DNA of 64,000 nt, taken from the NCBI GenBank assembly GCA_026389025.1, contig JAPLIQ010000022.1:1946-65945 (forward strand), read 5' to 3'. This stretch comes from Candidatus Babelota bacterium (GTDB taxonomy: Bacteria > Babelota > Babeliae > Babelales > Chromulinivoraceae). Shown piece by piece: positions 1 to 64,000 of this stretch. Below the pieces are notes generated by a model. The model did no database searches. It was not told where the DNA came from and saw only the letters and a list, made by a program, of their open reading frames with translations. Every line of letters starts with the position of its first letter. Position 1 is the stretch's first letter. The position numbers and the translations under genes are program-made.

Positions 1-95
1 ATGAATTTTTTTGCTATAAAAGGGGATAATTTTCTGATAGTATACCAAAATCTTTTACATTCGAATATCTACAAATTTACATACAAGGGGCGACT

Positions 96-1172
96 ATGGA
101 TTATCGATTCGACTTACATAAAACTAATTTTTTGATTGTTATATCGCTTTTCACGTTTGATTGTGTTTTACACAGTGCGGAAAACAATGGATTGCCGCTA
201 AGGCGCGAAAGGTCAGAGCAATCAGAGCCGGCAATAGGGCGCTTAAAAAGTTCGGAAACTGCTTTTGGATCTTGCTCTCCGGAGATATCTCCAGAACCTA
301 TGCGACCAGATAACGCTTCTGATACAGAAATGAGCGCTTACAGCATGGTTGGCAACAAAAGCTTTGTACCATCTTCTGACTTTCATGCCCGTGGACTTTA
401 TAATCAGCTTTTAAAGGACCAATCAAATGAAATCTTGTCAGATTTCTGTCGCATAGCTGGAATAAGAATAGATGATTTATCTCGAATGGTTTCTGATTTT
501 CAAAACCAATTTCCTGGAGCGCAAGATTATTCAAGCCGTACTACGTGCTCAATTAAAAAATTCTTTTCAGATCATGGTTATGGCCACCAAACGATTACCA
601 TTAAGCAAGGGGCTGGCTGGGGCGGTCAGGTGGCATTCACATCTTGTAAAGGTTTGACAATTTATCCAGCTTTTTCCGGGCTAGACTTAAATAGTCAGCA
701 AGCAGTGCTTCATAGAGAGCTGCAACACTTCATTTATAATGATAGTTTTTATAGACAAGCTATGTTTCAAATTGCAGAAGAATCTCGCAATCCTAAAGCT
801 CAAAGAAAGCTGCAAGCAATTTTAAGTCAATATGATAAGTTTATTAGGCGTCGTGCTGATCTTAAAGCAGGAATTTATGGTGGAGATGCAGTTGTTGATA
901 GTTTAGTTCATCAGTCGCGTCATGCATTAGAGCTTCCTCTAAATTGTCAGCCTCCTGTAGATTGTATGGATGAATTATTACGCATGATTGAGCAAGAAAA
1001 AAAAGTCCCTGTGATTGTAGCTTGGCAGAAAGAGTGTGCAAAAGCTTGCGCAGATCGTCGCGTAACATTCTCAAACATTAGGGTTGATTCATTTTCAGAA
1101 TCTGATGATGATCATTGGGCTGATGCTGAGGAATTTAATAATAGACTTCGATTCACAGGTGTTGATTTTTAA
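96..1172 (+). CDS. hypothetical protein with N-terminal hydrophobic anchor
   Basis: 358-aa ORF with hydrophobic N-terminus FLIVISLFTFDCVL. No domain motif recognised; HRELQH is HxExxH, not HEXXH. Confidence 0.45.
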   Translation: MDYRFDLHKTNFLIVISLFTFDCVLHSAENNGLPLRRERSEQSEPAIGRLKSSETAFGSCSPEISPEPMRPDNASDTEMSAYSMVGNKSFVPSSDFHARGLYNQLLKDQSNEILSDFCRIAGIRIDDLSRMVSDFQNQFPGAQDYSSRTTCSIKKFFSDHGYGHQTITIKQGAGWGGQVAFTSCKGLTIYPAFSGLDLNSQQAVLHRELQHFIYNDSFYRQAMFQIAEESRNPKAQRKLQAILSQYDKFIRRRADLKAGIYGGDAVVDSLVHQSRHALELPLNCQPPVDCMDELLRMIEQEKKVPVIVAWQKECAKACADRRVTFSNIRVDSFSESDDDHWADAEEFNNRLRFTGVDF

Positions 1173-1203
1173 AATAAAAAAGAGATAAAAAAAGGGAGAA
1201 AGT

Positions 1204-1866
1204 ATGAAGCGTTTAGTGTGCATGATCATTTCTTTAATGACGGTTGTGCCTGTGCACTCAGTTGTGTTTCAGGGGTTAGACGATTCAGCTGTTAAAATAA
1301 ATACATTTTCATGCCCTGCAGGCTCTACAGGCTCAACTGATTGCTCAAGTGCTGACGCAAACTCCATAGGACTTGTTTTATCCGATCAAAAGCCTTTGCA
1401 GTTTTTTAATAATCAATCGTATTGGTTAAGGCAGCAAGCTCAGGTAGAGCAACATGCTCAAACAGTTTTGAGACGTTCTGGCGCAGATTTGCAAACTTAT
1501 ATGCAAGGCGAGGGATGGGTAGCGATGGGCAGTTACTGCATCTTTATTTCCACTAACCGCATTTTAACAGACGTTGTGATGCCAGCCGTGAAAGCTTCGG
1601 CCGACCAAGTTAAAGTAGTTGTTCAGCTTTGGTACAATGGTGAAAATTTAATTCAGTTGTGGTCGCAAGATGCTGCAGTGATGCCAAAAACACAAGGTTT
1701 TAAAGTAGTAGTTTCATCTGCTCAGGATGCTCAAATTTCTACATTGCCAAAATTATCTGACGAAACAAACTTTTTAGATAAAATAGGTTTGCAAATAAAC
1801 AATCGAACCGTTCAATACGGCAAAGCAAAAAATTCACCGAGATCGGTAAAAATACAACCTGTTTAA
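1204..1866 (+). CDS. hypothetical secreted protein
   Basis: 220-aa ORF preceded by GGGAGAAAG, a Shine-Dalgarno (SD)-like sequence. Signal-peptide-like N-terminus MKRLVCMIISLMTVVPVHS. Confidence 0.5.
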   Translation: MKRLVCMIISLMTVVPVHSVVFQGLDDSAVKINTFSCPAGSTGSTDCSSADANSIGLVLSDQKPLQFFNNQSYWLRQQAQVEQHAQTVLRRSGADLQTYMQGEGWVAMGSYCIFISTNRILTDVVMPAVKASADQVKVVVQLWYNGENLIQLWSQDAAVMPKTQGFKVVVSSAQDAQISTLPKLSDETNFLDKIGLQINNRTVQYGKAKNSPRSVKIQPV

Positions 1867-1876
1867 ACGTAAATTT

Positions 1877-2854
1877 TTACAGTGGATTATTTTTAAAGCC
1901 GATCAGTTGGCATTCTGGTTGCGGTTTAATTCCAAATTGTTCAAATACTTTTTGCTGCATGATTTGAGCAACTTTAATAATATCAGTGCTCGTAGCGCCT
2001 GGTTTGGTTACCAGCATGTTTGCATGTTGATATGAAACGGTAGCGCCACCAACGGTAAGCTCACCTTTAACGCCGATTTTATCAAGATAGTACGCAACAT
2101 AAATAAGTTTTTTCTCAGTATTTTCTACTTCGTTTGGTAAAAAGTTTCTAAAAAAACTTCCGCAGGTATTTGTCTGAGGGTAGCGACGCTCTCTGTGTCG
2201 AATAATTTCTTGTCTGCGGCCTCGTGCGAGGGCTACTTCAAGATCAGTAGCCAGTTTTAATTGAAACGTGGCAGATACGAGATAATACTCTTTGTTTTGA
2301 AGATTAGATGCATCATATCCAAACTTAAACCACGTAGGATCTACGGTGATTATTTTGCCAGTTTCTTTGTGAATTATTTGTGCGTTGACGATAAATTGTT
2401 CAAGTAAGAATTCATAATAATGCAGGTTGATATAAACTGATCCGCCAACGGTTCCAGGAATGCCGCTAAATTCTTCTAGGCTGATTAAATTTTTATTAAG
2501 GCAGTATTCGATCAAATCATGAAAGGTTGTTCCTGCGCCAGCTTTAACGAGTGCTGTGTGACCGTCAACTTGTTGAGCTGACATATCGACAAGTCGAGGT
2601 CGAATGACTAAGCCATCAAATCCTTCATCGCTGATTAAAATATTAGCGCCTTGCCCCAACACAAAGATTTCGAGTTTGTTCTCACGTGCAAACCCGAGAG
2701 CCTGTGCAAACTGTTCAGGAGTAGTTGGTTCAAAGTAAAATTTTGCAAGCCCGCCAGTTTTAAACCAGTTTTTATCGGCAAGAGGTACGTTTTGCTCAAT
2801 TTGGATATGAGGGGTTATTGTTGGAATATGGCTTTGAGGTATTTGATTAACCAT
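1877..2854 (-). CDS. murB: UDP-N-acetylenolpyruvoylglucosamine reductase (MurB)
   Basis: FAD-binding MurB-like sequence (NWFKTGGLAKFYFEP, VLGQGANILISDEGFDGLVI, GSFFRN). The ORF track extends to 3040, but that would overlap trhO. The internal ATG at 2852-2854 (MVNQIPQ...) gives a normal ~325-aa MurB. Confidence 0.85.
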   Translation of the reverse strand: MVNQIPQSHIPTITPHIQIEQNVPLADKNWFKTGGLAKFYFEPTTPEQFAQALGFARENKLEIFVLGQGANILISDEGFDGLVIRPRLVDMSAQQVDGHTALVKAGAGTTFHDLIEYCLNKNLISLEEFSGIPGTVGGSVYINLHYYEFLLEQFIVNAQIIHKETGKIITVDPTWFKFGYDASNLQNKEYYLVSATFQLKLATDLEVALARGRRQEIIRHRERRYPQTNTCGSFFRNFLPNEVENTEKKLIYVAYYLDKIGVKGELTVGGATVSYQHANMLVTKPGATSTDIIKVAQIMQQKVFEQFGIKPQPECQLIGFKNNPL

Positions 2855-2906
2855 GGCAGCATCCTTGCTTAACTTTACTGGGTTTATATGCACTGGTCTA
2901 AATCTA

Positions 2907-3815
2907 CTAAATTTTTTGTAGAGGAATTCTTTCTGGCGCTTTTTTTTCATGAAGCATTGATTGGCAACGCGCGCTGCATGATTTTTGAAATGAATCAATG
3001 CATGAAGCACATGAAGTAAAATGTTTGTTGCATAAAGCATTCAAGCAGTTGAAATATTCATCGCTTGGAGTTTTGCAATGAAGGCAAGATCCTAAGATGT
3101 CACTGTTTGCCGCAACGGTAATGCGTTGGTCAAAAACGTAATTTTTACCTCTGAAAAATCCATCTGGGTACTGTTCTATGTAACGGTGTATCCCACCAGC
3201 GATTTGATACACTTTTTTAGCTACTTGTTTTTGATTAAGGTAACCAGTTGCGCGTTCGCATCTTACGCCGCCCGTGCAATGCATTAAAACTGTTTTATCT
3301 TTGAACTGATCAACGTTTTCATCAATGTAGCCAGGTAACTGTCTAAAATAACGAATGTCAGGGGTTATAGAACCTGCAAAAGTTCCAACAGCTGATTCAT
3401 AGTTGTTTCGAGTGTCTAAAATAACTAAGTCAGCAGGTGGATTTGTTAAAAGTTCGTGAACTTGCTCAGGAGTTAAATGCTCTCCGCCATCTTTAACGGT
3501 TAGCTGTGATGGATCGATGCCAAGATTTACAATTTCATTTTTTACAAAGATTTTCATTTTTGGAAATGCGTGTGAGCCACCTGGTGCTGTTTTGAAATCG
3601 ATACCTCCAAACAAAGGATGCTCAGTCATGGCTTGAACGTAAGCAGCTGTCGCTTCATCGGTTCCGCCAACGGTACCGTTGATTCCTTCATGAGCAATGA
3701 TAATGCGGCCTGTCAGCCCTAGTGTAGTACAAAGTTCTCTTTGCCATTTTTGGATAGCAATTGGATACTCTATGTCGACGTATTTGTAGTACAGAAGGAT
3801 TGTTCCCATTATCAT
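2907..3815 (-). CDS. trhO: rhodanese-domain tRNA uridine(34) hydroxylase (TrhO/YceA, UPF0176)
   Basis: Matches along the full length: YYKY...AHEGINGTVGG, DTRNNYE, HCTGGVRCE (rhodanese active-site loop), GKNYVFDQR, and a Cys-rich C-terminus. Confidence 0.85.
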   Translation of the reverse strand: MIMGTILLYYKYVDIEYPIAIQKWQRELCTTLGLTGRIIIAHEGINGTVGGTDEATAAYVQAMTEHPLFGGIDFKTAPGGSHAFPKMKIFVKNEIVNLGIDPSQLTVKDGGEHLTPEQVHELLTNPPADLVILDTRNNYESAVGTFAGSITPDIRYFRQLPGYIDENVDQFKDKTVLMHCTGGVRCERATGYLNQKQVAKKVYQIAGGIHRYIEQYPDGFFRGKNYVFDQRITVAANSDILGSCLHCKTPSDEYFNCLNALCNKHFTSCASCIDSFQKSCSARCQSMLHEKKAPERIPLQKI

Positions 3816-3892
3816 TAGTCCTGTTTGTTAAGCGTTATAACTTTATTTTACTTTATCACGAGATGCAGGCAGCTGTCTATAAGCTATAAAAT

Positions 3893-4660
3893 TTATGCCT
3901 GTAAGAGATTTGCTTGACGCAATGCCAGAGCATCAATTACTTTTTGCTGTCTGCTTGCTGGCAATGGATGCCAAGGATCTTGGTATAAAATAATTAAATT
4001 TTTTGTAAATTCTGAAAATTGTTGATCTTGAAGCATGCACTCTTCAATGCGAGCAGTCCAGTCGGCACCAGCTTGCAGAGAGCGGTCATCGCCATATTGG
4101 TTTGCAAAATCGTCAGCCTGCCGTTCTTGAATTTGAACATAGCTAGCAAGCGCTGTCAAAATAGCCACATTGCCAATCAGAGCTTGGATAGAAAGTTTTA
4201 CTTTATCAAAATTAGTTGATTTGTTTTTGAAAGATTGCTCAAGAATGTATCCATTGAGAGCTGCGAACGCTGCACAAGTTAGAGCAAGTGCTACGTAGCC
4301 TTTTTGATTGTGATTTTTTAAAACATGTGCCGCTTCATGCAAAAGAAGATATTCGTCTTGCTTGAACATGTTTTCTAGATCGTTTGAATTTTGAGTTGTG
4401 TAGGCTTTGTCGATTGCCTGCAGTCGGATTTCTGGCCAATAAATGGTGTTTGTCCTGGAAAGATACTCATCAGAAATACAAAATAAAACATTATCCAGCT
4501 GAGCAACTGGATACTTTTGAGTCATTTTTTCAAACCATATTTGAGCGCCTATGTAGTGATCTTTAACGAGTAGATCTTGCACAGGTTGGCCATTTAGGTT
4601 TAAAAAAGACGACAAAGCAAGGCAACTAATTGCCAAAGCTTTGAAGCGAAAAATGATCAT
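3893..4660 (-). CDS. secreted HEXXH zinc metallopeptidase (M48/M56-like)
   Basis: Signal peptide. HEAAH motif (LLLHEAAHVLKNH) followed by QERQADDFA, resembling the E-x-x-AD motif of M48/M56 peptidases. Confidence 0.5.
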   Translation of the reverse strand: MIIFRFKALAISCLALSSFLNLNGQPVQDLLVKDHYIGAQIWFEKMTQKYPVAQLDNVLFCISDEYLSRTNTIYWPEIRLQAIDKAYTTQNSNDLENMFKQDEYLLLHEAAHVLKNHNQKGYVALALTCAAFAALNGYILEQSFKNKSTNFDKVKLSIQALIGNVAILTALASYVQIQERQADDFANQYGDDRSLQAGADWTARIEECMLQDQQFSEFTKNLIILYQDPWHPLPASRQQKVIDALALRQANLLQA

Positions 4661-4666
4661 TGAAGT

Positions 4667-4828
4667 TTATTTTTCTTCTTTGTACATGACGTGTCGTCTT
4701 ACAACAGGGTCATATTTTTTGATTTCAAGACGTCCAGTTGTATTAACTTTGTTTTTGAAAGTTGAATAGAAATGTGGACTTGCTGAGCTTTTGATCTTGA
4801 TGATTTGGCGATTGCCTTTTTTTGCCAT
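4667..4828 (-). CDS. rpmG: 50S ribosomal protein L33
   Basis: Hand translation of the minus strand gives [53 protein letters not shown] (53 aa), a typical L33. It falls below the size cut-off of the ORF track. Confidence 0.85.
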
Positions 4829-4931
4829 GATTTAAAATCCTTTGTAAAATAAGATCTGTTTTTCTTTTATTATAAGGACAATCTTGCAATTAGTCTAGAC
4901 TGTTTTGATGGCCATCATTCTTTTAAAGTAA

Positions 4932-4966
4932 AAAAGGGCTGGAAAGAAATCCAACCCTTTGATTTT
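4932..4966 (-). terminator. rho-independent terminator after the 4988-5506 gene
   Basis: On the minus strand, GGGTTGG-loop-CCAGCCC (one G-U pair) is followed by TTTTTTAC. Confidence 0.5.
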
Positions 4967-4987
4967 TAGGTGTCATATTTTAAAGTT

Positions 4988-5506
4988 TTATTGCCGCAAG
5001 TTGCGACGTGCAGCCCATAAGACTACGAGCAAGGCTAGAAGCTTAAATAATGCCACCATAATGAGTATGTTTGTTCTGGCAAGAAGAAGAGAATTGTCAA
5101 AGTTGCCAACCAGATTCAACCATAATCCGCTTAGCATTAAAGACGCTGCAATGATAGGCAGTGTAAAAGTTGCACTTATGTAGAATAAAATTATTGAAAG
5201 AGAGCTAAAAAAAATTAATGCAATAAGTTGATTTGTTTGCAGGCTTTTATGGTGCGCAATAAAAGTCTCTGTTTTTTCCCATAGATCTTCCTGCTGTTTG
5301 CCAATCTCATAGCCTTTTTCTGTATCATCATAGTGTTTATAATTGCCAAAAAAAGAGGCGCGTGCTTTAAGGTAGCTTTCATTATCAATTTTAGGAGATA
5401 TTATTTTGAGCCCAAGGCTTGCTGTGGTAGGTATTAAAATAAATAGGGCTAATCCTATTGTGGCTTGCTTCCAGGAATTCTGTATGTTTTTCATTTTACA
5501 GCACAC
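4988..5506 (-). CDS. hypothetical multi-pass membrane protein
   Basis: 172-aa ORF with several hydrophobic helices. Overlaps the upstream ORF by 11 nt, so likely an operon. An alternative start is at 5494. Confidence 0.5.
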   Translation of the reverse strand: MCCKMKNIQNSWKQATIGLALFILIPTTASLGLKIISPKIDNESYLKARASFFGNYKHYDDTEKGYEIGKQQEDLWEKTETFIAHHKSLQTNQLIALIFFSSLSIILFYISATFTLPIIAASLMLSGLWLNLVGNFDNSLLLARTNILIMVALFKLLALLVVLWAARRNLRQ

Positions 5507-5942
5507 TTTCTTCGGTTTGTAGCTTGTACAATGCGTATCCAGTCATCAGAAGCATTGCAAGCGCTAATACAAATTTTAAATACAAGGTTGAATAAAATAA
5601 ATATTTATAGCTTGCCCGCAGGGAGCAGGTAATTCCACTAATTACTAGTCCAGCGCTGAGTCCACTTTGAGTTTTAAACAATCCGAGAAATAGAAGCGTT
5701 GCACCTATCGCTCCTAAAAAAATAAATAAGGTTATATCTTTAATCTGCGCGAGATCAACAGTGCTTGTAACTAAGCTGTTTATGAGCCATGTTATTGTAA
5801 TTGCGTACGTTACATGGAGTGCTTTTTCAGGTAGTCTCATTAAAATCCTTTGATTGATGTATTTATCTAAGAGTAGACTAATTTTTTTGATATTAGAGTC
5901 AAGATTGTTTTTTTTGAGTTTTGGCAACGCTCTTGTTTTCAT
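5496..5942 (-). CDS. hypothetical membrane protein
   Basis: 148-aa ORF with about 4 hydrophobic segments. Confidence 0.5.
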   Translation of the reverse strand: MKTRALPKLKKNNLDSNIKKISLLLDKYINQRILMRLPEKALHVTYAITITWLINSLVTSTVDLAQIKDITLFIFLGAIGATLLFLGLFKTQSGLSAGLVISGITCSLRASYKYLFYSTLYLKFVLALAMLLMTGYALYKLQTEESVL

Positions 5943-6010
5943 GGTTGTGAGAAATTTGTTTTGTTTTATACTGTTTTTATTGTTCTTTCCTCCTATAAAA
6001 AAGGCTTTTC

Positions 6011-8335
6011 ATGAAAATATTACTTTCGTGGCTTTTAGATTATCTTGATTGCTCTTTTTCTGACATTAACGTTGATACTTTAGTGCATTTGTTTAACACG
6101 CGAACTGCTGAAATTGAGTCATTTGAGCGCGTGCAGTGTGATCCATCATCAATGTTTTTGTGCAAAGTCATTTCTGTAGATTCAAATAAAGTTTCTGCGC
6201 ACTGCCAAGAGTTAAATAGCTCTTTTGATCTTCCTGTAAGACAAGACGTAGTGATCGGTAAAATATATTTGATTTCTAAAGATGGTGCCAATTGGCGCTG
6301 GGTAAACCTGTCTGAATTTCACAGTGAAAAAGATGGCTACTTTCCGGCTGTTTGCGTATCTGATAAAGAGTTCGTTGACGGCTCTTGGAGAGAAAAAATT
6401 GCTTCAGTCGATTACATCTTAGATGTTGATAATAAATCAATTAATCATCGCCCTGATTTATGGGGCCATTACGGTATAGCTCGTGAAGTAGCAGCTTTTT
6501 CAAACTTAAAACTTAAACCCTTACATGCTGTTTTAGTCAAGCAGCCAGTTGTTGCTTCAAGTAAATCCTCATCTTTGCAACTGTCTATTCAAGACCAAGA
6601 GGGATGCATGCGATTTGCAGCGCTTGAGTGCAGAGACGCGCAAAGCAAAGACTCTCAGGTATGGATGGCGATAAGACTGCTGCGCGTTGAGGCAAAACCA
6701 ATAAATGGCATTGTTGATATCACAAACTATGTGATGTTTGATATTGGGCACCCAATGCATGCCTTTGATGCCTCTACCTTTGAAGCAAAAGAAATGATCA
6801 TTCGAAAAGCAAGATCTGCAGAGACTTTGCAGCTGCTTGATGGTCAAAACTTAAAACTAACAACGCAAGATACAATTGTAGCAAATACTCATGGTCCCGT
6901 TGCTCTAGCGGGAATTATGGGTGGCAAAGATTCTGGCTTTACGCAGAGCACCAAAAATATAATTCTTGAAGCTGCTGGATTTGACCCTGCAGTGATTCGT
7001 AAAACTGCACAACATTTTAAATTAAGAACTGAAGCTTCAATTCGCTTTGAAAAACATCTTGATCCTATGCAAAACATTACCGCAATTCAGCGATTTTTAT
7101 ACCTTGCTCAGCAAGAAGGGATTGTATCTGAAGGCCAAGATTCAATCGTGTCAGAGGGTAAAACATTTGAGCCTATCGTGTGCGAAATAACACATGAGTT
7201 TATTGAAAAGCGCATTGGTATACCTTTTACAGCTGAGTTTGTCCAAACAACGTTGAAAGCTTTAGGCTTTGAAGTTGCATTTGATAAGACATCAGGCGTG
7301 TACCACGTAACGGTTCCAACAAGCCGAACAACGAAAGATATTGGTATTGCCGAAGATATTTTAGAAGAAATTATTCGATCGTATGGTTTTGAAAACGTTG
7401 CGCAACAGTTGCCACTAAGGTCAATGGCGCCATTTAGTTTGCAGGTAGTAAACAATGTGGCTCGGGTTAAGAATCATCTAGCTTTTGCTATGAAAATGCA
7501 CGAAGTTAGGGATTATTTGCTCTACGATGCGTCATTTACCGATCGATTGAATTTAAACCTTGATAGCGCAGTTAAAGTGAGAAATCCTTTATCGCAAAAC
7601 TGGACTACGCTCGTCACTTCACTCATTCCTCATTTGCTCAAAGGCGTTGAGCTCAATGCTGCTCGCATGGATCATGTTCGGTTGTTTGAATGCAATCGCA
7701 TATGGTCGAAAAAAGATTGGTCAAAAGAGGATATATCTATTTTTGAACTCAAATCAGTAGCTGGAATTATTTTTGATAAAAAAGATGTTGATTTCTATGC
7801 AAGCAAAAATGAGCTGCAAAGTTTATTTGATTTATTTGGTCTTGAAATAGTCTGGCACAAGCCACTAGGACAAATTCCTGCGTGGTACGATGGACACAAA
7901 GTTGCACAATTATTTTTTGGTGACCAATCTGTGGGATGGGCCGGAATGATGTCAAATCAGTTTATGCATCCAATCGTTTCGGGATCAGCTTTTATCTTTG
8001 AACTTGATGAGCAGTTTTTGCAATCACAACAACCGCAAAAGAAACTATTTGCGCCTTGGTCAAAGTACCAAGACGTAACGTACGACATGAGTCTTTTGAT
8101 TCCATTGCAAGTTACGGTTCATGAACTTAAAAAAGACATAGCCCTGGCTCATGATTTGATCTGCTTTGTCGAGTTGGTCGATTTCTTTGAGAAAGAAGAA
8201 TGGGCGGGTCATCGCTCAGTAACGTTCCGGTATACGATAAGTAACGCTGAAAAAACTATGACTAAACAAGAGTTGCAAGAAGTTACAGAGTCTGTGCAGA
8301 AAGTTGTAAAAAAACATGATGCTCAAATCCGTTAA
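6011..8335 (+). CDS. pheT: phenylalanine--tRNA ligase beta subunit
   Basis: 774 aa. Typical N-terminus MKILLSWLLDYL, B3/4 and B5 region (DITNYVMFDIGHPMHAFD, LAGIMGG), and FDX-ACB-like C-terminus. Confidence 0.9.
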   Translation: MKILLSWLLDYLDCSFSDINVDTLVHLFNTRTAEIESFERVQCDPSSMFLCKVISVDSNKVSAHCQELNSSFDLPVRQDVVIGKIYLISKDGANWRWVNLSEFHSEKDGYFPAVCVSDKEFVDGSWREKIASVDYILDVDNKSINHRPDLWGHYGIAREVAAFSNLKLKPLHAVLVKQPVVASSKSSSLQLSIQDQEGCMRFAALECRDAQSKDSQVWMAIRLLRVEAKPINGIVDITNYVMFDIGHPMHAFDASTFEAKEMIIRKARSAETLQLLDGQNLKLTTQDTIVANTHGPVALAGIMGGKDSGFTQSTKNIILEAAGFDPAVIRKTAQHFKLRTEASIRFEKHLDPMQNITAIQRFLYLAQQEGIVSEGQDSIVSEGKTFEPIVCEITHEFIEKRIGIPFTAEFVQTTLKALGFEVAFDKTSGVYHVTVPTSRTTKDIGIAEDILEEIIRSYGFENVAQQLPLRSMAPFSLQVVNNVARVKNHLAFAMKMHEVRDYLLYDASFTDRLNLNLDSAVKVRNPLSQNWTTLVTSLIPHLLKGVELNAARMDHVRLFECNRIWSKKDWSKEDISIFELKSVAGIIFDKKDVDFYASKNELQSLFDLFGLEIVWHKPLGQIPAWYDGHKVAQLFFGDQSVGWAGMMSNQFMHPIVSGSAFIFELDEQFLQSQQPQKKLFAPWSKYQDVTYDMSLLIPLQVTVHELKKDIALAHDLICFVELVDFFEKEEWAGHRSVTFRYTISNAEKTMTKQELQEVTESVQKVVKKHDAQIR

Positions 8336-8798
8336 AAAAGCTCACGCAATATTATTTTTACTATGTTTTGCCCTACCTTTATTTCTTGATCGAATTACAA
8401 AATACTTGATCGTCAATGAAATCTGGGAAACACAAACTATCACATCTTTTTTCAATCTGTATTTCACCTACAATCGTGGGATTGCCTGGGGCATAGGCAG
8501 TGGGCTTGACCAGCAGTACGCTATGCTGACCACGTTTGTGGTTGCAGCTGTCTTGTTTTATTTTGCATGGTACATGCGGTTGGTTGCAGACAATCATAAA
8601 ATGCTTGGCTCTTGTCTGCTGATTTTATCAGGCGGCTTGTCAAATTTTTTTGATCGCCTATGGTTTGGCGGCGTTGTTGATTTTATACAGCTTCACTATG
8701 CAGGTTGGTATTTTCCGGTATTTAACATTGCGGATGTCAGCATTACCGTTGGCGCAATGTTTTTAAGTTATTTTTTTTTAAGTGATGATAAATCGTGA
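8316..8798 (+). CDS. lspA: lipoprotein signal peptidase II
   Basis: 160 aa, 4 TM segments. Motifs NRGIAWG and FNIADVSITVG. Confidence 0.85.
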   Translation: MMLKSVKKAHAILFLLCFALPLFLDRITKYLIVNEIWETQTITSFFNLYFTYNRGIAWGIGSGLDQQYAMLTTFVVAAVLFYFAWYMRLVADNHKMLGSCLLILSGGLSNFFDRLWFGGVVDFIQLHYAGWYFPVFNIADVSITVGAMFLSYFFLSDDKS

Positions 8799-9508
8799 AA
8801 ATCGATTTCTCCTCGTCCTCGCGCTCGACACGGGGACCGGTTTTATTAATTCTTCGCTGGATAAAAACGCTTTATGATCTGATCGCGTATGTGCTCTGTC
8901 CGCCACTCTGTTATTCTTGCAGAGGGCATTGTCCTTTTCGCGTTATTTTGTGTCAGCAGTGCGAAGAGTCGCTTGAGCTTATTGTTCCTAAAATGTTTCA
9001 ACTTAATAATTCGTATATTTTAACGGTGTACGCAGTCTCTCGGTACACTGAGCCACTACGGCCGATGCTTTTTGCAAAATATAGATCCGATCCTGCAGTC
9101 ATTGAAAAGCTAGCTGAATTAATTTGGAAAAAATCGGTGGTGTCATTGGTGCACGTTGATTGTTTTATACCTATTCCACTTCATTGGACGCGCCAGGTAA
9201 AGCGTGGATTTAATCAGTCGCAGTTGATAGCACAAAGTCTTTCCAATTATTCAAAAATTCCTGTGGTTGACGCTCTGCAGCGTGTAAAAAAAACTGAGTA
9301 TCAAGTAAAGGTTGAACAAGTTGATAGACGATGCAATGTGAAAGGGGCATTTGAACTTGCACAATTTGATTTTGATATTGCAGGCAAGCACATCATGCTT
9401 GTGGATGATTCCTGCACAACTGGTTCAACGGCAATTGAAGCTGCGAAAGTTTTTATCAAATTAAAACCTGCATCAATCAATATGGTCGTTGCCTGTCGAG
9501 CGCTGTAA
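8795..9508 (+). CDS. comF: ComF-family phosphoribosyltransferase
   Basis: N-terminal CxxC...CxxC zinc-finger-like pairs and a C-terminal PRPP motif IMLVDDSCTTGST. Confidence 0.75.
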   Translation: MKIDFSSSSRSTRGPVLLILRWIKTLYDLIAYVLCPPLCYSCRGHCPFRVILCQQCEESLELIVPKMFQLNNSYILTVYAVSRYTEPLRPMLFAKYRSDPAVIEKLAELIWKKSVVSLVHVDCFIPIPLHWTRQVKRGFNQSQLIAQSLSNYSKIPVVDALQRVKKTEYQVKVEQVDRRCNVKGAFELAQFDFDIAGKHIMLVDDSCTTGSTAIEAAKVFIKLKPASINMVVACRAL

Positions 9509-9596
9509 GCTTAACTGTTTCACATTGAAATTAAAGAGCGATCGTGTACTCTTATTACAGATTTCAAAACAAATAATTTTCAACAATAGGAAACAA

Positions 9597-10088
9597 ATGA
9601 AAAAACTATTTTTGTCCTTAATGCTTCTTGCAGGCGTTTATCAAACCACAAATTGTTCATCTGAATCGTCAATAAATTTACGAGCTGTTTCTGTTGGTGT
9701 AATTAGTGGCGCTGCCATTCAACTTGCTTTAGAATCCATGGATTCATCTCCTCAGGCTAGAGAGTCTGCAATGATGGCAGTTGGATTGGCAGGCGGAGCG
9801 ATAGTTGCATCATCGGAAGAGCTACCTTCTGGTTATGCATTAGCGCTTGCTGTTGCAACAGGGCTATACTTATATACCTCAACACAATGTAAAAAAGCAA
9901 AAGAAGCAGAGTTCCTTCAGGAGTCAAGAAATTACTATGTGTCTTCTTACAATATTGCTCGAAATGAATTGACAAGACTACAAGCTGAGAAAGAAGAATT
10001 GACACGTTCCTTGTTTGCTGCAAGGGCTGAGGCATCATCAGCTCAAGTATCAAGACCAACGAGATCTTTTAACGAAGAGGTAGACTAA
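9597..10088 (+). CDS. cassette A: small secreted protein with Gly/Ala-rich hydrophobic segments and a coiled-coil tail
   Basis: Start moved to the ATG at 9597 (AGGAAACAA ATG). Signal peptide MKKLFLSLMLLAGVYQTTNC is shared with cassettes B and C. The ORF-track extension upstream is leader sequence. Confidence 0.6.
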   Translation: MKKLFLSLMLLAGVYQTTNCSSESSINLRAVSVGVISGAAIQLALESMDSSPQARESAMMAVGLAGGAIVASSEELPSGYALALAVATGLYLYTSTQCKKAKEAEFLQESRNYYVSSYNIARNELTRLQAEKEELTRSLFAARAEASSAQVSRPTRSFNEEVD

Positions 10089-10113
10089 AAAAATTTAACT
10101 AAGAATTTAATTA

Positions 10114-10145
10114 GAAAAAGCGCCATGAAAGTGGCGCTATTTTAT
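10114..10145. terminator. bidirectional hairpin terminator, copy 1 of 3
   Basis: AAAAAGCGCCA-TGAAAG-TGGCGCT followed by a T-rich run. Identical hairpins lie at 10833 and 11700. Confidence 0.6.
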
Positions 10146-10181
10146 TTGTAAAATTTAAAGAAAATAAGTTTAATTTTTGAA

Positions 10182-10300
10182 TTATTCAACCACAATTCTT
10201 GGAATTGAATTATTGAGTCGAGCTAAAAATAAACGCATGTTTTTTTTGGCGCCGATTCGCCAGCCATAAGCACTTAATAGTTGTTGCTCGTAGGGCGCTA
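10182..10300 (-). pseudogene. remnant of the alr 3' end, copy 1
   Basis: Minus-strand translation ...APYEQQLLSAYGWRIGAKKNMRLFLARLNNSIPRIVVE* matches the C-terminus of the intact Alr at 11768. No upstream coding body. Confidence 0.75.
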
Positions 10301-10336
10301 TAGTAATTTCACCGTCGCACTCAATATTGTTTCACA

Positions 10337-10364
10337 TTGAAAACAAGTCGCAATTCGGTATAAT
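10337..10364 (+). promoter_or_regulatory. candidate sigma70-type promoter of cassette B
   Basis: TTGAAA, 16-nt spacer, TATAAT, about 48 nt upstream of the ATG at 10412. Duplicated at 11039-11066. Confidence 0.45.
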
Positions 10365-10411
10365 GTTATTTTGATCAACAAAACTAAACAATTTTTAACA
10401 ATAGAAAACAA

Positions 10412-10744
10412 ATGAAAAGACTGTTTTTGTCCTTAATGCTTTTTACAGTTGCCTATCAAAATACACAATGTTCTGATTCGGGAGACTTTCTTGAGCCTGA
10501 GACAGTTATATCTCTAGGAGGATTTGCTATGCATATGGCAATTGGTTGCGTACATGCCAAGGATGCGCTCAATGAATTTCAAAACAATGGTCCTTCTATG
10601 AAAGCAGCGCAAAACACAGGACTGGCTACCTTAAATGTCCTTATTGCAGCTAACTATGGTTCTTCAGCTGCTGTGTTTGGTTCATTGGGTTTAAATCTAA
10701 GTCTGGGCTTAGCAACTTCTGGGTTACTTATTATGAAGCGTTAA
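10412..10744 (+). CDS. cassette B: small secreted Gly/Ala/Ser-rich hydrophobic protein
   Basis: 110 aa. Signal peptide MKRLFLSLMLFTVAYQNTQC is homologous to cassette A up to about residue 22, then unrelated. Confidence 0.6.
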   Translation: MKRLFLSLMLFTVAYQNTQCSDSGDFLEPETVISLGGFAMHMAIGCVHAKDALNEFQNNGPSMKAAQNTGLATLNVLIAANYGSSAAVFGSLGLNLSLGLATSGLLIMKR

Positions 10745-10832
10745 GCGTAAAAGTCTGCTTACTTAGTACTAGGATCTGTCAATACTACAAATAATCTTGC
10801 TAGGCAAAATAATTTAGCTAAGAATGTAATTA

Positions 10833-10862
10833 GAAAAAGCGCCATGAAAGTGGCGCTTTTTC
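10833..10862. terminator. bidirectional hairpin terminator, copy 2 of 3
   Basis: Same AGCGCCA-TGAAAG-TGGCGCT hairpin followed by TTTTT. Confidence 0.6.
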
Positions 10863-10900
10863 AATATGCAATTTAAAGAAAAATAAGCTTAATTCTTGAA

Positions 10901-11018
10901 TTATTCAACCACAATTCTTGGAATTGAATTATTGAGTCGGGCTAGAAACAAACGTACGTTTTTTTTGGCGCCAGTTCGCCAGTGATAAGCACTTAATAGC
11001 TGTTGCTCGTAGGGCACT
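10901..11018 (-). pseudogene. remnant of the alr 3' end, copy 2
   Basis: ORF-track ORF 10901-11083 ends ...VPYEQQLLSAYHWRTGAKKNVRLFLARLNNSIPRIVVE*. Its N-terminal part reads through promoter DNA, so it is not a real gene. Confidence 0.75.
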
Positions 11019-11038
11019 GTAAGCTTAACTGTTTCACA

Positions 11039-11066
11039 TTGAAAAAAAGTCGCAAGTCGGTATAAT
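11039..11066 (+). promoter_or_regulatory. candidate sigma70-type promoter of cassette C
   Basis: TTGAAA, 16-nt spacer, TATAAT. The sequence is a paralog of 10337-10364. Confidence 0.45.
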
Positions 11067-11112
11067 GTTATTTTGATCAACAAAACAAATGATTTTTAAC
11101 AATAGGAAACAA

Positions 11113-11673
11113 ATGAAAAAGCTATTCTTGTCCTTAGCGCTTTTTGGTGGATTTGCGGTAGCAGGGCCAGAAGTAAAACTTACTCAAGAGCAGGAAGAGC
11201 AGTGGAACCAATTGTATGCAAAATTCATGCGGTTTGGCAAATGCAAAAGTCTAATATTTGCAGCTGCTGACCTTAATTCTCAAGAATTAAATCCTGATCA
11301 TAAGTTGCACGATATCATGGATCCTTCACAGAAAGCAGCATGTTCAAGATGGATACAAGAAGAGTCTAGAATTTTCAAGTGTTCGCAATTAGGAGAAGTT
11401 TTTCAGCTAGAAAAATACATCTTCTCTGATGAGTCTAGCTGTATAAAGCTATTGTCTACAATGACCGCATTTGCTATAGAAGAAGAAAAAAACGTAAAAA
11501 AAATGAAACAATTCTGTATGAAGTTCGGCATGTCTGAAGAAGAAGGTATTTCTTTATTGAATGCTCAAATAGAAAAAGAGATTAAGGCACAAATAGCTCG
11601 TGCTCAAGAATTATTTAAAGATCCTGAGCTTGTTAATGATCTTTTTGGTTTAAAAGATGATTCTGCTCAGTAG
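11113..11673 (+). CDS. cassette C: small secreted protein, Glu/Lys-rich, unrelated to A and B after the signal peptide
   Basis: Start at the ATG at 11113 (AGGAAACAA ATG). Signal peptide MKKLFLSLALFGGFAVAG. Confidence 0.6.
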   Translation: MKKLFLSLALFGGFAVAGPEVKLTQEQEEQWNQLYAKFMRFGKCKSLIFAAADLNSQELNPDHKLHDIMDPSQKAACSRWIQEESRIFKCSQLGEVFQLEKYIFSDESSCIKLLSTMTAFAIEEEKNVKKMKQFCMKFGMSEEEGISLLNAQIEKEIKAQIARAQELFKDPELVNDLFGLKDDSAQ

Positions 11674-11699
11674 AAGCAATTAACTAAGAATTTTATATT

Positions 11700-11730
11700 A
11701 GAAAAAGCGCCATGAAAGTGGCGCTTTTTC
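11700..11730. terminator. bidirectional hairpin terminator, copy 3 of 3, shared by cassette C and alr
   Basis: AGCGCCA-TGAAAG-TGGCGCT flanked by an A-run and a T-run, between convergent genes. Confidence 0.65.
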
Positions 11731-11767
11731 CTTGCAAAATTTAAAGAAAATAAGTTTAATTTTTGAA

Positions 11768-12853
11768 TTATTCAACAACAATTCTTGGAATTGAATTATT
11801 GAGTCGAGCTAAAAATATTCGTACGTTTTTTTTGGCACCAATTCGCCAGTCATAAGCACTTAAAACATTATCTCCATCAGTCCCTAAAACAGTGACCACA
11901 TCATGACGTTTTACTTGAGAAATGTGAGTTACATCAACAGTAAAATAGTTCATATTTATTCTGCCAACTATGGGCGCAAATTGTCCGCGAATTAAAACTC
12001 TGCCCGTGTTTGCAAGATCAGGATCGATTCCTTCATAATATCCCATACCTAAAACAGCAAGCGTCGTATTCTTGTCTGCTGTGTAGGTGCGACCATAACC
12101 GACCGTTTGACCAGCAGGGATAGTTTTTAAACCGATAACGCGAGTTTTTAAAGATAAAATTGGTTGCAATTCTTGTTGTTTAACTGGATCTGCTTCGGGC
12201 AGATATCCATAGAGTCCAGCTCCAATGCGCGCAAAAGAGTATTGATATTTGCTTACCAGGCTGCCGTGAGAATTTGTCGTGTGAATTTGAGTTCCGTCTT
12301 CAATTAAGGGCTTAAGCAATTCTTCTTGCTCATGCACTGAGCTTTGGTCAGAAGCTTGAATCAAGTGTGAAAAAATCCCTTGCAGGAAAAGGTTGCTGTT
12401 TGATTTGATCAAATTCATGTAGCTTTCAAATTCTTCTGGCATAATGCCAAGCCGAGACAGGCCAGTATCAATTTTTAAATGAATGTTAATTTTTTTGCCA
12501 TTTTTTTCACCAAGTTTATTTAGAGCCTTGATCGTTTGCACGTCTGATACGATCATATCCAGGTTGTGCTCTGCAATATCTTGAAGTGATGTGTTGATAA
12601 ATCCAAGGACTAAAATGGGCTTGGTAACTCCATGCTGTCTGAGCTCTACGCCTTCCTGCGTGTTTGCAACGCATAGCCTCGTAACGTGTGAATTTTGATC
12701 ATGAATGAGGCCTACTTCTTTGAGTCCGTGACCGTAAGCATTTGCTTTGATGACCGGAGCGATACCAGTTTGCTTAGGAAGCCAAAGACGATACTTGTTG
12801 ATGTTGTGCTCAAGAGCTGATTTTTTAATCTCTATCCAAGTCGTGTAATTCAT
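11768..12853 (-). CDS. alr: alanine racemase
   Basis: 361 aa. PLP-lysine motif VIKANAYGHG, with family-typical sequence throughout. Confidence 0.9.
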   Translation of the reverse strand: MNYTTWIEIKKSALEHNINKYRLWLPKQTGIAPVIKANAYGHGLKEVGLIHDQNSHVTRLCVANTQEGVELRQHGVTKPILVLGFINTSLQDIAEHNLDMIVSDVQTIKALNKLGEKNGKKINIHLKIDTGLSRLGIMPEEFESYMNLIKSNSNLFLQGIFSHLIQASDQSSVHEQEELLKPLIEDGTQIHTTNSHGSLVSKYQYSFARIGAGLYGYLPEADPVKQQELQPILSLKTRVIGLKTIPAGQTVGYGRTYTADKNTTLAVLGMGYYEGIDPDLANTGRVLIRGQFAPIVGRINMNYFTVDVTHISQVKRHDVVTVLGTDGDNVLSAYDWRIGAKKNVRIFLARLNNSIPRIVVE

Positions 12854-13005
12854 GGTTTTTATTTTGCATTAAATAGATGTTGAAACAGTTACAATTCATT
12901 GTAGTAAAGCAAAAAAGAGGCAATCATACAATCTAAATCTAGAAAAAAAGGGGTGGTTTTGGTAATCTATCTATATCGTTATGTATTGTTTGAGCAAAAG
13001 GTCTT

Positions 13006-13770
13006 ATGAAAAGAAATAATTCTGGAAAATCTACTGAAAAATCTACTGAAAAATATTCTGATTACGTCTACGGAGTGCACGCTGCTCTTGAAGTGTTGCA
13101 AGCTAAGCGTCGCAAAGTAAGCATGGTTTACACGACCAAAATTCCAGTTAAATCATGGGGACAAATTGAAGCGCTTCTTCCAAAGCATATCCAAATTCAA
13201 TATGTAGGACGTGACGTTCTTGATAACATGTCGGGAACGACTGAGCATCAAGGCATCGTGCTTTTTGTTTCACCTTTTCCTTTTGAAAAAACTATGTTTG
13301 AAGCTAAAAAGTATCCATTCATTGTGGTGCTTGATGGTGTTCAAGATGTTAGAAATTTGGGCGCAATTATGAGATCAGCTTATTGCACAGGCGTTGATGG
13401 AATAGTTCTTTGTAGCAAAAACAGTGCTCCTTTGACTGCTGCTGCAATTAAATCCTCAGCTGGTCTCTCAGAGCATGCAAGAATCTTTGTTGCTCCATCA
13501 ATGGGATTTGTGATGCAAGAACTGAAAAATCGTGGATACGGAATTTATTTAGCAACACTTGGTGCTGGCGAAAATGCTGCAACAATTGAATTTAAACACC
13601 CAGCAGCACTTGTTATCGGCAGTGAAGAGTCTGGAATTTCTAAAGAAGTTTTAAAGTGCGGAACTCGTATTCTTTTGCCTCAGCGTAGACCAGACATTTC
13701 ATATAATGCTTCTGTTGCTGCAGGGATTTTAATGTTTTTAATGGGAAATCAATTTAATAAAATTTCATAA
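13006..13770 (+). CDS. SpoU/TrmH-family RNA 2'-O-methyltransferase (RlmB-like)
   Basis: N-terminal substrate-binding-like region (YGVHAALEVL), and SpoU motifs NLGAIMRSA and VIGSEESGIS. Confidence 0.75.
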   Translation: MKRNNSGKSTEKSTEKYSDYVYGVHAALEVLQAKRRKVSMVYTTKIPVKSWGQIEALLPKHIQIQYVGRDVLDNMSGTTEHQGIVLFVSPFPFEKTMFEAKKYPFIVVLDGVQDVRNLGAIMRSAYCTGVDGIVLCSKNSAPLTAAAIKSSAGLSEHARIFVAPSMGFVMQELKNRGYGIYLATLGAGENAATIEFKHPAALVIGSEESGISKEVLKCGTRILLPQRRPDISYNASVAAGILMFLMGNQFNKIS

Positions 13771-13813
13771 CCATAAGCCTGGGTAGCTGGGTTATGTTTT
13801 GTATGGAGAAAGT

Positions 13814-14455
13814 ATGAAGAAAAGAGCTTGGATAATATTATTTTTTGTGAGTTTTTCACTGACTTGTGCATTTGGTTTGTTGGCCTGGAAATTTTTTATG
13901 CAGGTGCCGCAAGAAATTACAGAGCAGGAATCAGATGAGTTTGAAATTGAAGGCGACGAAGCTTTCGATGAGCAACCAAGTAGCACGTATGAAATGATAG
14001 ATCTGGATATGCCAGTTGAGGTTTTTTTAGCAAGAGGTGGTAGTTCATCTCAGCTTTCAATGGTGCGACGATTACTTTTGAATCAATGGATATCTTCAAA
14101 CCAAAAAGATTTAATTAAATTGGTTGTGTACGGACAAGGTGCAACTTCTTTTAAAGAGCTCAAAAAATTACTAGAAATGGCCATTGAAAAGGAAGGCGGA
14201 TGCAATAACGGATGCTCTGTTGTTCAAGGGGCTATTAAAATTATTGAGCAAGACCAAGATCTTGTGCTTCATGTGGACAAGTCGCTGCAAGAAGGAATGA
14301 GCTCTGAGGTTCATATGCTTCGAGGTCAAATGATGAGCACTCAGCAAGGCACTAAAGAATATAAAAAGATGAAGGCTCAGTATCGCAAAGCTTTAGAAAC
14401 ATGGATGGATGAGAAGCATGGAGCTTTCATCGATAAAATTATTACTAAAGTTTAA
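13814..14455 (+). CDS. hypothetical membrane-anchored protein
   Basis: GGAG SD 5 nt before the ATG at 13814. N-terminal TM segment WIILFFVSFSLTCAFGLLAW. Confidence 0.5.
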   Translation: MKKRAWIILFFVSFSLTCAFGLLAWKFFMQVPQEITEQESDEFEIEGDEAFDEQPSSTYEMIDLDMPVEVFLARGGSSSQLSMVRRLLLNQWISSNQKDLIKLVVYGQGATSFKELKKLLEMAIEKEGGCNNGCSVVQGAIKIIEQDQDLVLHVDKSLQEGMSSEVHMLRGQMMSTQQGTKEYKKMKAQYRKALETWMDEKHGAFIDKIITKV

Positions 14456-14477
14456 TTATTAAATATTTGAATATATA

Positions 14478-14520
14478 AAGGCTCTTGCGCTTACGCTACG
14501 CGAGAGCCTTTCTTTTTTTG
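14478..14520 (+). terminator. rho-independent terminator
   Basis: GGCTCTTGCGC...GCGAGAGCC hairpin followed by TTTCTTTTTTT. Confidence 0.5.
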
Positions 14521-14624
14521 TTTGATTCTTGACTTTGAAACTTTAAAAGAGGTACACAGGAAGTAATCAATAAAAGCTATGGGCAAAAGTTTATGCATAG
14601 ATTGTGTAGGGTTAAGGGGAAGCG

Positions 14625-15308
14625 ATGAAGGGGATAGTTTACATTTTAGTAGCAATCCTGTGTGCCAGTGGATTTTTTTTAGTTAAAAAAAGAACCCCAA
14701 GCATACAACAAATCTTGCCCGAACAATGTGTATTTTTAATGGATGAAGGATTATCGAAATCTTTTCAAGATAATGTATCATCAACGATTACTGCAGCGTA
14801 CGGACAGTCAAAAGATCCTCAAGCTGTCATTTCAAAAATCAGTCAGCAATATCCAGAAATTAGTTCTATGAAAGTTCATCTGTGCAAAACAGATAAAATT
14901 TGTTTTTTGCTTGATGGCCAAAAGCCATTGTTTTTACTCAACGGGCAGTCGGTGGTTTGTGATAATGATGCAGTCATACCAAAAGATCATTTTAGCAGTG
15001 GTATTGTCGGCGACTTAACCAGGGTAACGGCTGACGACAATCAAAATGTGTCGAGCATGGTTCGATTTTTTGAAAAACTGCCAGCAGCAATTAAAACAAA
15101 TTTTGAAACAAACTGGCTGAGCGACAGTGAAATTGTTTTACGAGAAAAAAACAAACAAGGGGAAAGTTTTTTAGTTGCGGTGCATCAAGTTCCGCAAGAA
15201 AAAGATATTGAGCTCTGCAGATCCATTCAAGATCCTGCTGCTTTCAAAAATAAAAAAAAGAGTATTGCGTATGATTTAAGATTTAATAATCAAATTGTTG
15301 TCAGGTAG
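14625..15308 (+). CDS. FtsQ/DivIB-like cell division protein (assigned mainly by position)
   Basis: 227 aa with a single N-terminal TM segment. Lies immediately upstream of ftsA-ftsZ and abuts ftsA. No strong sequence motif. Confidence 0.45.
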   Translation: MKGIVYILVAILCASGFFLVKKRTPSIQQILPEQCVFLMDEGLSKSFQDNVSSTITAAYGQSKDPQAVISKISQQYPEISSMKVHLCKTDKICFLLDGQKPLFLLNGQSVVCDNDAVIPKDHFSSGIVGDLTRVTADDNQNVSSMVRFFEKLPAAIKTNFETNWLSDSEIVLREKNKQGESFLVAVHQVPQEKDIELCRSIQDPAAFKNKKKSIAYDLRFNNQIVVR

Positions 15309-15318
15309 GGGAAATATT

Positions 15319-16551
15319 ATGGCAAAAGTTTTTCATTCTTTAATTACTTCAATCGATGTTGGAACAACTAAAATTTCTGTGCTGATTGCACAAAAAACAA
15401 GTGATGACACTGTTGAGATACTCGGCATTGGCAAATCGCCATCCGATGGTCTTGATAAAGGTGTCGTTGTTGACGTTGCTCGAACAGTTCAATCCATTAA
15501 GCGTGCTGTAAAAGAAGCTGAGCTTATGGCTGGCTGTAGCATTTCAGAAGCGTATGTAGGAATTTCTGGAAGTCATATTCACTCTTTTAACACTCATGGC
15601 GCAGTTCCTATTAAACGCTCGCAAGTGCTTCCTTCAGACATTCAAGCCGTTTTGACTGTTGCTCAGGCGGTACCAATTGAAGAGGGACAAAAAGTACTTC
15701 ATGCATTGCCACAATATTTTATGGTTGACGGAAAAGATCGTGTGGTCAATCCGCTTGGTCTTCATGGAGTCAGGCTAGAAGCTGTGGTCCATGTTATTAC
15801 TGGAGCTGTTTTTTCCATACAAAATTTAATGAAGTGTTGCGAGCTTGCAGGCGTTACTGTTAAAGATATTGTTTTAGAGCAACTAGCATCTGCTGAAGGT
15901 GTTTTAAGTCCTGATGAACGAGCTTTAGGCGTCGGCGTGCTCGACATTGGTGGTGGAACATCTGATTTTGCAATTTATCAACAAAGCAGCATTCGATACA
16001 CCAAAGTGTTTCCACTCGCTGGAAATTATTTCACTAAAGATTTAGCCGTTGGACTGCGAGCAACTTTGCATGATGCTGAACGCTTCAAACGTGAACATGG
16101 ATTTGTAGGGTACATGCAACAAGAGCATGATGAAGAACTTGAAATTGAATCGGTGCAGGGTAATTCGGTTCATAAAGTGAGCAAACAACAAGCAGGATAT
16201 ATTTTGCATGCAAGAGCTTTAGAGCTGTTCATGCTGCTGCAAGATGACATAAAACGATCATCTCTTGCATCTATGATGACTGCTGGTTTAGTTATTACAG
16301 GAGGTGGATCACTTTTGGTAGGAATTGATGACCTTGCTAAAAAAATGTTGGGAATGCCTGTACGAATTGGAAGACCTCGAGTTGATTGTGGTTTTTCAGA
16401 AATTTTAAATAATCCGACACATGCAACGGGTTATGGTCTTTTAAAATATGCCTTACGAAAAGATAAACAAGTAGGCATGAACCAGATGGAAGGACCTATG
16501 GCACAACGTGTTTTTACGAAAATGAGATCTTGGGTAGATAAATTTTTTTAA
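15319..16551 (+). CDS. ftsA: cell division protein FtsA
   Basis: Actin-fold motifs (IDVGTTKISV, DIGGGTSD, ITGGGS). Start at the ATG at 15319 after AGGGGAAA. Confidence 0.9.
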   Translation: MAKVFHSLITSIDVGTTKISVLIAQKTSDDTVEILGIGKSPSDGLDKGVVVDVARTVQSIKRAVKEAELMAGCSISEAYVGISGSHIHSFNTHGAVPIKRSQVLPSDIQAVLTVAQAVPIEEGQKVLHALPQYFMVDGKDRVVNPLGLHGVRLEAVVHVITGAVFSIQNLMKCCELAGVTVKDIVLEQLASAEGVLSPDERALGVGVLDIGGGTSDFAIYQQSSIRYTKVFPLAGNYFTKDLAVGLRATLHDAERFKREHGFVGYMQQEHDEELEIESVQGNSVHKVSKQQAGYILHARALELFMLLQDDIKRSSLASMMTAGLVITGGGSLLVGIDDLAKKMLGMPVRIGRPRVDCGFSEILNNPTHATGYGLLKYALRKDKQVGMNQMEGPMAQRVFTKMRSWVDKFF

Positions 16552-16570
16552 ACCTGTTTAAGGAGTGGTA

Positions 16571-17728
16571 ATGATAAAGTTCGATGCGCTAAATGATAAT
16601 GAGCATGATAGTTCTTTTGTGAAAATTAAAATCTTAGGAATTGGTGGTGCAGGAGGCAACACAATTAATAGCATGAAAGATTTTGGTTTAGAAGGTGTTA
16701 GTGGCTATGTGGCAGCTAACTCAGACATGCAGGCGCTGCGTCAATCGAAAGCTGATTGTAAAATTCAGTTAGGCGTTAAAGCAACTAAAGGACTTGGTTG
16801 TGGAGCAAACCCAGAAGTTGGTCGTCGCGCTACAGAAGAAGATTTAGAACAAATCATGGAGCAGCTCAGTGATGCTGATATCGTTTTTATCGTTGCAGGT
16901 ATGGGTGGCGGAACTGGTTCAGGCGGAGCTCCTGTGGTAGCCAAAGCTTTAAAAGATCGTGGCATTTTAACTATTGCGGTAGTTACCAAGCCATTTGTTT
17001 TTGAAGGAAGACGTCGCATGAATATTGCTCAAGAAGCTTTAGAAACGCTAAAAAAAGAAGTTGATACATTGATTGTAGTTCCTAATGAAAAACTATTAAA
17101 TCTTGTTGATCGTTCAACTTCGATGATTGAATCTTTTGAAATGATTAATCAATTATTGATGCAATCAGTAAAAAGTGTTTCTTCAATTATTTCTCGCTCT
17201 GGTCACATCAATGTAGATTTTGCAGATTTGCGTGCGATCATGAAGGGCATGGGACTTGCAATGATGGGAACTGGTAGTGCTTCTGGTGAAAATAGAGCTG
17301 TTGAAGCTGCAAAAAAAGCGATCTCTTCTCAGTTGCTTGAAAATATGGATATCAAAAGTGCACGCGGTGTACTTTTAAATATTTGTGGTGGCCCAGATTT
17401 ATCACTGCATGAAATTAATGATGCTGCAAATGTAATTTATGATGAATCAAATAAAGATGCCCATATTATTTTAGGTTCAGTAATTGATCCTAACATGGGT
17501 GATGAAGTGGTTGTCTCTGTTATTGCTACAGGTTTTTCTCCGGTGGGAGTTCAAGCACAAGCTGAAAAAATTGTCGCTTCTGTTTCTCAATTTCCACAAG
17601 AAGAAAAACGTTTGTTTGTAGAGCCACAACTTGCTAGAATTATGGCAGAAGATAGCAACAAATCTCAAGATGATTCTTTTGAGGTTCCTGCTTATTTAAG
17701 GCAACAGCAGGGTATTGATCAAAAATAA
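16571..17728 (+). CDS. ftsZ: cell division GTPase FtsZ
   Basis: GIGGAGGN, the tubulin signature GGGTGSG, and NVDFADL. AAGGAG SD upstream. A GTG at 16565 is an alternative start. Confidence 0.95.
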   Translation: MIKFDALNDNEHDSSFVKIKILGIGGAGGNTINSMKDFGLEGVSGYVAANSDMQALRQSKADCKIQLGVKATKGLGCGANPEVGRRATEEDLEQIMEQLSDADIVFIVAGMGGGTGSGGAPVVAKALKDRGILTIAVVTKPFVFEGRRRMNIAQEALETLKKEVDTLIVVPNEKLLNLVDRSTSMIESFEMINQLLMQSVKSVSSIISRSGHINVDFADLRAIMKGMGLAMMGTGSASGENRAVEAAKKAISSQLLENMDIKSARGVLLNICGGPDLSLHEINDAANVIYDESNKDAHIILGSVIDPNMGDEVVVSVIATGFSPVGVQAQAEKIVASVSQFPQEEKRLFVEPQLARIMAEDSNKSQDDSFEVPAYLRQQQGIDQK

Positions 17729-17742
17729 GGCAACAACTTTAC

Positions 17743-18456
17743 ATGAAGAAAATAAATCGTGATTCTTTGCTCATGTTTTTTGGCGACAAGCAGCATGAAC
17801 TTTCTATGAAAGAAATCAAAGAGTCACGATTTTCTTTGCCTTTAAAAACACTCATTAATGATTTTGGTATAAACAACTTTATTGTTTTAGATCAGACACA
17901 TTCGGCTCAAGGGATATGCGTAGAAGATATTAACATGCAAAAATCTGAAAGCTGGTTTGAGTACCAAGGTGATTTTTTATTAACGCAGAAAAAAAATTGC
18001 GCTCTTGTTGCTTTAACAGCTGACTGCATGCCAATAATTTTGCATGACCTTGTAACTGAAACAATTGGGGTAGTTCATTCAGGATGGAGAGGCTCTGCTG
18101 CTCGCGTAGTGCAAAATGCTCTTGCTGCAATGCAAGAAAGATACGGAGCAAAGCTTGAAGATATCCAATGTTTTTTCGGACCAAGTGCAAAGCCTTGTTG
18201 TTATAAAGTAACTGCAGAATTTTTTGATCACTTTAAAAATTTTGATTATGGACAGAAAGCTTTTATAAAAAAAGAGGATACTCTTTATTTCGATAATGGT
18301 TTACTGCTGGCAGAAGGATTGAAAAAATTTGGCATACGCCCTGAGAACATATACAATGATGCTGAGCTATGCAGCATATGCAATGCTCGGTTCTGCTCAT
18401 TTAGACGAGATAAAGAGCTTGCCGGGCGTCAAGTAACAGTTGTGGCATTTCGATAA
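17743..18456 (+). CDS. pgeF: YfiH/PgeF (DUF152) purine nucleoside phosphorylase / peptidoglycan editing factor
   Basis: TADCMP, HSGWRG and CSFRRD motifs. Classic position downstream of ftsZ. Confidence 0.8.
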   Translation: MKKINRDSLLMFFGDKQHELSMKEIKESRFSLPLKTLINDFGINNFIVLDQTHSAQGICVEDINMQKSESWFEYQGDFLLTQKKNCALVALTADCMPIILHDLVTETIGVVHSGWRGSAARVVQNALAAMQERYGAKLEDIQCFFGPSAKPCCYKVTAEFFDHFKNFDYGQKAFIKKEDTLYFDNGLLLAEGLKKFGIRPENIYNDAELCSICNARFCSFRRDKELAGRQVTVVAFR

Positions 18457-18483
18457 CATGAAACTGATTTTTAAGGGTATTTT

Positions 18484-20928
18484 ATGATTACAAATTTTCT
18501 GGCTAAAGTTTTTGGAAGCGCAAATCAACGAGCTGTCCAAAAATTACAAGTGATAGTTGATCAAATTAATGCTTTAGAATCATCAATTGAAAGATTGTCT
18601 GATGATGAAATAAAAGCTAAATCAAATGAGTTTCGCAAAAGAATAATGCAAGGCACGCACTTAGATGAAATTTTACCAGAAGCATTTGCTGTTGCTCGGG
18701 AAGCTTCAAAGCGTACGCTTGGCATGAGACCGTTTGATGTGCAACTGATGGGTGCGATAGCATTGCATCAGGGCAAAGTAGCAGAAATGAAAACTGGTGA
18801 AGGAAAAACTTTAACAGCAACTCTTGCGTTGTACCTTAATGCACTTACCGGTAAAGGCGCACATTTAGTAACCGTCAATGATTACTTGGCGAAGCGTGAC
18901 TCTGAGTGGAACAAACCTATGTATGAATTTTTAGGGTTGACCGTTGGTGTCATTACTAATGACATGCATGATCATGAACGAAAAGAACAATACAACTGCG
19001 ATGTGTTGTACGTGACGAATAATGAACTTGGGTTTGATTATTTACGAGACAACATGAAATTCCGCCAAGAAGATTATGTACAGCGTGAATTATCTTATGC
19101 AATTATTGATGAGTGTGACTCCATTTTAATTGATGAAGCTCGAACACCGCTTATTATTTCTGGTGCTGCAGAAAGATCTTCAAATTTATATGAAGTTGCT
19201 CAAAAAGTTGTTCACAATTTAATTCGTGGAACCGATTTTGAAGTTGATGAAAAAGCTCGCAACATTCAATTGACCGAAGAAGGGCATGATAAAGTTGAAG
19301 CTCGATTGAATGTAAGTAATTTATATGCCGTTGAAAACATTAACCTTCTTCATCACATTATTCAGGCGTTAAAAGCTAATATTTTATTCAGACTTGATGT
19401 TGAATATGTGGTCAGAGATGGAGAAGTTTTAATCGTTGACGAATTTACAGGACGTATCCTTTCTGGTCGCCGTTACAGCGATGGTCTGCATCAGGCAATT
19501 GAAGCAAAAGAAGGCGTTAAGATTGAAAAAGAAACACAAACGCTTGCTTCTATCACGCTACAAAACTTTTTTAGAATTTATAAAAAATTATCTGGTATGA
19601 CCGGTACAGCTATGACAGAAGCTGAAGAGCTGTCTAAGATTTATAAGCTTGAAGTAGTTGCCATTCCAACCAATAGAATTATGGTTCGCCAAGACAAAAA
19701 CGATTTGATTTTTTTAACAGAACAAGCAAAGTTTGCAGCTATCGTGCAAGACGTTAAAGAACGTCATAAAAAAGGACAACCAGTTTTGGTTGGTACCATT
19801 GCGGTTGAAAAATCAGAAAGATTAAGTGACGTCTTAACAAAAGAAGGTATTCCTCATGATGTTTTAAACGCAAAACAACATGCTCGGGAAGCTGACATTA
19901 TTATGAGCGCTGGGCAGCCAGGTCATGTGACCATTGCAACAAATATGGCTGGTCGTGGTACCGATATTAAATTGCACCCAGATTCTTTGCTTGCAGGTGG
20001 GCTATATGTGCTTGGAACTGAACGACACGAAAGTCGTCGTATCGATAATCAGTTGCGTGGACGATCAGGTCGACAAGGTGACGCTGGTGAATCGAGATTT
20101 TATATATCTTTAGAAGATGAGCTGATCAGAATTTTTGCTGGTGATTCTATGAAATATTACATGCAAAAAGCTGGTATGAAAGAAGATGAGCAAATTGAAT
20201 CGAAAACCGTTTCGAAATTAATTGAAAACTCTCAAGAAAAAGTTGAAAAACATAACTTTGAGACTCGTAAGCATTTAATTGAATATGATGATGTGTTAAA
20301 CCAACACAGAAACGTTATTTATTCTTTACGACAAGATGTGCTTAAAGATTCTGATAATATTTATGAAGTTGTTCGAGATTTTATCAATGCAACAATCAGT
20401 GATCTTATCGGTGTGCATTGTCCAGCTCGATCAATAACTCAATTTCAAGCAGATTATATTCTTGAATTGTTGGCGCTTGGTATCGGACTTCCTTTAGACA
20501 TGCTTAAAAAAGAACAGTTTTCAATGACAAACACTGATGATTTTGAGCGAGATCTTGTTAACTTTGTTTTATTAAAATATGACGAATTCCGTCATCAAGT
20601 TGGTGCAGAAAACATTCAAGATGCAGAAAAATGGATCATGCTTGAAACTATAGATCAAGCGTGGAAGCAGCACATGATTAACATTGATAATTTAAAAGAA
20701 GGTATTGGCCTTCGTGGAAATGCTCAAAAAAATCCGTTGATTGAATATAAAAAAGAAGCATATAGCATGTTTGAAGAAATGATGCGCGATGTTCAAGCTG
20801 ATATTGTACGCCATATATTCCATATCAAGCCGGAAATATTTGATAAGCGTAAATTGATTGAGCGTAGAGAAAAAGAGCTGGATGAAATGAAAATGATTTC
20901 TGGCATGCTATTTTTTTATCATACTTAA
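18484..20928 (+). CDS. secA: preprotein translocase ATPase SecA
   Basis: 814 aa. MKTGEGKTL, DEVDSILIDEARTPLIIS-like IDECDSILIDEARTPLIISG, TNMAGRGTDI and GRSGRQGD. Confidence 0.95.
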   Translation: MITNFLAKVFGSANQRAVQKLQVIVDQINALESSIERLSDDEIKAKSNEFRKRIMQGTHLDEILPEAFAVAREASKRTLGMRPFDVQLMGAIALHQGKVAEMKTGEGKTLTATLALYLNALTGKGAHLVTVNDYLAKRDSEWNKPMYEFLGLTVGVITNDMHDHERKEQYNCDVLYVTNNELGFDYLRDNMKFRQEDYVQRELSYAIIDECDSILIDEARTPLIISGAAERSSNLYEVAQKVVHNLIRGTDFEVDEKARNIQLTEEGHDKVEARLNVSNLYAVENINLLHHIIQALKANILFRLDVEYVVRDGEVLIVDEFTGRILSGRRYSDGLHQAIEAKEGVKIEKETQTLASITLQNFFRIYKKLSGMTGTAMTEAEELSKIYKLEVVAIPTNRIMVRQDKNDLIFLTEQAKFAAIVQDVKERHKKGQPVLVGTIAVEKSERLSDVLTKEGIPHDVLNAKQHAREADIIMSAGQPGHVTIATNMAGRGTDIKLHPDSLLAGGLYVLGTERHESRRIDNQLRGRSGRQGDAGESRFYISLEDELIRIFAGDSMKYYMQKAGMKEDEQIESKTVSKLIENSQEKVEKHNFETRKHLIEYDDVLNQHRNVIYSLRQDVLKDSDNIYEVVRDFINATISDLIGVHCPARSITQFQADYILELLALGIGLPLDMLKKEQFSMTNTDDFERDLVNFVLLKYDEFRHQVGAENIQDAEKWIMLETIDQAWKQHMINIDNLKEGIGLRGNAQKNPLIEYKKEAYSMFEEMMRDVQADIVRHIFHIKPEIFDKRKLIERREKELDEMKMISGMLFFYHT

Positions 20929-20943
20929 AAAAAGGGAACTTTT

Positions 20944-21447
20944 ATGAAAATGTTTATGGGTATTTTCGCAATGGTTATGATGCTTAAGGTTGAGGCATAC
21001 AATCATCATCAGATTGCGGTATTGAAAAAGCAGATCGCTCAAGGAGTTAAAAAAATTAACGCCTCAGGGGCTGATTTTCGAGGAGCTGGAACACTACTAA
21101 AAGTTATTAATTTAAGCAATGCACAGCTTTCTGGAGCAGCTTTTAACACTCCAACAAAAGTTGCAGAAAGCCCATTTTTAACTCAAGTTATCGGTCAAAA
21201 AACTGATTTGACTAAAGCTAATTTTTCAAAAGCTGGATTAGTCTCAACAAATTTTGGGGGTGCTATTTTGAAAGGTGCAAATTTCAATGGTGCCGATATT
21301 AGCTTCGCTAATTTTGCAGAAGCAGATCTTACGGGTGCAAATCTTAAAGGCGCTTTAAATAGGTCTTCAGCTGTTTTTTGTGGAGCTACAATGCCAGATG
21401 GCACAACATGTTCAGGTGCTTCTTGTGACTGTCCGGCTAAAAAATAA
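20944..21447 (+). CDS. secreted pentapeptide-repeat protein
   Basis: Signal-like N-terminus, then A(D/N)LxG/A-type pentapeptides (ANFSKAGLVSTNFGGAILKGANFNGADISFANFAEADLTGANLKGA). Confidence 0.8.
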   Translation: MKMFMGIFAMVMMLKVEAYNHHQIAVLKKQIAQGVKKINASGADFRGAGTLLKVINLSNAQLSGAAFNTPTKVAESPFLTQVIGQKTDLTKANFSKAGLVSTNFGGAILKGANFNGADISFANFAEADLTGANLKGALNRSSAVFCGATMPDGTTCSGASCDCPAKK

Positions 21448-21472
21448 TGGCGTGATCGGTAGAAAATGATTT

Positions 21473-21500
21473 TTGCAACTTTGCTCAATCTTGTTATAAT
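21473..21500 (+). promoter_or_regulatory. candidate promoter of the 21553 operon
   Basis: TTGCAA, 16-nt spacer, TGT-TATAAT (extended -10). Confidence 0.4.
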
Positions 21501-21552
21501 CCTTTATTAAGAAGTAGTATTTTTCATCTTAATATCCTAAAGGATCTAATCC

Positions 21553-22584
21553 ATGAAGTTTCAAAATAAACATCTCGCAATTTTTGCATTCATCATTGTA
21601 TCTGCGCTGACTATTCCTGGTTGTGCCTGGTGGCCTTTTGGCTCATCAAATAAAGAAACAACATCATTTTCTGGTAGCGACGCATTGCTAACTATCGACG
21701 GCGTTCCAGCTTTAACCGTACAAGAATACGAAGAACAATTAGACATGGCTCGCAAAGCAAATCAACAAATTGATATGTTGCTGCAAATGATGCCAAACGC
21801 TGAAAAAGATTTTGTATTCCGTGGCATGGCGACAGCTAAGCTGATGAAAGCTTGGGCACAAAAACAAGGCATCGACAAAACTGAAGATTTCAAAAAACAA
21901 AGAAGTCAGTTGCATGAAGCTATGGATTTACAGCTTTATATGAAACATTTTGATGAAGCTCATCCAATCAACATTAGCGATTCTGACGTTGCAAAATTCT
22001 ATGAAGATAAAAAAGATTCTATTCCTGCATTAACGCTTTCAGCTGGTGGCGTTGAAGTATCATTTGTACGCTTTGAATCAAAAGATAAAGCTGAAAAGTT
22101 TTTTGATAAAGTAAAAGGCTTCAAAAAAGCTGCCGCATTTAAAGCATCAGCAGAAGACAGCAAGCAAAAAGCTGGTGATTCTGTAATCAACGAAAAAAGT
22201 TCTTTTAGCCCATCAATTAAAAGCGCTGTTTTAAGCTTTAAAAAGTTCCCATCAGTTCACATGTTAAAAGCTGAAGACAATTCATACTGGGTGCTATTTG
22301 CAGCTGGAAAATCTGAAGCGAAATATCGCGACCCTAAAACTCCAGAAATACAACATGGTTTAAGAAAAATGCTTGCTGACGAACGCAAAGAAAAACAACT
22401 TGAAGAGTTGGTAGATAAATTGAAAACAGAAATGAATGTTGTTGAAAACAACAAATATTTCGAAGAAAAAGAAAGTAAAAAACGTGCAGCGCTGCAGCAA
22501 TCAGAACCAGCAGCTGGCCAGTCAGAGTCTGATGAGTCAGATGATGAAGAAATGGCTCATGGAGCAATGCCGGTAAAAGTATGA
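21553..22584 (+). CDS. hypothetical exported protein (possible lipoprotein), weakly SurA/PrsA-N-domain-like, acidic tail
   Basis: 343 aa. N-terminus ...ALTIPGCAWW, Lys/Glu-rich, C-terminal SESDESDDEE. The functional call is weak. Confidence 0.45.
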   Translation: MKFQNKHLAIFAFIIVSALTIPGCAWWPFGSSNKETTSFSGSDALLTIDGVPALTVQEYEEQLDMARKANQQIDMLLQMMPNAEKDFVFRGMATAKLMKAWAQKQGIDKTEDFKKQRSQLHEAMDLQLYMKHFDEAHPINISDSDVAKFYEDKKDSIPALTLSAGGVEVSFVRFESKDKAEKFFDKVKGFKKAAAFKASAEDSKQKAGDSVINEKSSFSPSIKSAVLSFKKFPSVHMLKAEDNSYWVLFAAGKSEAKYRDPKTPEIQHGLRKMLADERKEKQLEELVDKLKTEMNVVENNKYFEEKESKKRAALQQSEPAAGQSESDESDDEEMAHGAMPVKV

Positions 22585-23465
22585 AAATAACAAAACTTAC
22601 TCTTATAAGTTTATTTGTAGTTCTGCCTGATTTAGTTCAGGCAGAACTCATTTTACTTGATCAAATAGAATGTGTTGTTTGTGGCCCAGAGCGCAATACG
22701 CCGTTGGTTGATACTGATGCATCTTGGAAACGAGACCTTAACGGAAATTTTATTGAGATGCAAAAACAAATCCAACAAGACATTGTTAGCCAGCAAGTAA
22801 TTGCTGAAAAAATGCCTATGGAGCCTGCAGCAGCACAAAAATATATTGAAGGCTTAAAGACACAAAACAATTTAAGTGATTCTGATCTAACAGCAATGTT
22901 TGCAGAAGTTGGTAGAACGACACCTGAGGGTTTATCTTTATTGCATGATCAATATGTTCAAGAGTTCTTTATGCATTACAAATTCAAATCTCAGCTTGTT
23001 GCAACCGATGATGAAATCAGTGAGCATTATAATGAATTTCCTCAGTTCGTAGAAGGTTGGGTTGATATTACAATCGCTCATATTCCATATGAACAATCAT
23101 CTCGAGAAACTGTAAAAAGTCAGGTAGAATCATTTGTTTCAACTGGCAAGGCTGATAATCTTACTGTGCCATGGGGCTCTGCAATTCGCATAGCTACCGA
23201 TGACATAGCAAAAGATAAAGAATTTGTTTTAACTATGGACGTAGACCAAACTTTAATCCGTGAAACAGATGGACAGTTTGAGTTGTACAAACTTACAGAA
23301 AAAGAACCTACCAAGTTAAAACCTTTGAGCGAATGTCGTGCTTCAATTATTGATCATTTAAATCGTAAAAAATTAGAAAAAATGTTGAGCGCTCACAATC
23401 AAACAGTTCGTGAATTTATTGATATTATTCCTCTTGGAAATAAAGAAATAAAATTAAACGTTTGA
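22581..23465 (+). CDS. hypothetical secreted protein, operonic with 21553-22584
   Basis: ATGA start/stop overlap with the upstream gene. Signal peptide LISLFVVLPDLVQA. Confidence 0.45.
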   Translation: MKITKLTLISLFVVLPDLVQAELILLDQIECVVCGPERNTPLVDTDASWKRDLNGNFIEMQKQIQQDIVSQQVIAEKMPMEPAAAQKYIEGLKTQNNLSDSDLTAMFAEVGRTTPEGLSLLHDQYVQEFFMHYKFKSQLVATDDEISEHYNEFPQFVEGWVDITIAHIPYEQSSRETVKSQVESFVSTGKADNLTVPWGSAIRIATDDIAKDKEFVLTMDVDQTLIRETDGQFELYKLTEKEPTKLKPLSECRASIIDHLNRKKLEKMLSAHNQTVREFIDIIPLGNKEIKLNV

Positions 23466-23467
23466 TA

Positions 23468-24718
23468 TTAAATCTCTTCGTGAGAAGTGCCATCACAAGC
23501 TTCTTGTAGCTCATCAAGCCGCAAAGCTTTTTCTGTTAAAACTGTTGCTCGTTTTTTTAATGAATCTTGAGACTCAAAATACGTTTGTAAAAGAGTCTCA
23601 AGGTTCATTTCATTTCTTAAGAGATCTCGATGTGCTCGAGTTTGAATTGAGCGAATGGGAATAATTCCAACGATATGCATAGCATCAAAACAATACTTTT
23701 GAATTTTTTTCACATCAACCATGTCGGTTAACGTTGTCGGGATTTCATACGTAATTTTTAAAATTGCATCAGAAATAGTATGTTTTCCTAGAGCTTTTAG
23801 AATTTGCTCAGTTTGATCATCCTGCTCGTTTAAAGAAACATCAACTTGAATAAACGGTCGCGTTGCAATCGGAACGTGGATAAACGTTGTGTTATATTTT
23901 TCTTCAATGGTAACGTCGCAAAATCCTTTGCCTTCTTTTCTTTCGCCAAAATCAATTCGATCAATTGATCCAGAATATACAACAGGAATAGGGTCACCTT
24001 CGTTAACGCATTGAAAACGATGCAGATGTCCGAGCGCAACATAATCAAAAGGTTTAATTGCAAGCTGCGATGGAAGGAGTATTGGATCATGTCCGTAAAC
24101 TGCGCGCTTTTCAGATCCTGAAAAAATTCCCGAGCTTACCGTAAGGTGACCAACTAAAATTGCTGGAACTTCAGGGTTTAAATCTTGAGCAAGCTTTGTA
24201 ATGATTGTTGCAAGGCTGTCTGATATGTGCTTGGTAAGCTCTGTGGCACTTTGTGCAAAATGAGTAAAATTTATGGCAACGTTGTGCCGGTTTGGCCAGG
24301 GAATTCCTACAATTTGAACAGCTCCTGATTTGGTTTGAATGGTCATGCTTTCCGGTTTAGAAAATACATAAAAACCATCAACAGGAAGATGCGCAAAGAT
24401 ATCAAGCGCATTAGCTTTGCCATAGCTTAAAGGATTGTCGTGATTTCCCACCACGATGACGACAGGGATGCGAGCTCGGTAGAGTCTCATAAAAGATTGC
24501 ATGAGAAGTTTTTGTTGCGTAGGGCTAGGATTTGCCGTTTTGTAAGCATCGCCAGCAAAAACAAAAAGATCTACACTTTGTTCAATTGCATAATCTACGC
24601 ATGTATCAAATGATTGTTTAAAATCGAGCAGTCGGGAGTGAATGCCCGTTTGTGGATCGATTCTGCCATAATTTTCCATTCCAAAATGGATGTCTGCTGT
24701 GTGAATAAATCGAATCAT
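23468..24718 (-). CDS. sbcD: SbcD/Mre11-family nuclease
   Basis: Metallophosphoesterase motifs HTADIHFG, GDAYK, GNHD and GHLH. Confidence 0.8.
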   Translation of the reverse strand: MIRFIHTADIHFGMENYGRIDPQTGIHSRLLDFKQSFDTCVDYAIEQSVDLFVFAGDAYKTANPSPTQQKLLMQSFMRLYRARIPVVIVVGNHDNPLSYGKANALDIFAHLPVDGFYVFSKPESMTIQTKSGAVQIVGIPWPNRHNVAINFTHFAQSATELTKHISDSLATIITKLAQDLNPEVPAILVGHLTVSSGIFSGSEKRAVYGHDPILLPSQLAIKPFDYVALGHLHRFQCVNEGDPIPVVYSGSIDRIDFGERKEGKGFCDVTIEEKYNTTFIHVPIATRPFIQVDVSLNEQDDQTEQILKALGKHTISDAILKITYEIPTTLTDMVDVKKIQKYCFDAMHIVGIIPIRSIQTRAHRDLLRNEMNLETLLQTYFESQDSLKKRATVLTEKALRLDELQEACDGTSHEEI

Positions 24719-24727
24719 ATAATGTTT

Positions 24728-25816
24728 TTAAAAATCCTGTTGTTGAGTTGCGTCTACTGTTTTTCGAGCGCCGGTAAATGTTGATTCTGTTTTTTCTTGG
24801 TTAGTCTGGTTATCGATGACGGAAAACGATTGCAAGATTGTTTCTTTTGTTATCGTTGATTTCGTGATGATCATGTGTGACGGAATCAAGCATTGCTCTT
24901 CTATAATACTGTCTTGGATGTGGGTATAAGCGCCGATTGTTGACCCAGATTTAATGGTAGTTTTTCCAAGAAGTAAGGCCCCAGATCCAATATAACATCC
25001 TGGCTCAATATGAACAGTTTCATCGATCAAAATATTTAAAGTATTTGCAAATCGTACTCCATGATCCATCCAATGAAGCATTAATTGCGAGCGCTTGATG
25101 TGCTCAACAGCCCAAAGATCTGCAAGAGTGTCAACGCTGCGAACAATATCAAATGAGACTGCTGTTGTAATAATTTTGCAGAGGTGATCGCTTGCGATTT
25201 TAATTAATTCTGGCAAATAAATTTCGCCAGTTGTTTCATTTTTGGAAAGTTTATCAATGTGTTGATTTAGAAAAGATCGTTTTGCAATATAAATTCCTGC
25301 GCTGATACAGCATTGATCAGAATCGTCGCTTTGCGTATTGTCAGGACCTTCTGTAACTTGAATTTTATCATTGTCAAAAGAAACGCGAGAATATTTGGTA
25401 GTGTCGAGGCCCATGCTATGAGCAGTTACAAAACTAATATCTGCATCAGCTTTAATGTGTTGGCGATATAATTTGTTAATGATGTCTGGAGTGACTAAAG
25501 GAATATCTGCATTCATTAAAAGAATGTGATCTTGTGACCAAATGTTTTTAGTTAGTTGCGTGGCGTGACCAGTTCCGAGAGGTTCTTGCTGTAGCACAAA
25601 TGTTACTTTGTCATGGTGATCTTGAACTATTTTTTGAATGCGATCATGTTGAAAACCTACAACGATTGTTGTCGGGATATAAAGAGATTTTAAAAGATTG
25701 ACCGGATATAAAATCATTTCCGTGCCACAAATTTTTTCAATTAATTTTGTTTTTCCTGTTTGAAATCGTTCTGATATTCCACCAGCAAGGATGATTGCTT
25801 GCAAATTTTCTAACAC
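24728..25816 (-). CDS. GlmU-like sugar-1-phosphate nucleotidyltransferase with a short left-handed beta-helix (LbH) tail
   Basis: N-terminus AIILAGGISERF...KTK matches LAAGxGTR-type nucleotidyltransferases. The C-terminus has only a few hexapeptide-like turns. 362 aa versus about 450 for bifunctional GlmU. Confidence 0.6.
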   Translation of the reverse strand: MLENLQAIILAGGISERFQTGKTKLIEKICGTEMILYPVNLLKSLYIPTTIVVGFQHDRIQKIVQDHHDKVTFVLQQEPLGTGHATQLTKNIWSQDHILLMNADIPLVTPDIINKLYRQHIKADADISFVTAHSMGLDTTKYSRVSFDNDKIQVTEGPDNTQSDDSDQCCISAGIYIAKRSFLNQHIDKLSKNETTGEIYLPELIKIASDHLCKIITTAVSFDIVRSVDTLADLWAVEHIKRSQLMLHWMDHGVRFANTLNILIDETVHIEPGCYIGSGALLLGKTTIKSGSTIGAYTHIQDSIIEEQCLIPSHMIITKSTITKETILQSFSVIDNQTNQEKTESTFTGARKTVDATQQQDF

Positions 25817-25936
25817 GAGATCTCCTTTTTATACTTTAGTCTTTAGGTAAAGGTTATTGCTGAAACTGTTTTCATCGAGAAATACATTAACCAGTAGTAT
25901 AGGTTTAAAAATATAATCATGACAATCTATTATTTT

Positions 25937-26845
25937 TTAAACCACCTGTGATTTATTTAAAATTTGTAATTTTTGATATAAAATTCGTGCAACAGTATCA
26001 AGCAAAACTTCTATGTTGTTTTCTTTGTAAGCTATATTTCCAACAGTTTCAAAAGGGAATGTTGCTGGTAAAAATTCTTGTAAAACAGAATGTTGATATG
26101 CAACAAATGGTTGATTAGAAATAGCCAAACAATTACCTGGTATTGGTAAAGCTTTGAGCCACCATTCAATGGTGTCACCTGTCGTTGGTCTGCGTAAAGT
26201 TCCATCATCTTTGCACAGCATTGGCACATCAATAATGGTAACAGGTAATGCGCGCATATCTTCAGGCATATTAATATAATCATAGGCAAACTTTAAAGCG
26301 TCAGCTTCAGTGTTGAGCTGATTTTGTAAAGCTGTTTGATGACTAAAGTTCAAAAATGTTTGTGTATTTTCTTCTTGGGTAGACACAAGGGGCCGAGCGC
26401 TACCAAGAAGAACAATGTTTTTATAGCGAATGCCTGATTTCCATAATGTTATTGCATGCTCAAGACGATATACCATACTCGAAAATAGTCCTCCAAGAAT
26501 TAAGAGATGTTGGTAATTCTTTTGCTTGGGTTGAACTTCCTGTATAAGATTCATCTGAAAAAGCAGATCCCCAATAGCTTTTTGGTTTTGCATCGAAGTT
26601 GTTTCAATATTCCAGCGTTCGCTTCCTGGCTTACGTAACCAACTGGCTTGAGTTTGAGTAACTATGTCTTTTAGGCTGCCATCATGTGCAACATTTGTTA
26701 GCTTTAGTAAGTCTAACGTGCTTTGAGTAACGATTCCTCGTGTATTAACAATAGCATCGGTGATTGAGGGTGAATTTTGTTGCGCAAAACATGCAGGAAA
26801 AAGTAGGGCAAAAAATATAAAAAAATAATTATTTTTAGGAAACAT
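25937..26845 (-). CDS. hypothetical secreted protein, possibly DUF218/YdcF-like
   Basis: Signal peptide. LLILGG...R, LLGSARP, TTGDT and AISNQPFVAYQHS loosely follow the DUF218 pattern. Confidence 0.35.
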   Translation of the reverse strand: MFPKNNYFFIFFALLFPACFAQQNSPSITDAIVNTRGIVTQSTLDLLKLTNVAHDGSLKDIVTQTQASWLRKPGSERWNIETTSMQNQKAIGDLLFQMNLIQEVQPKQKNYQHLLILGGLFSSMVYRLEHAITLWKSGIRYKNIVLLGSARPLVSTQEENTQTFLNFSHQTALQNQLNTEADALKFAYDYINMPEDMRALPVTIIDVPMLCKDDGTLRRPTTGDTIEWWLKALPIPGNCLAISNQPFVAYQHSVLQEFLPATFPFETVGNIAYKENNIEVLLDTVARILYQKLQILNKSQVV

Positions 26846-27091
26846 TAAGACTCCTTATTGTCTAGATATAGTATATATTAACTATAATATCAGAATTTAA
26901 AAAAATAATTCAGTGTAAAAACATAGGTATTATGTCTGTTTAAAAGTTGAGAAGTTTTTTATATAAGTAATTTAAAAAACAATATTCTTTTTGATTTTTC
27001 AATAAAAAGAGTTTTGAAAAAGCTTAAAATGATTTAAAATAGAAATAACAATTCTCTGTCTCAATAAATGTTTTGTATCTAAGGATTAAAA

Positions 27092-28369
27092 GTGATCGTA
27101 GCAACAAGTTTTCGGCGTTTTTTTAAAATCAAATTTCTTTTGGTTTTAACTATATATCAAAGTAATTATTCTATGGTCTGGGATAATAGGTACTTTCCAT
27201 GGTTCGATCAATTATATACCGGTTCTGATAGTCGACACAGCAACTTAGATGTCCAAGGTTTTTTTGTAACTGGTGGAGATGCATTTCGTCATCAGTCTCG
27301 TGCATCTAAAAATGAGCAAATTATTTCATATCCTGAACTCTGGGGCGAATTGCAACTAGCAGAAGTTGGCGCTTCAATGACTGCAGTTGGTCTGCAAAAT
27401 CCAATTCCTGCAGATTGGTTATGGCTAGCTGATTTTAATGTTGGTATGCCTGCATCGCTTGAGGGTCAAGGTATTGCACTTGCTGGATATGCATCACTGA
27501 CAGACCACATAGGCATTGGCGCATCTGCATTTTTCATGAATCTGAATGCAATGGTTTCTCTTGTTCCAACTGAAGAAACTGTTTCAAAATTAAATTTAAA
27601 GACTCCCGGCAACCAGGCTTTATTCACGCAAACAGTACAGCAATTTTATAAAGAGCTTGGAATTACTAGTACAACTTTCAATGAAGTTGGAGTTGGTGAT
27701 GTTGTCGTTTATCTAAGTATTTATGATGTGAAAGAATATCGATATAAGTTTAGAAAAGTAGATTGGGGCATGTACCTTGGACTTATTATTCCAAGCGGAA
27801 CGCAGGAAAGTATTACCAATTTGGCATCAGTTCCTTTTGGTGGCCCGTACGGATCATCATGGGGTTGGTTCCTTGCTCCACGTGCTGAATTTGAACTACG
27901 AGAAGATTTAAAATTTGGAGTTCAAGGTCGATTCACGCAGCGCCTGAGTAAGTGTTTTCTTGGAAGAATTCCAATCAATAAAGAACAGCCGTTATTTGCA
28001 CCAGTGGTTGGATCTATAAATGTTGATATCGACCCAACGTTTAGTTTGGCTGCTTATTTTGCGTTTGAAGATTTACGTGCTGGCTTTGGTGTTCAGGCAA
28101 AATATACTATATCTTTCCATGATCATGATACTTTTAAAGCTAGTCTGAATAATTCATCTTTAAAGCCAAAATTTAAAAATATGAATTATTACTCTGGCTG
28201 GACACAGGAATATGCTACCGTGCGTTTATTTTACGACATAGCGCACAATAAGACATGGGAGTATCGTCCATTGGTCTATTTCACATGGGATATTCCGATG
28301 AATCATTTGGGAGGAAGGGGTTTTGCAAAAACAAACAGAGTGTCAATCGGCTGCAACTTTAATTTTTAG
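27092..28369 (+). CDS. putative outer-membrane beta-barrel protein
   Basis: GTG start. Signal-like N-terminus, alternating aromatic/hydrophobic beta-strand pattern, C-terminal ...IGCNFNF ending in Phe (OMP signature). Confidence 0.4.
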   Translation: MIVATSFRRFFKIKFLLVLTIYQSNYSMVWDNRYFPWFDQLYTGSDSRHSNLDVQGFFVTGGDAFRHQSRASKNEQIISYPELWGELQLAEVGASMTAVGLQNPIPADWLWLADFNVGMPASLEGQGIALAGYASLTDHIGIGASAFFMNLNAMVSLVPTEETVSKLNLKTPGNQALFTQTVQQFYKELGITSTTFNEVGVGDVVVYLSIYDVKEYRYKFRKVDWGMYLGLIIPSGTQESITNLASVPFGGPYGSSWGWFLAPRAEFELREDLKFGVQGRFTQRLSKCFLGRIPINKEQPLFAPVVGSINVDIDPTFSLAAYFAFEDLRAGFGVQAKYTISFHDHDTFKASLNNSSLKPKFKNMNYYSGWTQEYATVRLFYDIAHNKTWEYRPLVYFTWDIPMNHLGGRGFAKTNRVSIGCNFNF

Positions 28370-28397
28370 TAACTTTAATTTTTAACATGAGACTTAT

Positions 28398-29456
28398 ATG
28401 ATCAAAACAATGTTTAAAAACTTTATACCTGCGCGCAATTGGGTAAGTTTGTTTTCAAATGATATCGCAATTGATTTAGGAACAGCAAATACGCTTGTGT
28501 ATGTTCGTAACAAAGGAATCGTTCTTGACGAGCCGTCTGTCGTAGCCATTAAAAATAGTACGAAGAAAGTTCTTGCTGCAGGAAAAGCTGCAAAAGAAAT
28601 GCTCGGAAAAACTCCAGAAAGTATCACAGCATGTCGTCCAATTCGTGATGGAGTTATTGCTGATTTTGAATTAACCGAAGCAATGCTTCGTTATTTTATT
28701 CGTAAAGTTCACAATAATCGTCGTACGCTTGTCGCACCTCGTATGATTATTGCAGTACCGTCTGGAATTACTCAAGTTGAACGCCGTGCAGTTATTGACT
28801 CGGCAAAACAAGCAGGGGCACGCGATAAACCTATGACCATCATTGAACCAATGGCAGCAGCTATCGGAGCAGGTCTTCAGATTCATGAGCCGTTTTGTAG
28901 CATGGTTGTCGATATTGGTGGAGGAACTACAGAAGTTGCAGTTATCACTTTGAGTGGAGCAGTTTTCTGCAGATCAATTCGTGTTGGCGGTGACGCAATG
29001 GACCGCGCGATTGTTGCTTACATTAAAAGAAAATATAATTTGCTCATCGGTGAACGCACTGGTGAAGTTATTAAAATGGAAATTGGCACAGTGATGCTTG
29101 AAGGTCCGTCAAAAGTCCTTGATGTTAAAGGTCGTGATTTAGTAACTGGTGTACCAAAAACAATTACGCTAACTGATGCAGAAGTTAATGAAGCATTACT
29201 AGAAACAATATCAAACATTGTTGACGTTGTTCGTGTTGCGCTTGAAAATACACCACCAGAATTGTCATCAGATTTAGTTGACCGTGGAATAGTAATGGCT
29301 GGAGGAGGTTCGCTTCTTCGTGGTCTGGATAAATTGCTGGCAAAAGAAACAGGTATTCCTGTGCGCATAGCAAAAAATCCATTACTGTGTGTGGTTGAAG
29401 GTGCTGGAAAAGTACTTGAGCAGCTTGAATTCTTCAAAGATGCGTTAATCGATTAA
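28398..29456 (+). CDS. mreB: rod-shape protein MreB
   Basis: IAIDLGTANTLVY, DIGGGTTEVAV and MAGGGSLLRGLD. Confidence 0.95.
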   Translation: MIKTMFKNFIPARNWVSLFSNDIAIDLGTANTLVYVRNKGIVLDEPSVVAIKNSTKKVLAAGKAAKEMLGKTPESITACRPIRDGVIADFELTEAMLRYFIRKVHNNRRTLVAPRMIIAVPSGITQVERRAVIDSAKQAGARDKPMTIIEPMAAAIGAGLQIHEPFCSMVVDIGGGTTEVAVITLSGAVFCRSIRVGGDAMDRAIVAYIKRKYNLLIGERTGEVIKMEIGTVMLEGPSKVLDVKGRDLVTGVPKTITLTDAEVNEALLETISNIVDVVRVALENTPPELSSDLVDRGIVMAGGGSLLRGLDKLLAKETGIPVRIAKNPLLCVVEGAGKVLEQLEFFKDALID

Positions 29457-29460
29457 AACT

Positions 29461-30255
29461 ATGAATTACAGCAAACCACGCCTCCAAGGTATTGAATTAA
29501 AGAAAAGATATGGCCAGCATTTTTTAAAAGATCGGACGTATGTCGATCGAATGATTTCTGCTGTTCATTTGGATAATACTGTTTCTGTCATGGAAATTGG
29601 ATGCGGAGAAGGAATTTTGACAGGAGCAATCCTTGAAGGTCCGTGCAAACAATTAAAAGTTTTTGAGATTGATGGGCAATGGGCTGAGCATGTACAAAAT
29701 AAGTATGGCTCGGACAGCAGGCTGCATGTGATTGAAAATAACATTTTGGATGTTTATTGGGACACGCTCCTGCCTGAAGCACCTTGGGTTCTTTTGGCAA
29801 ATCTTCCCTATCAAATAACGTTTCCTATTTTGTATTTACTCCAAAAAAATAGAGAAATGTTTTTGGAAGGCGTAATTATGATTCAAGAAGAAGTTGCGCA
29901 AAAAATTGTGAAAACTTCTGGACGCGGTCATGGTTATTCTTCTTTGTATTTTCAACATTATTTTGATTGGAAGTTAATGGATAAAATTGCTCCTGAAGCT
30001 TTTTATCCAGCGCCTAACGTTTTTTCTCGGTTGTTGTACTTTAAACCCAAAAAAGTTGTTCAAGTAATTGAACGTGAAGAAGAGTTTTGGAAGTTTATTA
30101 AATTGTGTTTTGTGCAACCGCGCAGAACATTTCGCAACAATCTAGCTCAGTCACATTTTGATATAGAAAAATTGGACGAGCAAACATTGAAAAAACGCGC
30201 TGAGCAACTTTCAATGGAAGAGTTTTTACAGGTTTGGCAGCTTTTAATTGCATAA
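29461..30255 (+). CDS. rsmA: 16S rRNA (adenine1518/1519-N6)-dimethyltransferase
   Basis: YGQHFLKD, EIGCGEGILT (SAM site) and ANLPYQIT. Confidence 0.9.
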   Translation: MNYSKPRLQGIELKKRYGQHFLKDRTYVDRMISAVHLDNTVSVMEIGCGEGILTGAILEGPCKQLKVFEIDGQWAEHVQNKYGSDSRLHVIENNILDVYWDTLLPEAPWVLLANLPYQITFPILYLLQKNREMFLEGVIMIQEEVAQKIVKTSGRGHGYSSLYFQHYFDWKLMDKIAPEAFYPAPNVFSRLLYFKPKKVVQVIEREEEFWKFIKLCFVQPRRTFRNNLAQSHFDIEKLDEQTLKKRAEQLSMEEFLQVWQLLIA

Positions 30256-30272
30256 ATAAGCTTAAATTTTAT

Positions 30273-30309
30273 AGGCTCGAATTCAGTTTGGATTCGGGCC
30301 TATTTTTTT
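30273..30309 (+). terminator. rho-independent terminator directly abutting the next gene's RBS
   Basis: AGGCTCGAAT-loop-ATTCGGGCCT plus TATTTTTTT, immediately followed by AAGGAG and the GTG at 30323. Duplicated at 33716. Confidence 0.55.
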
Positions 30310-30322
30310 AAGGAGAAGCTTT

Positions 30323-33300
30323 GTGAAGAAAATAATAGTAAGCTTGGTGGCAATTTTTAGTTGTGGTTCAGTTCAGGCTATTAATATTAAATTGCTTAAG
30401 GGTACGCATACTATTGCGCCAGAGAATTATAGTCCTGTTATGGGAGTATCGTTTTTAGAGTGTGGGATTGCAGAGCAGTGGTATAAATTGAGTGCTCGAA
30501 GTCAAGCAGCGCAACTGAAAGAAGTTTTAGAAAAAAATCCTAAGGCTCTGATTGACAATCCTGAGCTAACAAAATTTACTCAAAATATGCCAAAAAATAG
30601 CGCAACAGAAGATTTGATTATGTTGATGTTTCACATAGCTGGTGGATCATTTGGTGTGACTAATGCAGATGATAATCCTGTGAAATATTTAGAGCCGATG
30701 CATATTGGAAAAATTTTACAAGTCGTGCAAAAGTGGGAACAAGCATCTGCGAATTCAGAAAAAATGGCAGCATTAAAGGTTCAAGCAATATCGAAAAAAT
30801 CTGAGTACGATATAAAAATAACAAGTTTGCAGAAGGAAATGTCTCAGCTAAATACTAAAATTTTAGCAGCAAAAAAAACAGGTAATGATTCTTTGGTTGC
30901 CAGCCTACAAAATGAGTTAGGTTTAAAAAATGCAGATCGTGTAAAATATCAAGCTTTATCAAAAAAATTAGTAAGTCATGAGTCAATAGACTTTGTCGAA
31001 CAATCTTTGCAACAAGAATTAAATGATTTGTGTATGAGTTTTAAATTTGAACGTAAAAACAAAAAGTTGTTTACGGAAGGTGACTGGAATTCATTTGCAA
31101 AGCCGCTTATTGGATCAATTAAAGAAAGCACTGATAATCAGCGATTATACGCCGAAAATACGACGCAAGGTATTTTGCTTGGGTTTATGCTTAAAAAATC
31201 AAATACGCGTAATGATTTGCAGAGTTATTTCAGGGGACTTTTAAAGGATGAAGCCTTTGTTTTGCCTTTGACAAAGGAATATAGCTCTGCAGAAATAAAT
31301 AAAATTCTTGCTGAAAAAACAGATACTTCTAATTTTGAGAAATTGGCAGATTTATTGTCTGCATATACGAGTAAAAAATTGTATGAATCAGTCCTTCCGA
31401 GCATAACAGGCTATCAATTTGTTAACTATAAAGGGATAGAGTATTCAGATTGTATGGACACTGTGATTCGTGTGCTTGTAAATATTGTAACTTATCAACC
31501 AAATGAAAATAAGCTTGGGGTTACTCCGAGCGGTTTGCGGTTAAATAAAGAAGCTCAAGAATTTTATAAGTCAGAAGATGGACTTTGTGAAAATCCTGCA
31601 GAGGTTGGCAATATCAAGGTACATGAAGCCTGGGCTAACGTTGCTTCAAATATTCCTGGTTGCGTGTATAAACAAATAGGAACTGGGCCAGAAAATGTAA
31701 TGTCTACTCCGCCAGAAGGATTTGATGGATTTATGCCAGTCGACTATACCTTTACCCAGAAAGCTCCAGGAAAAATTGAAATAGATGGTACATCTTATGA
31801 TTCTTATCCTGTAACGGTTGGTGTAAAAACATATACATTGGTACAAAAAAAAGTTGGCAATGCGACTTATTTGCTTGTGCCAAAAAATTCAGAACTTTTT
31901 TGCTGTGAAATGAGAACTAACTTATTAAATATTGTTATAGCGTTAAGTAAGATCCTTGATTTAGGTCTTTACTCAAAATTTGATGAAATATATGAGCCTG
32001 ATTTTGCCTTAAATAAATTTAAGCAGCTTTGTGAAAAGTTGAATTGGGAGCCTTTAGTTGAGATAACAAAACTTGATCAGACAGGGGAAATGATTATTCC
32101 TATTAATGTTGGGCAAAGTAAATTTTCTCTTAATTTGGACTATAATCGTCATGCAAAAATTACTGATATAATTGAAAAAACATACAATGTTAATCTTGAA
32201 GTATCACCAGCAACAAGTCAGTCAAGAGTTGCTGCAATAGTTGGAGTTGGCCTTAAAAAAATAGCAGTTCTTCCTGATGACTTACAAGCAGCTTGTTTGT
32301 ATAAAAATGTAGCTGCTTTAAGTATTAATCAGCGCATTGAGGTTGTTGACGAGATGCTTAAAGATAAAAATAGTTTGAAAGATGTGGAAAAAAATTATGT
32401 TAAATGTTTAATCATGAGTTTTAGTTTGGTTGATCATTTAAGCTATTTACCAATAATAGTTGACTATTTTGGGGAAGACTTGAAAAAAGTAGGGTTGGGT
32501 GATTTTATTGTATCAGCTTTAAATCTACATGATGCTACACATAAAAGTGATCTTCTTCTGCTATCATTGTCAAACTTGATTAAATATGAATTAATAACAG
32601 GGGATCAAATATTGCCACTGCTTCCAGTGATTGAAAAAGGACTGAGTAGTTCAAGTAGCTCTGTTCAATCTGCCGCTATTTCAGCAGTTACTAGTTTAAT
32701 AGGAGCTAAGTTAGTAACAGTTGATCAAGTATTGCCATTGCTTGCAAAAGGACTGAGTGGTACAGATTTGTCTACTCAATCGACTGCTATGTCAGAAGTT
32801 ACTAGTTTAATAGAAGCTAAATTAGTAACAGTTGATCAAGTATTGCCATTGCTTGAAAATGGAATGAGTAGTGCACGTTTGAATGTTCAAAATGAAGCTA
32901 TCTCAGGAATTAATGATTTAATAAAATCTAATCTAGTAGCAGTTGATCAAGTATTGCCATTGCTTAAAATCCTTGAAAAAGGACTAGATAGTACAGATTC
33001 GGATATTGAATATAAAGCTATCTCAGGAATTAATGATTTAATAAAGTCTAACTTAGTAACAGTTGATCAAGTATTGCCATTGCTTGCAAAAGGACTGAGT
33101 AGTCTTAATTTTAACGTTGAAAATAGAGCTATCTCAGGAATTAATGATTTAATAAAATCTAACCTAGTAACGGTTGATCAAGCATTGCCATTGCTTGACA
33201 TACTTGAAAAAGGACTAGGTAGAACGCCTACTATTGAGCAGAAAGCTATTTCAGGAATTAATGGTTTAATCAAATTTAAATTAGTAACTGCGGATCAAGT

Positions 33301-33499
33301 ATTTTCATTGGTTAAAGCAAGATGGAGTCATGTAAATAAAAATTCTCAAGAGCTCTTTCTGAAAACAGTTGAAAGTTTAGTTGAAGCAGAAATGATAACT
33401 AAATTAGAAATTCAGAGTTTAATTGTTGGGGCAAAAGATAACAAAATTGGTAAAAAATTAGCAGAATTAAAGGCTAAAGCAACCAGTTTCAATTCATAA
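30323..33499 (+). CDS. large secreted protein, paralog 1: orphan ~640-aa N-domain, coiled coil, seven HEAT-like repeats
   Basis: 1058 aa. AAGGAG SD plus GTG start. Signal peptide MKKIIVSLVAIFSCGSVQA. Roughly two-thirds to three-quarters identical by eye to 33766-36804 over the N-domain. Confidence 0.75.
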   Translation: MKKIIVSLVAIFSCGSVQAINIKLLKGTHTIAPENYSPVMGVSFLECGIAEQWYKLSARSQAAQLKEVLEKNPKALIDNPELTKFTQNMPKNSATEDLIMLMFHIAGGSFGVTNADDNPVKYLEPMHIGKILQVVQKWEQASANSEKMAALKVQAISKKSEYDIKITSLQKEMSQLNTKILAAKKTGNDSLVASLQNELGLKNADRVKYQALSKKLVSHESIDFVEQSLQQELNDLCMSFKFERKNKKLFTEGDWNSFAKPLIGSIKESTDNQRLYAENTTQGILLGFMLKKSNTRNDLQSYFRGLLKDEAFVLPLTKEYSSAEINKILAEKTDTSNFEKLADLLSAYTSKKLYESVLPSITGYQFVNYKGIEYSDCMDTVIRVLVNIVTYQPNENKLGVTPSGLRLNKEAQEFYKSEDGLCENPAEVGNIKVHEAWANVASNIPGCVYKQIGTGPENVMSTPPEGFDGFMPVDYTFTQKAPGKIEIDGTSYDSYPVTVGVKTYTLVQKKVGNATYLLVPKNSELFCCEMRTNLLNIVIALSKILDLGLYSKFDEIYEPDFALNKFKQLCEKLNWEPLVEITKLDQTGEMIIPINVGQSKFSLNLDYNRHAKITDIIEKTYNVNLEVSPATSQSRVAAIVGVGLKKIAVLPDDLQAACLYKNVAALSINQRIEVVDEMLKDKNSLKDVEKNYVKCLIMSFSLVDHLSYLPIIVDYFGEDLKKVGLGDFIVSALNLHDATHKSDLLLLSLSNLIKYELITGDQILPLLPVIEKGLSSSSSSVQSAAISAVTSLIGAKLVTVDQVLPLLAKGLSGTDLSTQSTAMSEVTSLIEAKLVTVDQVLPLLENGMSSARLNVQNEAISGINDLIKSNLVAVDQVLPLLKILEKGLDSTDSDIEYKAISGINDLIKSNLVTVDQVLPLLAKGLSSLNFNVENRAISGINDLIKSNLVTVDQALPLLDILEKGLGRTPTIEQKAISGINGLIKFKLVTADQVFSLVKARWSHVNKNSQELFLKTVESLVEAEMITKLEIQSLIVGAKDNKIGKKLAELKAKATSFNS
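32591..33400 (+). repeat. in-frame tandem DNA repeats of 111-120 bp encoding 37-40-aa HEAT/ARM-like units
   Basis: Unit starts (TTAGTAACAGTTGATCAAGTATTGCCATTGCTT or variants) at about 32591, 32711, 32822, 32933, 33053, 33164 and 33281. Peptide unit: LVTVDQVLPLL..KGL......AISGINDLIKSN. Confidence 0.85.
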
Positions 33500-33554
33500 A
33501 AAAGTTATTTTGTCCAAAAATCAAAAACAAGAAATAATTAAAAGAATCAAGCAA

Positions 33555-33698
33555 GTGCAACCCCGCAGAACATTTCGCAACAATCTAGCTCAGTCACATT
33601 TTGATATAGAAAAATTGGACGAGCAAACATTGAAAAAACGCGCTGAGCAACTTTCGATGGAAGAGTTTTTGCACATTTGGAAGCTTTTAATTGTATAA
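33555..33698 (+). pseudogene. duplicated 3' fragment of rsmA (last ~47 codons)
   Basis: Only a handful of mismatches by eye versus 30112-30255. The ORF-track ORF 33510-33698 is a junction chimera: a remnant of the large protein's tail (KNQKQEIIKRIK) joined to the rsmA tail. Confidence 0.85.
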
Positions 33699-33715
33699 AC
33701 AACTTTAATTTTTAT

Positions 33716-33752
33716 AGGCTCGAATTCAGTTTGGATTCGGGCCTATTTTTTT
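33716..33752 (+). terminator. duplicate of the rsmA terminator
   Basis: Same hairpin and T-run as 30273-30309, followed by AAGGAG and the GTG at 33766. Confidence 0.55.
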
Positions 33753-33765
33753 AAGGAGAAGCTTT

Positions 33766-36700
33766 GTGAAGAAAATAATAGTAAGTTTGGTGGCAATTTT
33801 TAGTTATGTTTCAGTTCAAGCAACTGTTAGTCCTATATGGCTTAAGGGTACTGTTGTTAAGGGGCTAGAGAATTGTAGTCCTTTTATGGGGCTATCGTTT
33901 TTAGAGTGGGGGATTGCAGAGCAATGGTATAAGCTGTGTCCAAAAGAGCTACAAAGGCAGATGGAAGAAGTTTTTAAAGAAAATCCTGAGGCTTTGCGTG
34001 ATAATCCTAAGCTAGCAAAATTTGTTAAAGAAATTGGTAAAAATAGCGCGACAGAAGATTTGGTTATGTCGATGTTTCATATAGCTGGCGGATCATTTGG
34101 TTTGACTAATGCAGATGATAATCCTGTGAAATATTTAGAGCCAAAACATATTGGAAAAATTTTACGCATAGTGCATAAGTGGACTGAGGCATCTTTAGAT
34201 CCAGAAAAAATCAAGACTTTAAAAAATGAAGCTAAAGATAAGAAAGCTATACATAAAGCAGCTATAGCGGAAATAGGAAAAGAAACGTCACGGTTAGCTG
34301 GAGTAATTTCAAGAGCGCAAAAATTAAATGAAGAGGTAGCGGACAGGAAAAATGAGTTAGAGATCAAAAACGCAAAGCTTAAAGAACATCAAACTTTATC
34401 AGGAAAAGTAGTAAGTCATGAGTCAACAGACTTTGTAGAAAAATCTTTGCAACAAGAATTAAATGATCTATGTATGAGTTTCGAATTTAAAGGCAAAAAC
34501 AAAAAGTTGTTTCCGGAAGCTCAATGGAAATCATTTGTAACGTCGCTTGTTGGATCAATTCAAGAAAGCACTGGTGCTCAGCGATCATACGCCGAAAATA
34601 CGCCGCAGGGTATTTTGTTGGGGTTTATGCTTAAAAAATCCAATAATAAAGATGATTTACAAAGTTATTTCAGGGGGCTTTTAAACAATGAAACCTTTGT
34701 TTTATCGCCTCAAGAGGAATATAGTTCTACAGAAATGTCTCAGACTCTTGCTAGAAAAACAGATGCCTCTGATTTTGAGAAATTTTCAGATTTATTATCT
34801 GCATTCACGATTAAAGCACTGTATGAAGCAGGTCTTCCAAGGATAACAGGCCATCAAAGTGTTAACTATAAAGGGATACAATTTGTAGATTGTATGGACA
34901 CTGCAATTCGTATGCTTGCAAATATTGTAACTTATCAACCAAATAAAAATAAGCTTGGGGTTACTCCGAGCGGTTTGCGGTTAAATAAAGAAGCTCAAGA
35001 ATTTTATAATTCAGAAAAGGGACTTTGTGCAGATCCTGCAGAAGTTGGTAATAGTAAGGTGCATCAGGCCTGGACTAACGTTGTTTCAAATATTTCTGGC
35101 TGCGTGTATAAACAAATAGGAAAAGGACCAGGCAGTGTAATCTCTGCTCCGCCAGAAGGATTTGATGGATTTATGCCAGTCGATTATATTTCTACCCAGA
35201 CAGCTTCAGGAGAAATTGAAATAGATGGTAAATCTTATAAATCTTATGCTTTAAAAATTGGTGGGACAGTATATACATTAGCACAAAAAAAAGTTGGCAA
35301 TGCCACTTATTTGCTTGTACCAAAAAATTCAGAACTTTTTTGTTGTGAAATAAGAACTAACTTATTAAATACTGTTATAGCGTTGAATAAGATTTTTGAT
35401 TTAGATCTTTACTCAAAATTTGATGATATATATGAGCCTAATTTTGCCTTAAAGAAATTTACACAGCTTTGTGAAAAGTTCAATTGGGAGCCTCAAGTTG
35501 ATATAACGAAGCTTGATCCGACAAAGGATATGATTATTCCTATTAAGGTTGGGCAAAATGAATTTTCTATTCATTTAGGCTATAATACGCATGGAGCAGT
35601 TACTAATAAAAATAAACTTGCCACGAGTGTTAATCTTGAGGTACCTGATGGAACAAGTCAGCCAGTAATTGCTGCAATAGTTAGTGCAGGACTAAAAAAA
35701 ATAAGGGATTTGCCAAAAAATTTACAACCAGGATATTTATATAAAAACGTAGATATTTCAACTGATGAAAAAAGATATCAAACTATTCTTAGTATCTTTC
35801 AATCTGCACCAGCAGAGCAAACCTATCTTAAAAAATTAATACAGAGTTTTAGTTTTGTTGAAAATGAAGAATATTTAGGCAAAATAATAACGAAAGTTTT
35901 AAATCCTCTTGAAGATGAAAAAACAATAACGGCAAGTCATAATACATTAATTGAATTTGTTTTATCTGCCGCTCTGATTCATTCCCTTCAGTATAAATCA
36001 AGCACTCTGGTATTTGATTATTTATCATCGTTTATTAAATATAACATCTTAACCATAAAAGAAGCGCTATCATTGCTTGAAAAAGGACTTGATAGTTCAT
36101 TGTGGAAAGTTGTAGATAGCAGTTGCCGAGAAATTATTGCGTTAATAAAAGAAAAATTAGTTGCAGTAGGTCAAATAGCTCCCTTAATGGAAAAAGCAGC
36201 CGGTAATAAAAATGTTAACGTTCAAAAGATGTTTTTAAAGGAAATTTTATCGCTTATAAATGACAAATTACTTACAGCAGATCAAGTGTGGCCAATTGTT
36301 GAAGAAGGATTAAAGAGCAAAGATCTTTATAATAGGAGTCATTCTGTAAACATAATTACAGCATTGGTTAAAGAAGGAATTGCAACTAAATCAAAAATTG
36401 ATCAATTATTGCCTTTTGTTGAACAAGGGTTGAGATATTCAAATACGTTTTTGCAAAGAGCGTCTGTGAGAATGATTGAATCATTGGCTGAAGCAGGAAT
36501 GATAACTCAATCAAAAATTGAGAGTTTAATTAATCTGCCAATAACTGATGATGTTAAGGAAAAATTAGAAATATTAAAGGTGAAGGCACCAGTTTCAATT
36601 TTTAAAAAGGTGAAGTTGTCACCAAAACAAACAGAAGAAATAATTAAAAGAATTAATCCAAAGCCTTATGAAAAAAAGCAGGCAATGCAAGAACAGCATC

Positions 36701-36804
36701 AAAGAGAGCTGGAAGCGCAAGAACGGTCAGAGAAAGAAGCAAGGGCGCAAAAAGAAGCAAGTGCGCAAAGGAATGATTCTGCTTCGCATGAAGTAATTCG
36801 TTAG
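33766..36804 (+). CDS. large secreted protein, paralog 2: same N-domain, four degenerate HEAT-like repeats, Lys/Glu/Gln-rich tail
   Basis: 1012 aa. Signal peptide MKKIIVSLVAIFSYVSVQA. C-terminal tail ...EEIIKRINPKPYEKKQAMQEQHQRELEAQERSEKEARAQKE. Confidence 0.75.
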   Translation: MKKIIVSLVAIFSYVSVQATVSPIWLKGTVVKGLENCSPFMGLSFLEWGIAEQWYKLCPKELQRQMEEVFKENPEALRDNPKLAKFVKEIGKNSATEDLVMSMFHIAGGSFGLTNADDNPVKYLEPKHIGKILRIVHKWTEASLDPEKIKTLKNEAKDKKAIHKAAIAEIGKETSRLAGVISRAQKLNEEVADRKNELEIKNAKLKEHQTLSGKVVSHESTDFVEKSLQQELNDLCMSFEFKGKNKKLFPEAQWKSFVTSLVGSIQESTGAQRSYAENTPQGILLGFMLKKSNNKDDLQSYFRGLLNNETFVLSPQEEYSSTEMSQTLARKTDASDFEKFSDLLSAFTIKALYEAGLPRITGHQSVNYKGIQFVDCMDTAIRMLANIVTYQPNKNKLGVTPSGLRLNKEAQEFYNSEKGLCADPAEVGNSKVHQAWTNVVSNISGCVYKQIGKGPGSVISAPPEGFDGFMPVDYISTQTASGEIEIDGKSYKSYALKIGGTVYTLAQKKVGNATYLLVPKNSELFCCEIRTNLLNTVIALNKIFDLDLYSKFDDIYEPNFALKKFTQLCEKFNWEPQVDITKLDPTKDMIIPIKVGQNEFSIHLGYNTHGAVTNKNKLATSVNLEVPDGTSQPVIAAIVSAGLKKIRDLPKNLQPGYLYKNVDISTDEKRYQTILSIFQSAPAEQTYLKKLIQSFSFVENEEYLGKIITKVLNPLEDEKTITASHNTLIEFVLSAALIHSLQYKSSTLVFDYLSSFIKYNILTIKEALSLLEKGLDSSLWKVVDSSCREIIALIKEKLVAVGQIAPLMEKAAGNKNVNVQKMFLKEILSLINDKLLTADQVWPIVEEGLKSKDLYNRSHSVNIITALVKEGIATKSKIDQLLPFVEQGLRYSNTFLQRASVRMIESLAEAGMITQSKIESLINLPITDDVKEKLEILKVKAPVSIFKKVKLSPKQTEEIIKRINPKPYEKKQAMQEQHQRELEAQERSEKEARAQKEASAQRNDSASHEVIR

Positions 36805-36870
36805 TAGATTCTAAATTTTTTATTTTCACATATTTGGCAAATGTGTGAAAAATATAATTAAAGTTCTTAT

Positions 36871-36902
36871 AATCCCCGCAGAGATGTGGGGATTATTTTT
36901 TT
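36871..36902 (+). terminator. rho-independent terminator between convergent genes
   Basis: AATCCCC-loop-GGGGATT followed by ATTTTTTT. The right arm overlaps the stop codon of the minus-strand permease gene. A second hairpin (TTCACATAT...ATGTGTGAA) lies at 36825-36849. Confidence 0.5.
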
Positions 36903-37738
36903 AGATGTTGAAAAAACAATGTTAAAAAAAACAAGAGTCCATTCACGGTTGCAATCGATCCTGCAATTGAAACATTGAAAAAATGGGCCACTATGCAACC
37001 GCTGACTGCAGCAATAAGTCCAAGCAGGCAAGCGGTGATCAGCATGTGTGATAATCGCTTTGTAAGCAAGTAAGCAGTTGCGGGTGGAATAATCATAAAG
37101 GCAACAACTAAGATTGCACCAGCGCACTCAAAAGCACCTACAATGGTAACGGCTGTAATGGTCATGAGTCCGTAATGAATTAAGTGCGGACGGTAACCGA
37201 GAAGCGTGCCATAGTCTTTATCAAAGGTTGCGATCTTTAACGCTGGATAAAGAGCTGCAATGGTGATGATGTTGACAGCTAAAATAAGAGACATGGTCCA
37301 GATTGAGTAAGGTCCAACATCTTTTCCCCATAGCGTTAAACTATGAAATGGTGCAAATGAAAGTTCGCCGAGCAGTACAGCATCAATATCGATATGAATT
37401 GTGCTTGCGTACAAATTAATTAAAATAATGGCGATAGAAAATAACAGTGGAAAAACAATTCCAATGACAGCGTCAGGTTTGAGCCGTTTGCTGTAAATGA
37501 GCAGTTCTATAAAAGCCACCATGACAATTCCTGTAAGCGTTGCTCCTACAAAAATCAAAGGAGAATGCAGATTGCCTACGATAAAAAATGAAAGAACAAT
37601 GCCGAGCAAAATAGCATGGCCAAGCGCATCACTCATCAAACTTGTACCACGTAAAATTAAAAATGTTCCAGGCAGGGCGCAAGATGCAGCAACCAGAAGT
37701 GCAGTTACAAGCAGTTGTAGATAAATAATATTTATCAT
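36893..37738 (-). CDS. metal (Mn/Zn/Fe) ABC transporter permease, TroD/YtgD-like
   Basis: 281 aa, ABC-3 family-like multi-TM protein (MSDALGHAILLGIV). Last gene of the SBP-ATPase-permease-permease operon. Confidence 0.8.
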   Translation of the reverse strand: MINIIYLQLLVTALLVAASCALPGTFLILRGTSLMSDALGHAILLGIVLSFFIVGNLHSPLIFVGATLTGIVMVAFIELLIYSKRLKPDAVIGIVFPLLFSIAIILINLYASTIHIDIDAVLLGELSFAPFHSLTLWGKDVGPYSIWTMSLILAVNIITIAALYPALKIATFDKDYGTLLGYRPHLIHYGLMTITAVTIVGAFECAGAILVVAFMIIPPATAYLLTKRLSHMLITACLLGLIAAVSGCIVAHFFNVSIAGSIATVNGLLFFLTLFFQHLKK

Positions 37739-38874
37739 GATTGCCCTTTATGATGCTCTATTGCCCAAGCAAATCCTTTTGGGGTGAGTCGGAAAAAGTT
37801 TTTTCCTGTCGACTCAATCAAACCTTGTTTTTCAAGATAAAGCAGCGTTGCTTTTGTGCCTTTTTTCCCAATGACTTGAAGGGCTTTGATGTCATGCGGA
37901 TGATATGGATCCGTTTTACTTTCATTAAAAAGCATAAAATGTGAAAGCATTTTTAATGCATGAATTTTTCTGACTTGTGATTTTTTTGCAAGCCACTGTG
38001 TCAGTACTCCACGCGGAGCGATCAGAATTGATAGAAAAGTAACAAGTGTGGCAATGACCACAATGGTTGGGCCCGTTGGCAAGTGAACTACTGCGCTACT
38101 TAAAAGTGTTCCAGATATTGTCGAAAATATGGCAAAGCATGAGCTTAAAAAAATCATTGTTGAAAAATTTTGAGTCCATTGACGAGCTGCTGCGGCAGGT
38201 GCAATGAGTAGTGCACTGATTAAAATAACGCCAACAGTTTGCAGGCCAACAACGATAGTAAGCATAGTGGTCATGGTCAAAAGCATAGAGATTTTCTGAG
38301 TTGGAACGCCGATAGCTTGAGCGTAATCTGGGTTAAATAAAAAAATCTTATACTCGCTAAAAAATAGTTTTAAGCAGATGAGACTTACTACCATGACGGC
38401 TACGATCATATAAAAATCGCTGTATAAAATCGTTGATGCGTTACCGAGTAAATATTTTGCAATGCCGGCTTGATGAGCTGTCGGGTATGTTTGAATTTTA
38501 CTAAGCAACATAGTGCCAAGTCCAAACGAAGTCGCAAGCACTATGCCAAGAGCAGTATCTTTTTTAAGCGTGCTGTGCTCGGTAATATAATTAATTGCCA
38601 TAGCTCCAATGCTGGCAGAAATAATGCCTCCGAGTAAAAGTATGCACGGTAGCTTGCTGCCTGTGAGTAAAAAAATTCCAGCAATACCTGGAAGCGTTGC
38701 ATGAGCAATCGTATCACCAAACAAGCTTTTTCTTTGAAGTAGCACAAAGCAGCCCATGATTCCAGAACTGATGGCAAGAAGTCCGGTTCCGCAAAGAATT
38801 AAAAGTAGTGTTTGATCAAATTGAATCATTGACGTCATCATTAAAAAGATTAGGTGCGCAAAAAGTGAGAGCAA
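37735..38874 (-). CDS. metal ABC permease fused to a C-terminal DtxR/MntR-type winged-helix domain (YtgC-YtgR-like)
   Basis: ABC-3 permease body (FGDTIAHATLPGIAG). An extra ~85 aa follows the last TM: ...IHALKMLSHFML...TKATLLYLEKQGLIESTGKNFFRLTPKGFAWAIEHHKG. The track start at 38874 is TTG; ATGs at 38841 and 38829 are alternatives. Confidence 0.75.
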   Translation of the reverse strand: MLSLFAHLIFLMMTSMIQFDQTLLLILCGTGLLAISSGIMGCFVLLQRKSLFGDTIAHATLPGIAGIFLLTGSKLPCILLLGGIISASIGAMAINYITEHSTLKKDTALGIVLATSFGLGTMLLSKIQTYPTAHQAGIAKYLLGNASTILYSDFYMIVAVMVVSLICLKLFFSEYKIFLFNPDYAQAIGVPTQKISMLLTMTTMLTIVVGLQTVGVILISALLIAPAAAARQWTQNFSTMIFLSSCFAIFSTISGTLLSSAVVHLPTGPTIVVIATLVTFLSILIAPRGVLTQWLAKKSQVRKIHALKMLSHFMLFNESKTDPYHPHDIKALQVIGKKGTKATLLYLEKQGLIESTGKNFFRLTPKGFAWAIEHHKGQS

Positions 38875-39571
38875 TATTTTCAGGCGTTAAAACTGTTTGC
38901 GTTGGTCCTAAAGCGATATGTTTTATATTCATCAAAAAGGTCCAGTCAAAATATTTTTTTACCGTAGTTATATCATGATGCACGACAATAATTGTTTTGC
39001 CTTGACTGCGTAGCTGTTGTAAAAGTTTTAAAATGATTTGCTCTGTAACAATATCGATGCCTGCAAAGGGCTCATCTAAAATAAAAATATCAGCTTGCTG
39101 TGCAAGTGCCCTGGCAAGAAAAACTCGTTGTTGCTGTCCGCCAGAAAGCTGACTTATGTGCCTGGTAGCAAACTGATCCATGTTGACCATTTCTAAAGCT
39201 TGCTGAGCAATTTCTCTATCTTTTGCAGTAGGGCGTCCAAACAGTGAAAGATGTCCATAGCGACCCATGAGCACTACATCAAAGACATCGGTTGGAAATG
39301 ACCAATCAACAGAACTTTTCTGAGGAACATAAGCAATATTGTGTAGCTTTCGGTTGTAAGGCTGACCAAAAATTTTGATAGAACCAGTGGTTGGTTTAAT
39401 TATCCCAAGAATCGATTTGAGAAGCGTTGTTTTGCCGCTGCCATTGGGCCCAATGATGCCGAGTAAAGTTCCTTTTTCAGCAAAAAAATCAAGATCCCAA
39501 ATAACCGGTTTTTCATGATAAGCAACCGTGAGATCTTTGACAAAAATGGCATTGTTCTTTGGGTCAATCAT
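38816..39571 (-). CDS. metal ABC transporter ATP-binding protein (TroB/ZnuC/YtgB-like)
   Basis: Walker A GPNGSGKTT, signature LSGGQQQR, Walker B FILDEP. Confidence 0.9.
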   Translation of the reverse strand: MIDPKNNAIFVKDLTVAYHEKPVIWDLDFFAEKGTLLGIIGPNGSGKTTLLKSILGIIKPTTGSIKIFGQPYNRKLHNIAYVPQKSSVDWSFPTDVFDVVLMGRYGHLSLFGRPTAKDREIAQQALEMVNMDQFATRHISQLSGGQQQRVFLARALAQQADIFILDEPFAGIDIVTEQIILKLLQQLRSQGKTIIVVHHDITTVKKYFDWTFLMNIKHIALGPTQTVLTPENIALTFCAPNLFNDDVNDSI

Positions 39572-39604
39572 TGGAATTTTTGATTTGAGGATAGAAAAAT
39601 AAAC

Positions 39605-39633
39605 AACTATTCTAAGTATATCATGAAATAGTT
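39605..39633. promoter_or_regulatory. inverted repeat upstream of the ABC ATPase gene, candidate operator
   Basis: AACTATT-N15-AATAGTT, 34-62 nt upstream of the ATG at 39571. In sense orientation it brackets a TATACT -10-like hexamer. A 7-bp arm in AT-rich DNA could occur by chance. Confidence 0.25.
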
Positions 39634-39704
39634 TAATCGAGAAATTGGCTTTCTTTCTCCATGTAAGATTTACTTTTTTTAGAAAAACAAGTCACTGCGC
39701 TTTT

Positions 39705-39992
39705 CTATTTCTGAGCATTCTTGGACGCTCTCTTTGCAAACATTTCTATGAATTCTTGCTGTTGTTTGAAGACTATCTCTTGATATTGTCTTATAGCTTC
39801 TAACTCTTTAGCTAAATCGAGCCTTTTAGCTCTCTCATAATCGTCTTTTTCTTTTATGTACTCTAATAATATTTCAGGATCGAGAGGTCTTGGTTTTACC
39901 CACCCTAATTGGTCGTCCGAGCTTAACGATGCAAAAACAATTGAAGCATGCGCTATGCATAAGCAGATTAAAAATTTTTGTGTTTTTTTCAT
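39705..39992 (-). CDS. small secreted coiled-coil protein embedded in the metal ABC operon
   Basis: 95 aa. Signal peptide FLICLCIAHASIVFA. The start overlaps the SBP stop (TAATG), implying translational coupling. Confidence 0.5.
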   Translation of the reverse strand: MKKTQKFLICLCIAHASIVFASLSSDDQLGWVKPRPLDPEILLEYIKEKDDYERAKRLDLAKELEAIRQYQEIVFKQQQEFIEMFAKRASKNAQK

Positions 39993-40930
39993 TAACGTAG
40001 CAGTCCATGGACAATTGCATCAACGTTTGATTGCAGCATCCCAAGATAGGTGCCTTGCTCAGTACTCGGTGATCCTAGCGCATCTGAATAAAGTTCATCG
40101 CCAATGCACACATTAAAGCCCAGTGCGCTGACCCCTTGCTGTAAAGCTTGAATGTTACGAGATGGCACAGATGTTTCTACGAAAATAGTTGGAATTTTAT
40201 GCTTATAAATAAAATGGACAAGATGTTGAACGTCTTTTGTTCCGGCCTCGCTTGCAGTGCTAATGCCTTGCAGGCTTACAACTTTGCAATCGTATGCTTG
40301 CGCAAAGTATGAGAAAGCATCATGGCCTGTAATTAAAATTCGTCTTTTTAATGGAATTCTTTGGATATCAGCTCGCGTTGAAAAATAGAGGGCATTAAGT
40401 TTTTCTAAGAATTCTTTTTTATTTTCTTCATAAAAATCATGATGCTGTGGACTATTTTCTTGCAGCACGCATGTGATTGTTTCGATGGCGTAACTCCACA
40501 ACCGAGGATCAAACCAAACATGAGGATCGGTAAAATCTGCATGCTCTGTGGATTTAATTAAAAAGTCTTGTGGTATATCTTTAGTGACGGCAACTGTTTT
40601 TTTAATGGTAGCCATTTTAGCAAACAGCTCGCCCATACGAGCTTCCAGGTGCAGTCCATTGTAAAAAATAATATGAGCTTGAGAAATTTTATATACATCT
40701 TGCTCAATTGGTTTGTACAAATGAGGGTCAACACCTGGTCCCATTAAAATTTCAAGATCTATGGTGCCTTGTGCTATCTGTTTGATTGTATCACCAATGA
40801 TGGTTGTCGTGCATACAACAAGAGGCTTGGACGAAATCTTTGGAGTTTTATTTATAACGAAAAACCAAAAAGCAGCCACAAGAAAAATGAATATAATCGA
40901 TAGTGTTGCTGTTAGGTGTTTAAATTGCAT
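39992..40930 (-). CDS. metal-binding ABC substrate-binding protein (cluster A-I, TroA/ZnuA/YtgA-like)
   Basis: 312 aa with an N-terminal anchor. Motifs GVDPHLYKP, DPHVW and HDAFSYF are typical of TroA-family SBPs. Confidence 0.8.
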   Translation of the reverse strand: MQFKHLTATLSIIFIFLVAAFWFFVINKTPKISSKPLVVCTTTIIGDTIKQIAQGTIDLEILMGPGVDPHLYKPIEQDVYKISQAHIIFYNGLHLEARMGELFAKMATIKKTVAVTKDIPQDFLIKSTEHADFTDPHVWFDPRLWSYAIETITCVLQENSPQHHDFYEENKKEFLEKLNALYFSTRADIQRIPLKRRILITGHDAFSYFAQAYDCKVVSLQGISTASEAGTKDVQHLVHFIYKHKIPTIFVETSVPSRNIQALQQGVSALGFNVCIGDELYSDALGSPSTEQGTYLGMLQSNVDAIVHGLLR

Positions 40931-40942
40931 GATTGTTTTTTG

Positions 40943-41320
40943 CTAATTAAATCGAGTTTTAAAGTATTTCATGATGTCAGCGCTTTCAAGCATTTTTTTT
41001 GATAGGGGTTCATCGTGCAGGAAAGGAACTTGGCTGTCGCCGCTTAAAGCTACTAGATCTTTGTAATTTTGAGGTTGACTAGCATCAAGTACCACAACTT
41101 TATCTATGTGACCAATCTGTTTTAAGAAATTAATAACTTTGTGGCAATAGGGACAATTTTTGAAAACGTATAATTTAACAGACATGGTTGGCTCCTCAGC
41201 TCGTGCCTTACTTGCTGTAGCTAAAAATATACCACTGCAAATGAGTGCTACAAAAAAGAATTTATTCAAGAGAGTTCCTTGCGTTTGGAATGTATCAATA
41301 TCTTTACCGTAGCATGGCAA
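40943..41320 (-). CDS. glutaredoxin-like CPYC thiol-disulfide protein, start and localisation ambiguous
   Basis: VKLYVFKNCPYCHKV is a glutaredoxin/NrdH-type active site. The long form carries a signal peptide (NKFFFVALICSGIFLATASKARA). The internal ATG at 41185 has a GAGGAG SD. Confidence 0.65.
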   Translation of the reverse strand: MPCYGKDIDTFQTQGTLLNKFFFVALICSGIFLATASKARAEEPTMSVKLYVFKNCPYCHKVINFLKQIGHIDKVVVLDASQPQNYKDLVALSGDSQVPFLHDEPLSKKMLESADIMKYFKTRFN

Positions 41321-41330
41321 TTTTTAGTGG

Positions 41331-42704
41331 TCAAGAAGCAGCGGGAAGATGCCCTTTATAAGCAGAATCATTGGTGTGCATATTGATAGAAGCGGGCAGT
41401 TGCAGTTTCTTTTTTTGTTCAAGCATGAACAATCGTCGAATCTCTCTCCATTCATATTCAGCAATATTTATAGCGCCATACACCTTTTGATTGTAGATAT
41501 TAATGTTGTAATCATCGGGAACAAACTTTGAAGCATGGTGCGTCATGTGTTTTAACAATGCGGTATCTATGAAAGGAAATTTTGCTCTAAAATGTTTTTT
41601 GTAGGTGTGATATGGCATGAATTCAATCGTATTAAATTGAGGTTTAATGTGAGCAACAAGATCACGTGGCGTATCTGGGTTTATTTGAATATATTTTAAG
41701 AAAATAGGTAAAAACGTTAAAACTGGCAGAGGCTGAAGTGGAAACGTTGTGCGATAGGTTAAAATAGTCCAACCCATAAACCATAGTTCAAAATGTCCTG
41801 GATCATAGTTAAGTTCTTTAAAGTGTTTTCTGAGAGCTTTTGGATCTTGCGGCAACTGATCAAAAACATACTTATCTGATTTTGGTTCATATTCTGTAAT
41901 TTTAATTCTGATCTGAGTTAGTTTTTCAGGCAATGTAAAATTGCGACGCTTTGAAAATTTCTTTCGTGAAAAAAATCTTTTAAACGAAAAGAAATCAAGA
42001 GTCTGAACTTGATCTGCTCGAGAATAAAAATTATAAACCTTTTTAAAGATTGGGCTGTTGATTAAATAATCTGTTTCGACTTGGATCGGTGTTCCAATTA
42101 ATAATAACTCGTCAATGCTAAATTGTTTCGATATTGGTTTGGTTGTGTGCAGTGCGCCAAGCTGAAGTGCAAGGTTGCCGCCATGGCTATAACCGATAAG
42201 TCTTATTTTTGGTGTAAAGCCTTCACTGATAAGTTTTTTGATTAATGCTTCAAGGTCTTGATGCAAAAATGCTGATTCAAGGTATCGGAGTTTATTACTG
42301 ACCAGCCCACTCCAACCAAAAGTATAATATTGATTAGACGCAGGGTTTCCCGCCTGTTTTGAAACTTCTTCAAATGAAGCAGCTAAGATAGGTGCTGCGG
42401 CGTTATTGTGTGGATGATCAATATCAATTCTATGCAAACCGAGTCCAGCTATTGCTTGGTTTTTATAAAAGAATGGATCTCGACGATTAATTTCAGTTGA
42501 TCGATAATACACTGATTCCTCGATTGAATCAGTGAGCATTTTTATAATATTTTGAAAGTTAAGATGTGGGCGCAGTGAAAACGATCCATGAATAAAAACG
42601 GTAACCCAAAGATCTTTGCCCTCAGTTGTCTTAGCATCTTTCAAGGCGTTGATACTCTTTTGGCTAGCCAGTAATAATAAAATAAACAATTTTGCATTAT
42701 TCAT
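41331..42704 (-). CDS. secreted alpha/beta-hydrolase (lipase/esterase-like)
   Basis: Signal peptide. VFIHGSF and nucleophile elbow GYSHGGN (GxSxG). Confidence 0.55.
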   Translation of the reverse strand: MNNAKLFILLLLASQKSINALKDAKTTEGKDLWVTVFIHGSFSLRPHLNFQNIIKMLTDSIEESVYYRSTEINRRDPFFYKNQAIAGLGLHRIDIDHPHNNAAAPILAASFEEVSKQAGNPASNQYYTFGWSGLVSNKLRYLESAFLHQDLEALIKKLISEGFTPKIRLIGYSHGGNLALQLGALHTTKPISKQFSIDELLLIGTPIQVETDYLINSPIFKKVYNFYSRADQVQTLDFFSFKRFFSRKKFSKRRNFTLPEKLTQIRIKITEYEPKSDKYVFDQLPQDPKALRKHFKELNYDPGHFELWFMGWTILTYRTTFPLQPLPVLTFLPIFLKYIQINPDTPRDLVAHIKPQFNTIEFMPYHTYKKHFRAKFPFIDTALLKHMTHHASKFVPDDYNINIYNQKVYGAINIAEYEWREIRRLFMLEQKKKLQLPASINMHTNDSAYKGHLPAAS

Positions 42705-42785
42705 ATTTTGCCTGTTTTAAAAGGGTCTTTACGATAATTATTTTTACTAAACTTATTTTTACTATACATAGCCATCACTTGAAAT

Positions 42786-44174
42786 TTAAAGAGAAAGTTG
42801 TTTTTTTGTCCAAACAATAACGTATGCACAGATATAGCCACCTAAAGAGAGCGCTAAAGGAATCACATCTTTCATGATCAAACTCATTGGGAAGTATTGC
42901 ACCCCGATAAGTCCTATAATTCCAAACAGTACTGAAGTCCACGCTGCTTGTTTGTACAGTGACGTTGCAAAATATGCAATCACAGTCGGCACAAAAAGAC
43001 AGATGACAGAAATGCGGTAACTATTTTCTAAGATATATAAAATATCTCCACTCATGTAAAAAGACATTATGAGTGCACTGATTCCAATTAAAAATGAAAT
43101 AAATCTGGTTGTTGTTAATTTGTGATTTTCAAGCGGCAAAAATGCGCTAAAATCCTGTACAACGTTTGAACTGATTGCGCACAAAAGAGAGCTTGCTGTT
43201 GAAGTAATTGCCGCCATGATGCCACACATTGCAAGCATAAAAACTGTTTTGCTTGATATGAAAAAAAGAGTGGCAACCAGTGGGCTTCCACCGTCTGGAA
43301 TAATAAGATGTTTTATTTTTGCAAGTATGCCATAAAAGATTGGAATGATGGAAAAAGCTATTAAAAATAAGCCAGCAAGCAAAGCAGAAATTGTTGCTGT
43401 TGCACGTGTCTTAGCCGCAAATAATTTTTGAGCCAAATCTTGTTCAATTAAAGCAAAAAGAGTTGGAATAAAAAGTATAGGCAAAAAGCTCCATAAATCA
43501 GGTTTAACGTCAAAGAAGTAGTCCTGAATCAGAGCTAGCCTTGGCAGGTTTGTCATAGTTGAAGCTGCAGAACGCATGGAGAAAAATGAAAATGAAAAAA
43601 TACCTGAAATGAAAAGCACTTGTACAATGTCAACAATGACAATTGAATGAAGACCGCCAAGCATGCTGTAAAAAATGAGAAACATCCAGCAACTGATTAA
43701 GACGTAAGGATCTGTGATTTTAAGACCGAGGAACAGTGATTTTGATGCAACAATTTGCGCGAGTAAAATACCCCATAAGCTCACAATAGAAAGCGTTGAA
43801 GCAATAAGTTTTAAATAATATGAACCATAAATAGTTTCAAAAATTTCGGCTGTTGTGTTCACGTTTAAAGCTCGCATACGCGATGCCAGGCCAAGGCCTA
43901 AAATAATAAAACCAAGACTCATGCCTATGGAATACAGCAGCCCCCAAAAGCCAACATGATATGCTCGGTACGCAGTTCCCAGGATCATACCGCTGCCAAG
44001 TTGGCTTGCGATAAGCGCAAAGGTTAATTTGAAAACACCAAGGTTTCTATCAGCTAAAAAATAATTTTGAAGCGTTCTGACGCCACGCGCAGACCAAATG
44101 CCTAAAGCAAGATAAAAAAGAGCTAGGCCAGTTAAGATAGAAAAAAATAAACTTTGATCAATAATCATATTCAT
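42786..44174 (-). CDS. sodium:solute symporter family transporter
   Basis: 462 aa, about 12-13 TM segments. SSF-like N-terminal region (FLADRNLGVF...ASQLGSGMILG). Confidence 0.6.
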   Translation of the reverse strand: MNMIIDQSLFFSILTGLALFYLALGIWSARGVRTLQNYFLADRNLGVFKLTFALIASQLGSGMILGTAYRAYHVGFWGLLYSIGMSLGFIILGLGLASRMRALNVNTTAEIFETIYGSYYLKLIASTLSIVSLWGILLAQIVASKSLFLGLKITDPYVLISCWMFLIFYSMLGGLHSIVIVDIVQVLFISGIFSFSFFSMRSAASTMTNLPRLALIQDYFFDVKPDLWSFLPILFIPTLFALIEQDLAQKLFAAKTRATATISALLAGLFLIAFSIIPIFYGILAKIKHLIIPDGGSPLVATLFFISSKTVFMLAMCGIMAAITSTASSLLCAISSNVVQDFSAFLPLENHKLTTTRFISFLIGISALIMSFYMSGDILYILENSYRISVICLFVPTVIAYFATSLYKQAAWTSVLFGIIGLIGVQYFPMSLIMKDVIPLALSLGGYICAYVIVWTKKQLSL

Positions 44175-44209
44175 TACTTTTGGTTAAGGGTTAATAGTTT
44201 TTAAACGTT

Positions 44210-44959
44210 TTATTGTTTGCTAAAATTAAGCAATGTTTCCACATCTAATTCATCGTAGCCTTCAATGATGTGATCTGCATGAGCAATTGCATTACGATCA
44301 AGACCAGTATTAATGCCGATGCAAAACATGCCAGCAGCTTTTGCCGCAGTAATTCCATGAGCTGAATCTTCGATTGCAAGACAATCTTTTGGATCTATGT
44401 TGAGCTGCGCTGCTGCATGAAGATAAATGTCAGGAAACGGTTTGTACATTCTATTGACGATGTCGATTGAATAAATGTGATGCTTGAAAAATTGATCGAG
44501 TGGTACATGTTTTAAAATTCTATCAACAGACCTTTGATTAGCGTTTGTTGCAATTGCTGTTTTGAGACCTAAAGTTTCTAGTTTATTATGAAAGCGGTCA
44601 AAGCCTTCGATAAGTTGTGCTTCTTTTGAAAATCTTCCAAAAGCAAGGCGTTCTTTTTCAGCGATAAGTTCTTCGACTGATTCTTTGGTGTTAAAGGTTT
44701 CTTTGATAAAAGCGCATGTCGCATACAAAGAAGCTCCTTTCATCATGGGCATAACGATTTGGCATTCTTGGTCGCTTAAATTACCTTTGGCTTTCAGCAG
44801 TTGCTTAGTTGTTTCTTCCCACACACTTTCTGTGGTTATAATAGTGCCATCCATATCAAAAATCATTGCTTTGTATTTCACTTCTAATCCTTTTTTGTTA
44901 TCCCGGATATCCAACATTAAATTGGCCATTTGTGTTGCTGTACAATGCGTATAGATCAT
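44210..44959 (-). CDS. HAD-superfamily hydrolase (beta-phosphoglucomutase-like subfamily IA)
   Basis: Motif I FDMDGTII, motif II ATNA, and motif III/IV K...EDSAHG. The true start may be an internal Met. Confidence 0.75.
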   Translation of the reverse strand: MIYTHCTATQMANLMLDIRDNKKGLEVKYKAMIFDMDGTIITTESVWEETTKQLLKAKGNLSDQECQIVMPMMKGASLYATCAFIKETFNTKESVEELIAEKERLAFGRFSKEAQLIEGFDRFHNKLETLGLKTAIATNANQRSVDRILKHVPLDQFFKHHIYSIDIVNRMYKPFPDIYLHAAAQLNIDPKDCLAIEDSAHGITAAKAAGMFCIGINTGLDRNAIAHADHIIEGYDELDVETLLNFSKQ

Positions 44960-45008
44960 AGTACAATTATGATAAGAAATAGATTATCATAAAAATAAGT
45001 AAAGCTTT

Positions 45009-45635
45009 ATGAAAAAAAATCTAAAAATTTTTCCAGTCTTTTTTTTAACTCTTTGTGCTCGACTTGTACCATTTAATTGGATTATCGGATCAGTTCACGC
45101 AACCTTTTCAATGTCTTCCATGGTTGCCCCGGTTATCGCTCAACATTATGGTCTAAGTTGGGTCTCTTTATTTTTTCTCTCGATAAGTATATTTTCAACT
45201 TCATCACTTTTATTGTTCTTCGTTCACAGAACGCCACTTCTTTTTGCAAGCAGAGCATTTCAAAAACGTGAAATTACAACATCAATAATACTTCCAGCCA
45301 TATGCATGATCTTGTTTGTGAGTCATGATGTTGGACACGTTGCATGGTGCTACTCATTGTACTGGTTGATTCCTATGGCGCTTTTTTTTACAAAAGACTG
45401 CAAATATAGCCGTGCACTCGGCGCATCGTTTGTTGCTCACGGCGTTGGTTCAGTTGTTTGGCTGTATACCCACGCCATACCTGCACCGATTTGGATTGGT
45501 TTAATGCCCGTTGTTTTGTGTGAACGGTTACTCATTGCTGGTGGCATAATTGCTTTTGATTTCGGTCTGACGTATGCGAAACAATTTAATTTTAAAAATT
45601 GGTTTACGCTTGCTCGATTGCAGGGGGAAGCATGA
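45009..45635 (+). CDS. hypothetical multi-pass membrane protein, translationally coupled to uppS
   Basis: 208 aa, about 6 TM segments. The stop overlaps the uppS ATG (ATGA). Confidence 0.5.
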   Translation: MKKNLKIFPVFFLTLCARLVPFNWIIGSVHATFSMSSMVAPVIAQHYGLSWVSLFFLSISIFSTSSLLLFFVHRTPLLFASRAFQKREITTSIILPAICMILFVSHDVGHVAWCYSLYWLIPMALFFTKDCKYSRALGASFVAHGVGSVVWLYTHAIPAPIWIGLMPVVLCERLLIAGGIIAFDFGLTYAKQFNFKNWFTLARLQGEA

Positions 45636-46300
45636 TTTCTCATCTCGGTTTGATTATGGATGGAAATCGTCGCTGGGCAAAAAATCAAGGTATGTTTCCT
45701 TGGTTAGGGCATAGACAGGGTGCAAAAACTGTTGAAATGGTTATTGCATACTGCATTGAGCAAAAAATTTCTTATGTTTCTTTGTACACTTTTTCTCTTG
45801 AAAATTTTAAACGATCGCAAACTGAAATTTCTTATCTTTTTGCTTTGATCGATGAGTCGCAATCGCGCATTCAAGAATTTGTAAAACTGGGAGTTAGGGT
45901 CAGATTTGTTGGGGATCTTTCAGCTCTACCTGAGCAAACGAAAAACGTTTGTTTAAAGATAGAAGAGGCTACTGCAGAGTGCGCAATTCTACAATGTAAT
46001 TTTTTGATGTGTTATGGCGGGCAGCAAGAAATTCTTTCCGCTGTGCAACGGTTGATCCAGGACAAGGTAGAAACTGTAACGATAGATACTTTCAAGAAGT
46101 ATCTATGGCTTGGCGATATCCCTGATCCTGAAGTTATTATTCGGACTGGTGGAGTGCATCGTTTAAGTAACTTTTTATCGTTTCAGTCGGCGTATGCAGA
46201 GATTAATTTTTTAGATTGTTTGTGGCCAGATTTGACCAAAGAGCTACTTCATCAAACTCTTGAGCAAGCTGTTCAAGCAAAGAAAAACTTCGGATCTTAA
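45632..46300 (+). CDS. uppS: undecaprenyl diphosphate synthase
   Basis: HLGLIMDGNRRWA, RTGG..RLSNFL. Start at the ATG at 45632 after GGGGGAAG. Confidence 0.9.
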   Translation: MISHLGLIMDGNRRWAKNQGMFPWLGHRQGAKTVEMVIAYCIEQKISYVSLYTFSLENFKRSQTEISYLFALIDESQSRIQEFVKLGVRVRFVGDLSALPEQTKNVCLKIEEATAECAILQCNFLMCYGGQQEILSAVQRLIQDKVETVTIDTFKKYLWLGDIPDPEVIIRTGGVHRLSNFLSFQSAYAEINFLDCLWPDLTKELLHQTLEQAVQAKKNFGS

Positions 46301-46425
46301 TTTACTTCTAATTGAATAATTGCATTTTCTTGCAAACTCATGATTGAGCCAGCTAGTGGCTTTTGAGAAATAATCGTTAAGTCTTGTTTGTATGGCGGTA
46401 TGAGTTTTTGGTTTTTATGAAAAAC
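46297..46425 (-). pseudogene. out-of-frame remainder of the third PASTA domain
   Basis: The +1 frame reads (H)KNQKLIPPYKQDLTIISQKPLAGSIMSLQENAIIQLEVN*, a PASTA C-terminal half. It is joined to the main ORF by a 1-nt shift in the T5 run (plus-strand A5 at 46420-46424). Confidence 0.7.
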
Positions 46426-47008
46426 TTGAGTGATTTTTTAAAAACTCTACAACTTCCAGCAGATCTTTTGAAGTCAAGTCAGGCATGATATATTTATTGG
46501 TCTTATCTTGAGCGGTATACGCAATAATCTTTTTATCAATAATTGGTTGGCCTGATTGTGGAATTTGTCCAATACAGCTTCCCTTTGGAGCGCTATACTG
46601 CAGTCCATACGTCTTAAGCTTTACTTTGTTTTCTTGTTTTAGTTCTTCAATAGCTTCTTGCGATTTTCCTAAAAAATCGGGAGCAAGGGCTGATTGTGGT
46701 AGTTTTGTAATCACTACAAAAATCGATTGATGTGATTTTATAAGACGACCAGCTGATGGTTTTTGGCTAATAATTGTTCCTGGCGCAGCGCCCGGACAAT
46801 CCTTTTCAGCGATAAGCTGAATGGTGATGTGATAAGGGGACGTTTCTTCAACAGCTTGATGAAGCGACAAGCCAATGAGCTGGGGAGTGTTGTACGTTTT
46901 ATTGCCAATGAGCAGATTGCATAACACGTAGCCTAAGAAAAAGCATAAGAACGGAGCGAGGGCAAGGAGATATTTTTGAAACTGACCGATTTGTTTTAAA
47001 AATTTCAT
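46415..47008 (-). CDS. membrane-anchored stand-alone PASTA-domain protein (two complete PASTA domains plus a truncated third)
   Basis: TM anchor, then repeats ending ...GTIISQKPSAGRLIKSHQSIFVVITK and ...GSCIGQIPQSGQPIIDKKIIAYTAQ. Start moved to 47008 because the track's extension to 47101 overlaps RNase P RNA. Confidence 0.7.
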   Translation of the reverse strand: MKFLKQIGQFQKYLLALAPFLCFFLGYVLCNLLIGNKTYNTPQLIGLSLHQAVEETSPYHITIQLIAEKDCPGAAPGTIISQKPSAGRLIKSHQSIFVVITKLPQSALAPDFLGKSQEAIEELKQENKVKLKTYGLQYSAPKGSCIGQIPQSGQPIIDKKIIAYTAQDKTNKYIMPDLTSKDLLEVVEFLKNHSSFS

Positions 47009-47048
47009 TAAGCGATCTTTTCTTAAAAAGAGTGGTATAAAAAAACAT

Positions 47049-47403
47049 GGCAGACAATAAGCCGGATTCTGTGCTGCAAATTGCTTTGCAGTGGCAACCA
47101 TTTATCTATGCGACATACCCGTAAGTACGGTATCAAGCGACCTGCTTACATACTTTGTCTTGCTCCTGGTGGGGTTTGCCTATACTAATGCATTACTACA
47201 TTAATCCGTGTGCTCTTACCACACATTTTCACCCTTACTCTCAATCTTTCGACTGAAAGCGGTTATTTTCTGTGGCACTTTCCGTAAATTATTTCTAACT
47301 TCCCTTAGTTAAACCTTTTGAGGGGTCTCCTAAGGCACCATGCTTGAAGGGAGTCCGGACTTTCCTCTCGTAAATAAATTTACAAGCGATTGCCTAGTCT
47401 GCC
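47049..47403 (-). ncRNA. rnpB: RNase P RNA, bacterial type A
   Basis: The minus strand reads GGCAGAC...GAGGAAAGUCCGGACUC...GGUGCC...ACAGAAA...GUAAGGGUGAAA..GUGGUAAGAGCACAC...GCAAACCCCACCAGGAGCAAG...AGAUAAAUGG...ACAGAAUCCGGCUUAUUGUCUGCC. The universal P4 strands and the P1 closing helix (GGCAGAC/GUCUGCC) are present. Confidence 0.9.
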
Positions 47404-47560
47404 AATTCTTTTATATTTTTGAGTTATTTCTAGTGTAGCACAAGAGATCTCGAAATCAAAGAGGTTGACCTCGTTGTGGTTACCTATTTGTTAAAGCGAA
47501 AAAAGTTGATGCAATAAATCGTTTTCCTAGGGCCCGTTCTTTTATATCGTGTCTGTTTTC

Positions 47561-47588
47561 TTGACAAAGGGGTCCTGTTTGCTAATAT
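47561..47588 (+). promoter_or_regulatory. candidate sigma70-type promoter for 47654
   Basis: TTGACA, 16-nt spacer, TAATAT. Confidence 0.45.
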
Positions 47589-47653
47589 GGCTACGATCAA
47601 GACCCAGAGAGTAAATTCAAAGAAATTTCTAACATTTTTTTAAAAGGAAACAC

Positions 47654-47914
47654 ATGAAAAAATTAGTACTTTTAGTTGCATTGGTAACAATGAGCTCAGC
47701 AGTTTTGCCTTCTGAAGCGACACCATCAACATCAAGATTTTCTTGCCCTATGCCAGCTTGCATCAAATCTATGCCATCTAGCCTAGACGCAGTAATCAGA
47801 AACAATCCATACTATGCTATGGTTTTTGCAGCAGTTGCTGCAGTTGTTGCAACTAAAGCAGTAGATGCTTACATTGCAAACCAAGAAGAATCAGACGAAG
47901 AATACTTCGCTTAA
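47654..47914 (+). CDS. small secreted / C-terminally anchored protein with acidic tail
   Basis: 86 aa. Signal peptide MKKLVLLVALVTMSSAVLPSEA. Ala/Val-rich helix FAAVAAVVATKAV. Confidence 0.55.
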   Translation: MKKLVLLVALVTMSSAVLPSEATPSTSRFSCPMPACIKSMPSSLDAVIRNNPYYAMVFAAVAAVVATKAVDAYIANQEESDEEYFA

Positions 47915-47936
47915 TTGCATTGATTATTTAAATCAG

Positions 47937-47966
47937 AAAAAGCCGTAAGAAATTACGGCTTTTTTG
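47937..47966 (+). terminator. rho-independent terminator
   Basis: AGCCGTAA-GAAA-TTACGGCT followed by TTTTTT. Confidence 0.7.
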
Positions 47967-48044
47967 TTGTCCTGTTTGCTGCTACCATTTCTTTTTGATA
48001 TCGTATAAACACCTTACTGTACCTATTTTCAACGATGAAATATC

Positions 48045-49022
48045 ATGAAGAAATTACTGAATCTCATCTTTTTTTTTACAAGTTTTTCTGCCTACAGTGC
48101 AGAGTGTACAATCTTTGCTCATGGAATTGTTGATGGTCCTACTCAAGTGGTACGATTTCAAGAAGCTATAGCCACATCCAAAACCCTTGCTTTAAGTTTT
48201 CCTGACGCGCACCCAGCCTCAGGTTGCTTACTCAATGGCATTATTGGATATCTCACCAATTGCTTTGGTAAAAAAGTTAATAGGGATGCTATGTTTATGG
48301 GGCAATCGGCCGATATTGCAACGATCGTAGAAACAATGTCAGATCAGACATCTTGTGAAAGTTCAGTTATTTTATATGGATGCTCTCGTGGTGCTGCTGC
48401 CATCATCAATTACATGTCACAATGTAATCCAACTCAAGTAAAAGCTTTAGTTCTTGATGCATGCCCAGCAAGCATTTCAGAAACCATTGCACCTACACTG
48501 GCAAAGTTAGGAATCAATCCATCATTAAGTCTTTCAGTGTTTACAACAATTTTTCCTGCATACCCAGAAAATAGCATAACGCCACGTCAAGCAATCAAAA
48601 ATATTGCCAATAAAAACCTTCCTATTCTGTTAATTCACGGTAAATCTGACACCGTTGTTCCCTATGAGCACTCATTAATGCTCTACCTTGAATTTAAAAA
48701 ACAAGGTTTCACCAATGTTCATTTGGTCACAATTTCACAAGGAAAACATAGCTTCTTGCTTCAAAACGAATATGCAAAATCGCAATATTTGACCGCGGTC
48801 CATAGTTTTTATAAGGCTTACGGTTTAAGCCATGATCCAACATGGGCAAAGGATACATGTGATACTGATAACCCAGATTTTGCAGGTATTGCAGAAAAAA
48901 TCAGTATTTACGAAACAAATATTTTAAGGCTGCATGAATATGGTAAAAAAAGAAATTTAATAGCTATTGCCAGTCTAGTAACCATTATGAGCCTTTTATA
49001 TCTAAAAAACCACAGGGGTTAA
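48045..49022 (+). CDS. secreted alpha/beta-hydrolase (dienelactone hydrolase/peptidase S9-like) with C-terminal TM anchor
   Basis: Signal peptide. GCSRGAA nucleophile elbow, LLIHGKSDTVVP (Asp), GKHSF (His). C-terminal LIAIASLVTIMSLLYL. Confidence 0.6.
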   Translation: MKKLLNLIFFFTSFSAYSAECTIFAHGIVDGPTQVVRFQEAIATSKTLALSFPDAHPASGCLLNGIIGYLTNCFGKKVNRDAMFMGQSADIATIVETMSDQTSCESSVILYGCSRGAAAIINYMSQCNPTQVKALVLDACPASISETIAPTLAKLGINPSLSLSVFTTIFPAYPENSITPRQAIKNIANKNLPILLIHGKSDTVVPYEHSLMLYLEFKKQGFTNVHLVTISQGKHSFLLQNEYAKSQYLTAVHSFYKAYGLSHDPTWAKDTCDTDNPDFAGIAEKISIYETNILRLHEYGKKRNLIAIASLVTIMSLLYLKNHRG

Positions 49023-49255
49023 AGGCCTTGAGAGCAGAAGATTGCAATGAAACCCCAACAAAGCAAGATGGTAGGTCGTAAGACAAGTCCTATGCAGTAA
49101 GGGTTATGATACTTACAGAAATAGCGATTCAATCATGAAATCCAAGCAGTCTCCTTAAAACACCCCCACCCCTTTTGAGCAAATACCATGGTTTTGGTAT
49201 ACTTATAATGTGTCAAAATTACAATAATTTAGACCATCGAAATAAAGGAAGTTAT

Positions 49256-49531
49256 ATGAAAAAATTATTAATGTTTATGTCAGTTCTTATGATTGGTTCA
49301 CAAATACGACCATCTCAAGAAAATCGTGCTACAGCAGTGATGGCAACCTTTGGGACTGTTGCGGTTTACTCAGCCAGCCAAGGAAGCTTGCGTGATGCCG
49401 CAATCGTTGCAATGTCGGGTGCTAGTATTGCTACAATAGTAAACGCATGCGAGAATCCTACTTTTGAAAACAAAAGTTTAGCTGTTGTAACTTACATAGC
49501 AAGTTATATCGCAGCTAGACTCATAAAATAA
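49256..49531 (+). CDS. small secreted Gly/Ala/Ser-rich hydrophobic protein
   Basis: AAGGAAG SD before the ATG at 49256. MKKLLMFMSVLMIGSQ signal. The track's start at 49175 (TTG) is less likely. Confidence 0.55.
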   Translation: MKKLLMFMSVLMIGSQIRPSQENRATAVMATFGTVAVYSASQGSLRDAAIVAMSGASIATIVNACENPTFENKSLAVVTYIASYIAARLIK

Positions 49532-49551
49532 ACAATACATAATCACGATTC

Positions 49552-49592
49552 AACGACCCGTATGAGATTTTATAGTTTCATATGGGTCGTTA
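49552..49592 (+). terminator. long hairpin, probable terminator
   Basis: AACGACCCGTATGA...TCATATGGGTCGTT, a 14-bp stem with one G-U pair and a weak T tract. Confidence 0.4.
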
Positions 49593-49721
49593 TCATTTAA
49601 GCCTGTTTCCAGCGCTATAAAGCGAGGCTACCCTTTTGCGCAAAATGGTAGATATGGTAGAATTATAGTAAGAAGATGTAGTAATAAGTGGCTTTAGGAG
49701 CCAAAAACGGAGGTTAATCTT

Positions 49722-50504
49722 ATGAAGAATTTTAAGAAAATATCATTATCTTTAAGTATCGTATTTGGCTTATCAGCTATCAGTGCTCTTTGCGGAGCAG
49801 AAACTGAAAAAGTTTTGATTTATCATACAGTTAAAGATGAAACAGCTTTGAAAAGTGTTAAGCAAAATGGTCTTTATTGCAGTTTTGGTCTTATGAGTAG
49901 GCCATGGTTGAACAAAAAATTACATCCTGATCTAAGCTATATGCAATTGACTAAGGGTACGCTCTCTTTTTTAGCTTATTATGCTTATCAAAAAATGAAT
50001 AAAAAATTAGGCTTTAGTGATCAATGGGATGTTGTTTATTTTAAGCCAGAAGAGCCCGATATCAAAACAATCGCCAACTTTGCAATCCAAGTAGATCCAA
50101 ATAGTACCTACGTTTATAATTTGAATTATAGGGGTGGTATAGATTATGATTCTACAGATGAATATCAAGAAACTGATAAATTATATCGTCAATCTCGAGT
50201 TTTATTGTCTCAATATTTAAAATATTTAGATGAAGCAAAGCAAATGGTTGCAGCACGAACTGATCTTGAAGTTCAGCTGGATCCAGAAACTGCTTGTCCT
50301 TTTTATTTAGAATTAAATGATCCAAGGAAAAATCAGGTTAAAATTAATGGACAATGGGTTGAAAATGAAGGCATAGGCTGTAGTAATTATTCTGGAGAGG
50401 TTATTATTGCTCGAAGTCATATTCCTGCTTGCGAATTAATACCAGTGCAAGATAATATTGGAGATTGGTCGGACTGCAAGCCTGTTAAAAATATTTCAAG
50501 ATAG
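49722..50504 (+). CDS. hypothetical secreted protein
   Basis: 260 aa. GGAGG SD. Signal peptide LSIVFGLSAISALCGA. Confidence 0.5.
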   Translation: MKNFKKISLSLSIVFGLSAISALCGAETEKVLIYHTVKDETALKSVKQNGLYCSFGLMSRPWLNKKLHPDLSYMQLTKGTLSFLAYYAYQKMNKKLGFSDQWDVVYFKPEEPDIKTIANFAIQVDPNSTYVYNLNYRGGIDYDSTDEYQETDKLYRQSRVLLSQYLKYLDEAKQMVAARTDLEVQLDPETACPFYLELNDPRKNQVKINGQWVENEGIGCSNYSGEVIIARSHIPACELIPVQDNIGDWSDCKPVKNISR

Positions 50505-50544
50505 TATTTATAGCTGTTTGAAAAATAGTCTCGTAAAAAATTAG

Positions 50545-50575
50545 AAACCACTCAGCTTATTGGGTGGTTTTTTTA
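50545..50575. terminator. bidirectional terminator between convergent genes
   Basis: AACCACTCA-loop-TGGGTGGTT followed by TTTTTT. Confidence 0.55.
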
Positions 50576-50587
50576 TGTCTATATTTT

Positions 50588-51043
50588 TTAATCATGAAAT
50601 GGTTGATTAGCAATGCGCCATACAGCGACAAATATGCAGCAATTTACGATCGTTGCCCAGATCAGGGCAAGTGGGTGCAGCGGGTATTTTAGAAATACAA
50701 AAAATATAACTGTATAAAAAAGTTCGTATGAAAAAATAAGAAAGCAGGGGCCTGCGACTTTATTGTACAAATCTTTTTTTGTTTTGAGCAGGAACCAGGA
50801 TAAAGGGACTGCAAAAATAAACGTGAGTCCAGCCATGCCAGTGGCAATAAAAGTTAAGCAGTCAAGAAAAAATAGGAGAGCTGCAAGGGTTACTGTGGAA
50901 GCGCTGGTAAACAATGTGTAGGCGTAAGCAATAAGCAGTGGTTGCACGATAGGGCTATGTTCAAAGCGCAAAAGGCATAGCTGCAGACAAAAAAGGGTAA
51001 TGAGCGCGAGTGATTTAATAAAAATTTTAAAATAAAGTTTCAT
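50588..51043 (-). CDS. hypothetical small multi-pass membrane protein
   Basis: 151 aa, about 5 TM segments. Size and topology are compatible with MreD, but there is no sequence support. Confidence 0.45.
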   Translation of the reverse strand: MKLYFKIFIKSLALITLFCLQLCLLRFEHSPIVQPLLIAYAYTLFTSASTVTLAALLFFLDCLTFIATGMAGLTFIFAVPLSWFLLKTKKDLYNKVAGPCFLIFSYELFYTVIFFVFLKYPLHPLALIWATIVNCCIFVAVWRIANQPFHD

Positions 51044-51139
51044 GTGATAAAATCTTTTCTACCAGCCATAATTTCGAAATCAAATAAATATATGTTATAG
51101 TAAAACATATTTATCTTAAATTTAAAAATATTGCTATTC

Positions 51140-53089
51140 ATGCGTACTTTTCTTTCAAAAATAATTTTTACATTATTCTTTTTAGCTGTTTTCTTTTTGG
51201 GATTCGGTTGTTTTTTTCTCCATAATCATACGGTTGATTTTTCTGCGTTGCAACAAGATATGCGGGGCAAGCCTTCTATTCTTTTAGATGAGCAGGGCCG
51301 CGAGTGGGGCCGGTTTCAATCTGATAAACGAAAATATGTTTTACTCGAAACAATGCCCGAGCATTTGATACAAGCATTTTTGGTTACCGAAGATAGAGAC
51401 TTTTTTTGCCATCCTGGAATTTCATTTCGCGGAATTTTACGTTCAATTCTTGTAAATTTGTATCGAGGAAAAAAAGTACAGGGCGCAAGTACCATTACTC
51501 AGCAGCTGGTAAAGTTACTTTTTTTCCACTCAGATAAGACTTTTAGCAGAAAAATTAAAGAACAACTTTATGCTATTTTGGTCGAACGCCAATGGAGCAA
51601 GGAACAAATCTTAGAAGCATATTTAAATAATGTTTATTTTGGTTATGGAATTTATGGTGTCCAAGCTGCATCGCAGCGATTTTGGGGTAAAGATATTGCC
51701 GATGTAACCGTTGAACAAGCAGCAACGCTTGCAAGCATCATGCGTTCACCTCAATTTTATTCTCCAATTCATGCACCAACCGCCGTAACGAAACGACGCA
51801 ATATGATTTTGCGTATGATGCAAGATTTTAAAATGATAACGGCTGACCAATATCGACAATCGATTGCTCAAGATTTAAACGTAAAAGATCCAGAAAGCAA
51901 TATCATTGCTCCGCATTTAAAAGAAACTATACGAATATTTCTTGAAAATTTGGTTGGCAAAGAAATGCTTTATGGTGGCGGGCTAACTATTGCAACAACA
52001 CTGAATATTGAAATGCAAAAATCCTGCCAAAAAGCATTTATAAACCACATACAATTTTTAAAGCAGACACTGCATGAAGAGGTTGATGGAGGGCTTGTTT
52101 CAATCGACTCTGCTACCGGAGAAATACGAGCAATGATCGGTGGGTTTGATTTTACTCAATCGAAATTTAACCGAGCAATGCAGGCTCGTCGACAAATGGG
52201 ATCTGTGTTTAAGGTTTTTGTGTACGGAGCAGCTCTTGAAAAAGGACTGCATTTTTCTGATGTTGAAATTGATGAACCGATTGAATTGATACAGGGAAAT
52301 ACTCCTTGGCGCCCTGAAAATCACGACAAAAAGTTTCGTGGTCCTATGACCAGGGCGTATGCATTGTCTCATTCAAACAATACAGTAACCATTAAAACGT
52401 TGCTACAAACGGGCGTCTCAAACGTTATTGACATGGCAAAAAGGTGTCATATTGCTGCTCCAATGCAACCGTATCCGTCACTTGCCTTAGGGTGTGTTGA
52501 TGTAACGGTTATGGAAGTGGTTGGATCTTTTAATGTGATGGTCAATCACGGAAAATACGTGCAGCCACATTTTTTACGTTGGGTGAAAAACAGTATGGGC
52601 AAAAAAATATATAAAAGCTCAGTAGTAAAACAACAAGTCTTAGATCCTAAGATTGCATCACAAATTGCTCGAGTATTGACGTTTGGTATCGAGCGGTTAA
52701 AAAAAGTTATGGGAGTAAAGTGGTTTGGTGGAAAAGCGTTAGGCAAGTCTGGAACTGTCAATGATTCAAGAACAAGTTGGTTTTGTGGAGCGACGCCAGA
52801 ATTGACGACGGCAATTTATATTGGTTGTGACCATAATCAATCGCTGGGGCAAAATATGTATGGCTCAAAAACAGCTTTTCCTATTTGGTTTCGTTTCCAC
52901 GATGGATTTGAGACAAACAAAGATGAAGCAAAAAGTGATGAGCAAAATCAGGAAGAGCAAAAGAAAATTGAAAAAAAGAAAACAGAATTCTATTATGATC
53001 CTGGACTTCATGAAGTTTTGATTGATTGGAAAACTGGACAACGAACTACTGATAAAAATAATCCTGACGTAGTTTCTTTGTTGGAGTAA
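51140..53089 (+). CDS. class A penicillin-binding protein (glycosyltransferase + transpeptidase)
   Basis: GT51 motifs EDRDFFCHPG, GASTITQQ and RKIKE. Transpeptidase motifs SVFK, SHSNN and KSGT. Confidence 0.9.
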   Translation: MRTFLSKIIFTLFFLAVFFLGFGCFFLHNHTVDFSALQQDMRGKPSILLDEQGREWGRFQSDKRKYVLLETMPEHLIQAFLVTEDRDFFCHPGISFRGILRSILVNLYRGKKVQGASTITQQLVKLLFFHSDKTFSRKIKEQLYAILVERQWSKEQILEAYLNNVYFGYGIYGVQAASQRFWGKDIADVTVEQAATLASIMRSPQFYSPIHAPTAVTKRRNMILRMMQDFKMITADQYRQSIAQDLNVKDPESNIIAPHLKETIRIFLENLVGKEMLYGGGLTIATTLNIEMQKSCQKAFINHIQFLKQTLHEEVDGGLVSIDSATGEIRAMIGGFDFTQSKFNRAMQARRQMGSVFKVFVYGAALEKGLHFSDVEIDEPIELIQGNTPWRPENHDKKFRGPMTRAYALSHSNNTVTIKTLLQTGVSNVIDMAKRCHIAAPMQPYPSLALGCVDVTVMEVVGSFNVMVNHGKYVQPHFLRWVKNSMGKKIYKSSVVKQQVLDPKIASQIARVLTFGIERLKKVMGVKWFGGKALGKSGTVNDSRTSWFCGATPELTTAIYIGCDHNQSLGQNMYGSKTAFPIWFRFHDGFETNKDEAKSDEQNQEEQKKIEKKKTEFYYDPGLHEVLIDWKTGQRTTDKNNPDVVSLLE

Positions 53090-53115
53090 AGTAAAAACTT
53101 AAAAAAAGGAAAAGT

Positions 53116-54897
53116 ATGTGTAGTAAGCGTTCTCTTTTATTTATTCTCTGTTCTATGCCTTTTATGATGCGTGCCGAAAGTGTTCTCGATACCTTTAAGG
53201 GTATTGGAAGTGCCATAGAAAGTTTTCCTCTGTTTAAAGCATCTACATGGGAAGGAATGGGTAAAGCGTTTGGGGCGCCACCAACAGGTTATGTGTATAG
53301 CTTTTCAGTGTACAATGATTCACCATTGCCTGTGTACATCGGCATGCAAAGACTGGTTTCAATCATGGGTGGTACTTTTCCCAGAGCACAAGGCTGGAGC
53401 TGGATTCCAAATGAAACTGGCATTGCTCCCTTTAGTAGCTATAAGACGCTTACGCCCGTAGATTATTATTTCGAACTTTTTATCCAATCTTTGCCTACGG
53501 AACCTTCAAATCATATGCCGTATCAGATGTATCCTTATGTTTTATACTTGCAAGATGTGATTCAATTACAAGAAAAGCATTCAACGACAATGAATTATTT
53601 CCGTACGTACATGGGTAAAGAGTTGCAAAATGGAGCTTATGTTCACAGACTTAAAGCAGAATATTTGGGTGGGTATACTCCTCAGGCTGCAGGATCCAAA
53701 GCTGATCCAGGAGTGACTATGAGTTCAAATCTTTCAGCGTTAACGCTAAGAAATAGTACCGACCAAGATTATTATGTTGGCTACATCAATCAAGCCAACG
53801 CAACAACCATGACACAATCAACGTGTCAATTTTTTGCACTTGTTTGCAAAGATTCTTTCGCTCTTTACAATGCAGCTTCAGGCTCATCAATGCTTCCTGG
53901 AACCATTGGACTTTTTGATGCAACAACGAAGCAACTATTAAAAACATATAGCTTGCCAACTCAAATTTTTGATGGAAAAACTTATGTTTTAGAAATATAT
54001 CAAGACGCTGGTAAGCCACTGAGTATGGATATGCAAGGAATAATGCCTGGAAATTATGATGTAGCAATGGGGCGAATTTGCGACATTACGCCAGTATCGT
54101 GTGTGCTTTGGTTTCAGTCTATAGCTCAGTTGAAGTCACAGCAAAAAAGTCTTACCCCGTCTAACTATGTCGATTTACCTGGAAAAGTATGGATAGTTTC
54201 ATTTCTTACTTCTGCGACAACAAATACCAACCAACAAATTTTAGGCAATGTTGCAGTTGGTTCTGCTGGTCAATTTATCATTACTCGCCCGCAAGTAGAA
54301 AAAAAACTACAGCTTTATTTTATCTATGTAGATGAAATAGATGACGCAAAAGCTCAAGTTTTTATTCAGAATTTTATGAGCGGGACAATTGGTTCAGATA
54401 TGACTACTCTGTATCAACAGCAATCAGTACAACAAATGAAGTATGCAAAGGCGCATCAATTGGCTCAAGCAGTTACCAAAGGGTCAACTGCCCCAACTCC
54501 CCAAGCCTCTCAAGCATTGCTACAGCAAGCTATTGCAGGAGCTTTAACATTAAATCAAGGTCAGATTAAAGATCCAAGCTCAGGCATTACAGGATATTTA
54601 CTGGGTGGTGATGTTTTTTTACCGCAGGGAGTTGGATCAACAAACAATTATTATCAACTTAATCCATCACTGACTAATGCAGAAAATATTCCAAACGGGG
54701 CAGTTTCAAACTTATATGCATCGACGCTGAGTGGTACTGCTCCAGTGGGTATGCCAGCACCAACCGCTGCATTGGCAATTAACACAACGCCAGCTGCTCC
54801 AACGCAAGTTGCTACTTCTGCAGCAAGTGTTGCGACACCTGCAGTAAGTGCTGCGAAAAAAACATCGAGCGGGTCTAAAAAGAAGGCGAACAAGTAA
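53116..54897 (+). CDS. hypothetical secreted protein with Gln-rich and Ala/Pro/Thr-rich C-terminus and Lys tail
   Basis: 593 aa. AAGGAAAAG SD. Signal peptide. C-terminus ...APTQVATSAASVATPAVSAAKKTSSGSKKKANK. Confidence 0.5.
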   Translation: MCSKRSLLFILCSMPFMMRAESVLDTFKGIGSAIESFPLFKASTWEGMGKAFGAPPTGYVYSFSVYNDSPLPVYIGMQRLVSIMGGTFPRAQGWSWIPNETGIAPFSSYKTLTPVDYYFELFIQSLPTEPSNHMPYQMYPYVLYLQDVIQLQEKHSTTMNYFRTYMGKELQNGAYVHRLKAEYLGGYTPQAAGSKADPGVTMSSNLSALTLRNSTDQDYYVGYINQANATTMTQSTCQFFALVCKDSFALYNAASGSSMLPGTIGLFDATTKQLLKTYSLPTQIFDGKTYVLEIYQDAGKPLSMDMQGIMPGNYDVAMGRICDITPVSCVLWFQSIAQLKSQQKSLTPSNYVDLPGKVWIVSFLTSATTNTNQQILGNVAVGSAGQFIITRPQVEKKLQLYFIYVDEIDDAKAQVFIQNFMSGTIGSDMTTLYQQQSVQQMKYAKAHQLAQAVTKGSTAPTPQASQALLQQAIAGALTLNQGQIKDPSSGITGYLLGGDVFLPQGVGSTNNYYQLNPSLTNAENIPNGAVSNLYASTLSGTAPVGMPAPTAALAINTTPAAPTQVATSAASVATPAVSAAKKTSSGSKKKANK

Positions 54898-54899
54898 AA

Positions 54900-55934
54900 T
54901 TAAAAAAGATTTTTCAGTTGTTCATGCAAAACTTCAGGTGTGAAGTCAGCTTGTTTGATAATTTTAAACTGCTCGGGATTTTCGACCTGAAGCTCTAAGA
55001 CATTTTTAATTTGGTGATTGGTATTAGCAGTTTCATGCGGCACAGTAATACAGTTTTTGCCAAAAAACTTAATTTCGAACAAACTTCCAGCTCCTGCGCG
55101 TGAAATAATCAAATCAGCAAGGTTATAAAAATCCTGCAATTTTTCATGGTACCCAAACACTTGGCTAGGTATCCCATGCTCGCCATACAGCGCAGCGTAA
55201 TCAAATGGATCGCTTTTACCAGTTTGATGAACAATTTGAATTTTATTTCTAAGCCCTGGATATTTTAAAATAGTTTCTTTCATGACGTGATTGAGGAGTA
55301 TCGATCCTTGAGATCCCCCTAAAATTACAATCGTTTTGCGGCTAGGTGAAAAGTTATACTTGTCGAGCAACGCTTCTCTGGCAAAAACTTTATCATTCGC
55401 TGTGAAGCGAATTGGATAGTCAAAATGAACACAGGTGTTTTTGGGAAAATATTTTTTGGTTGACTCAAAGCAGGTGTACACATTTTGCGTAAACTTTGCT
55501 AAAAATAGCGTTGCTTTTCCTGGCTCAACGTTAAGTTCATAGATTTCAAAAGGAATTCCTAAGCATTTTGCTGCCAGGCAGACTGGGATAGAAATGAATC
55601 CTCCAAAGCTGATAACCTTTTGAGGTTTTAGTTTATAAAGCTTGTAAAAACTTTTACAGAAATACCAAGCAGTCTTTATAGCAAAAAAGGGTAGTTTCCA
55701 CAGTTGTTGGTACGGTGGATTATCTAAAGTGGTTGGGATGTAATGCTGCAAGTTTTTATGCTTGTCGATAATTGTTTTATCCAGGTCGCCGCCTGATGAA
55801 AAAATATACAGCTCTGCGCTTGGATACTGCTGTTTGATTTGAGCAGCCTTGGTAATGCATGGTAAAAGGTGCCCGCCTGATTTTCCGGCAACAAAGCAAA
55901 TAGTCATGGCGGCGTTTAAGAGAATCGGTGACAT
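54900..55934 (-). CDS. murG: UDP-GlcNAc:lipid I N-acetylglucosaminyltransferase MurG
   Basis: GKSGGHLLP (G-loop), LGGSQGS and SRAGAGSLFE. Confidence 0.85.
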   Translation of the reverse strand: MSPILLNAAMTICFVAGKSGGHLLPCITKAAQIKQQYPSAELYIFSSGGDLDKTIIDKHKNLQHYIPTTLDNPPYQQLWKLPFFAIKTAWYFCKSFYKLYKLKPQKVISFGGFISIPVCLAAKCLGIPFEIYELNVEPGKATLFLAKFTQNVYTCFESTKKYFPKNTCVHFDYPIRFTANDKVFAREALLDKYNFSPSRKTIVILGGSQGSILLNHVMKETILKYPGLRNKIQIVHQTGKSDPFDYAALYGEHGIPSQVFGYHEKLQDFYNLADLIISRAGAGSLFEIKFFGKNCITVPHETANTNHQIKNVLELQVENPEQFKIIKQADFTPEVLHEQLKNLF

Positions 55935-56353
55935 GTTTGTAAAAACCCCTGTAAAGCTTTAGATAGTTCTGGATCTTTAATGTCGCACAAAGCTTGCTCC
56001 TCTTTGGCTGTAAGTATTTTTTGTTTATACGTTACGGGTGTTATGGCTTCTTTTTTTTGTGAGCCCGCTGCGTGCTCAGACACATATTTGAATCGAATGA
56101 GCTCGATGCGCGGTGTGTCTAAAGTTTTATTAATTTTATCTTTAATGAGTTCGGATAAAAGGTTCAATTCTTGCATCCAACATGAATCCGTTACGCCAAG
56201 AGTGATTGAGTTATTATAAATTTTGCAAATCGAGACTTTGCTGGCCAGCGAACCCATGATGGTATTCCATTGGCTCATGATCTGCAGCTTCCACTGCTTT
56301 TCATGATTAAGTGTTTGCATAAATTTTGGTAAAAAACTCTTTATATGATCCAT
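55916..56353 (-). CDS. DUF721/DciA-like protein
   Basis: W..IMG..A..VSICKIYNNSITLGVTDSCWMQELNLL...I..KIN......IELIRFK follows the DUF721 pattern. Overlaps the murG start by 19 nt. Confidence 0.55.
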   Translation of the reverse strand: MDHIKSFLPKFMQTLNHEKQWKLQIMSQWNTIMGSLASKVSICKIYNNSITLGVTDSCWMQELNLLSELIKDKINKTLDTPRIELIRFKYVSEHAAGSQKKEAITPVTYKQKILTAKEEQALCDIKDPELSKALQGFLQTCHRFS

Positions 56354-56612
56354 TTTTCTTACTTTTTAAATCGAACATAATTTTGTTTAGTATATGAAGT
56401 TTTAGAAAAATGTTCATGGTTTTTTATAAAAAGATAGATTTAACTGAATTTGGACCGTTTATGATAGCGTTATCGAACTTAAATGATATTTAGAGCACCA
56501 CTTGCCTAGTCGTATCTAAAGAATTGGTCGAAGAAAACAATAAAAAATCCTTCTGGTATTGCTTTTTGAGGATGCAGATTAGTATACTCATGGGTAAATG
56601 GGGGGTTTTAAT

Positions 56613-57215
56613 ATGGAAAAGAAAAATTTTCTTACAGCATTCATGATAATTTCAGGGTTTTTATTGTTGCCAATCGGGCTGTATTCGCAGCTAGAGCACG
56701 TTTGTGCTTACAGCAATGAGTCGGTTGTTAAGTTTAGAGATAAAGCAGATAAGTATTGTGACATTGATAATTTCACCGGTCGGTCAAAGGTTCTTTTCGA
56801 TTGGCCCGTTGATTTGTGTGAATTTTGGGTCAGCTCTTTATTTGGACCGCGTAAGCATAATGGCGCTGTCAAGCATCATGGAGGTGTTGATTTAGCATCG
56901 GTAAAAGGGACGCAGGTTAAATCCTCTGAGCGTGGAAAAGTTGTAAGGGTGGAGGAGAATGCTCCTGGGTATGGAAACTTAATAGAAGTTCAGCATAAAG
57001 GTGGATTTTTGACTCGATACGCCCATCTTCATAAAATGCATGCTCGCATTGGCGATACGGTTCGAAAAGGTGAGGTAATCGGACTCGTTGGTTCAACCGG
57101 AAACGTTCGAGGGAAAGGAGATCCTTCACATCTTCATTTTGAAATTGTTAAAGACGGAAAACGCCTTGATCCTTTGATATATTTATACTGTTCTGAGATT
57201 GAATTTCAAAAATAG
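56613..57215 (+). CDS. M23/LytM-family peptidoglycan endopeptidase
   Basis: HHGGVDLA (HxxxD), GYGNLIEVQH, GSTG, and HLHFEI (HxH). Confidence 0.85.
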   Translation: MEKKNFLTAFMIISGFLLLPIGLYSQLEHVCAYSNESVVKFRDKADKYCDIDNFTGRSKVLFDWPVDLCEFWVSSLFGPRKHNGAVKHHGGVDLASVKGTQVKSSERGKVVRVEENAPGYGNLIEVQHKGGFLTRYAHLHKMHARIGDTVRKGEVIGLVGSTGNVRGKGDPSHLHFEIVKDGKRLDPLIYLYCSEIEFQK

Positions 57216-57274
57216 TAAAATTTGGTAGACTGGGGTTATAAAGTATAATTCCAGTCTATTAAATTTAGGGTCAA

Positions 57275-57487
57275 ATGAAAAAAGTTTGGATAGCTCCTGG
57301 CTGTATCACATGCGGACGATGTGAATTTATAGCACCTGAAGTCTTTGAAGTGCTTGATGTTGCCTATGTCAAAAAAGACGCTGATTTAGTTAAAAATGAA
57401 AAAGATATTTTAGAGGCAGTCGCAACCTGTCCGGTCAATGTGATTAACTATAATTCTGATAATAAATCTACCGACAAAAGTGGCTAG
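57275..57487 (+). CDS. small single-cluster ferredoxin
   Basis: 70 aa. CITCGRC...CPV cluster-ligand pattern. Confidence 0.75.
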   Translation: MKKVWIAPGCITCGRCEFIAPEVFEVLDVAYVKKDADLVKNEKDILEAVATCPVNVINYNSDNKSTDKSG

Positions 57488-57648
57488 TACAAAAATTAAA
57501 TTTGATTTTAGAGATGTATTTGTTTACTCTTAAAGAGTTCATTTGTTTAAATTATTTTAGAAATTAAGCGTAACCTCCATTTCCCCTATCCTGATATTTA
57601 TATCCGGGTGGGGGGTTTTATTTCCCTCCCCAATTAAAGGCCTTTTTG

Positions 57649-58668
57649 ATGAAACGAATGTATCCAGAGCGTAGTTATGGAAAGTTTGTTTGCTGTGATG
57701 GATTGAATCATGAATGGTTTGTACCTGTTCTTAAAACGCTTATTCATTCGATTAAAGTCTGTTTTTTCAATCAAGAACTCAAACAAGATTTAAAAAAATT
57801 CGTAGTAACTCCTTCATTTCAATCACGCAGTCAAGAACCAGTAATAACATGGCTGGGCCACTCAACCTTTCTCATACAAGTTGGTGGAAAAAATATTTTA
57901 ACCGATCCTATTTTCGGATCTCTTTCTTTAGTTTTTCGTCGTATTGTTCCATCGGTAGTTTCAATTCAAGATCTACCAGAAATCGACTATGTTTTAATTT
58001 CGCACAATCACTTTGATCATATGGACAGTAAGGCCCTGTGTGGTTTAAAAAGCAGATTTCCAGAGATGAAAGTGTTGGCACCAATGGGTGACAAAGAGTG
58101 GTTTGATAAGCATCAATTTTTATATGCTTCTGAGCATATGTGGTGGGATGAGATTGTTGATGACCTTAATCCAAATATTAAATTTACTTTTTTACCAGCC
58201 AATCATTGGTCGCAGCGAACTTTGTTTGATAAAAACAGATCTTTGTGGGGCAGTTGGATGATTCAGGCAGATGATTTTAAAATCTATTTTGCCGGTGATA
58301 CCAGCTGGGGTCCTCACTTTGCACAAATTGGCAACGTGTTTAAAGATATCGATGTAGCACTTTTGCCTGTTGCTCCTGGCGAGCCTCGATCATGGATGAA
58401 AAGTTCGCACATCAATGCTCGTGAAGCTGTTGAAGCCTTTATTAAGTTAAAAGCAAAAACATTTATTCCTATGCATTGGGGCACGTTTCATTTAGGATTT
58501 GATGATTTTTATACACCTATCTCGCTTTTAAAGCAGTCATGGCATGAGCTGCGAGCAGAGCTGAAAGATAAGCATTTAAATGTCATGAAGTTTGGCGAAA
58601 TGCTTACAGGTCTTAAGCAGCGCATCGTCTTTGCGGTTCAACAAGGAATCAAAGAAATTTCTTTATAA
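57649..58668 (+). CDS. MBL-fold metallo-hydrolase (NAPE-PLD-like)
   Basis: ITWLGHSTFLIQ and SHNHFDHMD (HxHxDH). Confidence 0.75.
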   Translation: MKRMYPERSYGKFVCCDGLNHEWFVPVLKTLIHSIKVCFFNQELKQDLKKFVVTPSFQSRSQEPVITWLGHSTFLIQVGGKNILTDPIFGSLSLVFRRIVPSVVSIQDLPEIDYVLISHNHFDHMDSKALCGLKSRFPEMKVLAPMGDKEWFDKHQFLYASEHMWWDEIVDDLNPNIKFTFLPANHWSQRTLFDKNRSLWGSWMIQADDFKIYFAGDTSWGPHFAQIGNVFKDIDVALLPVAPGEPRSWMKSSHINAREAVEAFIKLKAKTFIPMHWGTFHLGFDDFYTPISLLKQSWHELRAELKDKHLNVMKFGEMLTGLKQRIVFAVQQGIKEISL

Positions 58669-58685
58669 AAAGTATTATTTCTATT

Positions 58686-59135
58686 TTAGCAGCAACAGCA
58701 GGATGAATCAGAAGATTTTTCAATCTTATTCATAATTTCAATAAATTCAGAATAAGTCATCTGTTTTACTATGCATACGTTTTGATTTTGCTCGGCATAG
58801 GCATTACCAAGAGTTATTTTTATGTGAATCATGCAACGATTATCATTTGCTTGTGTTGTTTGTGTAATGACAACGGTATCTTTATTTTGAGAAACGTTTG
58901 ATTGAGACTTTATTAATGATGCAAGTCTATAATCGCATTGCAAGGCTCGATCGCATAGATACTCTTTAAGCTTAACTTTTTCTCTGTCTAAAAATCTTGT
59001 ACTTATATCTTCAAAAAAGGGCGCTTCTCTGTCCAAAAGCCTTACGCTTGAGTCTTGCAGGTAGTTTTTTTCCATTGTTTGAATGTGTGTGGTCATCATG
59101 CTAAAGCTTAATGCTGCGAGTAACAAATGTTTCAT
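58686..59135 (-). CDS. hypothetical secreted protein ending in CCCC
   Basis: Start at the ATG at 59135 (MKHLLLAALSFSMM...). C-terminus ...KSSDSSCCCC*. Confidence 0.5.
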   Translation of the reverse strand: MKHLLLAALSFSMMTTHIQTMEKNYLQDSSVRLLDREAPFFEDISTRFLDREKVKLKEYLCDRALQCDYRLASLIKSQSNVSQNKDTVVITQTTQANDNRCMIHIKITLGNAYAEQNQNVCIVKQMTYSEFIEIMNKIEKSSDSSCCCC

Positions 59136-59189
59136 GTTTATCTCTTTTTTGGATTTAGTCATAAAGGCAACGCTGCAATTTTTTAATGT

Positions 59190-59591
59190 TTAGCGACAGA
59201 ATAAACCAGCATTTGATACCTGTCTGCCTGTGATATCACAGAACTCCTTCATAGTAAAAACTGTCGTAAAAGTTATTATTTCTTGAACATAATCAACATC
59301 ATTCTCATAGAGGTACTTAACAGTTTGTACTTGTACTGCAAGGCGATGAGAATAAATATTAAGAACAGCTTTTACACTGTCCGTTGCTGTACTTTGTGAT
59401 GTTAAAATATTGTTGGGTTCAACATCGTTAAATTCTTGGGTTGAAAAGCAGTCATTATAAAATTTATCTAAAATAACTTGTTTTAGCTTCTGTTGATCTT
59501 GAATAGAAAGGTTGTAAGGTATTTCATTGCTTGCTTGAATGCGTGCAGCTACAAAAGAAAAACTGAGTAAAAGTAAAAATGCATATCTCAT
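59190..59591 (-). CDS. hypothetical secreted protein, distant paralog of 58686-59135
   Basis: Start at the ATG at 59591 (MRYAFLLLLSFSFVAARIQA). The track extension would overlap the cysK 3' end. C-terminus ...NAGLFCR*. Confidence 0.5.
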   Translation of the reverse strand: MRYAFLLLLSFSFVAARIQASNEIPYNLSIQDQQKLKQVILDKFYNDCFSTQEFNDVEPNNILTSQSTATDSVKAVLNIYSHRLAVQVQTVKYLYENDVDYVQEIITFTTVFTMKEFCDITGRQVSNAGLFCR

Positions 59592-59604
59592 AATTGTTTC
59601 TTTA

Positions 59605-60519
59605 TTATTTAGCGTAAAAGCCTTTTGATAAGTAAGCTCGACCTGAATCACCAAAGATGATGACAGCAACATCAGTTGGCTTCAGCCTTGGTGCGTAGGT
59701 GTAAGCTGCATAAGCAACGGCGCCACTGCTTGGCCCAACTAAAAATCCATACTCATGAGCTAATTTTTTCATCATATCCATGCCTTGCTCATCAGTCACT
59801 TCAATAAATTCATCAATAACTGAATTATCAAGAACCAAAGATTCAGAGTCAACGCCCATGCCTTCAAGCTTGTAAGGTTTTGGATTACCTTTAGTTGATC
59901 TGTAAGAGTTTGCAGCATCAACACCAATGACTTGAATGTTTGGATTCATTTCTTTTAAATATTTTCCAGCGCCACTCACTGTTCCGCCAGTTCCTGCAGC
60001 AGCAATTAAATGCGTAACTTTGCCTTCTGTTTGTTTCCAAATTTCAGGACCAACTCCATAGTAATGTGCCGTTGCATTGAGTGGATTACAGTATTGATTT
60101 GGCATGTGAGAGTTTGGCGTTTCTTTGCTCAGTTTTACCGCTTGTGAATGGTAGCTATTTGGGTCTTCTAAGGATGGTCCAGAAGGAAATGTTAAAACTG
60201 TTGCACCATAGGCCCTGATAGTATCCATTTTTTCTTTGCTGTGCTTATCTGTTGAGCAAATGATAACAGGATAGCCCTTGATTGCTCCAATGAGCGCCAA
60301 AGCGATTCCATGATTACCTGATGAAGCATCTATGATGGTCATTCCTGGCTTTAAAAGCCCTTGCTGCTCTGCCCACTCTACCATGTACAAAGCAGATCTG
60401 TCTTTGATGCTGCCGCCTGGATTTAAATATTCTAATTTTGCATAAATTGAACCCGGAGAGTTTTCAAATATTTTAACCAGGAGCGTATCGCCGATAGATT
60501 GAAGCAGAGAGTTTTTCAT
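59605..60519 (-). CDS. cysK: PLP-dependent cysteine synthase / CBS-family enzyme
   Basis: GGSIKDR (PLP lysine), SSGNHG and GTGGTVSG. Confidence 0.8.
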   Translation of the reverse strand: MKNSLLQSIGDTLLVKIFENSPGSIYAKLEYLNPGGSIKDRSALYMVEWAEQQGLLKPGMTIIDASSGNHGIALALIGAIKGYPVIICSTDKHSKEKMDTIRAYGATVLTFPSGPSLEDPNSYHSQAVKLSKETPNSHMPNQYCNPLNATAHYYGVGPEIWKQTEGKVTHLIAAAGTGGTVSGAGKYLKEMNPNIQVIGVDAANSYRSTKGNPKPYKLEGMGVDSESLVLDNSVIDEFIEVTDEQGMDMMKKLAHEYGFLVGPSSGAVAYAAYTYAPRLKPTDVAVIIFGDSGRAYLSKGFYAK

Positions 60520-60544
60520 GAGGACCTTTATGCAGTGTAGTTTA

Positions 60545-61492
60545 TTAATAAATCAATATCATAATTGAAACGAGAAGCCCATAAATAGCAAACGAATCAA
60601 TCATTGCTAGTGCGAGCATGGCAAGCTTTGAAAGAGCTGGATACAGCTCAAGATGCAATCCAATCTGAGTGACTGCAGCAGCCCCAGTTCTTCCAGAGTT
60701 TACACCTGGAGATAGAGTGCTTAGCCCCATACAGAGCGCTGAAGCAAAAAATTGCCAGCCAATGAGCGGTGAGAGAGAAGCTATGTCTTGAGTTAAAATC
60801 ATGAACGAAATAATAAGTGAAAATATGACCGGTGTTTCAATGACTGCTTCGCTAATGAATGTAAAAGTTACAATTTTACTATACGATTTTTTATTGATGC
60901 CAATAGCGCTCAATGCTGCAAATGCAAAGACACAAAGTCCAATAGAGGGACCAACGCATCCCAGTCCAATACTCAGACCACCAGAAAAAAGCTGCATAGC
61001 TTGATTAAAAGTGGTTGTGGTTGTTAAGTTTGCCTTAATCATAAAGCCGACAATTAAACCAAATATGTTTGGCGTCATGATCAGTGTTTGTGTAATGAGC
61101 ATGAGGTTTAAAATTTTAGTTTGCATGAATGGTTGCCTTGCTAAACTTTTGCATGCAGCAATTGCAGGAAAAGATGCAGCTATGCCGGCGCACAGTCCTG
61201 AAATTCCTACAGCTATCGCTATTCCTGCTACGCCAAAATTAGCAAAATACGAATCAAGCATCACAGCTGGATTACTGAGTAAAAGAAGTGACATTAAAAA
61301 TCCCATTAACGCAGCAGTTTCAACAATTGCAGAGCCAATGATACAAAATTTGACAATATTGTTAGCTGAGGTTGGTTGCAGCTGCATTGCGTGCAGACCA
61401 TGCTTACCAATCAGTCCTTGACCAATGCTGGTGCCAATTGATGAAAGTATCAATGGAATGATAGAGAATAAAATATAAAAAATGTCTGTCAT
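60545..61492 (-). CDS. atpE: F-type ATP synthase Fo c subunit, four hairpins fused (8 predicted TM)
   Basis: Four ~79-aa c-like units: (1) IGQGLIGKHG..MQLQP..AIVETAALMGF; (2) ..SLARQPF..TLIMTPNIFGL; (3) ..AVIETPVIFSL; (4) ..LAMIDSFAIYGLLVS. Lies directly downstream of atpB. Confidence 0.75.
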   Translation of the reverse strand: MTDIFYILFSIIPLILSSIGTSIGQGLIGKHGLHAMQLQPTSANNIVKFCIIGSAIVETAALMGFLMSLLLLSNPAVMLDSYFANFGVAGIAIAVGISGLCAGIAASFPAIAACKSLARQPFMQTKILNLMLITQTLIMTPNIFGLIVGFMIKANLTTTTTFNQAMQLFSGGLSIGLGCVGPSIGLCVFAFAALSAIGINKKSYSKIVTFTFISEAVIETPVIFSLIISFMILTQDIASLSPLIGWQFFASALCMGLSTLSPGVNSGRTGAAAVTQIGLHLELYPALSKLAMLALAMIDSFAIYGLLVSIMILIY

Positions 61493-61500
61493 ATATTTCT

Positions 61501-62259
61501 TTACGGAATTATAGCGATATTTGTAGCATCTTGCTCTTCATGAACAACTTCCATGGAAAGATAGGTTGTCGTCAGCATCGTAAATACAAACGCTTGAATC
61601 AATCCTTCAAAAACTCCAAAAATCAAAAGCATAGTAATGTTTGCTCCTGAGACAAGACCGATTGTTTGCAGCAAAACTGAACCAGAAAGCATTCCTGCAT
61701 ACAGTGAACTGATGACAAATCCTCCAAATATATTTCCATACAATCGAAACGATAAAGAAATAAGTGAAGACAAAAGTCCAACGACATGAAGTGGAAACAT
61801 GAGAAAAAATGGATCAAAGTAATGTAAAATGTATTTTTTAATTCCTTTTGCTTTGACTGCGTTGAAGTGAACATACAGCAGAGCAATAAGACTAAGGGCA
61901 AACGTTGTGTTTAAATCTTTAGTTGGCTCTTCGCACCAAGGAATTATTTGTATTGTGTTGCACAGTAAAATAAAGGTGAACAGTGAGCCAATGAGCGAAA
62001 GATGCTCAATCGGACATGAGTGAATTGATTGAACGAGTAAGTCTTGAAATGCTTTTACGTATTGTAAAACCGCATACCTGACAAGACTATTTTCATTTTT
62101 TAAGCATCGGAAAATATAAAAACCTGAAATCATTAAAAGGCCAAGAATAATCCAGGTGTCGATTAAAATTTCTGAGTTTAAAGTCCAAAAATCTCCATGA
62201 AGACCAAACTCTGAAAATGGTTTCCATGTGAGGTGAGTTAAAGCATTCTGATTATGCAT
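61501..62259 (-). CDS. atpB: F-type ATP synthase Fo a subunit
   Basis: LSFRLYGNIFGG (essential Arg) and QAFVFTMLTTTYL. Confidence 0.9.
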   Translation of the reverse strand: MHNQNALTHLTWKPFSEFGLHGDFWTLNSEILIDTWIILGLLMISGFYIFRCLKNENSLVRYAVLQYVKAFQDLLVQSIHSCPIEHLSLIGSLFTFILLCNTIQIIPWCEEPTKDLNTTFALSLIALLYVHFNAVKAKGIKKYILHYFDPFFLMFPLHVVGLLSSLISLSFRLYGNIFGGFVISSLYAGMLSGSVLLQTIGLVSGANITMLLIFGVFEGLIQAFVFTMLTTTYLSMEVVHEEQDATNIAIIP

Positions 62260-62286
62260 GATTATCTCTTTAAATGTTACTGAAAG

Positions 62287-62565
62287 CTACATTTTGTAAG
62301 CTAAAATTCCTACGCTGCATAGGTAAGAGGATACAAACAATATAGTCAGAAGTATAGAGTTGCTTGCAACAAATGTTGAGATCGTATAAAAAAACAAAAT
62401 TAAGAGCGAAAAGCGCAGCAGAGTAAAGATAAAATCATATGCAGGCTTGCTGTGTGCGAGTGAATATTTTTTTCCAACGTAGAAAAGAGAGCCGTACATA
62501 ATTCCGCTTAAAATCGTTACGATACTTATAAAAAACATATTTGAAATCATAAATTTTTGACCCAT
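62287..62565 (-). CDS. AtpI/AtpZ-like small membrane protein (assigned by position)
   Basis: About 92 aa with 3-4 hydrophobic segments, upstream of atpB. The start at 62565 has a GAGGA SD; the track start at 62598 has none. Confidence 0.45.
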   Translation of the reverse strand: MGQKFMISNMFFISIVTILSGIMYGSLFYVGKKYSLAHSKPAYDFIFTLLRFSLLILFFYTISTFVASNSILLTILFVSSYLCSVGILAYKM

Positions 62566-62612
62566 CTCTTCGTCCTCGTGCTCGACACGGGGATACATGT
62601 GTTTATTTTTAT

Positions 62613-63968
62613 TTATAAATTATTGCCTTGTGCAAGCTTTAAATACTCAGAAATAATTGCTTGAGACCCTGCGATAACGAGCAGATCATGTTTATCTTCT
62701 AGCTCTGCAGAGATTTCTTGAAACGCTGATTGAAAATTGTGATGCTGAGCCGTTTTGATTTTGTTGTATTGAGCCAAACTTACTAAATGTGCAAGATCCC
62801 AAGGGGTGCCTGTTTTTTCGGCAATAGTATTTGTGGCTCTGTAAAAGCTAAGAGTTCCTGAGAATTTTTTAAAACATGAGTGAAATAGTTTTATAAACTC
62901 ATCCTCATCGCATTGCTGCTTGGTGCTTCCTACGATAAAAAAGATATTTTTAAATGAGTGTTGATAATTTAAAAGTCGTATGCCTAAAAATAGGTTACTA
63001 AAGGCATCCAGGTTGCTTGCATTGTCGAGTAAAATCGTTTTTTCTTTTTGATTAATTATTTGAAATGTGTTTGGAATTTCATTATTAATTGATTGCCAAA
63101 ACTGGGGAGAGGAGAGATGTAAGGTTTTTATATTTTTGGGATCTATACAAGCTGTAGTTGAGCCAGAGGCAAGATTTACAGAGAGTTTCTCTAAATATAA
63201 TTGAATGATTCGGTCTGCGAGTGCTGCGCTTCTACCAAACAATTGTTCAAAAGGATAAGCGAGTGGAGCGACTTTTCTGATCGGCATAACCCAAACACCA
63301 TTTTTTTCTATGGTTCTTTGCTCCATTTTAAGTAAAAACAAGGTGCTTTGGTTCGCAGAAATAACATGAGTTTGAGTGGAAATGTGATCGATGATGTTAT
63401 CAATTTTTTGACGAATAGATTCTGGTGAGTTTTGCACAATTCGAGAAATTCCCAAAATAAAAGGTGTGCAGATAGTGACAGGATCACGCTCAACCATGTC
63501 TTCTTGCTCAAAAACAGCTAAATCAACTTTTTGATCGTTAAAATAAATTAAAGCCATGGCGGTTAAAATGTCTTTGCTTGAAGCGTTAAGCTTTAATTCA
63601 CCGGCAAGGTTAATAACTTGGTTTGCAAGATCTGTAAATATTTCATTTGTAATTTTAGCGTTATTTACAGCAAAACGTTCGTTGTAAGATATAAAATGTG
63701 GAGATAAAAAAGTTCCAATTTTTATACTTTTCGTTTCCGATATTTTTTCAAGATAATGAATGGTGGTGCTTTTGCCGCTTGTTCCAGCAATGATGACAGA
63801 GGTTAATTTTTTAGAGAGGTTACCGAGCGCTTGGTCTAATTTTTCAGTGACGGCGTGAGGGCTTTTTTTCCAGTTTGCATTGAGGTATGCAACGATTTCT
63901 TGGTATGTTTTTTGGGGATGAAGTAAGAGACCTGTTTTTGTTTGAGATATTGGATTAATCTGAGGCAT
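62613..63968 (-). CDS. Mur-ligase-family enzyme, FolC-like (folylpolyglutamate/dihydrofolate synthase)
   Basis: 451 aa. P-loop IIAGTSGKSTT (versus GTNGKGS). Overall FolC-like length, but divergent. Confidence 0.5.
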   Translation of the reverse strand: MPQINPISQTKTGLLLHPQKTYQEIVAYLNANWKKSPHAVTEKLDQALGNLSKKLTSVIIAGTSGKSTTIHYLEKISETKSIKIGTFLSPHFISYNERFAVNNAKITNEIFTDLANQVINLAGELKLNASSKDILTAMALIYFNDQKVDLAVFEQEDMVERDPVTICTPFILGISRIVQNSPESIRQKIDNIIDHISTQTHVISANQSTLFLLKMEQRTIEKNGVWVMPIRKVAPLAYPFEQLFGRSAALADRIIQLYLEKLSVNLASGSTTACIDPKNIKTLHLSSPQFWQSINNEIPNTFQIINQKEKTILLDNASNLDAFSNLFLGIRLLNYQHSFKNIFFIVGSTKQQCDEDEFIKLFHSCFKKFSGTLSFYRATNTIAEKTGTPWDLAHLVSLAQYNKIKTAQHHNFQSAFQEISAELEDKHDLLVIAGSQAIISEYLKLAQGNNL

Positions 63969-64000
63969 GTTTAGGTTCTCCGTCAGGTGAAATTTTTGCA

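Follow-up and report, generated by a model that had tools for sequence, protein, structure and literature searches.

A natural four-hairpin c subunit in the F-type ATPase module of the Dependentiae

How many ion sites a c-ring carries determines the ion/ATP ratio, which is the key gearing parameter in bioenergetics. In F-type rotors the site number has been taken to depend solely on how many identical single-hairpin subunits are present, with the hybrid ring of Acetobacterium woodii as the lone exception. The window analysed here (the whole 64-kb stretch of DNA) contains, directly downstream of a subunit a gene, an ORF for a c-like protein of 315 aa with four hairpins, whereas such polypeptides as a rule have a single hairpin (about 70-90 aa). 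Is it a genuine F-type c subunit, how widely does it occur, and what kind of rotor would it make?

A four-hairpin F-type subunit c and its neighbours

The ORF, referred to below as c4, lies at 60545..61492 on the minus strand (stop codon 60545..60547). It has an ATG start, 315 codons and no internal stop, and its start codon is 8 nt past the stop of the subunit a gene. The ATP-synt_C profile (PF00137) matches the whole protein in four stretches with 102.8 bits (E 1.2e-29). When c4 is cut into four pieces, each scored alone, hairpins 1, 2, 3 and 4 reach 41.2, 35.1, 32.3 and 30.8 bits, all above the gathering cut-off of 24 bits; the four matches anticipated by the initial annotation are thus present, every segment of about 79 aa clearing the cut-off by itself. 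The eight helices that it expected appear as well: the AlphaFold2 model (mean pLDDT 92.4, pTM 0.87) consists of eight long helices that form four hairpins. Ten Lys and Arg residues lie in the four hairpin loops, against one in the linkers and N-terminus, which fits normal c topology. ORF, profile matches and model together confirm what had been read from the sequence, a single 315-aa fusion of four F-type c hairpins, and the motifs singled out at that time (GQG, MQLQP and AIVETAA; ARQP and TLIMTPNIF; AVIETPVIF; AMIDSFAIYG) are all found. c4 is a genuine, conserved, four-hairpin (eight-helix) Fo subunit c of the F type.

The four hairpins, all encoded on the minus strand, are not equivalent. 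Hairpin 1 (aa 1-79, 61256..61492) has Gln25 in helix 1, an xQP loop (Q39-P40) and, just before Thr59, the active Glu58 (codon 61319..61321). Its Q25 and E58 align with Q32 and E65 of the Ilyobacter tartaricus c subunit, and among 246 family sequences E58 and Q39 are each retained in 240 and Q25 in 213. Hairpin 2 (aa 80-158, 61019..61255) combines the canonical ARQP loop with a silent site, Met139 (codon 61076..61078), in a column occupied by the silent Gln in hairpin 2 of A. woodii c1 and by Glu in 25 deep family members; the outer helix of this silent hairpin is the most conserved segment of c4 (major-residue frequency 0.81). Hairpin 3 (aa 159-238, 60779..61018) has the loop GINKK and an active Glu219 in IETP (codon 60836..60838), with E219 in 237 and N200 in 213 of the 246 sequences. 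Hairpin 4 (aa 239-315, 60548..60778) has an active Asp299 in MIDSFAIYG (codon 60596..60598); position 299 is Asp in 192 and Glu in 47 of the 246, and Y304 is found in 227. The mid-helix carboxylate of the C-terminal helix is present in hairpins 1, 3 and 4 (E58, E219 and D299) and is Met139 in hairpin 2, an assignment made in the first reading that profile and alignment uphold. The QP/RQP loops of hairpins 1 and 2 (Q39-P40 and Q120-P121) are invariant.

Assignment of c4 to the F-type family follows from its best NCBIfam match, F0F1 subunit c (108.7 bits, in four stretches; at most 60 bits for V-type K), although it reaches none of the NCBIfam equivalog cut-offs, and from its partner. The 252-aa subunit a (61501..62259, minus strand) matches PF00119 (ATP-synt_A, E 1e-36), carries LSFRLYGNIFGG, passes TIGR01131 (103.4 bits against a cut-off of 102.6) and has the essential stator Arg in LSFRLYGN; aligned with subunit a of Bacillus PS3 (6n2d_a, E 5.5e-19), it conserves both the Arg of LRLFGN and the helix IQAF(I/V)FTMLT. 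Since the partner is a PF00119 protein and not V_ATPase_I, and in view of the profile scores, a V/A-type proteolipid (NtpK/K) is rejected. An N-type ATPase (atpDCQRBEFAG) is rejected also: only the small upstream ORF described below, a and c4 are clustered, and neither of the alt_F1F0 models, TIGR03322 and TIGR03306, comes anywhere near its cut-off.

The resemblance to V/A proteolipids is nevertheless real. These have several hairpins per chain and have lost some carboxylates, which gives the lower ion/ATP ratio that is the classical gearing of a pump (PMC9171764, PMC2359735). Enterococcus hirae NtpK, eukaryotic c, c' and c'' and archaeal c subunits with 2, 3 or 13 hairpins share the hairpin multiplication and carboxylate loss of c4, but in their enzymes the a/I subunit is V-type and the head is V1/A1. 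The fold of c4 compares with two-hairpin units at TM-scores, normalised to target length, of 0.6-0.86; among solved structures no arrangement of four hairpins with three sites was found, the longest alignment being about 175 columns. With canonical AtpE (Escherichia coli, Bacillus PS3, I. tartaricus) c4 shares the hairpin fold, glycine-rich inner helix and carboxylate position, together with the RQP loop (in hairpin 2) and the gene order, atpI-like, atpB, atpE. It differs in having four hairpins per chain, one silent site and three chemically different active sites, and its locus is not adjoined by the genes for b and F1.

Flanks of ±10 kb around c4 were surveyed at 91 loci (846 kb in all). 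Each locus has one c-like ORF, with four domains and adjoining a, and c4 and a are adjacent wherever there is DNA upstream of c4. Directly upstream of a, 56 loci have a hydrophobic ORF of 81-115 aa (63 aa in one case) with a single invariant Arg (R62) in its middle helix. Its counterpart in the window (62287..62598, minus strand; 103 aa as listed, although homologues point to Met 62550 as the possible true start) has three TM segments and is the first gene of the module. By position and weak homology it is a candidate AtpI-like assembly factor: 3 of 27 family members match PF03899 (ATP-synt_I; best E 1.5e-4) and 2 of 27 match AtpR weakly (E 0.11). The window copy itself matches no profile, PF03899 included, and no solved-structure sequence. 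The module of AtpI-like ORF, a and c4 is conserved throughout the phylum Dependentiae.

Downstream, at a distance of 25 nt, is a gene for a PLP-dependent cysteine synthase/cystathionine beta-synthase-like protein (59605..60519, minus strand; PF00291 E 2.8e-72, NCBIfam cysK/CBS-like). The same order is found in three other loci (L005-L007), whereas unrelated genes take its place in the deep clades (L008, L010); being syntenic in the close clade only, it is probably not a functional part of the ATPase. Precomputed Pfam tables for L005, L008 and L010 have c4 as the only c-like gene, with no F1 nearby. No b, delta or F1 genes are seen in the 64-kb window or in the 846 kb of flanks, and no alpha/beta Walker motifs were found in the six frames of the window or in the 91 loci. 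Two window ORFs, of 457 and 462 aa, were considered as alpha/beta and rejected, Pfam giving no family for the former and an SSF transporter for the latter. The window encodes a protein of the Na+:solute symporter family at 42786..44174.

Distribution of c4 and the order of events

More than 240 full-length homologues of c4 were recovered, at 27-100% identity, and all that are named come from Dependentiae, Babeliales or TM6; the nearest named ones are Babeliales/Dependentiae, and even the deep members (27-32% identity) still carry Babeliales names. Lengths are 300-335 aa, most of them 313-323. A word-indexed search gave 181 matches, nearly all of 313-318 aa and almost only from Dependentiae, and a search of sequences clustered at 50% gave 381 representatives, 132 of them at E<=1e-30 and nearly all of these 300-330 aa long. 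The same fusion, which the initial annotation proposed to look for in related genomes, is present in these homologues and in the 91 independent loci. Full-text literature searches found no published description of a natural four-hairpin F-type c.

Sequence comparison also bears on how c4 arose. The initial annotation had paired hairpin 1 with 3 and 2 with 4, as if left by two successive duplications. That pairing does not hold: the closest pair is hairpins 3 and 4, both in profile-profile scores (H3-H4 68, H1-H4 64.5, H2-H3 52, H1-H3 42, H2-H4 37, H1-H2 32) and in per-protein identities, the means of which all fall between 21 and 25% with H3-H4 highest. Hairpins that are merely 21-25% identical to one another indicate that the fusion is an ancient event.

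Silencing of hairpin 2 appears to be younger. In the 246 sequences its site is Met in 113 (a nested clade), Gln in 96 and Glu in about 25, and the prevailing four-site patterns are EMED (112), EQED (65), EQEE (21) and EEEE (20). A neighbour-joining tree places the group with E139 (30 sequences) as sister to the Q139 group (216), with the M139 clade (118) inside the latter. With E-E-E-E in one basal group, Gln in the other and the Met clade nested in Gln, the tree indicates that fusion came first and silencing later.

Other multi-hairpin c subunits of the F type

The best PDB match of c4 is A. woodii c1 (4BEM chain J; E 4.6e-12 by sequence, 9.3e-05 by Foldseek), which also belongs to an F-type enzyme and consists of fused hairpins, the first keeping its Glu and the second having lost it. 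With two hairpins and one site, c1 differs from c4, which has four hairpins and three sites; its silent residue is Gln, against Met in the clade of the window's c4; and it occurs once in a ring whose nine other subunits are normal c proteins from the same operon. The A. woodii ring, with nine single-hairpin subunits and one c1, does establish that an F-type rotor tolerates a silent hairpin (PMC9171764). A common origin of the two was considered and rejected: the halves of c1 are 76-77% identical to c2, marking it as a recent, lineage-specific duplication, whereas c4 hairpins are 21-33% identical to anything (23-33% in the comparison with c1). The likeness of c4 and c1 is thus convergent.

Bacterial F-type c subunits were taken at the outset to be otherwise single-hairpin proteins. 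This is refuted by a large and separate family, for which we found no publication, in Desulfobacterota-like bacteria with complete atp operons. These paralogues have 4, 5 or 6 hairpins, are encoded directly after subunit a and usually keep the first carboxylate only (EQQQQ in 58, EQQQQQ in 25, EQQQE in 20). In the loci examined (L092, L093) they are followed by a normal c of 82-86 aa and the full b-delta-alpha-gamma-beta-epsilon set. Because they always stand beside a normal c, hybrid rings are implied; the c4 of Dependentiae, in contrast, is alone at its locus.

Fused c subunits have also been made in the laboratory, as the E. coli c2-c4 of Jones & Fillingame and the c10 of Bacillus PS3. Like c4 they are covalently linked F-type hairpins, and they assemble into working rings; unlike c4, which is natural, ancient and built of four diverged, non-equivalent hairpins, they consist of identical repeats joined by artificial linkers. 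The single-chain c10 of Bacillus PS3 (Mitome et al.) is active, and weakening of single sites lowers its activity but does not abolish it (PMC8809890).

Coupling ion, rotor and gearing

TM6/Dependentiae lack an electron transport chain and have ATP/ADP translocases; an ATP synthase is reported in all TM6 genomes studied and is presumed to hydrolyse ATP, maintaining the gradient (PMC4776705, PMC6561590). The energy parasite envisaged in the initial annotation accords with that literature, which has ATP imported and the ATP synthase presumably running in reverse, and with the Babeliales/Dependentiae affiliation of the nearest homologues. The reading that we favour, with a fair measure of confidence, is that this conserved four-hairpin F-type c makes up the rotor ring by itself, giving 4n hairpins with 3n sites, and that the enzyme is a pump driven by ATP, probably for H+.

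For the ion, an early hint of partial Na+-type ligands stands for site 1 and fails elsewhere. Site 1 brings together Q25 and E58 with S300 and Y304 of hairpin 4, the equivalents of Q32, E65, S66 and Y70 of I. tartaricus, and Ser300 and Tyr304 are placed so as to complete the hairpin-1 site of the next protomer. Four of the five Na+ signature residues are thereby present, the equivalent of Thr67 being Phe301. Sites 3 and 4 have neither the Gln (Leu186 and Ser266 instead) nor the Tyr (Phe144 and Phe224), and a polar Thr67 equivalent is missing at every site (Ala60, Pro141, Pro221, Phe301). With two of three active sites lacking the Na+ ligand set, H+ is the most likely coupling ion of c4. The same ring might carry Na+ instead, but we regard this as unlikely. 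It would suit the I. tartaricus-like residues of site 1, the Ser or Thr that directly follows the carboxylate position in all four outer helices, and the symporter gene in the window; the ligands absent from sites 3 and 4 and the Thr67 equivalent absent throughout speak against it, as do the rule that one or more missing ligands predict H+ only (PMC2359735) and the literature's assumption of H+ for the phylum, which also has an H+-PPase (PMC4776705).

A second alternative, which we consider somewhat less probable still, concerns the composition of the ring: c4 could be a minor, specialised part of a hybrid rotor, assembled with an ordinary single-hairpin c whose gene lies elsewhere in the genome. 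The only characterised precedent, A. woodii (nine c2/3 and one c1), is of that kind, and the other natural multi-hairpin F-type c subunits (L092, L093) are all co-encoded with an 82-86-aa c. No single-hairpin c, however, is found within ±10 kb of c4 in any of the 91 loci, where c4 is the sole c-like gene beside a and fills the canonical atpE slot after atpB. Moreover, c4 keeps three or four active sites, unlike the one-site paralogues, and the first homologue search gave almost only Dependentiae proteins of about 315 aa. The gearing predicted from the outset (4n hairpins, 3n sites, fewer ions per ATP) is sound provided that c4 is the sole c, for which the 91 loci speak as far as ±10 kb.

That AtpI-like ORF, a and c4 might instead act in the membrane on their own, for instance as an ion conductor (passive or regulated) no longer coupled to F1, strikes us as very improbable. 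It would account for the missing linkage to b, delta and F1 genes in the 91 loci and the window, and IOLA and AB1_lowgc, relatives of the phylum, are reported with merely three recognisable ATP synthase components. Yet bacteria often have Fo and F1 in separate operons, a retains its stator Arg, and the invariant QP/RQP loops are those that touch gamma/epsilon in F-type enzymes; the reports of an ATP synthase in every TM6 genome studied (PMC4776705, PMC6561590) point the same way. The notion that c4 is an artefact (tandem atpE genes, four in number, joined through errors of sequencing or assembly) or a pseudogene, the fusion being in decay, has one locus with an internal stop (L069) in its favour and can be dismissed. 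An uninterrupted frame of about 315 aa is found in 90 of the 91 loci and in over 240 sequences, which come from many assemblies. The AlphaFold2 model is confident, purifying selection is strong and extends to the silent hairpin, and no DNA tandem repeat was found in the gene, so that it is not a collapsed or duplicated assembly.

If c4 is the sole c subunit, as we infer, n copies would make 4n hairpins and 3n ion sites, and the ring would come in multiples of four hairpins: 8 with 6 sites (n=2), 12 with 9 (n=3) or 16 with 12 (n=4). It would rotate against the a-subunit Arg like any Fo, except that at each silent hairpin the rotor would clear the Arg without ion uptake or release, and the F1 central stalk would make its contact through the invariant QP/RQP loops of the first two hairpins. 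The ions moved per ATP would be 2, 3 or 4, as against 2.7, 4 or 5.3 in the same ring fully active, so that, with one site in four lost, the membrane potential attainable from each ATP would be one third higher. In bacteria that have no respiratory chain and take up ATP from their host, the enzyme would serve chiefly to pump ions at the expense of ATP. The silent site alone does not imply a pump only, since ATP synthesis is still possible in an enzyme whose c subunit is of the V type (PMC9171764).

More tentatively, and with rather less confidence than in a ring made wholly of c4, we suggest that the ring may contain three protomers. Its 12 hairpins and nine sites would have exact three-fold symmetry, one protomer and exactly 3 ions passing per 120-degree F1 step. 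The conserved silent hairpin 2 would then meet the stator Arg once per step and the three chemically distinct sites would be visited in fixed order. The ion/ATP ratio of this natural F-type motor would be a whole number and matched in symmetry, where a symmetry mismatch is usual.

For the phylum, a natural c4 with three or four of its four sites active would mean a ring fixed at multiples of four hairpins. Within one F-type lineage it presents what appears to be a stepwise silencing series, from E-E-E-E through E-Q-E-E/D to E-M-E-D. If silencing is tied to a lifestyle that requires a pump, the series parallels the proposed F/A-to-V transition and would make it testable in bacteria. The Desulfobacterota-type family, for its part, suggests that multi-hairpin F-type rotors are far commoner in uncultured bacteria than the literature implies. 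In the Dependentiae, as intracellular parasites of protists, the c4 rotor is a structurally distinctive target, possibly for drugs or diagnostics.

A four-hairpin c subunit and its F-type partner

The reading frame at 60545..61492 (minus strand) runs for 315 residues without interruption and begins 8 nt past the stop codon of the gene for a 252-residue protein (61501..62259, minus strand). That neighbour is an F-type Fo subunit a: it matches PF00119 in Pfam (E 1e-36), clears the cut-off of NCBIfam TIGR01131 and aligns with subunit a of Bacillus PS3, retaining the stator Arg (LSFRLYGN) and the last helix. The 315-residue protein, here called c4, matches Pfam ATP-synt_C in four stretches. When it is cut at residues 79, 158 and 238 and the quarters are scored singly, they reach 41.2, 35.1, 32.3 and 30.8 bits, all above the 24-bit gathering score. 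An AlphaFold2 model built from 74 homologues (pLDDT 92.4, pTM 0.87) consists of eight long helices forming four hairpins. Four domain matches and eight transmembrane helices are what the initial annotation had expected, and every motif that it quoted is found in the protein. Ten Lys or Arg residues lie within the four hairpin loops, as against one in the three linkers and the N-terminus together, a distribution that implies normal c-subunit topology, with loops on the cytoplasmic (F1) side. A search for tandem repeats at the DNA level across the gene found none.

The conserved unit to which c4 belongs comprises three genes: a hydrophobic ORF of ~80-115 codons, subunit a and c4. The small ORF is a candidate AtpI-like gene by position and by weak matches to PF03899 (3 of 27 family members); a single middle-helix Arg (R62) is invariant throughout its family, a feature that recalls AtpI/AtpR proteins. 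The copy at 62287-62598 (minus strand) has probably been annotated too long: its homologues begin where its own Met17 lies (window position 62550). The genes that flank the module vary by clade, and the PLP enzyme 3' of c4 is syntenic among close relatives only.

Two adjoining small ORFs of the window (58686-59162 and 59190-59672, both minus strand; 158 and 160 residues) lack Pfam hits and have hydrophobic signal-like N-terminal segments, the first product ending in SSCCCC; these may be lineage-specific proteins that are secreted or lipidated. Two long ones (30323-33499 and 33766-36804, both plus strand; 1058 and 1012 residues) are candidate host-interaction effectors of a kind typical of Dependentiae; the former has weak eukaryote-type domain hits only (Tepsin VHS/ENTH-like, ParcG), none of whose stretches reaches significance alone, and the latter has no domain hits.

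Distribution and other multi-hairpin rotors

A word-indexed search returned 181 relatives of c4, nearly all of 313-318 residues; every named one is assigned to Candidatus Babeliales, Dependentiae or TM6, and the nearest of these is 80% identical. HMMER, run exhaustively against 1.84 billion cluster representatives, gave 381 hits, 132 of them with E<=1e-30 and almost all of these 300-330 residues long, at identities down to 27%; the named ones among the deep members are Babeliales too. The fusion, which the initial annotation had proposed seeking in related genomes, recurs at 91 independent genomic and metagenomic loci (846 kb in all), each with exactly one four-domain c-like ORF that is always beside subunit a, and there is no single-hairpin c within 10 kb on either side of c4 at any of the 91. 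The c4 protein is a real, ancient and phylum-wide four-hairpin F-type c subunit, which public records call 'ATP synthase F0 subunit C' or 'hypothetical protein' with no comment on its architecture. In one metagenomic copy (L069, 366-1328) an internal stop leaves fragments of 271 and 49 residues, as a result either of sequencing error or of pseudogene formation. Two loci with the same a-c4 synteny carry labels from elsewhere, 'Candidatus Saccharimonadales' (DATIJN010000098.1; 71% c4 identity) and 'uncultured Pseudomonadota' (CAYNSS010000001.1; 60%); both are probably Dependentiae MAGs under the wrong label.

Multi-hairpin proteolipids with silenced sites are a known kind of protein, to which c4 belongs. 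In V/A-type proteolipids, hairpins have been multiplied and sites lost on the same principle (PMC9171764, PMC2359735), but these pair with a different a subunit, and F-type models outscore V-type models on the hairpins of c4. In the PDB, the closest match on both sequence and fold is c1 of Acetobacterium woodii, a rotor subunit with two hairpins and one site, whose ring is the only F/V-hybrid F-type ring described; c1 and c4 are alike in which hairpin is silent. The halves of c1 are 76-77% identical to the single-hairpin A. woodii c2, and c1 must therefore be a recent local duplication; a common origin with c4 is ruled out and the resemblance is convergent. Among the fold matches, every solved structure spans two of the four hairpins at most. 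F-type c subunits have been fused in the laboratory, with as many as ten copies in one chain (c10), and the products work (PMC8809890), which makes a natural c4 fusion mechanically plausible.

The exhaustive search also caught proteins outside the Dependentiae family, one of which (P0265) led to a large second set (P0265, P0226, P0293-P0409): c subunits of ~320, 405 and 485 residues, with four, five and six hairpins, under names that include Desulfarculus, Desulfobacterales and Thermodesulfobacteriota. The premise of the initial annotation, a single hairpin in all other bacterial F-type c subunits, accordingly fails in the sequence databases. Carboxylate patterns in this second family are mostly EQQQQ (58), EQQQQQ (25) and EQQQE (20), most members keeping the first carboxylate alone. 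At the two loci examined the long c gene directly follows a, and is followed in turn by a normal 82-86-residue c, after which come b (twice) at L092 (10001-11218) or b, delta, alpha, gamma, beta and epsilon at L093 (7654-8616). These look like extreme A. woodii-like hybrid rotors; no paper on them was found. The Dependentiae c4, in contrast, occupies the atpE slot by itself and has retained most of its sites. One distinctive feature of c4 is that it appears to be the only rotor subunit in an F-type enzyme. Searches of the full-text literature outside subscription journals turned up no paper on its architecture, so that 'undescribed' is provisional. Other long proteolipids surfaced in passing: a seven-hairpin c with Glu in each hairpin from Candidatus Gracilibacteria (P0261, 524 residues), and very long multi-hairpin proteins from Asgard archaea (Promethearchaeota/Hodarchaeota; P0154, 1139 residues) and metagenomes (P0175, 968 residues).

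Carboxylate sites and the likely course of site loss

In alignment to solved c subunits, E58 of c4 falls on E65 and Q25 on Q32 of I. tartaricus c, and Met139 aligns with the Gln that silences the second hairpin of A. woodii c1. The site columns of a 246-sequence family alignment read E in 240 at position 58 (hairpin 1), M in 113, Q in 96 and E in 25 at 139 (hairpin 2), E in 237 at 219 (hairpin 3), and D in 192 and E in 47 at 299 (hairpin 4). By these four assignments, three sites of the window's c4 are active and one is silent, as first proposed. Hairpin 2 is silenced across most of the phylum, by Met in the clade of this genome. It is not, on the evidence of residue conservation, in decay: its outer helix (residues 121-154) and that of hairpin 3 are the most conserved part of c4, and Q135, T136, M139, T140, P141, N142 and F144 are near-invariant in the Met clade. 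Within the silent helix of that clade, Gln135 is found in 118 of 118 sequences and Asn142 in 116; the deeper Gln/Glu clades have a hydrophobic residue (V/I/L) at 142, and this position co-varies with loss of the polar residue at 139.

The hairpins of c4 are 21-25% identical to one another and 26-33% identical to a single-hairpin c such as A. woodii c2, about as distant from it as from each other. The initial annotation paired hairpin 1 with 3 and hairpin 2 with 4 and suggested two successive duplications of a pair, but these pairs rank only fourth and fifth of six, behind 3-4 (the closest) and 1-4 among others, and such a scheme of paired duplications is not supported. Site patterns in the family are EMED (112), EQED (65), EQEE (21) and EEEE (20), with others rarer. 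In a midpoint-rooted neighbour-joining tree a group of 30, mostly with E139, is sister to a 216-member Q group, inside which the M139 sequences nest as a single clade of 118. To our knowledge, single-hairpin c subunits all have the carboxylate. The simplest reading is that fusion came first, with E to Q at hairpin 2 next and Q to M following in the window's clade.

The putative ring, its ion and its gearing

The initial annotation had seen a hint of Na+-type ligands in c4. In I. tartaricus, Na+ is held by Q32 and E65 of one hairpin and by S66, the V63 carbonyl, polar T67 and Y70 of its neighbour, which in E. hirae numbering is the preceding hairpin (PMC2359735). The hint holds for site 1, which is nearly Na+-type (Q25 and E58, with S300 and Y304 from the preceding hairpin and F301 at the T67 position). 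It does not extend to site 3 (L186 and E219, with T140, P141 and F144) or site 4 (S266 and D299, with T220, P221 and F224): Gln and Tyr are missing from these two of the three active sites, and none has a polar equivalent of T67. By the rule of PMC2359735 such incomplete ligand sets predict H+, and a ring carrying Na+ is unlikely. The three active sites are chemically non-equivalent, which is in itself unusual. A sodium:solute symporter family (PF00474) transporter at 42786-44174 (minus strand), beside a 457-residue ORF lacking Pfam hits, is relevant to the question of Na+ gradient use in these cells.

The a-c4 pair is conserved, with its stator Arg intact, three carboxylates and normal topology, and the QP and RQP loops are invariant on hairpins 1 and 2. 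If n copies of c4 close a ring, it would have 4n hairpins and 3n sites. F-type rings are known with 8 to 17 hairpins (PMC7594442), making n = 2, 3 or 4 feasible. Rings of 8, 12 and 16 hairpins would then have 6, 9 and 12 sites and move 2, 3 and 4 ions per ATP, against 2.7, 4 and 5.3 with all sites active. Genome papers describe Dependentiae as lacking a respiratory chain and importing ATP, and their ATP synthase has been proposed to run in reverse, upholding the membrane potential (PMC4776705, PMC6561590). In that ATP-driven direction one silent site in four would let each ATP sustain a maximal ion-motive force one third higher, which is the gearing logic of V-type enzymes. The whole chain, a 4n-hairpin, 3n-site c4 ring coupled to F1 and working as an ATP-driven pump, is in our judgment somewhat favoured. 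Its weakest links are that c4 would be the only c subunit and that F1 would be present and coupled; genes for F1, b and delta are found neither in the 64-kb window nor in the 846 kb around the 91 loci. Two further features set c4 apart: it would fix its ring to multiples of four hairpins, and its family keeps a stepwise record of site loss.
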